From the IMG/VR virus record IMGVR_UViG_3300020138_000013, positions 1-39,344 of that record: a stretch of 39,344 bases of DNA. The stretch is one strand, 5' to 3'. Shown here in pieces: positions 1 to 39,344 of this stretch. A program made the position numbers and the translations under genes. The first letter of the stretch is position 1. Each line of letters begins with the position of its first letter. The notes under the pieces are model-generated. The model was given only the letters and a program-made list of their open reading frames with translations. It did no database searches and had not been told where the DNA came from. The stretch comes from a virus. Its lineage: Duplodnaviria > Caudoviricetes.

Positions 1-228
1 GTAGTTGATTCGGAAGTAGTCCTTATCATTGCTATCAACATATTCCCCCTCTTCTGATGCAATCTGTACAAGGTAATGCCACCACTCAGAAAAACTCATA
101 TCCTCCACCTCAGAAATAAGGAGGTCATCATAATCTCTAGGCTGTTCTCTAGCCACACTGGTTTGAAAAGAACAAAGAAGAATGAATGTGGCTACGCCAA
201 TTCCCACTTTCTTAAACCAAAGATTCAT
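1..228 (-). CDS. Partial ORF running off the window, with an N-terminal signal peptide; function unknown
   Basis: AAGGAG RBS then ATG at 228; open to position 1: MNLWFKKVGIGVATFILLCSFQTSVAREQPRDY...; not in the ORF track. Confidence 0.7.
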   Translation of the reverse strand, partial: MNLWFKKVGIGVATFILLCSFQTSVAREQPRDYDDLLISEVEDMSFSEWWHYLVQIASEEGEYVDSNDKDYFRINY

Positions 229-256
229 GATAATCTCCTTATAAATCAATCACTTA

Positions 257-1150
257 TCAGAACGGGATTGAATCCTCATCATCAATAAAGGCACCCTCGG
301 GGATGTCAGCATCGTCCACAGCCTCTGGCGTTGCTTCCTTTACAGGCTCTTTCTTTGTCGTTGTCTTTTTAGCCGGGGTTTTCTTAGCAGGAGTCTTCTT
401 TGCTGCTGGCTTTTCTTCCTTAGATTCTGCCTTAGATGCCTTGACAAATTCTGCTACAACAGGAACAACATTGTCAAGGATATCTCGGGCCAAGGTTTCA
501 ATACCGTCAACAGCATCAGCATCACGACAAGCATTCAGTACAGCATGCCCTACCATACTTCCAACATCCTTCTCAGACATGCCCGTATTCTTTGCTGCAT
601 ACTCGGCTTTTAGAGACATAGAAATGTTGTGTACCACCTTAGCGCCCTCAGCGACGGATTCATCGGTGAAGTGAATCACACCGTTCCGGGCTAGATATAG
701 GGCACCATTGATTGCATGACCCACTTCGATACCACTACTATCAAAAGGCTTATAAGACTCCTTGACACTACCACTTGAAGTGGTCTTTGTGGCAACGCCT
801 TCACCCTTCTTCACTAGCTTGATCTTGCTTACACCAGCATTAAAATAAACCTTGCCGTTGTATTCAGACTCTTGAACAACAATCTTCACTTTATCACCAA
901 CAGCCAGACTCACCCAATCAGGGCTGGACTGGCTACCAGCATTAAAACGAATTTCAGGGCTATTACCATCCTTCACTTTGATGTTGATGTTATTCACCCA
1001 ATCATCACCAATACGAACGCCTGCCCGATGAGTGTTACCATACCGATCTGGACCACCAGAAATCTCCTTAAAAGAAATCTGGTCTACCACACCCTCCACC
1101 ATGGTTAGTTCCACATCATTGATGGGGTCTTGTACTTTTGTTACTGCCAT
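257..1150 (-). CDS. Probable single-stranded DNA-binding protein with Lys/Ala/Pro-rich linker
   Basis: Beta-rich N-terminus, acidic C-terminal tail DDEDSIPF typical of SSBs, KKTPAKKTPAKK repeats, AGGAG RBS. Confidence 0.65.
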   Translation of the reverse strand: MAVTKVQDPINDVELTMVEGVVDQISFKEISGGPDRYGNTHRAGVRIGDDWVNNINIKVKDGNSPEIRFNAGSQSSPDWVSLAVGDKVKIVVQESEYNGKVYFNAGVSKIKLVKKGEGVATKTTSSGSVKESYKPFDSSGIEVGHAINGALYLARNGVIHFTDESVAEGAKVVHNISMSLKAEYAAKNTGMSEKDVGSMVGHAVLNACRDADAVDGIETLARDILDNVVPVVAEFVKASKAESKEEKPAAKKTPAKKTPAKKTTTKKEPVKEATPEAVDDADIPEGAFIDDEDSIPF

Positions 1151-1159
1151 ATTATCTCC

Positions 1160-1459
1160 TTAAATACCTAGAACGGGAGACTCTTCTTTAAATGAATCCC
1201 CAATGTTAAATTTGTTGATGATGTATCCTAGCAGGAGCCCCACAACCAGGAGGACACCAAAGGACACCGTACTTCCCACAATACCACCCCAGACAGCCAA
1301 CATAATAGACTGACCAGCCATGTAGTAGTTGAGGGCTGTAGCCGTTGTAGCCACAAAGAAAACGCATGGACTCAACACCACCCACAGACAAGACAGAAAG
1401 ATGATGCTTGCCTCTACTAGCTGACGGAGACGGCTGGATACCTTCGTGGTGTCCAGCAT
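1160..1459 (-). CDS. Small membrane protein (2 TM segments)
   Basis: Two long hydrophobic stretches; TAATG overlap with upstream ORF. Confidence 0.7.
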   Translation of the reverse strand: MLDTTKVSSRLRQLVEASIIFLSCLWVVLSPCVFFVATTATALNYYMAGQSIMLAVWGGIVGSTVSFGVLLVVGLLLGYIINKFNIGDSFKEESPVLGI

Positions 1460-1632
1460 TATCGCACCACCTTGACAGGAGCCAGTTGAATGATACGCTG
1501 GTTCTCATTCTTGAATTCTCGTGCTTCTTGGCGGGTGTTGAAAATCTGATTGTGGATGTGCCCCGAATCCTTGCTTTGCAGAACATAGCGGTAGATGTTG
1601 GGGATATCATTCATGTTAACAGTGTTGCTCAT
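1459..1632 (-). CDS. Hypothetical 57-aa protein (MSNTVNMNDIPNIYRYVLQSKDSGH...KVVR)
   Basis: AAAGGAG RBS, ATG at 1632, TAA overlapping the next ATG; below ORF-track cut-off. Confidence 0.75.
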   Translation of the reverse strand: MSNTVNMNDIPNIYRYVLQSKDSGHIHNQIFNTRQEAREFKNENQRIIQLAPVKVVR

Positions 1633-1686
1633 TTACTTCTCCTTTAACAAAATTAGCCCAATGGGCAATGAAAATATAATAAACTG

Positions 1687-1762
1687 TGGTACTACCGCCG
1701 GGGAACGATCCCGGAAAGGCCCCTTATAAGGAGGCTATTATAACCAATTTAATTACGGTAGC
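1687..1762 (-). tRNA. trnI: tRNA-Ile(UAU)
   Basis: Cloverleaf: acceptor GCTACCG/CGGTAGT, anticodon arm GCCTC-CTTATAA-GGGGC, T arm CCGGG-ATCGTTC-CCCGG, encoded CCA. Confidence 0.9.
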
Positions 1763-1771
1763 ATAAAATCT

Positions 1772-1846
1772 TGGAGCAGGTAGTCAGTAACGATCTGACT
1801 ATTCTAGTTTGGAAGACTAGTGTGTATCCATAAACACTTTACCTGC
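1772..1846 (-). tRNA. trnG: tRNA-Gly(UCC)
   Basis: Acceptor GCAGGTA/TACCTGC, anticodon arm CTAGT-CTTCCAA-ACTAG, U73 discriminator, encoded CCA. Confidence 0.92.
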
Positions 1847-1847
1847 A

Positions 1848-1936
1848 TGGCACCGCCTGGATGAATCGAACATCACGGCTCCACCCCTCTGCTTTTATGC
1901 CTCAAGTTTAGAAGACTCGTGAGGGGAACAGGCGGC
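1848..1936 (-). ncRNA. tRNA-like RNA with UCU (Arg) anticodon-like loop, 8-bp acceptor / 4-bp T stem and non-canonical D region
   Basis: GCCGCCTG/CAGGCGGT + GCCA end; GATG-TTCGATT-CATC T arm; CGAGT-CTTCTAA-ACTTG arm; CCCCTC/GAGGGG encloses the anticodon arm. Confidence 0.75.
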
Positions 1937-2560
1937 ATTAGAACTTTTTACCTTGGCCCAATACCCTCTAGGGGGTTTATTGATACCAAACTTTTTACAT
2001 CTCTTTTCCACGGCCTTGTCTGAAACACCATAGATTTTTGCAACCTCCACAGTCGGCATTTCCCACACAAGGTTTTGTAATTCTTCTTTTGTGGGGTTAA
2101 ACTTCATTACAAGTTTATGTGAGCACTCAGAAGAACAGCAAACCGTTCCTTGTAGATTTTTCAATCTCTTACCCTCTGCTGCAAAGAAAATACTAAAACA
2201 TACAGGACACAAAAATACTTCCCACCTTGCACGTTTAGATACAACCCCATTCACCACTACTGAACCATTTTCTATCCTTTCTCTAAGGTGTTTCCTAGCA
2301 TGATCCTCGCAGGAAAGCAATTCCAAATTTTCGTAGGAATTGTTGCTCCGGTCTTCATCTTTGTGGTGGACATGAAGGCTTCTATCAAAATCTGGATTAT
2401 GCAACCACACCACATACCTATGTTCATACACCTTTCCTGCCTTATTTGCCAGGGTGTGGTATGGTGCATAGGCGTAGAAATAGCCATTCTTGTCGCGCCT
2501 AAATTTATGCTTAGGTATTTCCCTTAAATTCTTATTCTCTCCCTTCATATTTACTTTCAA
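1895..2560 (-). CDS. Free-standing HNH homing endonuclease with Zn-ribbon and C-terminal HTH
   Basis: YEHR...HVHHKDEDRSNNSYENLELLSCEDH motif, CPVC/CSSEC cysteines, TVEVAKIYGVSDKAVEK HTH; start uncertain (TTG 2560 or ATG 2548). Confidence 0.85.
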   Translation of the reverse strand: MKVNMKGENKNLREIPKHKFRRDKNGYFYAYAPYHTLANKAGKVYEHRYVVWLHNPDFDRSLHVHHKDEDRSNNSYENLELLSCEDHARKHLRERIENGSVVVNGVVSKRARWEVFLCPVCFSIFFAAEGKRLKNLQGTVCCSSECSHKLVMKFNPTKEELQNLVWEMPTVEVAKIYGVSDKAVEKRCKKFGINKPPRGYWAKVKSSNAACSPHESSKLEA

Positions 2561-2737
2561 AGCCTACTAATATAAACCCCACAATGACTCATATCCATTC
2601 TGCCTCGCACCGGCAATAAACACTCAGTAATGTAGGCTTTGCACCCACTCGGGACTCAAATTCGATCAGCCCTACTCTAGCCCGGACGTAGCCACAGGCA
2701 CCTTTAACTTGGAGATAGGAAATTTGCTACGCCTCGG
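2558..2737 (-). ncRNA. Candidate structured non-coding RNA between the 55-aa ORF and the HNH gene
   Basis: Stems 2726-2737/2682-2692, 2632-2641/2558-2567 (10 bp perfect), 2601-2615 hairpin; possible pseudoknot 2712-2719/2671-2677. Confidence 0.4.
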
Positions 2738-2741
2738 AAAT

Positions 2742-2909
2742 CTACTCTGCCAGTGAAAGAACAGGGTGTTTCACAATCTTCTTTGCTTCACGCATTGAAT
2801 CTGCCTTTCCCACCTTCTTCCACGAAACATACCATTCCATCTTACCACGCTTATCGGTCCCTGCCTCACGATAAATAGGAACGAGAACATCGTATTTCTT
2901 TTTAGCCAT
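2742..2909 (-). CDS. Basic 55-aa hypothetical protein (MAKKKYDVLVPIYREAGTDKRGKMEWYVSWKKVGKADSMREAKKIVKHPVLSLAE)
   Basis: AAAGGAG RBS 6 nt before ATG at 2909; below ORF-track cut-off. Confidence 0.75.
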   Translation of the reverse strand: MAKKKYDVLVPIYREAGTDKRGKMEWYVSWKKVGKADSMREAKKIVKHPVLSLAE

Positions 2910-3042
2910 CTACTTCTCCTTTCTAGTTGAAATCTGTGCCCCGTTGTGGAAAATTTGGGCATGAAAAACATTTCTGTTCTTCCTCAGCCTACCACACTCC
3001 CGAGGACTTTAGGATACGTCTATCCCTTCCTTAATGAACAAC

Positions 3043-3071
3043 ATTGTACAGCATGTTTTCTGATTTGTCAA
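3043..3071 (-). promoter_or_regulatory. Sigma70-type promoter for the RNA/tRNA cluster
   Basis: TTGACA-17nt-TACAAT. Confidence 0.85.
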
Positions 3072-3337
3072 GCCTTTTCTACAACAATCTCAGAAATTTT
3101 TCCAACATATTCCAGATTCCCCTTATCCCATAATTCCCAACAGTTATGGGGGTCATCAAAGAAGCCACCAAAGTTTCCTGTAATATTTACAAGGATTTTA
3201 ACGTGTAAACCCCCACTTCTCCCTCCGTGTGATGCAACATAGAGGTCATCAAGCCAACCTCTTACCTTCCACACAGTTCCATAGTCAAACGGAGGAAGAG
3301 GCTTTTCTTCGGTGTTTTCTTTGAAGGTGATTTTCAT
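3068..3337 (-). CDS. Hypothetical protein
   Basis: 89-aa ORF with AAGGAG RBS directly after a consensus promoter. Confidence 0.75.
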   Translation of the reverse strand: MKITFKENTEEKPLPPFDYGTVWKVRGWLDDLYVASHGGRSGGLHVKILVNITGNFGGFFDDPHNCWELWDKGNLEYVGKISEIVVEKA

Positions 3338-3367
3338 GTTCTCTCCTTTGTTAAGTGTATGAACAGA

Positions 3368-3396
3368 ATTCTACAGAAGAATTTTGTGTTTGTCAA
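3368..3396 (-). promoter_or_regulatory. Sigma70-type promoter
   Basis: TTGACA-17nt-TAGAAT. Confidence 0.85.
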
Positions 3397-3429
3397 GGGA
3401 AATTTATGTTGTTGAAATGCAACATTGTA

Positions 3430-6400
3430 TTAATGGCATCCAGCCCAATCCTTATTGACAATGTATCCTGCTGTCAAGTCCACATTCAGTTTGTAGTACC
3501 TTCCAGCCTCATGTACGGCTTGTGCGGCAAGTGCCCCTGGCAGACTGTAAGCAACATAGTACCCTCCTCTAGGGCTTTCACTGATATCAGACCAGACTAC
3601 ATTTTGTGCATCCTTAAATTCCTGTGCCTGATCTTTCGTTTCAAACATCTTGAATTGGACAAGACTCCTACTCACTTCCATCTGTGCCTCATCGTGGTAG
3701 GCTATGAGTTGTTGTGCAAAAACCTTATTCTTCCAGTCATCAACAAAAAAGTCAACAGCAAGATTGTTGTTTTTAAGCAACTTATCATGAATCACCATAG
3801 CACGTTTAGCACAAATAACGCCTGCACTCTGGAACAAACTGTTTAGGATAGCATGGGAAGATCGGGTAGGAACTTTACGTCCATCCAAACCAAGAATAAA
3901 TTTCTTTTTCCCAACACCTTCCCAATATTGCTTCAACTTTTCCTTCAAATCTGCAAGAGGCTTTGCTGCCTCCCAGAAAGCATTAAAAACAATTTCTCCT
4001 GTCTTTAAATCTGCCCCGATAGTCTTAGCAACCTTTGATGCCTGCGCCCCATAGGTACAGTTTCCAGTGATGCCAACAAAATCATCTTGCCAAATAACAA
4101 ATGTACCGTTGTTGGTAGTGAGACAAAAAGTATCTTGGATGCCCATTGATTCCTTCTTCAACTCTTGACAAGTAATATGTTTCCTCTTTTGTGTACGGAT
4201 GACTTTGCATTTTTCTCCTTCTCCCTTAGAGTTGAATGTGATTCTGCCTCTACCCAGAAGTTGGGCTGCGGTTACTACAGCATCAAATATCTTCCCTTCA
4301 TTCTGGGTGATGGCCTCTGCTTTATGGCGATTTTTCATCTCCCCGTCCCCAAGATAGAAACCCTCATAGAAGGCTTCTAAGGATTCTCTTGTCAAGGAAA
4401 CCACCCACTTCACCCAATCTACATCATGTTTATCCAACCTACAGCCAACAACACGATCTATAAAAGGTCTTGCTGATGCAGATTTGACAGAATAAAGAAA
4501 CACCCTGTTATTGTTCGAGTTATTCTCTCCTTTCCAGTAGTCTAAACCCAGGTTGTTCAAAGCAGACTCCACCTCCCGCCACGACTTGTGTTCTGCCTGT
4601 GCCAAAACCATCCGAATCTCTTTCCTTTTCCCGAAAGAACTGGAAGTGGTTTCTGACTTCTTAGACCAAGCATAGTAACCATCAGACAACAGCAATCCCA
4701 TAAAAAAGGCTTCTTCTTTCGTGACAGGAGAGTCTCCACCTTTATAGGGTGCAGTCAGTACAATATTGTGCTCTGTCGTCAAATCCTCCGCATTAAAAAA
4801 GCCATAAACCTTTTCTCTAGGTTTATTTTTTAGTGAGCTACGTCTCCAGCCATACCACCTGTGATCTTCTGTACACTGAAAACTATCAAATTTGTTGGAG
4901 AACTTAAACACTTCTTTGTCTGTGAAAAAGTGTTTCTTTGTCACAACATCCCTTTCAACAACCCCTGTTTCGCTGTTAAAGGTTAAAACTTCCTCGCCTT
5001 CTACAATATCGGCGTACTCCTTCCACCCTTCTACAGTTAGCACCTTTGTATGCAAAGGCAGACAAGCGTATTTCACCGCCTTAGCGGGGCCACGAGAAAA
5101 TTCCTTCCTGATGATACGGGATATCTTCTTAGCCGTGCTCGTATGAACATCATAAGGTTTTTCTTTTAACAGTGAATCACAATATTCCCTCGGGGATGAT
5201 TCGTACTTCCAGCAATAGTGTGCCTCTTCCCGTGCTTCCAAAGAGTCAAAGTCATATCCGATCTGAAAAAAGCCCTCATCTACCCCAAACAAAGCCCTCA
5301 TGTTATGTCCGTACAAAGAAGTGACACGAGGGATGTTAGCTACCACCTTATGTTTCATTCTTGATGTGGCTGCACCACAGGTGTCTGCTGGCGTAGGAAT
5401 ACGGCCATCCTCCCTTACAGAAGCCATATACCCCTTTTCCGCCTCATCCTCGTCATCCCAGGACACGCCCCCACCCAAAATACTGTTCCTGCGGTGTTTG
5501 TAGGTGAGATATTCCACTACATCCCGTACGTAGGGAAAAGATTCCGATACACGTTCAAGATCAGGACACAACTCTTTTTCCTGGCCTACAGTGAACGTAG
5601 GATTTGTCTGTACACGCACCGGCTTTCCTGGTTTAAAGGACATCAACTTGTCTTTCAACTTTTTAGGACTCACCCCTAGATATTCACAACGAGACGTACA
5701 GAAGGAAGACTCGAGGGTTTGTGCTACATAACGATCTACGGCGGCTTCAAATTTCTCGGGAGACAACTTCTGTTTCTTTGTATCTACGGACAGGTCTTTT
5801 TCCTTCCATTCTGAAGGATTCCATCCCAGACCCACCAACCACTCCTTGATGTGGGTGCTGTCATCAATCGTAGCTTCAACCTCGGTCACTAGCGGTTCTA
5901 GCGCCAACGGCAACTCACGAATCTCCCCCAACACATCTACGTGCCTATCATCAACAAAACTACCACCGTGTTTTTCCACCCACTTGATAAGATGACTGCT
6001 GTGTGATCCATCTTTTTTAAATTGAATCTTTGGTGGGATGTACTCTTTCATAAATGCCTGTGTGGCCTTCTTCTTTGGAAGAAGAGGCTCTACACGTAAA
6101 CGACGCTCCTCTAGCAAAGCATCCAACTCCCGGATAGATTCTTCTGCCAAGTCTTTGTTAAAAGCAAAACCCCTGTGAGACTGGCGTGTGATGATGTCTG
6201 CCACGGATTTCTCCAGGGAAACAGCATCGTCCCACTTCCAGCCTGAAGCCTCTTGTTGCAGAAAGTTGTACACTTCCAGGTTTGACAAACAATCGTAGAT
6301 GTTGTAGTAGAGCATGTCTGCTGCAAAATGCTTAAACTTATCCTGCCCCTTCAAGTGTGGCCTAAAATTCACCTTCCTAACGGCCAGACTTGAGGACAGT

Positions 6401-6882
6401 ACATCAAGACTATGCCCACCAAAACGATCAGGATTAAGTGTTTTAGATAGCACAAGTGTATCTACAAAATCTACAGGATTACCACACCATGAATCCTCCT
6501 CAATGGTGTAAGGCATCCCAAAGTAAGCCTTGCAGGCAAGCAGGTCGTATGAAATCTGATTGTGGGCAATAATAGTTTTGTGTGTGCAGTTGGCTTCCAC
6601 CCAGGCAGGGAAGTCCTTCAATGGGAGGTGCGTATACTCCACTTCGGCATAGAATTCTAGGGTGTATTCTACACCACCAATCACTTCCTTGTATTCCCTA
6701 CCGTCCAAGATGTATTTAGGGCCATCGTAGAAGGCATACACTTGTTTTGTAGTTTTATCCACCACTACAATGCAGTGCATCTTGAAATCGTTTTTCAGCT
6801 TGTAGGGTGAGGCGGTGTAGTCTACTGTAGTAGCATCCAACAACCCGTTTGCCTCAATATCCCACACCCAACCTTCACTCAT
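3430..6882 (-). CDS. Family A (T7-like) DNA polymerase precursor with 3'-5' exonuclease and an intein
   Basis: Exo motifs WDIEANG, AHNQISYD, YNIYD; motif A GYDFDSLEAR; motif B RGPAKAVKYA|CTYG; motif C YHDEAQ. Confidence 0.95.
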   Translation of the reverse strand: MSEGWVWDIEANGLLDATTVDYTASPYKLKNDFKMHCIVVVDKTTKQVYAFYDGPKYILDGREYKEVIGGVEYTLEFYAEVEYTHLPLKDFPAWVEANCTHKTIIAHNQISYDLLACKAYFGMPYTIEEDSWCGNPVDFVDTLVLSKTLNPDRFGGHSLDVLSSSLAVRKVNFRPHLKGQDKFKHFAADMLYYNIYDCLSNLEVYNFLQQEASGWKWDDAVSLEKSVADIITRQSHRGFAFNKDLAEESIRELDALLEERRLRVEPLLPKKKATQAFMKEYIPPKIQFKKDGSHSSHLIKWVEKHGGSFVDDRHVDVLGEIRELPLALEPLVTEVEATIDDSTHIKEWLVGLGWNPSEWKEKDLSVDTKKQKLSPEKFEAAVDRYVAQTLESSFCTSRCEYLGVSPKKLKDKLMSFKPGKPVRVQTNPTFTVGQEKELCPDLERVSESFPYVRDVVEYLTYKHRRNSILGGGVSWDDEDEAEKGYMASVREDGRIPTPADTCGAATSRMKHKVVANIPRVTSLYGHNMRALFGVDEGFFQIGYDFDSLEAREEAHYCWKYESSPREYCDSLLKEKPYDVHTSTAKKISRIIRKEFSRGPAKAVKYACLPLHTKVLTVEGWKEYADIVEGEEVLTFNSETGVVERDVVTKKHFFTDKEVFKFSNKFDSFQCTEDHRWYGWRRSSLKNKPREKVYGFFNAEDLTTEHNIVLTAPYKGGDSPVTKEEAFFMGLLLSDGYYAWSKKSETTSSSFGKRKEIRMVLAQAEHKSWREVESALNNLGLDYWKGENNSNNNRVFLYSVKSASARPFIDRVVGCRLDKHDVDWVKWVVSLTRESLEAFYEGFYLGDGEMKNRHKAEAITQNEGKIFDAVVTAAQLLGRGRITFNSKGEGEKCKVIRTQKRKHITCQELKKESMGIQDTFCLTTNNGTFVIWQDDFVGITGNCTYGAQASKVAKTIGADLKTGEIVFNAFWEAAKPLADLKEKLKQYWEGVGKKKFILGLDGRKVPTRSSHAILNSLFQSAGVICAKRAMVIHDKLLKNNNLAVDFFVDDWKNKVFAQQLIAYHDEAQMEVSRSLVQFKMFETKDQAQEFKDAQNVVWSDISESPRGGYYVAYSLPGALAAQAVHEAGRYYKLNVDLTAGYIVNKDWAGCH
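4060..5064 (-). mobile_element. Intein (335 aa) with LAGLIDADG homing endonuclease, inserted in polymerase motif B
   Basis: Begins CLPLHTKVLT, block B CTEDH, LAGLIDADG-like FMGLLLSDG and FYEGFYLGDG, ends TGN followed by Cys+1; excision restores KAVKYACTYGAQ. Confidence 0.92.
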
Positions 6883-6892
6883 TTCTTCTCCT

Positions 6893-7192
6893 TTAATTTA
6901 CATCTGGTGTGATAAAAATTCCTGCAATAATCTCTGGATAGATGTTTTCCCAACACTCTATAGCCCCATCCAGACATTCTTGCCACTGTTCAGGGGTATA
7001 GCCCCCTTCACACACAATGTTATACCCTACAATCCACGCCTCCCTATCACTGTCGTAATAGGGACTGGCATAGTCAATCTCAGCATTATCCAACATTTCG
7101 TGGATTTCGTCAACCTGCTCGTCTGACAGTTCTTCCACAAGAGCCTTATAGGGGAGACCATAAATGGCCTGTGCTGATGTAAAAATTCCCAT
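6893..7192 (-). CDS. Acidic hypothetical protein
   Basis: 99-aa ORF with AAGGAG RBS, in operon. Confidence 0.75.
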   Translation of the reverse strand: MGIFTSAQAIYGLPYKALVEELSDEQVDEIHEMLDNAEIDYASPYYDSDREAWIVGYNIVCEGGYTPEQWQECLDGAIECWENIYPEIIAGIFITPDVN

Positions 7193-7210
7193 AGTATTCT
7201 CCTTTAAAAT

Positions 7211-7825
7211 TCATTCTCCGTGTGTGGGAGAATATCCTAGTTCGGAAATCCTATCTTTTCGATAGGCACATGCCTTTTCGTAGGCATCACTCCCATCACC
7301 GACAATCCTAAAATGCTTCACACGCTGCTTCCCTTTTTCATCAGGCCAGCGAGCAACCCAGTAATCCGTATATTTTGTATCGCTTCCTGGATGGTACTTT
7401 CTATTGAATTGCACACCTTGCGTTCCAGAGGTGTTGTTCTTACTCTTACTCCTGGATTTATTGTTTACGATATTAGGAACATCTCTTAAGTTTTCAATTC
7501 CATTGCTCATTCTATTCCTATCCTTGTGATCTATCACCCTTTCGGGCCAATTTCCTGTACAGATAAGCCAAACAATTCTGTGTGCCAACAAAGAATATCG
7601 CTTCCCTTGAAATGTTACACTCACACGCTTGTAACCAGATTTGTCAATATATCCTGCCGATTTTCCTCCCCACATCTTGTTGGCCCGTTTATTTTGACGA
7701 TTCTCTGGATACCTGATTCTCCATCGTAAGTCACCGTCAGAATATTCAAGCAATTCCTTAATGTATTCCCCGAGTTGGGGAGTCTCTTTCTCGTGCATCT
7801 TGTCAAATACAGTTTTAGAACTCAT
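7211..7825 (-). CDS. Free-standing HNH homing endonuclease with AP2-like C-terminal DNA-binding domain
   Basis: LAHRIVW...IDHKDRNRMSNGIENLR; NTSGTQGV...WVARW...AYEKACAYR. Confidence 0.88.
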   Translation of the reverse strand: MSSKTVFDKMHEKETPQLGEYIKELLEYSDGDLRWRIRYPENRQNKRANKMWGGKSAGYIDKSGYKRVSVTFQGKRYSLLAHRIVWLICTGNWPERVIDHKDRNRMSNGIENLRDVPNIVNNKSRSKSKNNTSGTQGVQFNRKYHPGSDTKYTDYWVARWPDEKGKQRVKHFRIVGDGSDAYEKACAYRKDRISELGYSPTHGE

Positions 7826-9452
7826 TTTCTTCCACCAAAATTACATCCCACGTATTATCGTCTAAACGAAAAATGTCACATGCCCCTAGTGCCCCCCAAG
7901 GTCTGTTTTTGAGTACAGTAAGTCTCACCTCCCCGCGAGAACGATCAGGATATACCTTTGGTTCTAGTCCAAGGACAATCCAAGACAATTGCTCAAGTGC
8001 AGAGGAAGATCGCATCATCTCTTTTGTAACCTGTACCCAATAGGGCTTTGGTTCTTCCCCCTCCTTTGTCTTTGGGGGTTTAAACTGTTCTGCTGCTGTA
8101 CGATTAATATGACTAACTGCTAGGATACCCACATCATGAGAGGCGCAATATGCTGCAAGGGTAGTCATTGCATAATCCACTTCTCTACGCTCATCCACCA
8201 CTCGTAACCCGCTTGTAAGTAGACTGAGGTGATCCAGCACAATATAATCACACCCCTCAACTTGGTGCATGTACCTGATCTTACCCATAAGTTCATCTAC
8301 AGGAAGTGATCCAAAATGTTCCATCATTACCAAAGAGTCACTTTCAATGATCTCATTGTATGCCTCTTCAATTTCTTCTCTTGTGGCGTATTTCAGTGGA
8401 TTATCTCTAAATTTGAGATAATTGATCCCTAATGAGTGTGCCAGCATGCGCTGGAATGTTTCATGCTTTGTCTCTTCCAAAAACATAAGCCCAACTTTCT
8501 TTCCTGCCTCCCGTAAACGAGACGCAAAAAGCGAAGTAATCGTGCTCTTTCCGCAACCCGAAGGTGAGGCGAGGACAACCAATTCCCCCGTCCTAAATCC
8601 ATGAATTTTGTTCATTAATTCAGGGAAATCCTCTACATAAACCCCCTCTTTCTTCGGCTGTAAAAGTTCTTCTAAGGAGATGTCAGAAGATTTTATAATC
8701 TTCTCAGGGGAATACTCCTTCTTATCAAACAATAGCCGTCCAAGAGCATCCCCTTGATCTGCCTGTAGCATGTCAGAAGCATCCTTGTGAGGGAGGGGAA
8801 CCACCAACTCAAACAATTTCACCTTCGTACCAACAAGAGCTGATAGAACAGCCTCTTTAGCCTCCTCCCCTTTCAGAATCCCCTTGCTCTTTTCCTTTGG
8901 CGTAGCATGATCGTTATCAAAGAAACAAACAAATTCACCAAATTGCTCCACAAAACTAAAATTCTGTAGAATAGATTCAGAGGCATTTGCTGTTCCAAGA
9001 GGAATGCTGACAACATGAGGCTCTAATCCCTCATACTTCGTCCCCACAAGACGATCTTTGCTTGCCTGGAACACAGACAGACAATCCCATTGCCCCTCTG
9101 TACAAATGAGGGATTTCTTGGAACGATCTAGCCCTTCTGCCACATCTTGCCCAAACAGCTTGTTGCTGATGGATACACTCCCAATAGCCGTCCAGTGTCC
9201 TGTCTCTGCCTTATCTTTTGTGACATCCTGTTTCATAAAGCCAACAAGTTTCCCCTTCTTGTTGTAAGAGGGGAAGTAGTAGGCAATGGGGGTGATGCCA
9301 TCAGAGGTGCTGACGGCACATCTCACCCCATACCGTTCACAAGTTTCCTGTCGGATATTACGTTCTTCACATGCACGGAAGGGATACTTCAATACATCTG
9401 CTACACGCTCTTTTGCTTCTACTGCCACTTTTTCTCCTTTCCAATAGCCCAT
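7815..9452 (-). CDS. T7 gp4-like primase-helicase (TOPRIM + DnaB-like SF4 helicase)
   Basis: YFP, LFGQ, TEGQWD, FFDND, KDASD, Walker A SPSGCGKS, IVLDHLS, LKNR; an alternative GTG start at 9428 has the better RBS (AAAGGAG). Confidence 0.93.
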   Translation of the reverse strand: MGYWKGEKVAVEAKERVADVLKYPFRACEERNIRQETCERYGVRCAVSTSDGITPIAYYFPSYNKKGKLVGFMKQDVTKDKAETGHWTAIGSVSISNKLFGQDVAEGLDRSKKSLICTEGQWDCLSVFQASKDRLVGTKYEGLEPHVVSIPLGTANASESILQNFSFVEQFGEFVCFFDNDHATPKEKSKGILKGEEAKEAVLSALVGTKVKLFELVVPLPHKDASDMLQADQGDALGRLLFDKKEYSPEKIIKSSDISLEELLQPKKEGVYVEDFPELMNKIHGFRTGELVVLASPSGCGKSTITSLFASRLREAGKKVGLMFLEETKHETFQRMLAHSLGINYLKFRDNPLKYATREEIEEAYNEIIESDSLVMMEHFGSLPVDELMGKIRYMHQVEGCDYIVLDHLSLLTSGLRVVDERREVDYAMTTLAAYCASHDVGILAVSHINRTAAEQFKPPKTKEGEEPKPYWVQVTKEMMRSSSALEQLSWIVLGLEPKVYPDRSRGEVRLTVLKNRPWGALGACDIFRLDDNTWDVILVEENEF

Positions 9453-9461
9453 TTATTTCTC

Positions 9462-9986
9462 TTACTCTTGTTCCTGTTGTGCATAAGCCATATCACGATT
9501 GTAGATCGGGAGAGGATATGGTTGTGGTGGGAAGGCATTGGGCCACTCAATAGGAATGATTCCCCCAACAGGGGAAACAGCCTTTTCCTTGATTGTTCCA
9601 TCTTTCACAACACGATAGCCCCCCACTACAGCCTCTACACAGATTGTCTTTTCTTCAGGATCAACAAACACACGAGCAATGCAACCCTCCGGAATGGGAG
9701 GCCCCTCTACCCCAAGAGACTCAAAAACATCACCAGAGCAAAAAGTGAGAGACTTAGGATTGGGAAACACATTAATGTGATATTTCTTCAACACCACTTG
9801 CTGTAGATCACGCCCACTATATGGAAGGTCTACAGCATGTACACCCTCCTTTGTCCATGTGGTGATGGCTAGTTCTCCCTCAACATACCCCACAACTGGA
9901 TACTCTTCATTAGGGCCATCTGTAGATAGGATTACAACGTCCTCTCCATTACCAGTTTCTACAGGCTTGCTGAAATCAATTGTCAT
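9462..9986 (-). CDS. Hypothetical protein
   Basis: 174-aa ORF, AGGAGG RBS, downstream of a promoter. Confidence 0.75.
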   Translation of the reverse strand: MTIDFSKPVETGNGEDVVILSTDGPNEEYPVVGYVEGELAITTWTKEGVHAVDLPYSGRDLQQVVLKKYHINVFPNPKSLTFCSGDVFESLGVEGPPIPEGCIARVFVDPEEKTICVEAVVGGYRVVKDGTIKEKAVSPVGGIIPIEWPNAFPPQPYPLPIYNRDMAYAQQEQE

Positions 9987-10016
9987 TCTTTCCTCCTAGA
10001 AATGTAAACATTCATA

Positions 10017-10046
10017 AGCCTAACACAGAGACATCCCTCCTGTCAA
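10017..10046 (-). promoter_or_regulatory. Probable sigma70-type promoter for the replication operon
   Basis: TTGACA-18nt-TAGGCT with TGn extended -10. Confidence 0.55.
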
Positions 10047-10067
10047 GCTAATTGTAATCCCCCTAGC

Positions 10068-10112
10068 ACAATCAGGAAGAGAGAATGTATCCCATCCTCC
10101 CTCCCTGATTGT
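10068..10112 (-). repeat. 20-bp hairpin (3 G.U pairs on the minus strand) beside an (AT)n tract at 10113-10127
   Basis: ACAATCAGGGAGGGAGGATG-GGATA-CATTCTCTCTTCCTGATTGT pairs without bulges. Confidence 0.8.
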
Positions 10113-10156
10113 AATATATATATATATCCTTTTCTTCGGCGTTTTTGACAAAAAGG

Positions 10157-10185
10157 ATTTTAGCAGATATTTTCCTGTTTGTCAA
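10157..10185 (-). promoter_or_regulatory. Sigma70-type promoter, overlapped by a weaker plus-strand promoter at 10145-10173
   Basis: Minus TTGACA-17nt-TAAAAT; plus TTGACA-17nt-TATTTT. Confidence 0.8.
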
Positions 10186-10219
10186 GCATTATTTTCCATT
10201 GTTGCACAAATACAACACA

Positions 10220-10579
10220 TCATGCTTGGAGAATCTTTTCTGTGAATCTGTACAGGTCATCAAACCCCACCTTAACACCGGCTTCAATCCCACACTCACG
10301 AGCAATGTTCAGAATGTGGTCTTTATTTGGCACCGTCCGGCTGGCTGGTGGGGCGGTGTAGACTGCCATCGAATGCGACCTCGTTGCCTCGCGGCTCCAC
10401 GTCAACGCCCTGTCGATATCGCCAGCAATCTTTCCGTCATCAGGGTCGATGATCTTCGGATTGATGAAGAATGCAGGCTCCCCGCGCTCCCGCCGGTCGG
10501 CTTCGATAGGCCAATGCTTGCGAACACACTCAGCAGAACGTTGGATGTCGGCGGGGCCAAGCAGATCATTGTCAGTCAT
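10220..10579 (-). CDS. Hypothetical early protein with GC-rich 5' portion and YTAPP linker
   Basis: AGGAG RBS, own promoter at 10612-10640. Confidence 0.7.
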   Translation of the reverse strand: MTDNDLLGPADIQRSAECVRKHWPIEADRRERGEPAFFINPKIIDPDDGKIAGDIDRALTWSREATRSHSMAVYTAPPASRTVPNKDHILNIARECGIEAGVKVGFDDLYRFTEKILQA

Positions 10580-10592
10580 TTAAATTCTCCTA

Positions 10593-10640
10593 TTGCATTT
10601 ACGACGAACACACTGTACACTGATGTTTTCAACGTGTCAA
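10593..10640. promoter_or_regulatory. Overlapping divergent sigma70-type promoters
   Basis: Minus TTGACA-17-TACAGT (10612-10640); plus TTGCAT-17-TACACT (10593-10621). Confidence 0.7.
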
Positions 10641-10652
10641 GGAGAACAACAC

Positions 10653-10895
10653 ATGAACATCTACGGGTATGATAAAAACAACAAGTGTATGCTTGTATCC
10701 ACAAGTGATGAAGATTGGTGGATTGCAGAATTCCTCTCCCAAGGGGCCGATGCTGTAGGGATGATGAAAAAAGAACTAGCCTCCCAGGGGCTTGTAGAGA
10801 AAGCAGCAAGGCTTCATCGCCTCCTGGCCTCTATTGACGGAGGAAAACAAACTAATTCTCCAAAAGAAAAAGCCCCCACACCAGCTAAGGCGTAG
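10653..10895 (+). CDS. Hypothetical 80-aa protein; the only well-supported plus-strand gene
   Basis: AAGGAG RBS before ATG 10653 (MNIYGYDKNNK...), upstream promoter and downstream terminator-like hairpins. Confidence 0.7.
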   Translation: MNIYGYDKNNKCMLVSTSDEDWWIAEFLSQGADAVGMMKKELASQGLVEKAARLHRLLASIDGGKQTNSPKEKAPTPAKA

Positions 10896-11000
10896 GGGCT
10901 TGGGAACGAAGAAAGGGAAATTTGCTAATAAGCAAATAGAGGGCTTCTAAGCCCTTCTTATCATTATCCTATACCTACCCATAGGGGAGGCTATTTCATG

Positions 11001-11047
11001 GCCTTGTAGGGGCTTTAAAACGCTTCTACGAGGCTTTATTCTTTCTT
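11001..11047 (+). terminator. Probable intrinsic terminator for the plus-strand gene
   Basis: GCCTTGTAGGGGC/GCTTCTACGAGGC 13-bp stem (G.U pairs only on plus strand) followed by TTTATTCTTTCTT. Confidence 0.55.
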
Positions 11048-11380
11048 GATTGGTCCTGTAAACTTCAGGATTAACTCCAAACGTGAAAGAATGTCACTTC
11101 TTGTCTGCTCCTGGCGAGAGAGCATTTCTACATTATTTCTATCAATATGCTGTCTGATGAGGGCCATCTCCTCTTTCAACTCTGATCTACTCACCTTATC
11201 TTGGAACAGGATAGCCACCTTTTCCTCAAGATGATTCACTTGTGTATCCATCTTGTTCCAGACAAATCCCCCGAGGGAGATGACAATCCCCACCACCCAC
11301 ACAGCAAACTTTTCAAGATATTTATTCAGACGCTGTGTAGCTGTCTGCTTTGTTGAATCACATTCCACCTTCTTCTCCAT
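11036..11380 (-). CDS. Probable holin (single TM segment, soluble C-terminal coiled coil)
   Basis: FAVWVVGIVISLGGFVW TM segment; last gene of lysis cassette. Confidence 0.55.
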   Translation of the reverse strand: MEKKVECDSTKQTATQRLNKYLEKFAVWVVGIVISLGGFVWNKMDTQVNHLEEKVAILFQDKVSRSELKEEMALIRQHIDRNNVEMLSRQEQTRSDILSRLELILKFTGPIKKE

Positions 11381-11651
11381 TCTTCAGTTGTTTTAACTTA
11401 TCATTATATTCTTTAATACCATCAATTGTAATCTTGTACTCACCAATGCAAGTTGTATTCTTTACATAGGCTCTAGCCAAGGAGGATTTTGTCTTCCCAG
11501 GGGCTACAGGATCACAGGGATAGTAGAATAGAGAATCAGGAATTGGGACTGGGGCAATCTTTTCCCCTGACACTGGCGCAAACGCTGTCCAACAACCGGA
11601 TAAGGGTAGGGTCAAGGCTATCAGCAGGATCATCTTTGGTAGTGTTGGCAT
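11358..11651 (-). CDS. Rz1: Outer-membrane spanin (lipoprotein)
   Basis: Lipobox LSGC, Pro-rich segment, overlaps 3' end of the i-spanin gene in another frame. Confidence 0.85.
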   Translation of the reverse strand: MPTLPKMILLIALTLPLSGCWTAFAPVSGEKIAPVPIPDSLFYYPCDPVAPGKTKSSLARAYVKNTTCIGEYKITIDGIKEYNDKLKQLKNGEEGGM

Positions 11652-11958
11652 TGTCTATCTCTTCTAGTCGTGCTAGTATCTCGTTTCTTTTTTCTAATAG
11701 TTCTAATTCAGAGGAACGCTGTTTCTGGATGATTTCATCCATCTGCTGATTCAAGGCTTCAAGATGCCCTGATCGTTGTCTCTCTTCTGCAAGATCACCA
11801 GATAGCTGCACAATCTGATTGAATTGCTGGATGCTCTCCTTTTCCAGGGATGATGTTTGATAATAGAGCCATGCACACACACCAACAAGAAGAATAATTA
11901 AGATTGTCTGTGCTTTACCAAAAACACCCTTTAAGATGTTTATAATAAATGTGCCCAT
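11536..11958 (-). CDS. Rz: Inner-membrane spanin
   Basis: N-terminal TM segment then coiled coil, C-terminal cysteines, directly after endolysin. Confidence 0.85.
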   Translation of the reverse strand: MGTFIINILKGVFGKAQTILIILLVGVCAWLYYQTSSLEKESIQQFNQIVQLSGDLAEERQRSGHLEALNQQMDEIIQKQRSSELELLEKRNEILARLEEIDNANTTKDDPADSLDPTLIRLLDSVCASVRGKDCPSPNS

Positions 11959-11960
11959 GT

Positions 11961-12572
11961 TTATTCCTTCTTATCCTCTGATGAGGATTCCTTTGTGTCT
12001 TTCACCATCTTTACGATATCGTTGAATGTCACTACAACATCTTGTGGCACTTCACCCAGACACCACTGTCTTTCTTCTGCTCTACGCTTGACTAGCCCCG
12101 GCAACACCCGTTTCTTGGCATATTTCCATGCTAACAGCCCGTCACAAGCAACTTCGTGTTGACCCTTGTTTAGTGCTTTTAGCAAAGAGGAGGAGGAGAA
12201 ATTCCCCTCCCCCACATTATAGACAAAAGAAATCAGGGCAGCCTTTTCATAGACAGAAGCATAGGGGACACGAACATATTTATCTACTACGCGTTCAAAA
12301 TGTCTCACCCTATCTACAAACATGATTGTACATTCTTGTTCTGTGTATGTATTCCCCTTTTTGAAGGGTTTCCCATACATATCTTTCCCTGTCAGCCCCC
12401 AACACGCAGTTGGGATGCCTACAGGATCAAGATAGACAACATATTCATTAGAAGAATTAAGGACAGCCCCTTCATTAGGGATAAGGAGATAGCCACCGGA
12501 AAGGGCAGCAGCAGCAGATAGCCCGTATGCTGCCATCCTCTTAGCAATGCTTGAGGAATTAATGATAGCCAT
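11961..12572 (-). CDS. SAR-type endolysin (GH24 phage lysozyme)
   Basis: Ala/Gly-rich N-terminal segment then EG...YLDPVGIPT catalytic residues, SFVYNVG, GLVKRRAEE. Confidence 0.92.
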   Translation of the reverse strand: MAIINSSSIAKRMAAYGLSAAAALSGGYLLIPNEGAVLNSSNEYVVYLDPVGIPTACWGLTGKDMYGKPFKKGNTYTEQECTIMFVDRVRHFERVVDKYVRVPYASVYEKAALISFVYNVGEGNFSSSSLLKALNKGQHEVACDGLLAWKYAKKRVLPGLVKRRAEERQWCLGEVPQDVVVTFNDIVKMVKDTKESSSEDKKE

Positions 12573-12584
12573 AAGATTCTCCTA

Positions 12585-13175
12585 TTAGCCGTAGGATTTA
12601 AATGGTGTGATTCTTCCCACAATCATACAGCGTTTATCTGGATCATTTCTGTGTAGCTTCCAGCCTAGATACACCTCAAGACAATGCTTCTTGTAAAAAT
12701 AATACTGCCATTCAAGCATCCAGCCAATCTGGCCTTGAGCATTTGTAGCCCACCAGAAAGAGAAATTAGGCTTGCCTGTGTCCCACAAAACATCTTCATC
12801 CCGTTCTGTATGGATAACCATTCCTCTCTGGTCATAACCCAAGCTGTGGGCTAGAGCGTATGCAGGATTACGACAAATCCAGCAGACGCGGCATAGCCAC
12901 TGGATGATGACTGAATTGTCATAGAGTTCTTGTGTTAGATAGGGGGCAATCTTGGATTTTTTATAATAGCCCCCTCTCCACCACTCATCAGCGGGGGCAT
13001 CATGTGTCCCCACCCATCTCCATTGCAACTGTGGCTTCCCTTGTGCATCTGTTTCCACAAACATAGCAGCGACAGGGGAAATAAGAACGGCCGCTGCTTT
13101 CCCCACCCAAAGGATGAGGATAAACACCAGCCACTTCAATACAGATGCTACACCACCAAAAAATGTTTTAATCAT
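12585..13175 (-). CDS. Trp-rich membrane-anchored hypothetical protein
   Basis: N-terminal hydrophobic helix; between fibre chaperone and lysin. Confidence 0.65.
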   Translation of the reverse strand: MIKTFFGGVASVLKWLVFILILWVGKAAAVLISPVAAMFVETDAQGKPQLQWRWVGTHDAPADEWWRGGYYKKSKIAPYLTQELYDNSVIIQWLCRVCWICRNPAYALAHSLGYDQRGMVIHTERDEDVLWDTGKPNFSFWWATNAQGQIGWMLEWQYYFYKKHCLEVYLGWKLHRNDPDKRCMIVGRITPFKSYG

Positions 13176-13182
13176 ATGCTTC

Positions 13183-13599
13183 CTACTTGGATTTTAGGCA
13201 CTCGGGGAGAGTGGGCCATTGAACACCAGACGGAAATCCTTTTTGTTGGGGGATATCAAGAAGTTGTTGACGATATTCCCCCACCTCGGCCTTTTCTTCT
13301 TCTGAAAAACTGTTCCAACGAAGTGGGTGGAGAACAATCGAATCTAGCTGCTCTAACAGAGCATCCCTACTTCTACGTACACTTTTCTTTTCTTGTCGGA
13401 TTCTATCTTGGTAATCAAGAGGGGCTACATCACCAAATTCCCCATTTCTTGCCATCTCATAGATTTCTCTTCCGTGGAGTTCAACATCCTCTGGACAAGC
13501 AAGAAAAGGAATCCATCCAAAAACAGGGTGATTGTAGTCCAGGGTGATTTGATTCACCCCGGTATACTTGGGATTCTTGCACTCATATTTCTTAGCCAT
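13183..13599 (-). CDS. Tail fibre assembly chaperone
   Basis: RRSRDALL...YRQQLLDIPQQKGFPSGVQWP motif; follows fibre gene. Confidence 0.85.
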   Translation of the reverse strand: MAKKYECKNPKYTGVNQITLDYNHPVFGWIPFLACPEDVELHGREIYEMARNGEFGDVAPLDYQDRIRQEKKSVRRSRDALLEQLDSIVLHPLRWNSFSEEEKAEVGEYRQQLLDIPQQKGFPSGVQWPTLPECLKSK

Positions 13600-14675
13600 T
13601 ATGAAATCCTCACAAAGAGAGAAACTGCCTGTGCATCATCACCATGGTTCCCCGCTGTAAGTCCCATGCAGCGCCAAGTGCCTGATGCTGTAGACCCGTA
13701 ATTCTTGCCTGCGGCGTTACAGTAGTTCAGACTAGAACCTGCTCTGGTGGCCCCCTGTGAGGTTGGACTCATTAAGGCATATGTTCCAACACCACCAATT
13801 CCCGTTGGAAGACGTGCCCCATTCAGTGTGCCAGAGGTGATTGTGGCAGCAGAGTGGTTTGATGGGGGGAACGTGGAGGGTTTCCCTGTAATTTGTCCCC
13901 AACTGTGCGTGTGTGAGGCAGCCGCGTAGTTGGATGGGTTGAAATTCCCCGCATGCCATACACGTGATGTGTTCACATAAATGTCTTGATTGGTTGTCAC
14001 CCTATCAGTTTGTAGGGTTAGTCTTGTTCCGTGAACATAGGAACTAAGGGCAATATCGTCGCTAGAAGCACTGCCCTTACCTACGTACCAGTTGTTTACT
14101 CCGTTCACCACTCCCCGGACAAAAGATGTAGATGCTGTGGGAGAGGATAAATCCAGGGTCATGGTTGTTGTAATGGAATTCAGTGTCGGGTTGCTTCCTG
14201 TAATATTCAACTTGTTGTTGAGAGCATTCTGTAGGCCATCCACCTGTGCAATTGTATGTGTGTGGACAGCAGGGGCAAATGCACTACTATCAATCTGTTG
14301 CCATTGCCCGTTTCTGCGGATGTATTGTAGGCCATTCACAGGGGCTTCTTCAATAGCCACTCTACGCCATCTACTAGAGATGTCGCTGACAGGATCAAAA
14401 TTAGTCCCTGTTACTAGACATTGGTAGATTGTCCCGTTACTCCCCTGAACAACAGATTTGTCTGCTTGATATTCTGTTTCATTATCCCACTCTGGGATAC
14501 CAATCTGATTGGAATATGCTGCCCACTGGTCTTGCTTCCAATCAATGAAATTAAAATACTGTCTTGGGGGGATTTCTGCAAGCCACCCCGTATTATACTT
14601 TGCTGTATCTGGGGCCACCTTATCTCCCCCAGAAGACCAGATAACATTAAGCATCTGTGGTTTTGAATAAAGCAT
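13599..14675 (-). CDS. Tail fibre protein
   Basis: N-terminal TGW..EIPPRQYFNF...GIPEWD baseplate anchor; HTH repeats; C-terminal GTWRCMG...LFVRIS. Confidence 0.9.
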   Translation of the reverse strand: MLYSKPQMLNVIWSSGGDKVAPDTAKYNTGWLAEIPPRQYFNFIDWKQDQWAAYSNQIGIPEWDNETEYQADKSVVQGSNGTIYQCLVTGTNFDPVSDISSRWRRVAIEEAPVNGLQYIRRNGQWQQIDSSAFAPAVHTHTIAQVDGLQNALNNKLNITGSNPTLNSITTTMTLDLSSPTASTSFVRGVVNGVNNWYVGKGSASSDDIALSSYVHGTRLTLQTDRVTTNQDIYVNTSRVWHAGNFNPSNYAAASHTHSWGQITGKPSTFPPSNHSAATITSGTLNGARLPTGIGGVGTYALMSPTSQGATRAGSSLNYCNAAGKNYGSTASGTWRCMGLTAGNHGDDAQAVSLFVRIS

Positions 14676-14874
14676 CTTCTTGATTTCCCTTTCTTGTTGT
14701 GTTATCCTTTCCTATCTGAAACAGCAATAGGAGGTATAGTTGTGAAACGTGTTCGTGATGTAGCCAACGCAATTCTTTATCGTTCCAACCTTATCCTAGA
14801 AAAAATAAGTGTAGGAGAAATAATCACGGAACTGTAAAGCCATTCATTTTCCTTTCTTTATTCTGTTCCCTGAA

Positions 14875-14901
14875 ATGGGAGAGGCTTTATGCCTCCCCCA
14901 T
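14875..14901 (-). terminator. Hairpin after the large fibre gene (possible terminator)
   Basis: TGGGGGAGGC-ATAAA-GCCTCTCCCA then a short T run. Confidence 0.5.
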
Positions 14902-17900
14902 TATGTTGCTTGTAAGGCGTTAATCAAGTCTTCCAGTGTTGATGTCCCTGCTACAAGCGCATTAATTGCTGTACGCTGTGCAGGGGATAGGAGGGCATCG
15001 ACATATTGTTTGTTAGCTGCGTCATTAGGTTGCTCTGGGTCGGCCACACCTGTGAGGAGAGTGGGTGTTAGGGTGCCGCCATTTGTGGTGCGTCTACCTA
15101 TGGCTACTTCATGTGTAGTATCTTCTCGGGTGTTGGAACTATATGGTCCAATACAAGTTTTATTTGCCGTGAGTACAGGATTCGTGTTGTAAGCCCCGGC
15201 ATATCTACCTATTGACACTGAAGAGTTACTACTCGCCGTGGAGTTAATTCCTATAGCAACACCGTTTGCATTAGAAACTCTTGCATAATAACCTATTGCC
15301 GTTGATCCATTGGAGTTTACTTCAATCCCGGCATTATAGCCTACTGCTACCCCATTAGCAGACTTTGCATATGCAAGATTACCAATGCCTGTTGAGTTGT
15401 TTCCTATTGTGGCCGAGGGATTGGCATTACTACTCCTAACAACCCCATTACCTGAGAAAGCAGTGTCAGCTACTTCTGCAATATTACCACTATTATCTCT
15501 AGAAATAAGGGTGTATCCTGAAGAACCCCCGCCAGAGTTTGCTATAGCAGTGTCTACATATCCTTTAGTGGCAGCATCAGTAGAGTCTACCGGTGTAGAG
15601 ACGTTGGATATAAGCCGAGTTTCTTCCCTATCGGGGTTTCCAACAGACACTTGAAATACTTTTGTAGTGACTGCGTTCGCACCTAATGCTACAGAGTTTT
15701 CGTGTCCTACGGCTGAAGAGTAACCAATTGCGGTTCCCAGAGTCTTCGAAACAAAAGAACTGCCCCCTATCCCAACACTCCCATAACCAGAACCTTCAAT
15801 TTCAATGCCGCTACCATCACCAATGGCAATGGAGTTGTTGGCATCCTGTAAATATGCCCCACTCCCTACTGCAACAGTACGGGTCCCCCCATCAATGTAG
15901 GTGTTTTCACCAACGGCTGTTGAACGCATTGTTCCGGCCCAGGAATCTACACCCAAAGCCAGGGACCTCTCGGCAATTGCATAGGATGAGTAGCCTATTG
16001 CAACAGATTCGTCCCCAATTGCTTTGTCATTCCCGGCATCAGCACTACGGATAGAATTTACACCCGTTAGCCCCGTGCCATCTGACACCAGGATGTCACC
16101 GGAATCATCTGTAACGATCAGAGAATGCCCACTAGCACCCCCTCCGCCTCCTGCACTGGCTACAGCATCATCTACATATTTCTTAGATGCTACATGCTCC
16201 GCATTAGTGGGTGTTAACACTGTTTGTATCTGCCCCGTACTATCCCGCATAACAAGATTGTGTGCAGAGGAAGATGTTGGAGCATTAAGTGTATTATCTG
16301 TTCTCAACCCACCAGTGATTTCTCCTGAAGTGGGGTTAGTGACTGTTGGGATGTAGTATTCCCCGGAAACACTAACACGAGGCCCGTAGGGCATATAGCT
16401 ATTGAGGATATCAAAAACATCAGCCTCAACACCATTAGGGTCATACACAGAGGATTGCATATCCCCAGAGGAGCCTCCCCCGCCTGTAGCACTTACTACA
16501 GGATTGAGTGGGTCTGTATCGTCCACGGTGATATTTGTCCCAGCAACGATAGACTGGATAGCCGTATCTGCTTTAGCCCCTTGAGCACTTGTGGCAAAAT
16601 CTATAGAGTCTGCACTTGCAGCAGAGCCTAATGTTGGCTTATTCAGAATCTGAGCCACACCATTTGTAGCATTCCAATCACTATTAACTTGTGCATCTGG
16701 AATTGTTGGCTTATTGCTCAAGTCATTATAATTCCCAGAGAACAATGTTGGAAGATTATCCAAGTCATCATAATCTCCACTTGTAGCAACGTCAGCAAGT
16801 CCTGTAATAGTGCTTGCGCTCTGTGTCCCTGTATGTGTGCTCCTGTCTCTCAGGGAAGCATCAGAACTATTTTCTGTAGCGTTAGCCTCGATACCAGATA
16901 GTTTGCTTTTCTCTGCATCTGTATACCCATTTGTGTCTGGGTTACTTTCGTACAGGGATTTAATCTGTGCTGGTGTTAGTTCTGTAGCAGCACCCTGCAC
17001 TTGTGTCCACTGTTCGTCACTATCATCCCACAGATAAGAAACTACAGCTTCATCTTCCCCAAGATCAACATAGGCGTAATCCCCCACATCTGCTGTTGGG
17101 AATGCTGTGTTCAAAGCAGAAAGAGAAACAAACTGTCCCTTGAAATGACTACCCTCCAAGCCTGAAAGTTTTTCTTTCTCAGCTTGTGTAATGTATTTAT
17201 TCACACTACCTTCGGGGATATCATCTGCACTTGCAGGGGTATTCAGAAGATCACCGTAATCCCCCGTAGAAGCTACTGCGGATAGGCCATCAATCTTAGC
17301 CTTATCAGAAGAGGACAAAACTCCAGCTTGTGTACTAGTAGCTTGTCCGATAACAGCATTTGTTCCATTATCATTTGTAATGGTGACTTGATTTGCTGTT
17401 CTTGTAGCAGACAGGTTTGTGGGGACATTCACTTCTGCCCCAGATTCAATCCCACCTAGCTTATTCTTTTCGCTGTCTGTGAAGGCGTTTGTATTAGCAT
17501 TGCTTTCATAGAGAGATTTAATCTCGGAGGCATCTAATTCAATAGCCCCAATAGAATCATCTACATAAGTGGTTGTAGCATACACAGACAAATTTGGCTT
17601 TCCAGACAAATCATCATATTCACCAGAGGTGGCTACATCTGCTAGGCTTTCTTCCAATTCTGTTACATCACCAACAGAAGCCTTGCCTTCTAGGGCCGAT
17701 TCTAGCCCTTCTATGGTGTTAATTGCTTGGGTGCCTGTGTGTGTAGCCCTATCACGCAAATCGGCGTCAGAGGCGTTTTTAGTGGCTTCTGGGGCTACTC
17801 CTGACAGCTTATCTTTCTCTGCATCAGAGAAAGCGTTTGTATCTGCGTTGGATTCGTATAGGCTCTTGATTTCTGCTGCACCTAAATCTTGTACATCAGC

Positions 17901-18422
17901 ACTAAGAACACCCTCCGGTGTGACAGAGAGGTTATCTCCAACAATCACTACACCAGCCTTGCTTGTTGTAGCAACACCAATCTCAATATCTTCTGGATCA
18001 ATATACAAAGGACCGTAGTGATGGGCACGATTCAACAGATATTCATCTGTCTCGTTCTTTGTAGCACCAGTTTGGATAGTCCCCAACTTTGTAACATCAC
18101 TATCACGAAAGTCATTGGTGGAAAGCCCCTTTCCTACTTCCCTATCCACCTTGAATTGCAATCTGTCATCTGTATAGTGCTTGGATGCTTCAATAGCGGC
18201 AGCATCTTGTCCATCAATGTAACTCTTTGTGGGCAGAGATGGAACACCCTTCAGATCACTGAACTTTCCTGTATACGCCACCTGAGATAGGTTGAGTTTG
18301 TTCTTAATCCAGGAGTAAATTCTTGCGAAATTTACACGGAAAGAACTAAATCCACTTTGCATTTCAATTACATCGTTGTCCTGCAAGGATTTATCTAATT
18401 CTTTAATTTCACTAATTAACAT
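14901..18422 (-). CDS. Large fibrous adhesin-like virion protein with YadA-like head and neck repeats
   Basis: Repeats EIKSLYESN.DTN.F.D.EK.KL, VATSG.Y.DL; xxAIG head repeats; DAATKGYVD/DAANKQYVD neck motifs. Confidence 0.8.
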   Translation of the reverse strand: MLISEIKELDKSLQDNDVIEMQSGFSSFRVNFARIYSWIKNKLNLSQVAYTGKFSDLKGVPSLPTKSYIDGQDAAAIEASKHYTDDRLQFKVDREVGKGLSTNDFRDSDVTKLGTIQTGATKNETDEYLLNRAHHYGPLYIDPEDIEIGVATTSKAGVVIVGDNLSVTPEGVLSADVQDLGAAEIKSLYESNADTNAFSDAEKDKLSGVAPEATKNASDADLRDRATHTGTQAINTIEGLESALEGKASVGDVTELEESLADVATSGEYDDLSGKPNLSVYATTTYVDDSIGAIELDASEIKSLYESNANTNAFTDSEKNKLGGIESGAEVNVPTNLSATRTANQVTITNDNGTNAVIGQATSTQAGVLSSSDKAKIDGLSAVASTGDYGDLLNTPASADDIPEGSVNKYITQAEKEKLSGLEGSHFKGQFVSLSALNTAFPTADVGDYAYVDLGEDEAVVSYLWDDSDEQWTQVQGAATELTPAQIKSLYESNPDTNGYTDAEKSKLSGIEANATENSSDASLRDRSTHTGTQSASTITGLADVATSGDYDDLDNLPTLFSGNYNDLSNKPTIPDAQVNSDWNATNGVAQILNKPTLGSAASADSIDFATSAQGAKADTAIQSIVAGTNITVDDTDPLNPVVSATGGGGSSGDMQSSVYDPNGVEADVFDILNSYMPYGPRVSVSGEYYIPTVTNPTSGEITGGLRTDNTLNAPTSSSAHNLVMRDSTGQIQTVLTPTNAEHVASKKYVDDAVASAGGGGGASGHSLIVTDDSGDILVSDGTGLTGVNSIRSADAGNDKAIGDESVAIGYSSYAIAERSLALGVDSWAGTMRSTAVGENTYIDGGTRTVAVGSGAYLQDANNSIAIGDGSGIEIEGSGYGSVGIGGSSFVSKTLGTAIGYSSAVGHENSVALGANAVTTKVFQVSVGNPDREETRLISNVSTPVDSTDAATKGYVDTAIANSGGGSSGYTLISRDNSGNIAEVADTAFSGNGVVRSSNANPSATIGNNSTGIGNLAYAKSANGVAVGYNAGIEVNSNGSTAIGYYARVSNANGVAIGINSTASSNSSVSIGRYAGAYNTNPVLTANKTCIGPYSSNTREDTTHEVAIGRRTTNGGTLTPTLLTGVADPEQPNDAANKQYVDALLSPAQRTAINALVAGTSTLEDLINALQAT

Positions 18423-18433
18423 TCATTGCCCTT

Positions 18434-19189
18434 TTATACATCAACAAGGTTAGCAAACAGGCCACCATCTACAGAAGAATTGGATAGATCACCAAATCCC
18501 TTGGAGGTGGATACATCATCAAAAGCAAAGCTGTTATCTGGATCATATGTTCCATAGGAGATATTTACACCCAGAGGTTTTGGAAACAGCGTCACATCAT
18601 AATCTCCACTCCTATTCACATAGGAAAGGAGCATTGTTTGTTGTGGTGTAAGATTTTCTGAAATAAGGAGAATCACTACAGCCTGAGATTCAGAAGCAAA
18701 ACTGCTGTCTGTTCCAAACACATAATTGATATACCACATCAACTCTTCTGGTGTAGCATGTGTCACGTTCTTGGCAATCTTAGCCCGAATCATGATACGA
18801 TAGGTTTCATCGTCCAGTGTGACACTTCCTTGCATTCTGTTATTCAAATCAAAGAAGATACCCCCTTGATTATTAAACAGGCTCCCCATGCTGTTACTGC
18901 GGGGATTTCCCTCCATACCAAAGAATTCCAAGAAATCAACATTCATCAGCACTCGCGGCTGTCCCACGATATCACCAATAATATCTAGTTGCTTTCCTTT
19001 GGCTTCTTCAAGTGTACGAAGCTGCTTTAGTTCCTTAAATGCTGTTTGTAATTCCTTAATCTCTTCCACAAATAGTTGAATATATTTGTCAAACACAGAT
19101 TTGTCTTCAAAGGCCATTGTGTATTTATCTCTGGCACTCTGAAGATAGTCTGTTTCTGAGAAAGGAATCAGGAGATTTGGATCACTCAT
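18434..19189 (-). CDS. Baseplate wedge protein (DUF2612-like)
   Basis: GKQLDIIGDIVGQPR, LDDETYRIMIRAKI, PKPLGV. Confidence 0.82.
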   Translation of the reverse strand: MSDPNLLIPFSETDYLQSARDKYTMAFEDKSVFDKYIQLFVEEIKELQTAFKELKQLRTLEEAKGKQLDIIGDIVGQPRVLMNVDFLEFFGMEGNPRSNSMGSLFNNQGGIFFDLNNRMQGSVTLDDETYRIMIRAKIAKNVTHATPEELMWYINYVFGTDSSFASESQAVVILLISENLTPQQTMLLSYVNRSGDYDVTLFPKPLGVNISYGTYDPDNSFAFDDVSTSKGFGDLSNSSVDGGLFANLVDV

Positions 19190-19203
19190 ATCCTAGCCTC
19201 CTT

Positions 19204-20652
19204 TTAGATAAAGCGGATATTTTCTTTAGAAATGATTGGACGTTGATTGTAAGCCAACTCAACATTAGCATTTGTTAATTCTTCACTACCCTCATCCGTT
19301 CCAACATTCAAGACATTCACTTGATGACCAGGAACAGCGTTGATTGGTGTGAACAACCTTGTATAGATAATGCTTTCTCCAATACCAAATTTGTTGATAT
19401 ATTCTACGAGATTATTTCTAATCTGTTCTTGCCCATCAACAGGAAAATCTGGGAACTCTTCCAATTCAATATCCATGTAGATTGGTGTATACTCTGGACG
19501 AGAAAAATTCACTGTACGAAGGAATCCATAACTGTCTAGAATGTTTACAGAGACATCTCCATTACTTTGAATCCCAACAGGACGATTGCGCCAAATAGCC
19601 TGAGCAATGCTACTATTCAAACCACCATCTACAAGAACAAGGAAGCTATGCCCGGGATTGCCATAGTCGTCTACAGTGTCTGTATCATTATCAATAATTA
19701 ACACCTCCTGTACACCATCTAGGTCATACAGGGCTGTATACAGGGCTTCAATAACGTTTGTTCCTCTTTGGAACTTCGTGTTACGAAAACGAATTCTTAA
19801 TTCCTCGTCTGTTTCTCTGAAACTGCCTGTATTGGCAGCAAAAGGATTCCAGACATAATCCCAAGAAAGTGAGGGTGTAGCAATCTGATTGATTACATTA
19901 ATAGGCTCAACCACTGGACCCACCTCTGTTCCAGTGACAACCACACTACCTAAAGCCTTCACTACATTAATTGGCGTGGTGATGGTGAAATCAAACAGTT
20001 GAAATTCAATAGCACCAGTAAGGAATAGAATTCCATCCCTCTTATATGTTGTCAGTAGGGGATGATTATCTGCCACTTCATCCACCACCTTATTGAAGAA
20101 ATCGTCTTGTGATTCTCCCGCTGTCCTTGTAACACTCAACGTCAGATATACAGCCGAATTGGATGGACGATATGAGATAGTGGAGGTGCCTGATGTAATT
20201 GGCGTAGTGATTGTAATCCCAACACCCAATGTATCGCTGGCAGATAGTTTGGTGCCTTGTGTAACACGATAGGTGTTGCCTGTTAAAGAAGACCTCACTT
20301 GCATCCCTGCGTTGATGGTTCCTCCCAGATTGCCTTCAACATATAAGTCTGCTTGCGTGGCTTCCTCCCCTCGTCTTGTAATACCAGCAAGCATTACAAG
20401 ATTGTCTAGGGCAACCCCCTCTGCACTGTTGGGGTCATAAGCCCAATAAATATCTGCCGATGCTTCCCATAGATCACTGATTTCATTTGCAATCAATCCA
20501 ATATATCGGCCAATTGTACTACTTTCACTGGTGTCAACCGTATCCCCCGGTTGTACTAAATCCTGAAAGATTGTTGTAGCCTTCCCCCTTAAAGACTCCA
20601 ATACATCAGGGAGTCTCTTAATTACCAGCCCTTCTTCTGTCATTCCTGCCAT
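19204..20652 (-). CDS. Baseplate J-like wedge protein
   Basis: AEGVALDNL...GITR, ETDEELRIR, NFSRP. Confidence 0.9.
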   Translation of the reverse strand: MAGMTEEGLVIKRLPDVLESLRGKATTIFQDLVQPGDTVDTSESSTIGRYIGLIANEISDLWEASADIYWAYDPNSAEGVALDNLVMLAGITRRGEEATQADLYVEGNLGGTINAGMQVRSSLTGNTYRVTQGTKLSASDTLGVGITITTPITSGTSTISYRPSNSAVYLTLSVTRTAGESQDDFFNKVVDEVADNHPLLTTYKRDGILFLTGAIEFQLFDFTITTPINVVKALGSVVVTGTEVGPVVEPINVINQIATPSLSWDYVWNPFAANTGSFRETDEELRIRFRNTKFQRGTNVIEALYTALYDLDGVQEVLIIDNDTDTVDDYGNPGHSFLVLVDGGLNSSIAQAIWRNRPVGIQSNGDVSVNILDSYGFLRTVNFSRPEYTPIYMDIELEEFPDFPVDGQEQIRNNLVEYINKFGIGESIIYTRLFTPINAVPGHQVNVLNVGTDEGSEELTNANVELAYNQRPIISKENIRFI

Positions 20653-20685
20653 TTCGTTCCCTTTAAATGTAGGCTACAATTCTTG

Positions 20686-21048
20686 TTATAATGAAAATCT
20701 AATTGGCTCAGTTTCCTCACCTGAGCCTGTCTTCACCCTAAATTCACATTGATATGTTCTTCTTGCACTATCATAGGCAGACTTGAAAAAGGAAATAGAG
20801 GCTACACCCCTCTCTGCCCTAATTTGATCGTGGATGATGATGTCTACAGCATTCTTTGTAACTTTCTTATGTCCCAGAATCTTTTCAAGATAGGGGACGC
20901 CGTATTCCTCATTCAAAAACCACTCCGAATAGAATGTTCTGAATCTAATCTGCAATCTCTGTGCCACCACCTCTGCACGATCTGTGGTGACAGGACACTG
21001 CCCATTGACAAAAAGAATATCGTTGTCTTTTCCTAATTTTAAATCCAT
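20686..21048 (-). CDS. Baseplate wedge / sheath initiator (gp25-like)
   Basis: VAQRLQIR...EWFLNEEYGVPY; synteny. Confidence 0.8.
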   Translation of the reverse strand: MDLKLGKDNDILFVNGQCPVTTDRAEVVAQRLQIRFRTFYSEWFLNEEYGVPYLEKILGHKKVTKNAVDIIIHDQIRAERGVASISFFKSAYDSARRTYQCEFRVKTGSGEETEPIRFSL

Positions 21049-21056
21049 AATATTCC

Positions 21057-21893
21057 TTATGTTCCAAAAGGATTGGTCCTGCTGCCGCCTGGGGCGATGC
21101 CTCCGTGGTCATGGTCCTCGACAGGCGTTCCATTCAGGATGAATGATCCGTTATGAGACATTACACCCGTGGCTGTAGCCTCTTCTGTGGCATTCATTGT
21201 GTATGTTCCTGTTTGGATATTGAAATTATCACACTGGAAATCTACATCCTCTGAATTCACAGAAAATGTTTCACTATTCACCTCCGCATCTGTACAGTTC
21301 ACTGTGGCAGAATTCGCTGCATTTATAGTGGTACTATCACCTGCGTTGATGATTGTGTTCTTTGGTGTATTGATGATTACATCACCACTAGGTTTCAGCC
21401 TAATCTCCACCTCATTTCCTGTTCCAATATTATGAACAAGAACAACATCCTCTGTGCTGTGGCTGTTAGAACGGCTTCCAGGACTATTAACAGGAACACC
21501 CGCAGGGTATACACCGGGGATGGCAATACAATCGCTTAGATCGAATCTACGCAAGTCTGAGGGGGCTTGTGATTCCCCTCTTCCTTTCTTCCAAACATCC
21601 AATCCCCTCATGCTGAAATTCAGCCAAACAGGATTTCCCTTTTTGATGGGGTATGTCAATCCCCCTAGTTGTGTGACAGGCATATGTAGGGGGACATTAA
21701 TGATGGCTGGCCTATCTACCACCTCATCCCCGTCCTCGTTACGCATAGCAACAGAAGGCTGTACATCCACCCTCATCCCAGAAAGATCAGAATGAATGCC
21801 TACAACAACTCCAGGGATGCTTGTGTAGATATCTGCTAGATGGTAATCCATCGCATTTGTCAACACCTCTTGTAGAGACACTTGCCTTGTCAT
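21057..21893 (-). CDS. Baseplate central spike
   Basis: OB-like N-terminus, RRFDLSD, beta-helix repeats, C-terminal HDH metal-binding tip. Confidence 0.88.
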   Translation of the reverse strand: MTRQVSLQEVLTNAMDYHLADIYTSIPGVVVGIHSDLSGMRVDVQPSVAMRNEDGDEVVDRPAIINVPLHMPVTQLGGLTYPIKKGNPVWLNFSMRGLDVWKKGRGESQAPSDLRRFDLSDCIAIPGVYPAGVPVNSPGSRSNSHSTEDVVLVHNIGTGNEVEIRLKPSGDVIINTPKNTIINAGDSTTINAANSATVNCTDAEVNSETFSVNSEDVDFQCDNFNIQTGTYTMNATEEATATGVMSHNGSFILNGTPVEDHDHGGIAPGGSRTNPFGT

Positions 21894-21903
21894 GCTTTCT
21901 CCT

Positions 21904-22869
21904 TTACTGAGGAAGGGCTGAACAGATCAATTTGGAATACCAATCCCTATCCTCATAACTTCCAGTGTGTGTCACTTCATCCACTTTAAAGTAACTATCA
22001 ATATCCCCATATTCCACTTTGATGATACTTCCTGCTGTAATAGCAGGATTCAAAAGAATCTTCAAGTGGAGGGTTTGTTTTTTCTGTTTTGTATTCTTAC
22101 TGCTAGACTTGCCTTTGCTTCCAGGCTTTTCATCTTTGAGCCTCAGACGCTTAGGGTCTTCACTCTTGAATTGTGGGGATTCAATCATGCCAGAGAATTG
22201 TCCAATTAAGGGAACACCCTCTGTACTCTTAGAAAAACTACCATCAATATCTGAAACATAGAGGACACTTTGATCCACTTGCCATTCAATATTGTAGGCT
22301 CTTGTGAGTTTATCTAGAATTTGTCTTGGGGTACCAGACATGGGAAAGCCATCCGCCACCTCTGTCTCTACCCCTTTGCCAGCAATCTCATACCGTGTGA
22401 TTTCAGGCATGTCTTCCACAACACCCAGAACTACATCTTTGACAGTTTTCCCTGCGGGAACAGTTTTGGAAATGATACGTCCATTCATTTCCTTAAAGTA
22501 TTCATCTACTGTGAGGGTGGTGATGATATCTGTATTTGATCTTTTTGAGCGGTAGGAGCCTTCATCCCCATCCTGCACTTGTAGGTCCACCACTTGACCA
22601 GAAAAAAGGGAGATTAATTCCTCCCCCTGATCTAGTGCATCAGCATATCCCACCTTAAGTTGTACAGTGACATACCTATCTTCTAAAGCCTTTCGTCTTT
22701 CTTCTGACAGATTGTAAATCTCCACCCTAGCTTGATTTTTCTTTTCTCTGTTATTGCTAGTCTTGGTCACTGTAAACTTGATTTGAAGATTACTTATTTC
22801 TATAGCATCTTCTTCTGTACCAACAATCAGGGAGTACACCCTGTTGCGAAGATACTTAGGCATAAACAA
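21904..22869 (-). CDS. Baseplate hub protein
   Basis: IYNLS...VGY...LLNP motifs; position before spike. Confidence 0.8.
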   Translation of the reverse strand: MFMPKYLRNRVYSLIVGTEEDAIEISNLQIKFTVTKTSNNREKKNQARVEIYNLSEERRKALEDRYVTVQLKVGYADALDQGEELISLFSGQVVDLQVQDGDEGSYRSKRSNTDIITTLTVDEYFKEMNGRIISKTVPAGKTVKDVVLGVVEDMPEITRYEIAGKGVETEVADGFPMSGTPRQILDKLTRAYNIEWQVDQSVLYVSDIDGSFSKSTEGVPLIGQFSGMIESPQFKSEDPKRLRLKDEKPGSKGKSSSKNTKQKKQTLHLKILLNPAITAGSIIKVEYGDIDSYFKVDEVTHTGSYEDRDWYSKLICSALPQ

Positions 22870-22875
22870 CTCTCC

Positions 22876-23238
22876 TTATTGTGGCTCTAAATCCCTATAC
22901 CCGTAGTACAACTTGTAATACTTCCAGATTTCAAACGGATTACTAATCGTTTCATTCTGATCTTTCCCAACACTCGATAGAACAAAGAAGCCAGAAAAAG
23001 GCATCTCATGATCTATTAGCATTGGATAATTTGGAATAACCTTGATTCCAAGAAAGATTGGTGTGTTGTCTGCATAACGAATATCCATCATCCACACTTT
23101 AATCCTTACGTTGTAGTAGAGGCGAATCTTGTATGCAATCCCTTCTAGTGGAACAATGTAGTAGTAATCTGAATTCTGGTACAGAGGGAGGGTGAGGTAG
23201 GTGTAGGGGCTAACGTATTGTTCTAGTTCTTCATCCAT
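22876..23238 (-). CDS. Baseplate protein
   Basis: Synteny; YKIRLYYN...WMMDI pattern. Confidence 0.65.
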   Translation of the reverse strand: MDEELEQYVSPYTYLTLPLYQNSDYYYIVPLEGIAYKIRLYYNVRIKVWMMDIRYADNTPIFLGIKVIPNYPMLIDHEMPFSGFFVLSSVGKDQNETISNPFEIWKYYKLYYGYRDLEPQ

Positions 23239-23247
23239 ATTATCCCC

Positions 23248-24075
23248 TTAGAATCCTGCCAATTCTGCTTCAGTTGTGGCCCACTTTCTGTCATCTGGGC
23301 CAGTGCCATTCCACATATCCCCGCCATAATCTGTTTCAGGCGGAGGTATTGTCTCTGTCTTAGCTGTTCCTTTGTTTTGGGAACTCTCTGCTTTTTTCGC
23401 AGTATCTGATCCCTTGGCTGGCTTTGGTGCCTCTGCCTTTTCAGACGTAGCAAACCTCACTTGTTCAAATGCCAACTCAAGAAACAAACCATTCCCTGTC
23501 TCAACAGTTTCACGAACGTTATAGTCTGTCAATACCAGATTATCTCTACTCTTTCCCAGATAACTACCAATAGTTTCATACAGTGTGATTAGCACCATAC
23601 GATTTTCCCATCTGTTTCTTTGTTCGTTGAAATACAGACCAGACATGATGAGTTCTAGAAGGGCTTCTACCTGTTCTTTGAAGTCTGTCCTGGAGGTATT
23701 CCCACCAATCACTTGTGGGGTCATGCTAGGAACAAATTGTCCTAAGCTATCAGGAACAAACTTTCGTAGTGTAGAGTTCAAATCTACAATAGTGGCTGCC
23801 TGGGCTGGTTGATTAGCATTCATCACCCCTTCATCTTCAAGAAAGATGTTAGAGGGGATGGGAGACAAATCGGCACCAGAAATCACCCCATTCACTTGAA
23901 ACTTGGGGTTTTGAACAGTGAAGTGATCTGAAACATTAGCACCAGATTCAATCGGATGGGAGGTGACCCTCCCCCCGAATTTCTTTCCATATTGTGTTGT
24001 AGCATCCAGGTAGATGATTCCACGAATGTCCTGATTGGGGGTAGAATAATCTCCGAATTTAATTGCTAAAGACAT
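23248..24075 (-). CDS. Tail tube initiator / Dit-like baseplate protein
   Basis: VTSHPIESGANVSDH motif; follows tape measure. Confidence 0.75.
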   Translation of the reverse strand: MSLAIKFGDYSTPNQDIRGIIYLDATTQYGKKFGGRVTSHPIESGANVSDHFTVQNPKFQVNGVISGADLSPIPSNIFLEDEGVMNANQPAQAATIVDLNSTLRKFVPDSLGQFVPSMTPQVIGGNTSRTDFKEQVEALLELIMSGLYFNEQRNRWENRMVLITLYETIGSYLGKSRDNLVLTDYNVRETVETGNGLFLELAFEQVRFATSEKAEAPKPAKGSDTAKKAESSQNKGTAKTETIPPPETDYGGDMWNGTGPDDRKWATTEAELAGF

Positions 24076-24084
24076 TCTATCTCC

Positions 24085-26250
24085 TTATTGAACTACTTTA
24101 GGAACCGTTGGTTGTGCTGAGTTGAGGGCATCAACAAGAGCCTTAGCGGTAGCTTCGTCAGAATTACTTCCTTCCACGACAATATTATAGTTATTGTGGT
24201 TTGTAATGTCAACAGAACTTCCACCAATATCAATAGGCCCGGGTAGCACAGGACCATTGCCAGGAGAAATTGAGGAATCACGATACTTCCGTGCCTCTAG
24301 ACCAAATTTTTCTCTTAGCCAGTCATTAGTCATAACACCAGCATTATTGACCCAAGCATTTAGCCCTTGGTTTCTCAATACATCAAAACTAATTGTAGGC
24401 CGTTCATACACAGGCTCGGTTGTATTAAAAGATTCTGGATTTTTGCTTAGTGATTGATACCGCCTTTCTACCTCTCCCTCTGGGGCAGCATCAACGGAAC
24501 CATAATCATTGACAACACTGTTAATTGCACCCTGCCTTGTATCCCTCTCAGACACAAGAGTGGCTACACGTGACTGATAGTCCGCCCAAGCAGAAGATAC
24601 GCCGGAGAAATCCCCGTTAACAACGGCAGCCATCATTCTAGCCAAAGATGCCAGGGATTCCATGATCCCTTGCAACCACATTGTTAATGAAGGAGAGAAA
24701 GCCCCTGAATTAAAGGATTTAAGAAATTTATCTCCAGCCTCATTTAGTGAATCAAATGCTATCTTCATATCCTTGTACACCTGCATTGCAGACTGTACAG
24801 CGGGGTTGCTATCCGCATCCCCGAACATATCCTGCCAGAAATTCCTTACATCTGTTTCGCCGTTTAACCAACGTTTTAACTCTGTTGGAAGGAGCATTGC
24901 AGCATTTAGCGCATGTGCTCCCCTCTCAAAGTACCTACCAATCCACTCGGCGTCATCCCGACTGTCGGACATGACTTGTCGAAGTGTATCCCATATAGAA
25001 GAAAGCCCTGCTGCGCCACCCCTATCATTGATGTCTTGCATTAGCAACTGTTGTTGCTCTTGGAATCTTCCTTGCTTATAGGGGAGAGACTGTTGGTATT
25101 TAGCCATCGCTGGACCAGACATCTCTTCCATTAATGCTGCCAGCTTTGGTAAGGCTTCCATGGGGTCTAGCTTCCCATCAGCCATCATTTTGAACAAAGT
25201 TTTGACATCTACCCCCATGGCTTTAGCCATCAGGGGGATTACTGTTGGGATGTGTTCACCCACCTGCCCCTTCAACTCTTCGGCCATGATTGTTCGCTTA
25301 CCAATCATTTGCTGGAAGCCTGTCATGGCACGTTTAATACTCTCTTCCCCCAATCCCATAGTGGAAGCGTATTTCATGATGCCAGAAAACATTTTAGGCA
25401 TCTTTGATTCTAATTCCGTTCCTTGGCTGGCGGCTAACATCTGTGTGTAGATGGGCGTCATACCCATAGACGTTTTACCTGTCTCTTGAGCAAGTTTCCT
25501 CAAGAAAGCCCTGTTCTGGTCCCCCGTCACCCCGAGCGTGGACATATCACTAACCATATCCAGGGCTGTGTTTTGTGCCACTTGTTCGGAAGCAAACCTA
25601 TTCATGGCGTTCAAGCCATAGACACCACCAACAAAAGGAAGGGAGAACGCACCAAAACGTAATGCAGCACCAAACCCACCGCCGATCATCATTGGATTAT
25701 GCCACGGATTATGGCTTCTCCCACCCCTATCTGCTGACCCCCAGAAAGCTGTGCTGTTTCTCCCTGCGTAACCTCCACCTCCTGTAGTGTTTCTTGCCCC
25801 TCCACGAACAGAGGCATTCACTCTAGCATTGATTCTGGGATTGATTGCTGTTCCCTCAAGGGCAGCTTTAATCTGTGAACGCATGAGGGATAGAGAAGCA
25901 CCAGACACCCTTAGCCCGACAGGAATACTGCCTTGCATCCCAGACTTTGGTAAAGCATTAGCAATTGCTGTACGTAAAGCCCTCTGGCTAACAGAGAAGC
26001 TATTTAGTTTAATGCTAACAGCATTCCCCGTTCTTAGGGATGTGGCCTTGTTAACAGCTAGTTGTAGTTTTCTAGCAAGATCACTACTATCTATCCCCAA
26101 CCTTAATTGTAGGGCTTTCTGTCTACTGATTCTAGCCTGAAATCCAGCAATCTGCTTTTCTAACTTCCCCAGATAACTTGTGACACCAGCAAGAGACTTA
26201 GGATCAGTTTGTATACCTACTGAGGCGTAGTATTGTGCTACTGTTGTCAT
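24085..26250 (-). CDS. Tape measure protein
   Basis: 721 aa, Ala-rich helical, QMIGKRTIMAEELKGQVGE tape-measure motif. Confidence 0.9.
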   Translation of the reverse strand: MTTVAQYYASVGIQTDPKSLAGVTSYLGKLEKQIAGFQARISRQKALQLRLGIDSSDLARKLQLAVNKATSLRTGNAVSIKLNSFSVSQRALRTAIANALPKSGMQGSIPVGLRVSGASLSLMRSQIKAALEGTAINPRINARVNASVRGGARNTTGGGGYAGRNSTAFWGSADRGGRSHNPWHNPMMIGGGFGAALRFGAFSLPFVGGVYGLNAMNRFASEQVAQNTALDMVSDMSTLGVTGDQNRAFLRKLAQETGKTSMGMTPIYTQMLAASQGTELESKMPKMFSGIMKYASTMGLGEESIKRAMTGFQQMIGKRTIMAEELKGQVGEHIPTVIPLMAKAMGVDVKTLFKMMADGKLDPMEALPKLAALMEEMSGPAMAKYQQSLPYKQGRFQEQQQLLMQDINDRGGAAGLSSIWDTLRQVMSDSRDDAEWIGRYFERGAHALNAAMLLPTELKRWLNGETDVRNFWQDMFGDADSNPAVQSAMQVYKDMKIAFDSLNEAGDKFLKSFNSGAFSPSLTMWLQGIMESLASLARMMAAVVNGDFSGVSSAWADYQSRVATLVSERDTRQGAINSVVNDYGSVDAAPEGEVERRYQSLSKNPESFNTTEPVYERPTISFDVLRNQGLNAWVNNAGVMTNDWLREKFGLEARKYRDSSISPGNGPVLPGPIDIGGSSVDITNHNNYNIVVEGSNSDEATAKALVDALNSAQPTVPKVVQ

Positions 26251-26253
26251 ACT

Positions 26254-26499
26254 TTATCTTCCAGATTGATTAGCCATAGCTCTTATTCTATTCTGCTCAA
26301 ATTCTTCAATAGTGGCTTTAGCGTCTAGGATTTCAATTACATCGAGCAACGTAATCACAGAATACTTGCCATTCCTGATGTTGTGCATTGTCTCTATTGG
26401 ATTGTTGCTTGCCAACACCACACGCATAATTCTAAAGTCAATGGACAATGAGGCTTGCATAGCCTTCATTTCAGGGGTGAGGTTGTTCACCACATCCAC
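26254..26499 (-). CDS. Tail assembly chaperone, C-terminal (T-like) part reached by -1 frameshift
   Basis: Frame is open back to slippery heptamer at 26562-26568. Confidence 0.7.
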   Translation of the reverse strand: MDVVNNLTPEMKAMQASLSIDFRIMRVVLASNNPIETMHNIRNGKYSVITLLDVIEILDAKATIEEFEQNRIRAMANQSGR

Positions 26500-26516
26500 C
26501 CCTAGCCTTTCCTCTT

Positions 26517-26867
26517 TTACTCTTCTACAGTAACGTCTTGGGATTGGCTGTCCATCTGCTCCAAAGGGCCGTCACCTGCGTCCTTGAAGAATGGGAAATT
26601 GAATTCAATGATTTCCGTGAAAATCTTACCAATATCTTCGTAGCGTCTTTGGAAGTGAATATTGAACCCACGGTCATCAAACGTCTTATTCTTGTAGATA
26701 ACACTCTTCTTCAGGATGTCCACTTTTCTTTTTGTAGATAGATTACCCATATTTTCCATGAGTTCATCCATCACCATGAGGCCATATTCAGCCCCCATGG
26801 CCTGTAGGAGGTAGGTTTCACCTCCCACTTCAATTTCTTTCTGATCGTATGTAATCTTATCAGCCAT
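26517..26867 (-). CDS. Tail assembly chaperone (G-like)
   Basis: Between tube genes and tape measure; ends ...IIEFNF. Confidence 0.8.
   Translation of the reverse strand: MADKITYDQKEIEVGGETYLLQAMGAEYGLMVMDELMENMGNLSTKRKVDILKKSVIYKNKTFDDRGFNIHFQRRYEDIGKIFTEIIEFNFPFFKDAGDGPLEQMDSQSQDVTVEE
26562..26568 (-). promoter_or_regulatory. -1 programmed ribosomal frameshift site C CCU UUG
   Basis: X XXY YYZ heptamer in frame; -1 frame is open into 26254..26499. Confidence 0.7.
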
Positions 26868-26879
26868 TTCCCTTTCCTT

Positions 26880-27344
26880 TTAAAAAATACTAGATACGGA
26901 ATCAAAGATGCTGGAAAGCAAACCTTCCCCACCTTCGTCTCCCCATCTTGAATTCAGACATTCAATAGTCCAGAGTCTTGTTCCCATATCTACTCTGTAC
27001 CCTCTATCTGCTGATCTTAAAACGTAGGCTTCTTCGGATGAAAACACTTCCCATCCAGAAGAATCCTTAAGGCTCACCTCAAGACGAACGCCTTGTGTGT
27101 TTACATCTAATTCCACTACACGAGTGAGAATTTGGTTTGTCATGCTTGTCTGGTGACATGCAATTTCAATTGTGGAATGCGTGTTTGGATCACTAATTCT
27201 GGTGTTCTTTCCACGAATCCCTTTCACTGTTTTAAACTCGGAACTACTACGTCTCACTGTAATAGATTCCCATCCTTCCACTGTAGCCCCGCCAAACGTA
27301 AGAAACACTTCATCAGGGGCATACGTCTTTACATCGTAAAACAT
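26880..27344 (-). CDS. Tail tube paralogue
   Basis: TYAPDEV N-terminal motif shared with tube protein. Confidence 0.7.
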   Translation of the reverse strand: MFYDVKTYAPDEVFLTFGGATVEGWESITVRRSSSEFKTVKGIRGKNTRISDPNTHSTIEIACHQTSMTNQILTRVVELDVNTQGVRLEVSLKDSSGWEVFSSEEAYVLRSADRGYRVDMGTRLWTIECLNSRWGDEGGEGLLSSIFDSVSSIF

Positions 27345-27353
27345 ACGTTCCCC

Positions 27354-27866
27354 TTAAAAGATGCTTGTTAATGTGGGGGCCAGCCCAAGAAGAATTTTAG
27401 TTGCATCCTCACCACCACCAGATGGTTCTTTATTTCCACCAACAAACAGGGTGGAAGATGCACAACGAATATTCCAATTTCTGTTTGTAATTGTTGTAGA
27501 GTATTCTGTTGATGGAAGATTCTCAATCCAAGCAGACGTAGCAAAAAACACTGTACTCCCAAGACTGTCCTTGATTAACAGGGGAAACTTCGCTACACTG
27601 GTGGAGTGATCTATTCCTGCAAGGATGGTGAGAGCATCATTTGATTCTGATGTGTTCATTAGAGAAAGGGATACAGTGTATGTATTACTATTTCTCTTCA
27701 CTCTACTCACCATTCCATCTGCTGATTCTGTTGTAGCAAAGAGGGGAGCGTCACGACTAATCGTGACAAAACTCCCCTCAACAAAGCCTGTGATATTCAG
27801 AATACCAGCCACCGCAACTTGGATATCTTCGGGGGAGTATGTAAATAGTGTTGCTTTATTACTCAT
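27354..27866 (-). CDS. Tail tube paralogue
   Basis: TYSPEDI, GFVEGSF, SESND, IKDSLG, RNWNI. Confidence 0.75.
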   Translation of the reverse strand: MSNKATLFTYSPEDIQVAVAGILNITGFVEGSFVTISRDAPLFATTESADGMVSRVKRNSNTYTVSLSLMNTSESNDALTILAGIDHSTSVAKFPLLIKDSLGSTVFFATSAWIENLPSTEYSTTITNRNWNIRCASSTLFVGGNKEPSGGGEDATKILLGLAPTLTSIF

Positions 27867-27882
27867 TACCCCTCCTTATCTC

Positions 27883-28428
27883 TTAGGGTGTTAGGTCTTC
27901 TGTAATCTGCCAGCGATCTTCCACTTCAAAATTCAAATCTTCCAGAGCATTTTGTGCATCTGGACTCAGACGCGCATTACCACCAAAATGTTGTGTCAGA
28001 TTGATAGCATGGATTGTCCAAGCACGATCAGAGATTTCTGGAGAGAAGCCTGCCGTTGGAGTTGTTCCAATATATGCCTGTGCAGACGAAAAGATTGAAC
28101 GTCCTGATGTGTCCTTGATAGTGATAGCAAAGATATCATCCCCATTACGAGATGCCTCATCAGCCACCAGAAGGGAGGATAGAACGTCATTAGACTCACC
28201 AGACTGGTGTAAGGTGAGGGTGATGTCTGCATTCTTTACAGCCCGTACAACACGAGCATTGGTGCCATCAGCACCATTGTAAGGAGTGGCATGGGGCACA
28301 ACACGTGTCACTTCCAAGAAGGAGCCTTCCGTGTAGCCGGAAATCTGGTGAGAAAACCGGCTGTTGTGCAGCGTCACTACTACGTCTTCTGGGGAGTAGC
28401 TACCCAACACTTCTTTTGCAATTGCCAT
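27883..28428 (-). CDS. Major tail tube protein
   Basis: SYSPEDV, GADG, ESND, IKDTSG, RAWTI; directly after sheath. Confidence 0.85.
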   Translation of the reverse strand: MAIAKEVLGSYSPEDVVVTLHNSRFSHQISGYTEGSFLEVTRVVPHATPYNGADGTNARVVRAVKNADITLTLHQSGESNDVLSSLLVADEASRNGDDIFAITIKDTSGRSIFSSAQAYIGTTPTAGFSPEISDRAWTIHAINLTQHFGGNARLSPDAQNALEDLNFEVEDRWQITEDLTP

Positions 28429-28477
28429 AGTATATTATCCTTGAATGTTATAAAAATCCTTTTAAATCAAGGACTTA

Positions 28478-29767
28478 TCAAACTGTAACGATGCCGTTCA
28501 CACGGATATAGTGCACAGCGCCGGAAAGCCTCGCTGCAAAAGTAAAGTCCCCTAGTCTACGAGCAGCACGTTCCTGTTCAGGAGTTGCTAGTGGGTCTGG
28601 GCTAACCACTGTGAATGGGGTGTCATCGGCAATGAGGCCATTAGCCACACCAGTACCTAGAACAGCACGAATTTCACTTTCAATTAGTGCGGCCCCTGCC
28701 CTTGTCATTGGGATTTTCTTACGGTTGATTAGACGATAAAACACGGATTCTTGAATGCGTGCTTGTAGCCAATCAACACCAATCATGATATCAATCCACT
28801 CACCACTGCTAACATTCCCTGTCTGCGTGATAGGGGCACCCTTGACAGTGGTGTAATAATTTACATTCTTGCTTTCTAGGGCTTGAATCTGTGTATCAGA
28901 CAGCTTGGCAACACGGATGCCTTCAAGGCGCTTGAATGCCCAAGTATTGCTTCCAGGCACTTCAATCAGTTGTGTACCGGTCCAAGCACATTCAGGGTAA
29001 TCCTCGTTGGCATATGGGGAATACATGATTGCTGTACGGGAGAATGTCCCTTCCATCAACAGGCTACCAATATCTGTGGTAGAGGATGTGGAGGTGACAT
29101 TAATATCAGAAGTGCTTGTCAGATAAATCTTACGCAGCCCTTGAATAACACCAGCCAGGGCTAGAATATCTTGGTCAAAACGTGCGTCTGAGAGTAAGGC
29201 ATACCACTCATTATCTGCCTCTAGAACAGCCTGTAGGGCTTCTGCATACCCCTCTGGGGCTTCCAGTGAGGATTCCACTTCCACTTCTACAACAACGGTT
29301 TCATCATTATCTTCGTCATCTGTTGCAACCACTGTGAAAGTATCTTCGCCTGAATATCCAACATCCCCACGATAAACGTATGTGCCGTCTTCTTCCACCT
29401 CCACCTCACCGTGCTCTGGTTGAACAGTGACGGAGTAGCTGACGGGATCAGTGATGGTGTCCAGTTCAATAACACCTGTCGCTGTTCCTTGTCCAGGGAA
29501 GGACGAAAAGGACACCTTACCAATCTTGAATGTTGCTGGTTTAAGATCACCAGAAAGCAATTTCTGTGTCATCTTGTAAGCAACGTGATCTGTACCAAAG
29601 AAACCACCAACAGCCTCAAGAGATGTAAATGTTTCTACACGGTTGGGCATGTCAATGGTGGCCTCATCCACTTGTACAAGCATCAGCGGGATATCGAACG
29701 AGGCAATATCAATTTGCTGAGTCTGACGGGAAATCTGAACCTCTACAATTCTATCTATGTTTGCCAT
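28478..29767 (-). CDS. Tail sheath protein (DUF3383-like) with inserted Ig-like domain
   Basis: PGSNTWAFKRL, GEWIDIMIGVDWL, FAARLSGAVH. Confidence 0.92.
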   Translation of the reverse strand: MANIDRIVEVQISRQTQQIDIASFDIPLMLVQVDEATIDMPNRVETFTSLEAVGGFFGTDHVAYKMTQKLLSGDLKPATFKIGKVSFSSFPGQGTATGVIELDTITDPVSYSVTVQPEHGEVEVEEDGTYVYRGDVGYSGEDTFTVVATDDEDNDETVVVEVEVESSLEAPEGYAEALQAVLEADNEWYALLSDARFDQDILALAGVIQGLRKIYLTSTSDINVTSTSSTTDIGSLLMEGTFSRTAIMYSPYANEDYPECAWTGTQLIEVPGSNTWAFKRLEGIRVAKLSDTQIQALESKNVNYYTTVKGAPITQTGNVSSGEWIDIMIGVDWLQARIQESVFYRLINRKKIPMTRAGAALIESEIRAVLGTGVANGLIADDTPFTVVSPDPLATPEQERAARRLGDFTFAARLSGAVHYIRVNGIVTV

Positions 29768-29780
29768 AGTCTATTTTTCC

Positions 29781-30461
29781 TTATTTTCTTTTCTTTGTCC
29801 CGTTGGGACGATTACCGTACATCTCTTCAGATAGATTATCATATTCATAGGCGGCTTCGTATTCACTGGAAAACCGCGATACGTGTGCCTTACCATTCTT
29901 ACTTATTTTACAAGTCCACTTATCCCCGTGTGCTTTAGATACTCCCATATAACAGGAAGTTGGCTCCCCAGAGTTTGTTTTCCTCTTATTATGGTTTTGA
30001 GTTGATCTTTCGGCCCATCGACAATTACTAGGCTCATAATTACCATCGACATCTATCCTGTCGAGAGTCATCCCCTTGGGTCTTTCTCCCATATCCGAGA
30101 GAAAATTTAGAAAGCCCTTTCCATCCGGTTCAAGCCATCTATCACAAACGGTGATGCCTCTTCCGCCATAGTCGGCATAATCATCTCGACCGGAATTACA
30201 ACACCGCTGTTTCATGTTTCGCCAGATTGTACTTTCTGTTGTTCCAGACTTCCCGTGATGCAGATTCAACCTTGAGGTTATTTCACTCCTGAGACAACCA
30301 CAAGATTTTATTGCGCGTGTACGTAAATGATATTCTTGGACAACCTTTCTATTGCCACGAGAGCACTCAACTTCTATAAAGTATTTCCGGTTTCCCGGCA
30401 CTTTAAAAGGCTTTGATACTGCTACTAACCGTTCACTGGTAAATCCGATTCCAACTACCAT
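29781..30461 (-). CDS. Free-standing HNH-family endonuclease with AP2-like tail
   Basis: WRNMKQRC, YGGRGITVCDRW, TLDRIDVDGNYEPSNCRWA. Confidence 0.88.
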   Translation of the reverse strand: MVVGIGFTSERLVAVSKPFKVPGNRKYFIEVECSRGNRKVVQEYHLRTRAIKSCGCLRSEITSRLNLHHGKSGTTESTIWRNMKQRCCNSGRDDYADYGGRGITVCDRWLEPDGKGFLNFLSDMGERPKGMTLDRIDVDGNYEPSNCRWAERSTQNHNKRKTNSGEPTSCYMGVSKAHGDKWTCKISKNGKAHVSRFSSEYEAAYEYDNLSEEMYGNRPNGTKKRK

Positions 30462-30492
30462 GTTATATTCTCCTTAAACTATTAAAGTATAA

Positions 30493-30521
30493 ATTCTAGC
30501 ACAAATTAATTCATTTGTCAA
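30493..30521 (-). promoter_or_regulatory. Sigma70-type promoter upstream of the HNH gene
   Basis: TTGACA-17nt-TAGAAT. Confidence 0.85.
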
Positions 30522-30555
30522 GCGATCAATTTGTGACATTATATTTCCTTATTGT

Positions 30556-31149
30556 TTAAATTGAATACACATCTCGGATATCACCGTCATCTGTTGTACG
30601 GAAATCTTCTGTGTCTGTTGTTCTTTCTTCTAATTCTTCCGGATAGATACGGAACACCTCACCATTAATCGTGATAAATTCCACCCAATCCATAACATGA
30701 CGAGACTGAATAGCAAAGCTAAAATCTACGTCCAAATTCCAAGCATCCACCCATTGTGTTTCTCGTGGCTGTGGAATCCTTCTCAATTTGCTTTTACGCA
30801 AGAATCCCAGCTTTCTTTTCTGGAATTCCTCCATAAAAGGCTTGATAGCCGGCAATCCATCATCAAAATCCCAAGAAAGACTATCTGCCTCTTTTCCATT
30901 AAAAGAAAGTCTAAGGCAAAGGGTGAAGAATTCTGTATCCCAACTTTCTGCATCCCTGGAAAGATATGTAGAATAGGATGTTCTCCCCTGCCTTTGTCTG
31001 TCAAGGATGTTGACAATGCAATATGTCTTAGTAGGCTCTAATCCATTCTCGTTAGCAAACACAATCTTTGCTTCTGGATAATCCAATTCACGAAAGATGG
31101 CCTCCAAGCTATCATAAATACTGTCTTTGATAACTTCCACTAGCTTCAT
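30556..31149 (-). CDS. Tail terminator / completion protein
   Basis: Synteny before sheath; acidic C-terminal RTTD repeats. Confidence 0.7.
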   Translation of the reverse strand: MKLVEVIKDSIYDSLEAIFRELDYPEAKIVFANENGLEPTKTYCIVNILDRQRQGRTSYSTYLSRDAESWDTEFFTLCLRLSFNGKEADSLSWDFDDGLPAIKPFMEEFQKRKLGFLRKSKLRRIPQPRETQWVDAWNLDVDFSFAIQSRHVMDWVEFITINGEVFRIYPEELEERTTDTEDFRTTDDGDIRDVYSI

Positions 31150-31631
31150 GTCTTTCTCACCACCCTGGATTTAATTGAATCGTAGAGTGTACCACTATCA
31201 ATCAGCACCTCTCCGTGGCCCTTCAAGGCAATGGTTAGTGGGGAATTGGGAGGGGTGTTCCAATCAAGGATACTTTTTTTCATCAGATTCACCATATCCT
31301 CTGCTATTGTTCTATTCAAAACAGCCCAAGATAATCTTCCCATCGCTACCTCAGCAACTAGGGGCATATACTTGGAATACTTTAATCTCTTTAACTTCCC
31401 CATGAAACCAATAGTGAGGAATGGGCGAGGAGGCGAATAACCTCCCATCCCTGTCATATGACCTTCCTCATTCCACGCAGCCACTTGTGCTACAGGAACA
31501 CCAGTGGGGTGTCTTGAATTCCACCATCCCACTTCTACAGCATTGTGGCTTCCTGTCTTAGACAAATTGCGTAGTATTTTACGCAGCACTTTGTCATCTT
31601 TCTTTACAGAAACCTTTAGGGAGAAAGCCAT
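31146..31631 (-). CDS. Neck / tail completion protein
   Basis: AAWNEEG...PPRPF...PNSPLTIALKG...LIDSG; start reassigned to ATG 31631. Confidence 0.8.
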   Translation of the reverse strand: MAFSLKVSVKKDDKVLRKILRNLSKTGSHNAVEVGWWNSRHPTGVPVAQVAAWNEEGHMTGMGGYSPPRPFLTIGFMGKLKRLKYSKYMPLVAEVAMGRLSWAVLNRTIAEDMVNLMKKSILDWNTPPNSPLTIALKGHGEVLIDSGTLYDSIKSRVVRKT

Positions 31632-31632
31632 A

Positions 31633-32019
31633 TCAATACCCCGCTGTAACAGGCTCCTTAGCACAATAAACACAGAAATGATCTAGCACCCCCATGTCAT
31701 ATTGTTTCTGCTTCATAGCTTTGTAACGCTTGTCGTGGTAGATAAGAACATCTGCTAAATTGGGATCAGTGCCTTCTTCCGCTGTAACTACAGATTCAGC
31801 CGTATACACCTTAATCCATTCTCTTGTACGATCTGCTTCAGGCATCTGTAAAATTTCATTCATCTTTACAGGCTGAACATTTCCTTCAATAGAGAATTCT
31901 TCTGGAATCTCGGATTCTACCCACCTTCCTTTCACCCACTCCCCAATCTTTCTAACTACAGGGATTTCAATTTTATGTGTAAGCAAGAAAGTGGGGATTG
32001 ATGTTTTTGGAAGTGGCAT
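31633..32019 (-). CDS. Head closure protein
   Basis: GRWV...GNVQP...ADVL motifs; synteny. Confidence 0.75.
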   Translation of the reverse strand: MPLPKTSIPTFLLTHKIEIPVVRKIGEWVKGRWVESEIPEEFSIEGNVQPVKMNEILQMPEADRTREWIKVYTAESVVTAEEGTDPNLADVLIYHDKRYKAMKQKQYDMGVLDHFCVYCAKEPVTAGY

Positions 32020-32035
32020 ATTCAATTCCTTGTTA

Positions 32036-32239
32036 TTATTCTGCGGCGATTTCTAGTGCCTTGATACGGGCAGCCAGTTCTTCTAGAATGCCTTGTACGT
32101 CAGTGGCAGTGCCATCTTCAACAGCATCAGCAGTAACGTCTACGGCAGCAACAGGGCCACCGCCTTCACCCACTTCAGCCAGAATTTCTTCTTTCAGAAG
32201 AGCATCTTGCCAAGCGGCTTTATTAATATAGTTTACCAT
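32036..32239 (-). CDS. Small acidic virion-type protein
   Basis: AAGGA RBS; TATDVQGILEELAARI motif. Confidence 0.65.
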   Translation of the reverse strand: MVNYINKAAWQDALLKEEILAEVGEGGGPVAAVDVTADAVEDGTATDVQGILEELAARIKALEIAAE

Positions 32240-32252
32240 CTTTATTCCTTAG

Positions 32253-32732
32253 TCACTTCAGAAAAATGAATGTTCCATCATCACAACATTTTGGATATCT
32301 ATCCACCCGAGTCCACCATGCAGTACAGGGAGTGATTTGAGCCAATGGGCTTCTATTCTTGTCTGGATTGCAGTTGGATGCTTCCACATCAGCACGACTA
32401 ATACCGGCTGCATAAGGAATTAAATCTGGGGGTAGGGTGTAGGGACTAGAATCATCCAGGAAGTCTTGTAGGGCTTTATAATAGGCCAGAGAGGCATTAT
32501 TCCAAACCTCAATATCCCCCGTACGTTCACGGTAGGGGAGCATGGTTAATTGCATGGAAATGCTCAAACCTGCCCGTCTAGCAGCCCGTTTTACATCCCA
32601 ATGTTCCAGTTCAAGAATAGCAAAGTATTCTTCGTCTGTTAGAATGGGATAGAAAATGCTTCCTGTAGAATCCCCGATAAGAATGCGTGTGATGTTTATC
32701 TTTGCCTGTTGTTCAGGAGCGATATCATCCAT
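32253..32732 (-). CDS. Head-tail adaptor protein
   Basis: RILIGD...ILTDEEY; follows capsid gene. Confidence 0.75.
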   Translation of the reverse strand: MDDIAPEQQAKINITRILIGDSTGSIFYPILTDEEYFAILELEHWDVKRAARRAGLSISMQLTMLPYRERTGDIEVWNNASLAYYKALQDFLDDSSPYTLPPDLIPYAAGISRADVEASNCNPDKNRSPLAQITPCTAWWTRVDRYPKCCDDGTFIFLK

Positions 32733-32744
32733 AAGTTCTCCCTT

Positions 32745-32788
32745 ACAAACAAAAACAGGGAGAGGAAAACTCCCTCTCCTCTCCCTGT
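32745..32788 (-). terminator. Intrinsic terminator after the major capsid gene
   Basis: ACAGGGAGAGGA/TCCTCTCCCTGT 12-bp stem followed by TTTTGTTTG. Confidence 0.85.
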
Positions 32789-32801
32789 CTTATTAGGCTA
32801 A

Positions 32802-33848
32802 TTAATCACTTGCAGTGAGGGTGATAACTGCTTGTGGGCGAGTCATCACATTCAGGAAGTTGGATTCGGTCATCAGTTCGATGATGTCATCCTTACCACC
32901 CATATGTTGGAACATATACAGTTCACTTGCAGTGCGGTTGATAGTGCTGAAGCGGTTTGCTGGTGCAAAGAAAGTGCGGAAGATATCCGAACCCATTGGC
33001 AGCAGATAGGCTTCACCATCAGCAACATAAGGCTGACCACCAACAGAACCACGTACTTCGATGAAAGTGATACCACCGTATTCAAATACACGATAGCGGC
33101 TATCCAGGCCACGGCCAGTGCCGAGACGCTGATTCAGAATAGCAGTGCCTTGTGCTTGATTGAAGTAGCGGTAGGATTCAACAACGAATGGGTTTTTCAC
33201 CAGGGCGTTGAAGAATGATGGGCTGCACAGAGCAATAATGTCAGTAACAGTGTCACCAGCCAGGATACCGTCTTGAACAGCAGCGATAGCGTTGTTAGCA
33301 GCACCCAGAGGGTCAATGGTAGTGGATGACAGGTCAAAGTTGACGGACTCACGGCCAACACCAAACTCAGTATAGAAGTTGGTGACAACGGTGCCATTAG
33401 GGGCGTAGACGGAGCCATCACGGATCAGTTGGGCACGAGCCACTTCCAGGGTGAGGGCATGAACCTTACGCAGGTGTTCCATCTTACGGGCCATCACTTG
33501 GGGGATAGTTTCCAGGGTGTTACCACCAGCTAGGAGACTATCGTAGTCGATTACACCGTCAACGTCATTTGGGGTGACAGCATCATCAACAGGGAAGTGA
33601 GGAATGGCAAGAGTCAGAAAATCACGGTCGCCGGACTTGACAGTGCTATTACGTTCGTCCCAATTGCGATCAACAGCTACAGCTTCAATTTCTGTAGTGC
33701 GAGGAATCATCACAAACTTATGGGCCTTTGGTTCGTTAGTGAACAGACCTAGTTGTTGGAATAGACCCCACTCGTTGGGGATCAGGTTGATTTCTGCGGA
33801 CAGATCAACGGCACGGCCAGGATTGAAAGGATTTGCGATAGTTGGCAT
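32802..33848 (-). CDS. Major capsid protein (lambda gpE-like)
   Basis: INLIPNEWG..QLGLF, IPHF, FEYGGITF, ESNFL..TRP; strongly biased codons. Confidence 0.93.
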   Translation of the reverse strand: MPTIANPFNPGRAVDLSAEINLIPNEWGLFQQLGLFTNEPKAHKFVMIPRTTEIEAVAVDRNWDERNSTVKSGDRDFLTLAIPHFPVDDAVTPNDVDGVIDYDSLLAGGNTLETIPQVMARKMEHLRKVHALTLEVARAQLIRDGSVYAPNGTVVTNFYTEFGVGRESVNFDLSSTTIDPLGAANNAIAAVQDGILAGDTVTDIIALCSPSFFNALVKNPFVVESYRYFNQAQGTAILNQRLGTGRGLDSRYRVFEYGGITFIEVRGSVGGQPYVADGEAYLLPMGSDIFRTFFAPANRFSTINRTASELYMFQHMGGKDDIIELMTESNFLNVMTRPQAVITLTASD

Positions 33849-33884
33849 TTATTAAATCTCCAATTATTATTTCTTATTACTTAA

Positions 33885-34346
33885 TTAAACGCCAAGAGTG
33901 GTTTCTAGGATGATACCCTGGGCTTTTAGCAGTTCGCATAGAGCGGCAAACTGTGCATCTGTCAGAGCAGCACCCTCTTCATCTTGGGCCACTTGCTTGA
34001 CCAGCCAATCCTTCAGGATCAGACCGCCATTCTTGCCAGTGAAGCCAACAGCGTTGAAACGGCCAGAGGCAATAGTGCGTGGGGTGAAGGCTTCATTGAA
34101 ACCAAAGTGGTCGCCGTAAACAATAGCGAATTCGTTGGTAGCTGCAACATCACTAGCACCATCTAGCACAGCCCATGCAGTGGCAGCGGTGTTAGAGGCA
34201 GACTTGGCACGAACAACAACGGTGCCAACAGTGATTTCACCGTCAGGGGTGACATTCAGGTCTTGACGAGCGTAGCCAACTGCGGGGTCAAATTCATGAA
34301 CAACCAGATCAGAAAGCACGCGGCGGCTTAGAGTAGTTAGAGGCAT
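33885..34346 (-). CDS. Head decoration protein
   Basis: LSDLVVHE...LKAQGI; directly before capsid gene. Confidence 0.8.
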   Translation of the reverse strand: MPLTTLSRRVLSDLVVHEFDPAVGYARQDLNVTPDGEITVGTVVVRAKSASNTAATAWAVLDGASDVAATNEFAIVYGDHFGFNEAFTPRTIASGRFNAVGFTGKNGGLILKDWLVKQVAQDEEGAALTDAQFAALCELLKAQGIILETTLGV

Positions 34347-34364
34347 ATTATTTCCTATAAATTA

Positions 34365-35318
34365 TTATTGCTTGTTGTACTTGCTTTTCAGCATTTCTTG
34401 GAACTTAGCACGGCTATCTTTCTCGCCGTCTTCGCCTTGTACACTTGTTTGTTTGAACAGGTCGCTAGATTCAACAACTTCCTTAGAAGCCTTCAGGCTC
34501 TTTAGGACGGTAGTGAATGCTTCGTCGTCAAGGGATTGTAGAGACTTGCTCAGATCAACAGCGGCATCTTCACCAACCACCTCGGTGATTTGGGCTAGAC
34601 GTTGTGCATCCTTGGCTTCTTGTTGTGCTTTTTCTACAGCTTCAAGGGCTTGCACAGCAGCATCACGTTCTGCATTAGCCTTTTCTAGGTCTTTCTGAAG
34701 ACCGTCAACTTGAGACTTCAGTAGGTCATGGGCTTTTTGGAGTTCTTCCATTGCTTGTTTACCTTCATTAAACTTTGTTTTGAAAACATCTACCACTTTA
34801 TCGTTCTTTGAAATACTCTCAAACGATTTAGAGATAAGATCACTTACGCTATCAGGGATAGCAGACTTTTGGATAGTGTCACTCGTAGAGAGGACAACCG
34901 AACCAGAATCATCTGAATAACTAATGATTCTGTTTGCAGATTGGGCTTCACCTAGAGTAACAACATCATTTGCATCAATGCTGTATTCAGCGTAAGACAC
35001 CCCATCGCTATTTGTGAAAACAACAATGTTTTCATCAAAATCTTCAAGCCAAACCCATCCGTATACATCCATCTGGAATTTGTCTTTGATTGCTTGTTCT
35101 AGCAAATCACGTTTGCCGTTATTGCTTTGTTTCTCAATTTCTTGTCCATTCAAAAGGGACTTGAGAATTTCTTTTGTTTCATCGTCTAGATCAACATCTG
35201 ATTTCATCAGAAGCGATACATGACGGTTGTTAGCGGAATAGCCTTGCATTTCATGCGTAAGAGCAAGATGCGGAGACTTCTTTTCCTCTTTCTTATCTGT
35301 CTTTACAATAATTGTCAT
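34365..35318 (-). CDS. Capsid scaffolding protein
   Basis: Acidic coiled-coil C-terminal half; between protease and decoration genes. Confidence 0.75.
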   Translation of the reverse strand: MTIIVKTDKKEEKKSPHLALTHEMQGYSANNRHVSLLMKSDVDLDDETKEILKSLLNGQEIEKQSNNGKRDLLEQAIKDKFQMDVYGWVWLEDFDENIVVFTNSDGVSYAEYSIDANDVVTLGEAQSANRIISYSDDSGSVVLSTSDTIQKSAIPDSVSDLISKSFESISKNDKVVDVFKTKFNEGKQAMEELQKAHDLLKSQVDGLQKDLEKANAERDAAVQALEAVEKAQQEAKDAQRLAQITEVVGEDAAVDLSKSLQSLDDEAFTTVLKSLKASKEVVESSDLFKQTSVQGEDGEKDSRAKFQEMLKSKYNKQ

Positions 35319-35803
35319 TCTGTCTCCGTTGCTGGAATGTCCTCACCAGAGAAATTCAACTCTGTGATTTCCCCTGTTTCTTCATTCACTGTGCCCTTAC
35401 AACCAATAGACACACCCCCAACAATTCCTGCCTTCTTTAATTGCCAAAGGGATTCATCGTTATATTTGAGTTTTGCAATCCAAGAACCGGCCTTGATTGG
35501 CTGATCTGTTCCTTCTACAACAACATCAAGTTCTTTCTGAATCCATGTATCAACAATTGTGAAGGACTCGGTATCTTGCATGTGAAATAGATTGGATTTG
35601 ACAACACCCTCTTTCAAATAGTGGTTGAAATCCTCACAACCTTTCTCAAGGGTGGATTCTGACATCCACTGTCCGTGAGCATCTTGTGTATTAGGCTCAT
35701 ACACCACTTCATAGGAAATCATTTCCTCTTTTGGTGCTGTGTCTTTGATGATTCCAAACTCTTTAAGAAGGGCCATCAATTTTGCTTTGAACATATCTTT
35801 CAT
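35315..35803 (-). CDS. Prohead protease (XkdF-like)
   Basis: VYEPNTQDAHG, NLFH, GSW, GGVSIG. Confidence 0.85.
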   Translation of the reverse strand: MKDMFKAKLMALLKEFGIIKDTAPKEEMISYEVVYEPNTQDAHGQWMSESTLEKGCEDFNHYLKEGVVKSNLFHMQDTESFTIVDTWIQKELDVVVEGTDQPIKAGSWIAKLKYNDESLWQLKKAGIVGGVSIGCKGTVNEETGEITELNFSGEDIPATETE

Positions 35804-35812
35804 ACGCCCTCC

Positions 35813-36563
35813 TTAATTCTCCAGGTTTGCCACAGATGTGTCTGTTGATGTCAGTGTTTTTGCTGTACCCGTTCCCACTGTCCCCGTCTCCAAGCCTTCA
35901 CCCGCGTTGGATGTGAAACTTGTCATCTGTTCTCTCACCTCTTCAACAGAGATTGTGGTGTCATTAAATGGCTCAGGAAGCCCAACATAGTTGGCAATCC
36001 AATTAGCTGTAGCAGCGTCATTAGATAGCATTCCAGCAGCAGCAATACGTTGGATGTACTTGCCTACATCATCAACAGAAGGTTGTCTTGTCTCTTCAAA
36101 ATCAAAGAAGGGCATGACTGTTGTGTCCCACCCGTTGATTTGGAATAGTTGCTTCACCAAATCATGGTTTAGCTGATCGCGTAATTCACGCAGTCTAGCC
36201 CCAACAACAACGTCTGTGATATTTTCAAGGGACTCAGAAAGGGCAAAGGAACCTGATCCATCCTGCCCAATAATTAATTGGGGAGAAAGAATCCCGGTGA
36301 CAATCTCCTTCCTGAAACGGGTTATAATCTTGTCCAGATCAAACTGTGCTTGACCAAGAATAGATTTAAGTTCAAAAGAGAAAAGTTCTTTCCCATTTTG
36401 ATCCAGAGCAGAGGGAATGATTACACCACTTTGCTCCCCATTGTGGAGTCCACGAAGCATCTCTTTAAACACTTCGTATGTGGCTTTCTCTTCTTCGGAG
36501 GCACTTTCCTGCATGTAACGTGCAGGAATCTTAAACACCTTAAGGCCGCGTAAGTCCTGTGAT
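35813..36563 (-). CDS. Portal protein, exon 2
   Basis: Splicing gives ...ESTG-V-SQDLRGLKVFKIP...GSFALS; total 486 aa. Confidence 0.88.
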
Positions 36564-37605
36564 CGAAATTGTTCAACAGTGGTCGTTAATCACTGCCAGT
36601 TCTTCTATGAACTTCTGTACATCTCTGCACAGTCCAGACTATATCTTCACCCTACAATGTAGGGGTCTACCATTTCGCCCCACTTGGGGCTACGCCTTGC
36701 GGCTAGTCGTTGAACGTTGCACCTAGTACCACTAAGATTATTTAGAAATTGTATTCACAGCTTATCTTTGCGAATGCCCTTCTACACCGTATCCTTGTGA
36801 CTAGATCCTTTGTCACACTACGGCTTGTAGCCATCCTAACAATATCTCTGTTTCTGTAACCTTGCTGCAACATTCGACAAATCCACCTGACTGTAGATTC
36901 GGATGTTGCAACCCCAGGGGCTTGCAGTTTGTAGTTGCAAGAGATATGCTTCCAGGTTTTTCCTGACCTCACTTGTTTGACTACGCTCCTTGATATATTG
37001 AGTGTTTCAGAAATTTCTTTATTTCTGTAACCTTCTTCAATCATCTTGCAAACCCGGTTTGCTGTAGCATCTGTCATGTCGGCCCTTCCGTTCAATTCAC
37101 CCCTCTTCGGTGTAGAGAGTCCGGCCTCAAAAGCATGTTTATTATTTTCCGAGTAGGTTGCCCACTCTAGGTTGGTTACTTTATTATTCGTTTTGTCACC
37201 ATCAATGTGATTAACACAGGGCTTATTTTCTGGATTTGGAATAAAAGCAATAGCAACGATTCTGTGAACAGTGTATCGTGTTGCCTTATTATTTTCATAG
37301 ATATCAAGAACTTGATATCCATCCCGATTGATGTATAGTGACTTCTTATGTCCGGTCTTGGCATTGTAAATGTTGCCATCTTCGTCCACAAGATAATTCT
37401 TAGTAATATGTGTTTCTTTTCTCATTAGTACCTCCTACTGTATTTTGGGATGGTACTAGGTGCCTTCGCTGCTGATTGTCTAATCCCTCAACTTTTCAAA
37501 CCTTGGCTTTGTCTTACGACTCGCAGTGGGATGAGGGCTCTAAAGAATTTCCAGCAATTAAGTAGATTTTTTATTGCGTGTTACCACGCAAGGGAGCTAA
37601 AGTCA
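36564..37605 (-). mobile_element. Group I intron (1042 nt) in the portal gene, carrying an HNH ORF
   Basis: P1 GGGAGU/GCUCCC with U.G; P AATTGCTGGAAA, Q AATCAGCAGC, R CAACGACTAG, S GAAGATATAGTCT; terminal G at 36564 restores frame. Confidence 0.92.
36742..37425 (-). CDS. Intron-encoded HNH homing endonuclease with tandem HTH repeats
   Basis: VHRIVAIAFIPNPENKPCVNHIDGDKTNNKVTNLEW...ENNKH; two GYRN..I repeats; AGGAGG RBS. Confidence 0.92.
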   Translation of the reverse strand: MRKETHITKNYLVDEDGNIYNAKTGHKKSLYINRDGYQVLDIYENNKATRYTVHRIVAIAFIPNPENKPCVNHIDGDKTNNKVTNLEWATYSENNKHAFEAGLSTPKRGELNGRADMTDATANRVCKMIEEGYRNKEISETLNISRSVVKQVRSGKTWKHISCNYKLQAPGVATSESTVRWICRMLQQGYRNRDIVRMATSRSVTKDLVTRIRCRRAFAKISCEYNF

Positions 37606-38315
37606 ACTCCCGTACTTTCGTACCTTTCAAGTTCTGTCTTGAAACGCCAAGCAACATACACCCCACTCAAGGGGCTTGTGCCAATAGGACTATCTTTTTG
37701 TGGGTCAGCCCTAAACAGGAGAAACTTATTCCTTGGAATAAATACTGTTTCATTCGTGAATGTGGTCACTTTATTCTTACCAGCAGGCTTATTCACCATC
37801 TGGTCTAGGCCAGAGAGATATCTTCCATCCTCTGTCCATTGCCACCCATCCACCGTATCCTGTGAAATGAGGGGGAGGCATCTAAGGCCATAAAGCCCAT
37901 CATTGTATTTGCTACCAGAAGATTTAGATCGTTTCCGATACACCTTCTCTACGGGGGCAAACCCGTATCTGTTGAATGTTGCAGCACGACGGATAAAATC
38001 ATTCCATGTGTGCTCCATATCATCCATGCAGGACACCAGGAAATCAGCCTTATCTTTTAGCTGTTCCTCATAGCCTTCAGGGATTTTCACTTTCCACTCT
38101 GTCTTTGCAATTTGCATTTCCATGAAATTCAAAGCAGGGGAAATTGTGGCATCCTTGAACATCATCTTGTATGTTTCCATACAATAGGGCCATCGTAAAT
38201 CTTGATTACAATCCTCAAGGATTTGTCCAGACAACACCTTCAATCCATTGAATGAACGTTGTCCCTTTGACAATCTTAGAGGGGTATTGTCATCTTGTAA
38301 TTCTTCCAGAGGCAT
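37606..38315 (-). CDS. Portal protein, exon 1
   Basis: Follows terL; YGFAPVEKVY, PIGTSPL; interrupted at GGA GT|. Confidence 0.88.
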
Positions 38316-38330
38316 TCACCCCTCCTCTTG

Positions 38331-38441
38331 TTACAGTTTCTGTGTTAATGACAAACCAGATAATCCTTTTGCTATAGACCCAAGATCAACGTAATTTGAA
38401 GCAAGGGCATAAAAAGCATCTGATGTTGCGTCAACCAAATC
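38331..38441 (-). CDS. terL: Large terminase, final exon (DLVDATSDAFYALASNY...QKL)
   Basis: Splicing restores nuclease motif GHD|DLVDA. Confidence 0.88.
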   Translation of the reverse strand, partial: DLVDATSDAFYALASNYVDLGSIAKGLSGLSLTQKL

Positions 38442-38667
38442 CATAGTGTTCAACAAAGGTCGTTATTCTTTGCCCGTTTCCTTCTGAAACTGCTGTATAT
38501 CCCTATACAGATCAGACTATATCTTCACACATCTTGTGTGCTGGCCGCTTCGGATCACTTGATCCTACATAATAGTCGTTGCACCTTCCTATCTCTAGGC
38601 TTGGCTCAGGATTGTCTGTTCCAGAGTTCCCCTGAATTCAACCAGTTTATACACGACAATTTTGTCT
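38442..38667 (-). mobile_element. ORF-less group I intron (226 nt) in terL
   Basis: P1 ACACGAU/GUCGUGU with U.G; P10 AAAUU/GAUUU; P AATTCAGGGGAA, Q AATCCTGAGC, R CAACGACTAT, S GAAGATATAGTCT; terminal G at 38442. Confidence 0.92.
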
Positions 38668-39344
38668 ATCGTGTCCACTCTCTCCACGCTTTCTTAATCC
38701 TGTAAAGGCTTCAAGTTCTCGGTAGTAGAAGGTATTGTCATTTTTTATATCGTTTTCAAAATCAAAGCCACAATTCATCAAGATCATAACACCACCGTTC
38801 TGAGCACAAGCACTAAATGGCCTAAACCTATCCAACTTTGATTTATTTGTAGTTAGTGTTCTTACCGTTAAACCAAAACCAGCTAGATCAATAGCAAGCA
38901 TACTTGTTGCTCGCTTTGCCGCAGCGCCTGGGTCTAGGGGGAGGTATGTTTCTGAATTATCGGGATCATCCAAACAACACTCAAGGATAAATGAAGTCCA
39001 CTCACCGAATCTAACCCTTGTCCTACGGATATCATCAATAATGTACCTACCGTCTTTCATTTTTCTCATACGAATAGACGTAGTGTAGTCGGGACTAGGA
39101 TTCTTTTCACTCACAAGTTCAGAAGCAAAATCAAATGCTCTTACTGTAGCAATAACTTCACTTTCATCAAAAGATGAAATCTCTGTTATCCATTCTCTCT
39201 GGAAAAAGGTGGACGAAGTTTCACGAACATACCAATTTCCTTCTAGTAGTCTGGCACGTTCAACACCTTTAAGTCCTCTAAGCCAAGATACGTATCTTGG
39301 GTTTACTTTCTGAACGACTGGATTATCAAAAACTGTCGCAGAAA
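38668..39344 (-). CDS. terL: Large terminase, partial upstream exon (runs off window)
   Basis: SATVFDNP...ERARLLEGNW...RAFDFA...PDYT...KLDRFRPFS...GHD; frame open to window end. Confidence 0.92.

Follow-up and report, generated by a model that had tools for sequence, protein, structure and literature searches.

A conserved tRNA-Arg(UCU)-like RNA with a pseudoknotted core in a phage tRNA gene cluster

The third RNA of the phage gene cluster described here, referred to below as the rewired RNA, is a conserved tRNA-like gene which, judging from its sequence, likely adopts the normal L-shape and likely works as a tRNA-Arg for AGA/AGG codons. The parts of the cluster, the family to which this RNA belongs, its four nested helices, its crossing helix P2 and the kept A20, C35 and U36 letters are established.

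Results

Layout of the cluster

The window, which is the whole stretch of DNA that was analysed (39,344 nt), comprises the whole of a linear virus record, 43% complete, and encodes a contractile-tail phage (sheath, baseplate, major head). The unit under study is a mosaic phage tRNA gene cluster of a promoter, a small ORF, an HNH gene and three CCA-ended RNA genes, all parts of which are located on the minus strand and flanked by a polymerase and a 297-aa gene (Table 1). The three CCA-ended RNAs proposed by the sequence-only reading are all present, as tRNA-Gly(UCC), tRNA-Ile(UAU) and the conserved rewired RNA. The family A polymerase, which carries an intein, shows 57-58% identity over 71% of its length to the polymerases of Pseudomonas phages ventosus, UAVern and vB_PF_Y1-MI (93-102 kb). 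In these three cultured relatives only ORFs are found downstream of the polymerase, the tRNAs are located elsewhere and the rewired copy is absent. The insertion in the window's DNA polymerase A gene (3430-6882, minus strand) gives weak LAGLIDADG-like matches, in line with the polymerases of phi92-like phages, which contain inteins. Between the primase/helicase and the polymerase lies another free-standing HNH gene (7211-7825, minus strand).

Table 1. Features of the tRNA gene cluster, in window coordinates.
Feature	Position	Strand	Evidence and remarks
Upstream sigma70-type promoter, TTGACA-17-TAGAAT	3368..3396	-	11/12 consensus; precedes 89-aa ORF
Sigma70-type promoter, TTGACA-17-TACAAT	3043..3071	-	11/12 consensus; predicted
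5' leader, about 125 nt	2910..3036	-	Small local hairpins (one GAAA tetraloop) and ribosome-binding site
55-aa basic ORF	2742..2909	-	Strong ribosome-binding site; small protein family
Non-coding spacer, about 190 nt	2549..2741	-	11-bp stem, T-loop-like hairpin, 10-bp inverted repeat
Free-standing HNH endonuclease gene, 217 aa from ATG 2548	1895..2548	-	Pfam, PHROG
Rewired tRNA-Arg(UCU)-like RNA, 89 nt	1848..1936	-	Family of 39 distinct sequences; pair counts
tRNA-Gly(UCC), U73, encoded CCA	1772..1846	-	ARAGORN; Rfam 41 bits; T-loop starts with A
tRNA-Ile(UAU), A73, encoded CCA	1687..1762	-	ARAGORN; Rfam 49 bits; T-loop starts with A

The unit had been described as preceded by one consensus promoter. 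Such a site is present, among a total of five strict ones on the minus strand of the window, but the description was incomplete, as a second promoter of the same quality is located 325 nt upstream. In a scan at a loose threshold 10 sites were found against 9.7 expected, and a score of 11/12 was reached only by these two, which share a 39-nt repeat (72% alike). The upstream promoter may read through into the unit. Because of this second promoter, and because no terminator was called on the minus strand from there to position 305, both ends of the unit are provisional. Three further strict TTGACA-type promoter sites are present at 10185, 24212 and 30521 (minus strand). The amount of non-coding sequence, which had been called exceptional for a compact genome, is doubtful in this respect, since a crude ORF caller, which may miss small genes, left 12 stretches of at least 100 nt uncovered in the window, including stretches of 233, 456, 225 and 227 nt elsewhere.

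A family of rewired RNAs

A blastn search with positions 1840-1945 gave matches in unannotated DNA of phage Av-05 and of Acinetobacter phages, where the layout was identical and the stems were changed in sequence yet remained paired. Pattern scans added loci from IMG/VR and metagenomes (33, 30 and 45 stretches, many of the last set being chance matches), and a covariance model, R1, was built from 35 sequences. R1 was run on 96 of the 160 collected loci, with duplicates and unrelated loci left out. It gave 41 matches, namely 40 full-length ones in 37 loci (64-100 bits, 35 of these rows being training rows) and one canonical tRNA at 32 bits; subtraction of the canonical tRNA and of one duplicate leaves the 39 distinct sequences analysed here. 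Canonical tRNAs score at most 32 bits against R1, and the window copy, which belongs to the training set, scores 83 bits. The six cultured-phage loci fetched after R1 had been trained all matched, with seven copies at 78-95 bits, and these carriers comprise Straboviridae, Demerecviridae and other Acinetobacter, Vibrio and Aeromonas phages. When the Av-05 copy was used as query, 307 of 50,697 phage records matched over 80% of its length, mostly near-identical Vibrio phages. The 26 pattern matches in bacterial genome contigs were rejected as chance (none of the 24 given to R1 scored), as was the single match of the first pattern drawn up for the tRNA mimic.

Neither ARAGORN nor Rfam, RF00005 included, made a call for the window's rewired RNA, and across 33 loci ARAGORN called one family copy, the CCU copy in locus L022. 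None of the inspected GenBank carrier records annotates the rewired gene as a tRNA. At the level of titles and the opening lines of abstracts, with subscription papers largely outside reach, no description of the rewired design was found in the literature. In the accessible part of Fremin et al. (PMC10690425), a candidate overlapping tRNA-Arg, DNAVirus_2961, is 56 nt long and belongs to Bifidobacterium-linked viruses. Four 9-letter motifs of the rewired family are absent from supplementary file 4 of that paper, and the family may stand unnamed in files 1 and 2. In L022, L082, L083 and L189 two rewired genes stand in tandem, one with a CCU and one with a UCU anticodon, which together cover AGG and AGA. 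In the cluster of Acinetobacter phage KARL-1 (L184:463-537), ARAGORN calls a tRNA with a CUA (amber) anticodon about 2 kb from the rewired gene.

Structure and covariation

The window RNA begins with an 8-bp acceptor, UU, the 5' strand of P2 (1926-1921), an A and the anticodon arm (UCU at 1912-1910). It continues with the 5' strand of P4 (1901-1899), an A-rich linker, the 3' strand of P2 (1889-1884) and UGGA, and is closed by the 3' strand of P4 (1879-1877), a 4-bp T-stem, G73 and CCA, so that its 3' end reads GCCA. The same order is found throughout the family: an 8-bp acceptor strand, two linker bases, a P2 strand of 5-6 nt, A and the anticodon arm; then one base, a 3-nt P4 strand, an A-rich linker of 4-10 nt and the P2 partner; and finally a loop with GG followed by A, the P4 partner, two bases, a 4-bp T-arm, the acceptor strand and NCCA, although some copies do not encode CCA. 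In the five copies with a 3-nt linker, the window's included, the G after P2 gives a sixth pair and leaves two linker bases unpaired. In all 39 sequences only 8-9 nt separate the acceptor strand from the anticodon stem, which is too few for a D-arm between the two arms, and a contiguous D-stem-loop is not found. The acceptor branch has 8 + 4 pairs, all of them covarying, and not the 7-bp acceptor and 5-bp T-stem of a canonical tRNA.

The pairing of these helices was assessed in an alignment (A4) fitted to the model, in counts that span related sequences and are not probabilities. The four nested helices show two-sided changes at 20 of 20 pairs, and 97.9% of their 792 cells are paired, compared with 65.6% after shuffling and 40-51% after sliding. 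Helix P2, which crosses P4 as a pseudoknot, is paired in 195 of 195 cells (170 after shuffling). The value is 100 of 100 (88 after shuffling) in the 20 rows whose search left the 3' strand of P2 unconstrained, and the fourth P2 pair swaps between A-U, U-A and G-C. P4, examined in a fixed register, was never part of a search pattern and is paired in 109 of 117 cells, compared with 77 after shuffling. The 5-bp anticodon stem is paired in 195 of 195 cells and closes a 7-nt loop with U33 and a purine at 37, and the T-loop is tRNA-like as well. Most members were found by patterns that held CCCC, the anticodon loop or G-GGG; therefore, the invariant C-G pairs and the share of UCU are biased by selection.

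Arginine identity and codon use

Among the 39 sequences the anticodon is UCU in 35, CCU in three and GUA in one. The share of UCU is biased because one search pattern fixed the UCU loop, but UCU copies, together with one GUA copy, also came from the two patterns that left the anticodon free. The CCU copies adjoin UCU copies in three loci (L022, L082 and L083). The base after GG, which would be position 20, is A in 37 of the 38 copies with an arginine anticodon and U in one UCU copy, and it is C in the GUA copy. According to the accessible part of PMC9976931, A20, C35 and U/G36 are bacterial arginine identity determinants, and A/G73 and U73 are also listed. The window copy carries UCU, GG-A and G73, in agreement with these determinants. 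The discriminator base of the 39 sequences is G in 14, U in 13 and A in 9, in a parse with some register slips. The member with the GUA (Tyr) anticodon lies at L095:1482-1572 (minus strand); the rewired scaffold is therefore not restricted to arginine.

A search of 20 of 23 records by pattern, followed by ARAGORN, found a canonical tRNA-Arg(UCU) in none of 15 carrier records. This absence is weak evidence, because only one of five non-carrier controls (T5) has such a tRNA.

The window's tRNA-Gly(UCC) is about 80% alike to an Aeromonas phage tRNA-Gly, and a UAU anticodon, as in the tRNA-Ile, is rare in bacteria. The T-loops of both these tRNAs begin with AUCG and have U at position 58 (an A54-U58 swap), and the rewired copy of phiAB441 (L008:2993-3080) has an identical AUCG/U58 T-loop. 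Counted over 38 long ORFs of the window, 262 of 527 arginine codons are AGA (148) or AGG (114), 208 of 845 glycine codons are GGA and 49 of 619 isoleucine codons are AUA. These codons are rare in enteric bacteria, from which the host of this phage may differ.

The HNH gene and the 55-aa ORF

The HNH gene noted earlier is well supported by Pfam HNH_3 (PF13392; E 2e-9, 37.4 bits against a cut-off of 24.8, motif intact) and PHROG 15471 (E 1e-31). The HNH reading frame runs into the rewired gene, so that the final 13 HNH codons and the stop coincide with the first 42 nt of the RNA, and the PHROG profile stops at residue 201 of 221, just ahead of the overlap region. The protein has 206 homologues, the best outside ones at about 45-50% identity. 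An HNH gene lies within 900 nt of the rewired RNA in seven of 37 loci, one of which is the window itself and two of which give weak matches, as found with a profile from the homologues of the window's HNH protein, which may miss other HNH classes. No endonuclease-free allele of the HNH locus was seen; in one DNA sequencing run, which may be the source of the window, a single contig covers the locus, with no variants or joints.

The 55-aa ORF, likewise predicted in the earlier reading, is present and belongs to a real protein family. One homologue, P0002, is at 77%, and the family has 18 representatives at E <= 0.001, of which 16 are 48-80 aa long. Several homologues, among them P0002, P0135 and P0148, are on contigs of 91-94 kb. 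The predicted model is a beta-hairpin, a helix and a strand (pLDDT 90). The protein has no Pfam or PHROG family, and no significant match emerged when the model was compared with known folds by Foldseek and VIA-align (best E 0.22, best Z 3.5), a negative result that does not establish a new fold. The best Atlas score, 0.81, is at lead level only. A tblastn search against cultured phages gave no match, and an alignment search returned none of 82 candidates; four weak IMG/VR loci were rejected as short chance matches. With the family profile, no homologue was found in the 24 records that carry the rewired RNA, 15 of which are cultured or at least 90% complete, and a 13.5-bit match in T5 was taken as chance. 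Two long proteins, P0130 (1139 aa, in seven stretches) and P0139 (1369 aa), also match the 55-aa protein; these sequence matches hint that the motif can occur as a repeat, and a compositional artefact is possible.

Leader and spacer

The spacer contains a perfect 10-bp inverted repeat (2558-2567 with 2632-2641). Both non-coding segments had been described as structured, a view that the folding energies do not bear out: against shuffles, z was -0.68 for the leader (2915-3040) and +0.22 and +0.40 for the spacer, and no sliding window within either reached z < -2, in a test that is weak because the true third RNA scores only -1.17 and the tRNA-Ile only -1.48. Homologues of the leader and spacer were found neither in 50,697 phage records nor in the 168 collected loci, nor near any member of the rewired family, and the spacer, which alone was searched in plasmids, had none there. 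In Rfam, searched at E <= 1 and at E <= 10, the two segments matched nothing beyond potC and ZEB2 at chance level, and inspection by eye for twister, hammerhead and HDV-like ribozyme motifs revealed no fit. Two pattern scans derived from the spacer (31 and 14 IMG/VR loci) were rejected for lack of real similarity, a 17-nt spacer lead in L011 proved to be antisense of a coding region, and the idea that the spacer is a decayed copy of the rewired RNA was rejected on comparison. There is no support for a conserved RNA in the leader, and the spacer is a candidate stable RNA.

The leaders of the 55-aa ORF and of a 57-aa ORF (2907-2965 and 1630-1672, minus strand) share a TTCAT(T)GCCC motif, which opens a GCCC/GGGC hairpin and occurs four times in the window. 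After this hairpin both ORFs have an identical AGGAGAAGTA(G/A)ATG start, found exactly only at those two places. The two leaders may share an operator or a processing signal, or may stem from an ancient duplication. Within the leader of the 55-aa ORF begins a 66-codon frame with a GAGGA site (2771-2971, minus strand), which extends into that ORF in a different frame and is probably due to chance.

Discussion

The arrangement around the rewired RNA is of an ordinary kind. In the tRNA region of phage T5 (AY543070), as in the window, tRNA genes alternate with HNH genes and small ORFs and stand behind promoters of the sigma70 type. The T5 region contains stable RNAs of unknown function and the HNH genes hegA, hegC and hegD. 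Two of these run into the tRNA gene that follows, hegC by 14 nt and hegD by 23 nt, and the window's HNH gene likewise runs into the next RNA gene. The window differs in having only three RNA genes, placed between the polymerase and the 297-aa gene; T5 lacks a rewired copy and encodes a canonical tRNA-Arg(UCU), and neither the leader nor the spacer of the window matches the stable RNAs of T5. By analogy with T5, the leader and spacer could nevertheless be stable RNAs. Endonuclease genes are common near phage tRNAs and, in the SegB case, can amplify tRNAs against tRNA-cleaving defence (PMC13096335, as far as its text is accessible). SegB of T4/T6 is, like the window's HNH gene, encoded by a free-standing gene beside tRNA genes, but it is a GIY-YIG enzyme.

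What is new in this cluster is the rewired RNA, a new structural variant of tRNA. It has in common with canonical tRNA-Arg(UCU) (RF00005) the CU-UCU-AA loop on a 5-bp stem, the T-loop UUCGAUU, a 12-bp acceptor branch, the GG-A motif and the NCCA end, and it differs in the 8/4 instead of 7/5 division of that branch and in a D-stem drawn from a helix that crosses the variable-arm helix. An 8-bp acceptor with a 4-bp T-stem is also found in the (8/4) allo-tRNAs and phage (8/4) tRNA-Ser/His described in the accessible text of Mukai et al. (PMC5389517), which have a tRNA-Sec-like contiguous D-stem-loop and a long variable arm. In the rewired RNA, by contrast, there is a 3-bp helix whose loop pairs back, and the main text of that paper, as available, contains neither 'UCU' nor 'pseudoknot'. 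The rewired RNA is also not a tmRNA, as it is an 89-nt closed unit with an anticodon arm, without a tag ORF and without an ARAGORN tmRNA call. In the tRNA-like domain of tmRNA, no D-stem-loop lies between the acceptor and anticodon arms. The same holds for D-armless mitochondrial tRNA-Ser (Krahn et al., PMC7609411, a review whose accessible main text contains neither 'phage' nor 'pseudoknot'). The D-arm of such RNAs is lost or a plain loop, whereas the rewired RNA keeps the D-stem and D-loop letters, supplied from the 3' side.

The crossing helix suggests how a tRNA core may be restored. The 5' strand of P2 together with the following A would correspond to positions 22-26, its partner to positions 10-13, and the next loop to a D-loop with G18, G19 and A20. 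The strand after the acceptor stem would thus be the 3' strand of the D-stem (22-25), stacking on the anticodon stem, and the D-stem partner and the D-loop GG-A would come from the loop of the 3-bp variable-arm helix. Because this loop supplies GG-A, G18 and G19 could dock on the T-loop and A20 could reach the host ArgRS. The D-arm would be rebuilt from the variable-arm side with the L-shape kept. One transcript would be cut by host RNase P and trimmed at the 3' ends to give three tRNAs, which would read AGA/AGG, GGA and AUA and would top up or replace host tRNAs in infection. The HNH gene is presumably a mobile passenger. As this gene ends within the RNA gene, with 13 codons and the stop beyond the 5' boundary of the tRNA, cleavage at that boundary would deprive the HNH message of its stop codon and would dampen HNH expression.

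A working tRNA-Arg has to be reconciled with several features of the family, as the discriminator base varies, one UCU copy has U20, CCA is not encoded in all copies and an 8/4 branch is rare in elongator tRNAs. On another reading, the RNA, with its tRNA-Arg anticodon arm, elbow and CCA, would act as a decoy that soaks up or blocks a host tRNA-cleaving nuclease or another tRNA-binding protein. The almost invariant anticodon loop next to a rebuilt core, and the lack of encoded CCA in some copies, are consistent with such a role, and tRNA-targeting defences and phage tRNA countermeasures are described in the accessible part of PMC13096335. The family, however, also keeps the 12-bp acceptor branch, A20 and the paired UCU/CCU copies, and A20 is lost precisely in the sole copy with a non-arginine anticodon, which, although a single case, fits selection for charging by ArgRS. 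We consider the decoy unlikely. Decay of a tRNA damaged by HNH insertion, with the leader and spacer as inert remnants, might explain the 42-nt overlap of the HNH ORF and the silence of ARAGORN and Rfam. The helices of the window copy are all intact, though; the pair counts refute decay for the RNA, unrelated phages maintain the design through compensatory changes, and 30 of 37 loci have no HNH gene nearby, all of which makes this reading scarcely credible.

The sequence-only reading had favoured an undescribed RNA/small-protein module, possibly for translation support or counter-defence, in which the leader, the 55-aa basic protein, the spacer RNA and the tRNA-like RNA form one system. A promoter common to all parts, the confident compact model and real family of the 55-aa ORF, the stem, hairpin and inverted repeat of the spacer, and the occurrence of several 55-aa homologues on contigs close to this phage in size, at about 90 kb, speak in its favor. 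Nevertheless, the 55-aa family is missing from all 24 carrier records, the HNH gene accompanies the RNA in a minority of loci, the leader and spacer fold at shuffle level and have no homologue near family members, and the cultured relatives have only ORFs between the polymerase and the downstream genes. The parts that could be tested assort freely, an outcome which the sequence-only reading had itself counted against the module. A single module is thus quite improbable; the proposal of an undescribed RNA, with translation support or counter-defence as its likely role, holds for the 'tRNA mimic' alone, and the leader, 55-aa ORF and spacer would be neighbours on one transcript without a shown tie to the RNAs.

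Beyond the preferred reading of a working tRNA-Arg, a more far-reaching role can be proposed tentatively. A pseudoknotted tRNA present in many unrelated phage families might be accepted by ArgRS, EF-Tu and the ribosome and yet stay uncut by defence nucleases that read the D-arm, variable loop or elbow, in which case AGA/AGG decoding would outlast the host tRNA-Arg; the scaffold would have been retargeted to GUA. We regard this extension as possible, although on balance doubtful.

Because no inspected GenBank carrier record annotates the rewired gene as a tRNA, phage tRNA sets are probably undercounted. If the RNA takes part in translation, its pseudoknot-rebuilt D-arm would mean that cloverleaf connectivity is not required in bacteria, and it would allow the L-shape features needed by ArgRS and EF-Tu to be tested directly and would supply a new scaffold for tRNA engineering. 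Moreover, the rewired RNA makes it possible to test codon supply against escape from tRNA nucleases, as roles of phage tRNAs, with one small RNA.

What the first reader, a model, noticed from the sequence alone, without database searches (positions are those of the whole stretch)
1848..1936. 8/4 tRNA-like RNA with UCU loop, CCA end and rearranged D-arm topology
Seen: 8-bp acceptor stem, 4-bp T stem with TTCGATT loop, encoded GCCA end and a 5-bp arm with a CUUCUAA loop. There is no local D hairpin. Instead CCCCTC pairs with GAGGGG located 3' of the anticodon arm, followed by a D-loop-like UGGA; GGC/GCC could add a pseudoknot. It lies 1 nt upstream of tRNA-Gly, so it is likely co-processed. Known: 8/4 acceptor branches occur in some non-canonical tRNAs, and Y RNAs contain tRNA-like domains. 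Inference: a tRNA mimic, such as a decoy for host anticodon nucleases or an atypical tRNA-Arg, that tRNA finders may miss.
Basis: partly seen in the sequence, partly recalled or inferred. Interest (0 to 1): 0.8.

Follow-up and report, generated by a model that had tools for sequence, protein, structure and literature searches.

The report
Knotted, non-cloverleaf phage arginine tRNA
This 89-base phage gene belongs to a widespread family of tRNA-shaped genes whose parts come in a different order from the textbook cloverleaf; it sits where the normal arginine tRNA gene sits in related gene clusters, so it likely encodes a working arginine tRNA with a predicted knotted fold that standard tRNA finders miss.

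Summary
In detail: minus strand 1936-1848, in a myophage tRNA cluster. It has an 8-bp acceptor stem, 4-bp T stem, UCU anticodon arm, G73 and CCA, and no D hairpin. ARAGORN and Rfam do not call it. I collected 197 distinct family members from phages, metagenomes and bacterial accessory tRNA arrays. Both disputed helices covary: CCCCUC/GAGGGG and the GGC/GCC pseudoknot (3 or more pairs in 102 of 120 members, against 15% when partners are shuffled). The D 5' strand and D loop have moved 3' of the anticodon arm. In syntenic bacterial arrays one slot holds this gene in 10 cases and a canonical tRNA-Arg(UCU) in 2. The discriminator follows the anticodon (UCU: U/G/A; GUA: A in 20 of 21). Best reading: a working, non-cloverleaf tRNA-Arg (0.7); a pure decoy is less likely. 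Expression and charging are untested. An HNH gene overlaps its first 42 bases, but nuclease neighbours are a minority in the family. I found no description in the papers searched. This scan noted the same family earlier on other DNA (e1-4040161, e1-5905346, e1-6184541, e1-9929224 and others).

The parts
1848..1936 (-). Rewired (non-cloverleaf) tRNA-Arg(UCU)-type gene, 89 nt with encoded CCA
1929..1936 (-). Acceptor stem 5' strand (8 nt); pairs with 1852-1859
   Evidence: eighth acceptor pair formed in 117 of 120 members
1921..1926 (-). Helix a 5' strand (CCCCUC), in the place of the D-stem 3' strand; leads through A26 into the anticodon stem
   Evidence: equivalence to the D 3' strand is inferred
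1903..1919 (-). Anticodon arm: 5 bp, loop CUUCUAA, anticodon UCU at 1912-1910
1899..1901 (-). Helix b 5' strand (GGC), pseudoknot with 1877-1879
1884..1889 (-). Helix a 3' strand (GAGGGG), the displaced D-stem 5' strand
   Evidence: equivalence inferred
1880..1883 (-). Displaced D-loop motif UGGA (G18 G19 A20 equivalents)
   Evidence: GGA in 36 of 38 members found without specifying it; numbering inferred
1877..1879 (-). Helix b 3' strand (GCC)
1860..1874 (-). T arm: 4 bp, loop UUCGAUU
1848..1859 (-). Acceptor 3' strand, discriminator G73, CCA
1895..2560 (-). Free-standing HNH endonuclease ORF whose last 42 bases overlap the RNA gene (stop codon in the helix b-to-a linker)
   Evidence: Pfam HNH_3 E 2e-9; PHROG 15471
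1772..1846 (-). Canonical tRNA-Gly(UCC), 1 nt downstream
1687..1762 (-). Canonical tRNA-Ile(UAU)
3043..3071 (-). Sigma-70-type promoter match (11 of 12) that would drive a short ORF, the HNH gene and the three tRNA genes
   Evidence: consensus match only

Best explanation
This gene has a tRNA acceptor stem, anticodon arm (UCU) and T arm but no D hairpin, and it likely encodes a working arginine tRNA whose core is predicted to be rebuilt as a pseudoknot. Shown by sequence and covariation: the strand order is acceptor, a, anticodon arm, b, linker, a', GGA, b', T arm, acceptor; a pairs with a' and b with b'. Inferred: this equals moving the block 'D-stem 5' strand plus D loop' into the loop of a 2-4 bp variable-arm stem. 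Helix a would stack on the anticodon stem as the D stem does, and GG would still reach the T loop, so the L shape and the ArgRS marks (A20, C35, U36, G73) would be kept. Inferred steps: transcription from the promoter at 3071-3043, release by RNase P and 3' trimming, charging with arginine by the host ArgRS, and decoding of AGA during infection to top up or replace the host tRNA-Arg(UCU). The overlapping HNH gene is likely a free-standing homing nuclease sitting in the tRNA cluster and is not needed by the family.
For: Covariation: helix a positions pair in 110-120 of 120 members; helix b has 3 or more Watson-Crick pairs in 102 of 120 (85%) against 15% for shuffled partners, and 83% against 14% in 77 representatives under 80% identity. 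On an unfitted MAFFT alignment, 4 of 5 helix-a pairs and 3 of 3 pseudoknot pairs change on both sides; 90.4% of cells pair against 37-51% in slid controls. In 56 non-overlapping nearest-neighbour pairs, 64 of 67 changed helix-a columns stay paired. Slot: between Val(UAC)/Thr(CGU) and Met-Ala of syntenic Pyrinomonadaceae-type arrays, the gene is rewired in 10 arrays and a canonical tRNA-Arg(UCU) in 2 (L713, L721). 0 of 19 loci with a rewired UCU gene and 8 or more other tRNAs hold a canonical Arg(UCU), while Gln(UUG) is in 17, Cys in 14 and Asn in 13. Identity: UCU members have U/G/A73 in 169 of 174; GUA members have A73 in 20 of 21 and G1-C72 in 19 of 21, matching the bacterial Arg and Tyr sets in PMC9976931 (passages and section 20). 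GGA in 36 of 38 unselected members. CCA is encoded in 132 of 174 UCU members. AGA is 151 of 544 Arg codons in 42 window ORFs.
Against: No transcript, charging, decoding or structure data. Bacteria that carry it mostly also hold the canonical gene elsewhere (Tyr pattern in 4 of 5 genomes; Arg in G085, and in 2 of 5 Verrucomicrobiota), so it is never shown to be essential. Exclusion in whole phage records is weak: 2 of 43 UCU carriers have a canonical Arg(UCU) against 9 of 35 tRNA-Asn controls (p 0.010), but 2 of 16 among tRNA-rich carriers (p 0.47). L170 has both forms side by side, and L430 and L486 have a canonical Tyr near a rewired one. The bacterial arrays are related, so they are not independent. 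GGA also occurs in Tyr members (imposed by the pattern), so it may be structural, not an Arg mark. The 3D model was not computed.
Confidence: 0.7

Rival explanations
1. It is a decoy or inhibitor: an expressed tRNA mimic that binds or absorbs host anticodon nucleases or other tRNA-binding defence proteins and is not used on the ribosome.
For: Found in phages and in accessory arrays, next to Ro60/TROVE, RtcB and HNH genes in the arrays checked. The UCU loop is near invariant. Hosts use tRNA-cleaving defences (PMC10264068, passages). Some allo-type tRNAs are charged but not used in translation (PMC5389517, passages).
Against: A decoy would not need a discriminator and first pair that follow the anticodon, nor to replace the canonical gene slot for slot. 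PMC10264068 proposes nuclease-insensitive working tRNAs; 'decoy' does not occur in its text.
Confidence: 0.14
2. It is a missense adaptor, charged with an amino acid other than arginine (for example serine through G73 and an arm-like variable region) and reading AGA, as proposed for some allo-tRNAs.
For: 8/4 acceptor branch and G73 as in allo-tRNAs (PMC5389517 section 13); 9/3 allo-tRNAs with AGA/AGG anticodons exist.
Against: No long variable hairpin. The discriminator across 174 UCU members is U 75, G 55, A 39, C 5, which fits the Arg set. Other Arg anticodons (CCU, ACG, UCG) use the same fold.
Confidence: 0.06
3. The fold is kept mainly as a processing signal or as homing-nuclease cargo: an RNase P substrate that punctuates the HNH-tRNA transcript, or a recoded gene immune to the nuclease, with little translational role.
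For: The HNH ORF overlaps the gene by 42 nt here. HNH, PD-(D/E)XK or GIY-YIG genes end next to 5 other members. T5 hegC and hegD overlap downstream tRNA genes in the same way.
Against: Only 47 of 137 members with enough flank have any ORF of 90 aa or more ending nearby, and 5 of 9 suspects scanned were nucleases. 0 of 37 loci with relatives of this HNH carry the RNA within 1.5 kb. A processing signal needs no conserved anticodon.
Confidence: 0.07
4. It is a decayed or scrambled tRNA pseudogene and the pairings are chance.
For: Folding z-score is only -1.34; no Rfam family reaches threshold.
Against: 197 distinct members with compensatory changes in all five helices; descriptor absent from 60 shuffles.
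Confidence: 0.03

Closest known systems
Canonical bacterial and phage tRNA-Arg(UCU) (Rfam RF00005; e.g. T5 tRNA-Arg)
   Same: 12-bp acceptor/T branch, 5-bp anticodon stem with 7-nt loop, T loop, GG motif, N73 and CCA; A20, C35, U36 and G73 equivalents; same slot in syntenic arrays.
   Different: No D hairpin; the D 5' strand and loop lie 3' of the anticodon arm; two interlocked helices; 8/4 instead of 7/5; no RF00005 match.
(8/4) allo-tRNA, (8/4) tRNA-Ser and tRNA-His (Mukai et al., PMC5389517; abstract, passages, section 13, supplement search)
   Same: 8/4 acceptor branch; found in phages and Acidobacteria; weak score to the tRNA-Sec model.
   Different: Allo-tRNAs are cloverleaves with a long D stem-loop and a long V arm. 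The only UCU row in the supplementary table is a 9/3 tRNA with a D hairpin.
D-armless mitochondrial tRNA-Ser(GCU) (PMC9427863; passages)
   Same: The strand replacing the D arm pairs with the variable region and stacks on the anticodon stem.
   Different: The mitochondrial RNA has lost the D loop, tertiary core and elbow. This family keeps GG(A) and a canonical T loop, has a 5-6 bp helix, and adds a pseudoknot.
Bacterial long tRNA arrays (L-arrays; PMC8421152, abstract and passages)
   Same: Bacterial members lie in accessory arrays of 8-31 tRNA genes; in Anabaena 23 of 26 array tRNAs were charged in vivo.
   Different: No non-cloverleaf member in the passages I saw.
Free-standing HNH genes in the T5 tRNA cluster (hegC, hegD; AY543070 annotation)
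   Same: HNH ORF whose 3' end overlaps the 5' end of the next tRNA gene.
   Different: The overlapped T5 tRNAs are canonical; T5 has no rewired member.

Membership tests
Canonical cloverleaf tRNA (RF00005) | D arm as a local hairpin between acceptor and anticodon stems | tested here: not met
   9 nt between the stems; the partner strand lies 3' of the anticodon arm
Canonical cloverleaf tRNA (RF00005) | 7-bp acceptor plus 5-bp T stem | tested here: not met
   8/4 here; eighth acceptor pair in 117 of 120 members, fifth T pair impossible in 109; 3 members are 7/5
Canonical cloverleaf tRNA (RF00005) | Score at or above the gathering threshold | tested here: not met
   No RF00005 match at E up to 10; of 10 homologue loci scanned, RF00005 reached threshold on a 7/5 member in L170 (32 bits) but not on the 8/4 members
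Canonical cloverleaf tRNA (RF00005) | 5-bp anticodon stem, 7-nt loop with U33 and purine 37; T loop; N73-CCA | tested here: met
tRNA-Arg isoacceptor (functional class) | A20, C35, U/G36 and A/G/U73 | tested here: met
   Present in sequence (set from PMC9976931); that the A after GG occupies position 20 in 3D is inferred
tRNA-Arg isoacceptor (functional class) | Arginylated by ArgRS and decodes AGA on the ribosome | not testable with these tools
   Needs biochemistry or genetics
(8/4) allo-tRNA | 8/4 acceptor branch | tested here: met
(8/4) allo-tRNA | tRNA-Sec-like D stem-loop with long stem and tetraloop; long V-arm hairpin | tested here: not met
   No D hairpin; the variable region forms a 2-4 bp pseudoknot helix
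tRNA-Sec (RF01852) | UCA anticodon and score of 47 bits or more | tested here: not met
   UCU; 21.8 bits
Y RNA / tmRNA tRNA-like domains | Match to an Rfam Y RNA or tmRNA model; anticodon arm absent or replaced | tested here: not met
   No such match; full anticodon arm present. The defining features are recalled.
D-armless mitochondrial tRNA-Ser | Loss of D loop, tertiary core and elbow | tested here: not met
   GG kept in 119 of 120 members (37 of 38 unselected) and T loop canonical; definition

The most novel reading that the evidence does not exclude
A natural family of pseudoknotted, non-cloverleaf tRNAs (Arg, Tyr and probably others) is charged and used by bacterial ribosomes. Phages and mobile tRNA arrays adopted it because the reordered core escapes host tRNA-cutting defences, or nucleases that cut the canonical gene, while host synthetases still read it.
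Probability: 0.3. Interest if true: 0.92.

Novelty: new variant of a known kind. Interest (0 to 1): 0.78.

Why it matters
[quoted passage not shown] A natural, widespread tRNA that reaches the L shape with a different backbone order would be a counter-example, and would show that synthetases, EF-Tu and the ribosome read shape and not strand order. It is directly testable because cultured phages carry it unannotated (Av-05, Abraxas, D51, Nitrincola phage 1M3-16). It also means phage tRNA inventories undercount tRNA-Arg(UCU), which affects tests of the codon-compensation and nuclease-evasion hypotheses. It could offer a new scaffold for engineered tRNAs.

Tried and rejected
Sole essential tRNA in some bacteria: one search showed only the rewired gene in 5 of 5 Pyrinomonadaceae-type genomes, but the pattern was too strict. 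The looser search found a canonical Arg(UCU) in G085 and many relatives, and one search found a canonical Tyr pattern in 4 of 5 Planctomycetota. Rejected.

HNH and tRNA as a fixed cassette: 0 of 37 loci with HNH relatives carry it. A phmmer search of 47 upstream ORFs with the window's four HNH proteins listed nothing at E 0.01. No clear stub of a canonical tRNA-Arg upstream of the HNH. No close relative of this phage was found to test the orthologous slot.

3' end of a larger RNA or intron: no Rfam support in 1600-3400; the region 2545-2790 folds no better than shuffles and has no homologue found.

Exact-pattern scan of viral contigs with the window's own 3' core: 0 hits. L491 is the same sequence as the window and was not counted as independent.

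Dropped before counts: 10 of 130 matches failed the stem thresholds (8 look like chance; L083 and L101 look like members); 78 of 116 GTDB loci and 45 of 116 metagenome loci did not parse.

Literature: searches found no description of this topology. The library lacks most subscription journals; bioRxiv supplements were closed, and the supplementary figures of PMC5389517 (S1-S6) were not held as text.

Full report
Context. The window is a 39,344-base virus record with myovirus structural genes, a DNA polymerase and a primase/helicase, nearly all on the minus strand. Its capsid protein is 38-43% identical to those of Limnohabitans, Curvibacter and Pseudomonas KPP10-like phages. The host is unknown. 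The element lies at 1936->1848, 1 nt upstream of tRNA-Gly(UCC) and then tRNA-Ile(UAU). An HNH ORF (Pfam HNH_3, E 2e-9) ends inside it, at 1897-1895. A sigma-70-type promoter match (11 of 12) lies at 3071-3043.

Observation. The energy is not unusual (z -1.34). A descriptor of the topology fires once in the window, never in 60 shuffles, and never in the T5 tRNA cluster. ARAGORN misses the element and called none of the members in the 51 loci; it did call one member, in L086, as tRNA-Arg. Rfam gives only tRNA-Sec at 21.8 bits against a threshold of 47.

Family. BLAST found unannotated relatives in Escherichia phage Av-05 and in Acinetobacter phages. With the Av-05 copy as query, 308 of 455 matching phage records covered 80% or more of it, most of them near-identical Vibrio phages. 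Pattern scans of IMG/VR gave 130 distinct matches, of which 120 parsed. GTDB and metagenome scans gave 38 of 116 and 71 of 116 loci that parsed. In all there are 197 distinct sequences, the window included: 174 UCU, 21 GUA, 1 CCU and 1 ACG. The patterns favoured UCU, so the proportions are biased. Further ACG and UCG members of a 7/5 subtype were seen by eye in L170 and L304.

Structure. The eighth acceptor pair forms in 117 of 120 members and a fifth T pair is impossible in 109; 3 members are 7/5. The five helix-a positions pair in 110, 120, 119, 120 and 119 of 120 members. Helix b, which no search pattern specified, has 3 or more Watson-Crick pairs in 102 of 120 against 15% (maximum 23%) when partners are shuffled between sequences; in 77 representatives under 80% identity the figures are 83% and 14%. 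On an alignment not fitted to the structure, 4 of 5 helix-a pairs and 3 of 3 helix-b pairs change on both sides, and slid controls fall from 90% to 37-51% paired. To limit relatedness I compared 56 non-overlapping nearest neighbours chosen on the other stems: 64 of 67 changed helix-a columns stay paired (50 by change on both sides), and where b differs (37 pairs) the swapped partner pairs worse in 30. My reading, which is inference: strand a takes the place of the D-stem 3' strand and runs through A26 into the anticodon stem, while a' plus GGA is the D-stem 5' strand and D loop, moved into the loop of a 2-4 bp variable stem (b/b'). No 3D model was computed.

Function. Three lines point to a working tRNA. 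First, identity bases follow the anticodon: UCU members carry U/G/A73 in 169 of 174, and GUA members carry A73 in 20 of 21 and G1-C72 in 19 of 21. These match the bacterial Arg and Tyr sets (PMC9976931, passages and section 20). GG is followed by A in 36 of 38 members found without asking for it. Second, slot replacement: in syntenic arrays of Pyrinomonadaceae-type Acidobacteriota, the gene between Val(UAC)/Thr(CGU) and Met-Ala is rewired in 10 arrays and a canonical tRNA-Arg(UCU) in 2. I picked the 12 regions from the listing: 10 for a canonical match, none of which held a rewired gene, and 2 for a rewired match. Third, absence of the canonical gene: 0 of 19 loci with a rewired UCU gene and 8 or more other tRNAs hold a canonical Arg(UCU), and 0 of 3 such GUA loci hold a canonical Tyr. 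In the window AGA makes up 151 of 544 Arg codons in 42 ORFs, and all three tRNA genes read A-ending codons.

Against. The arrays are related to each other. In whole phage records, 2 of 43 UCU carriers have a canonical Arg(UCU) (45 of 51 handles could be searched, 2 of them GUA carriers), against 9 of 35 controls chosen for tRNA-Asn (read by eye). That gives p 0.010, but only p 0.47 for the 16 tRNA-rich carriers. L170 holds both forms, and L430 and L486 hold a canonical Tyr near a rewired one. Bacterial carriers usually keep a canonical gene elsewhere, so the gene is accessory and genetics does not prove function. No expression or charging data were found.

The HNH. The overlap resembles T5 hegC and hegD, which overlap downstream tRNA genes. 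RNase P cleavage at 1936 would cut the HNH message before its stop codon (inference). Of 137 members with 450 nt or more of upstream flank, 47 have an ORF ending nearby; I scanned 9 suspects and 5 are nucleases of three families, and the other 38 were not scanned against Pfam. None of 37 loci with relatives of this HNH carries the RNA. Earlier scan notes describe an HNH cassette breaking a canonical tRNA-Arg gene in other phages; I could not test that here, since there is no clear stub and no close relative.

Comparison and novelty. It works like a tRNA-Arg but fails the cloverleaf, allo-tRNA, tRNA-Sec and Y RNA membership tests. Mukai et al. (PMC5389517; abstract, passages, section 13, supplementary table search) describe 8/4 cloverleaves with D hairpins. 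The review PMC7609411 (passages) has no occurrence of 'pseudoknot', 'phage' or 'permut'. Human mitochondrial tRNA-Ser(GCU) pairs its D-replacement strand with the variable loop but has lost the elbow (PMC9427863, passages). PMC11551756 (abstract and outline) states that all known bacterial tRNAs are cloverleaves and shows that E. coli can be evolved to use a D-armless one. PMC8421152 (abstract, passages) shows that array tRNAs can be charged in vivo. PMC10264068 (passages) proposes nuclease-insensitive phage tRNAs. Searches found no description of this topology, in an open-access library only. This scan has noted the family before on other DNA; those notes are leads, not support, and I took the word 'rewired' and the replacement idea from them before testing.

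Verdict. A real, conserved, pseudoknotted non-cloverleaf tRNA gene, likely a working tRNA-Arg(UCU) (0.7). It is a new variant of a known kind, with interest 0.78.

Noticed in passing
window 38493-38714 (-): Group I intron (Rfam RF00028, 94.5 bits) at the 3' end of the terminase large subunit ORF.
   Followed up: partly
window 36539-37615 (-): The portal gene is in two ORFs (37581-38315 and 35813-36538) with an HNH ORF between them and two weak group I intron matches (31.7 and 22.3 bits, below threshold): likely an intron carrying a homing endonuclease.
   Followed up: partly
window 1687-1762 and 1772-1846 (-): Both canonical tRNAs have T loops starting with A (AUCG) instead of UUCG, as does the rewired member in Acinetobacter phages (L002). 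The tRNA-Ile has a UAU anticodon, which is uncommon in bacteria (recalled).
   Followed up: no
window 2570-2741 (-): Non-coding stretch of about 170 nt between a 55-codon ORF (2909-2742) and the HNH gene, with an 11-12 bp bulged stem and two small hairpins. Folding is no better than shuffles and no homologue was found.
   Followed up: partly
L170 (viral contig of 362 kb): Run of tRNA-Arg genes: canonical CCU, rewired 7/5-type UCG, UCU and ACG, and a canonical UCU. The 7/5 subtype keeps U8-A9 and may link the family to canonical tRNAs.
   Followed up: partly
L316, L333, L370, L395, L408, L409 (Planctomycetota MAGs); L195, L201 (viral): Rewired tRNA-Tyr(GUA) members; the L316 array has 31 canonical tRNAs including Arg(UCU) but no canonical Tyr.
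   Followed up: partly
L314, L319 (Pyrinomonadaceae MAGs): Accessory tRNA arrays holding the rewired gene are flanked by Ro60/TROVE, RtcB and HNH genes.
   Followed up: partly
L127:917-1004 and 1125-1213: Two rewired paralogues about 200 nt apart, one with CCU and one with UCU.
   Followed up: no
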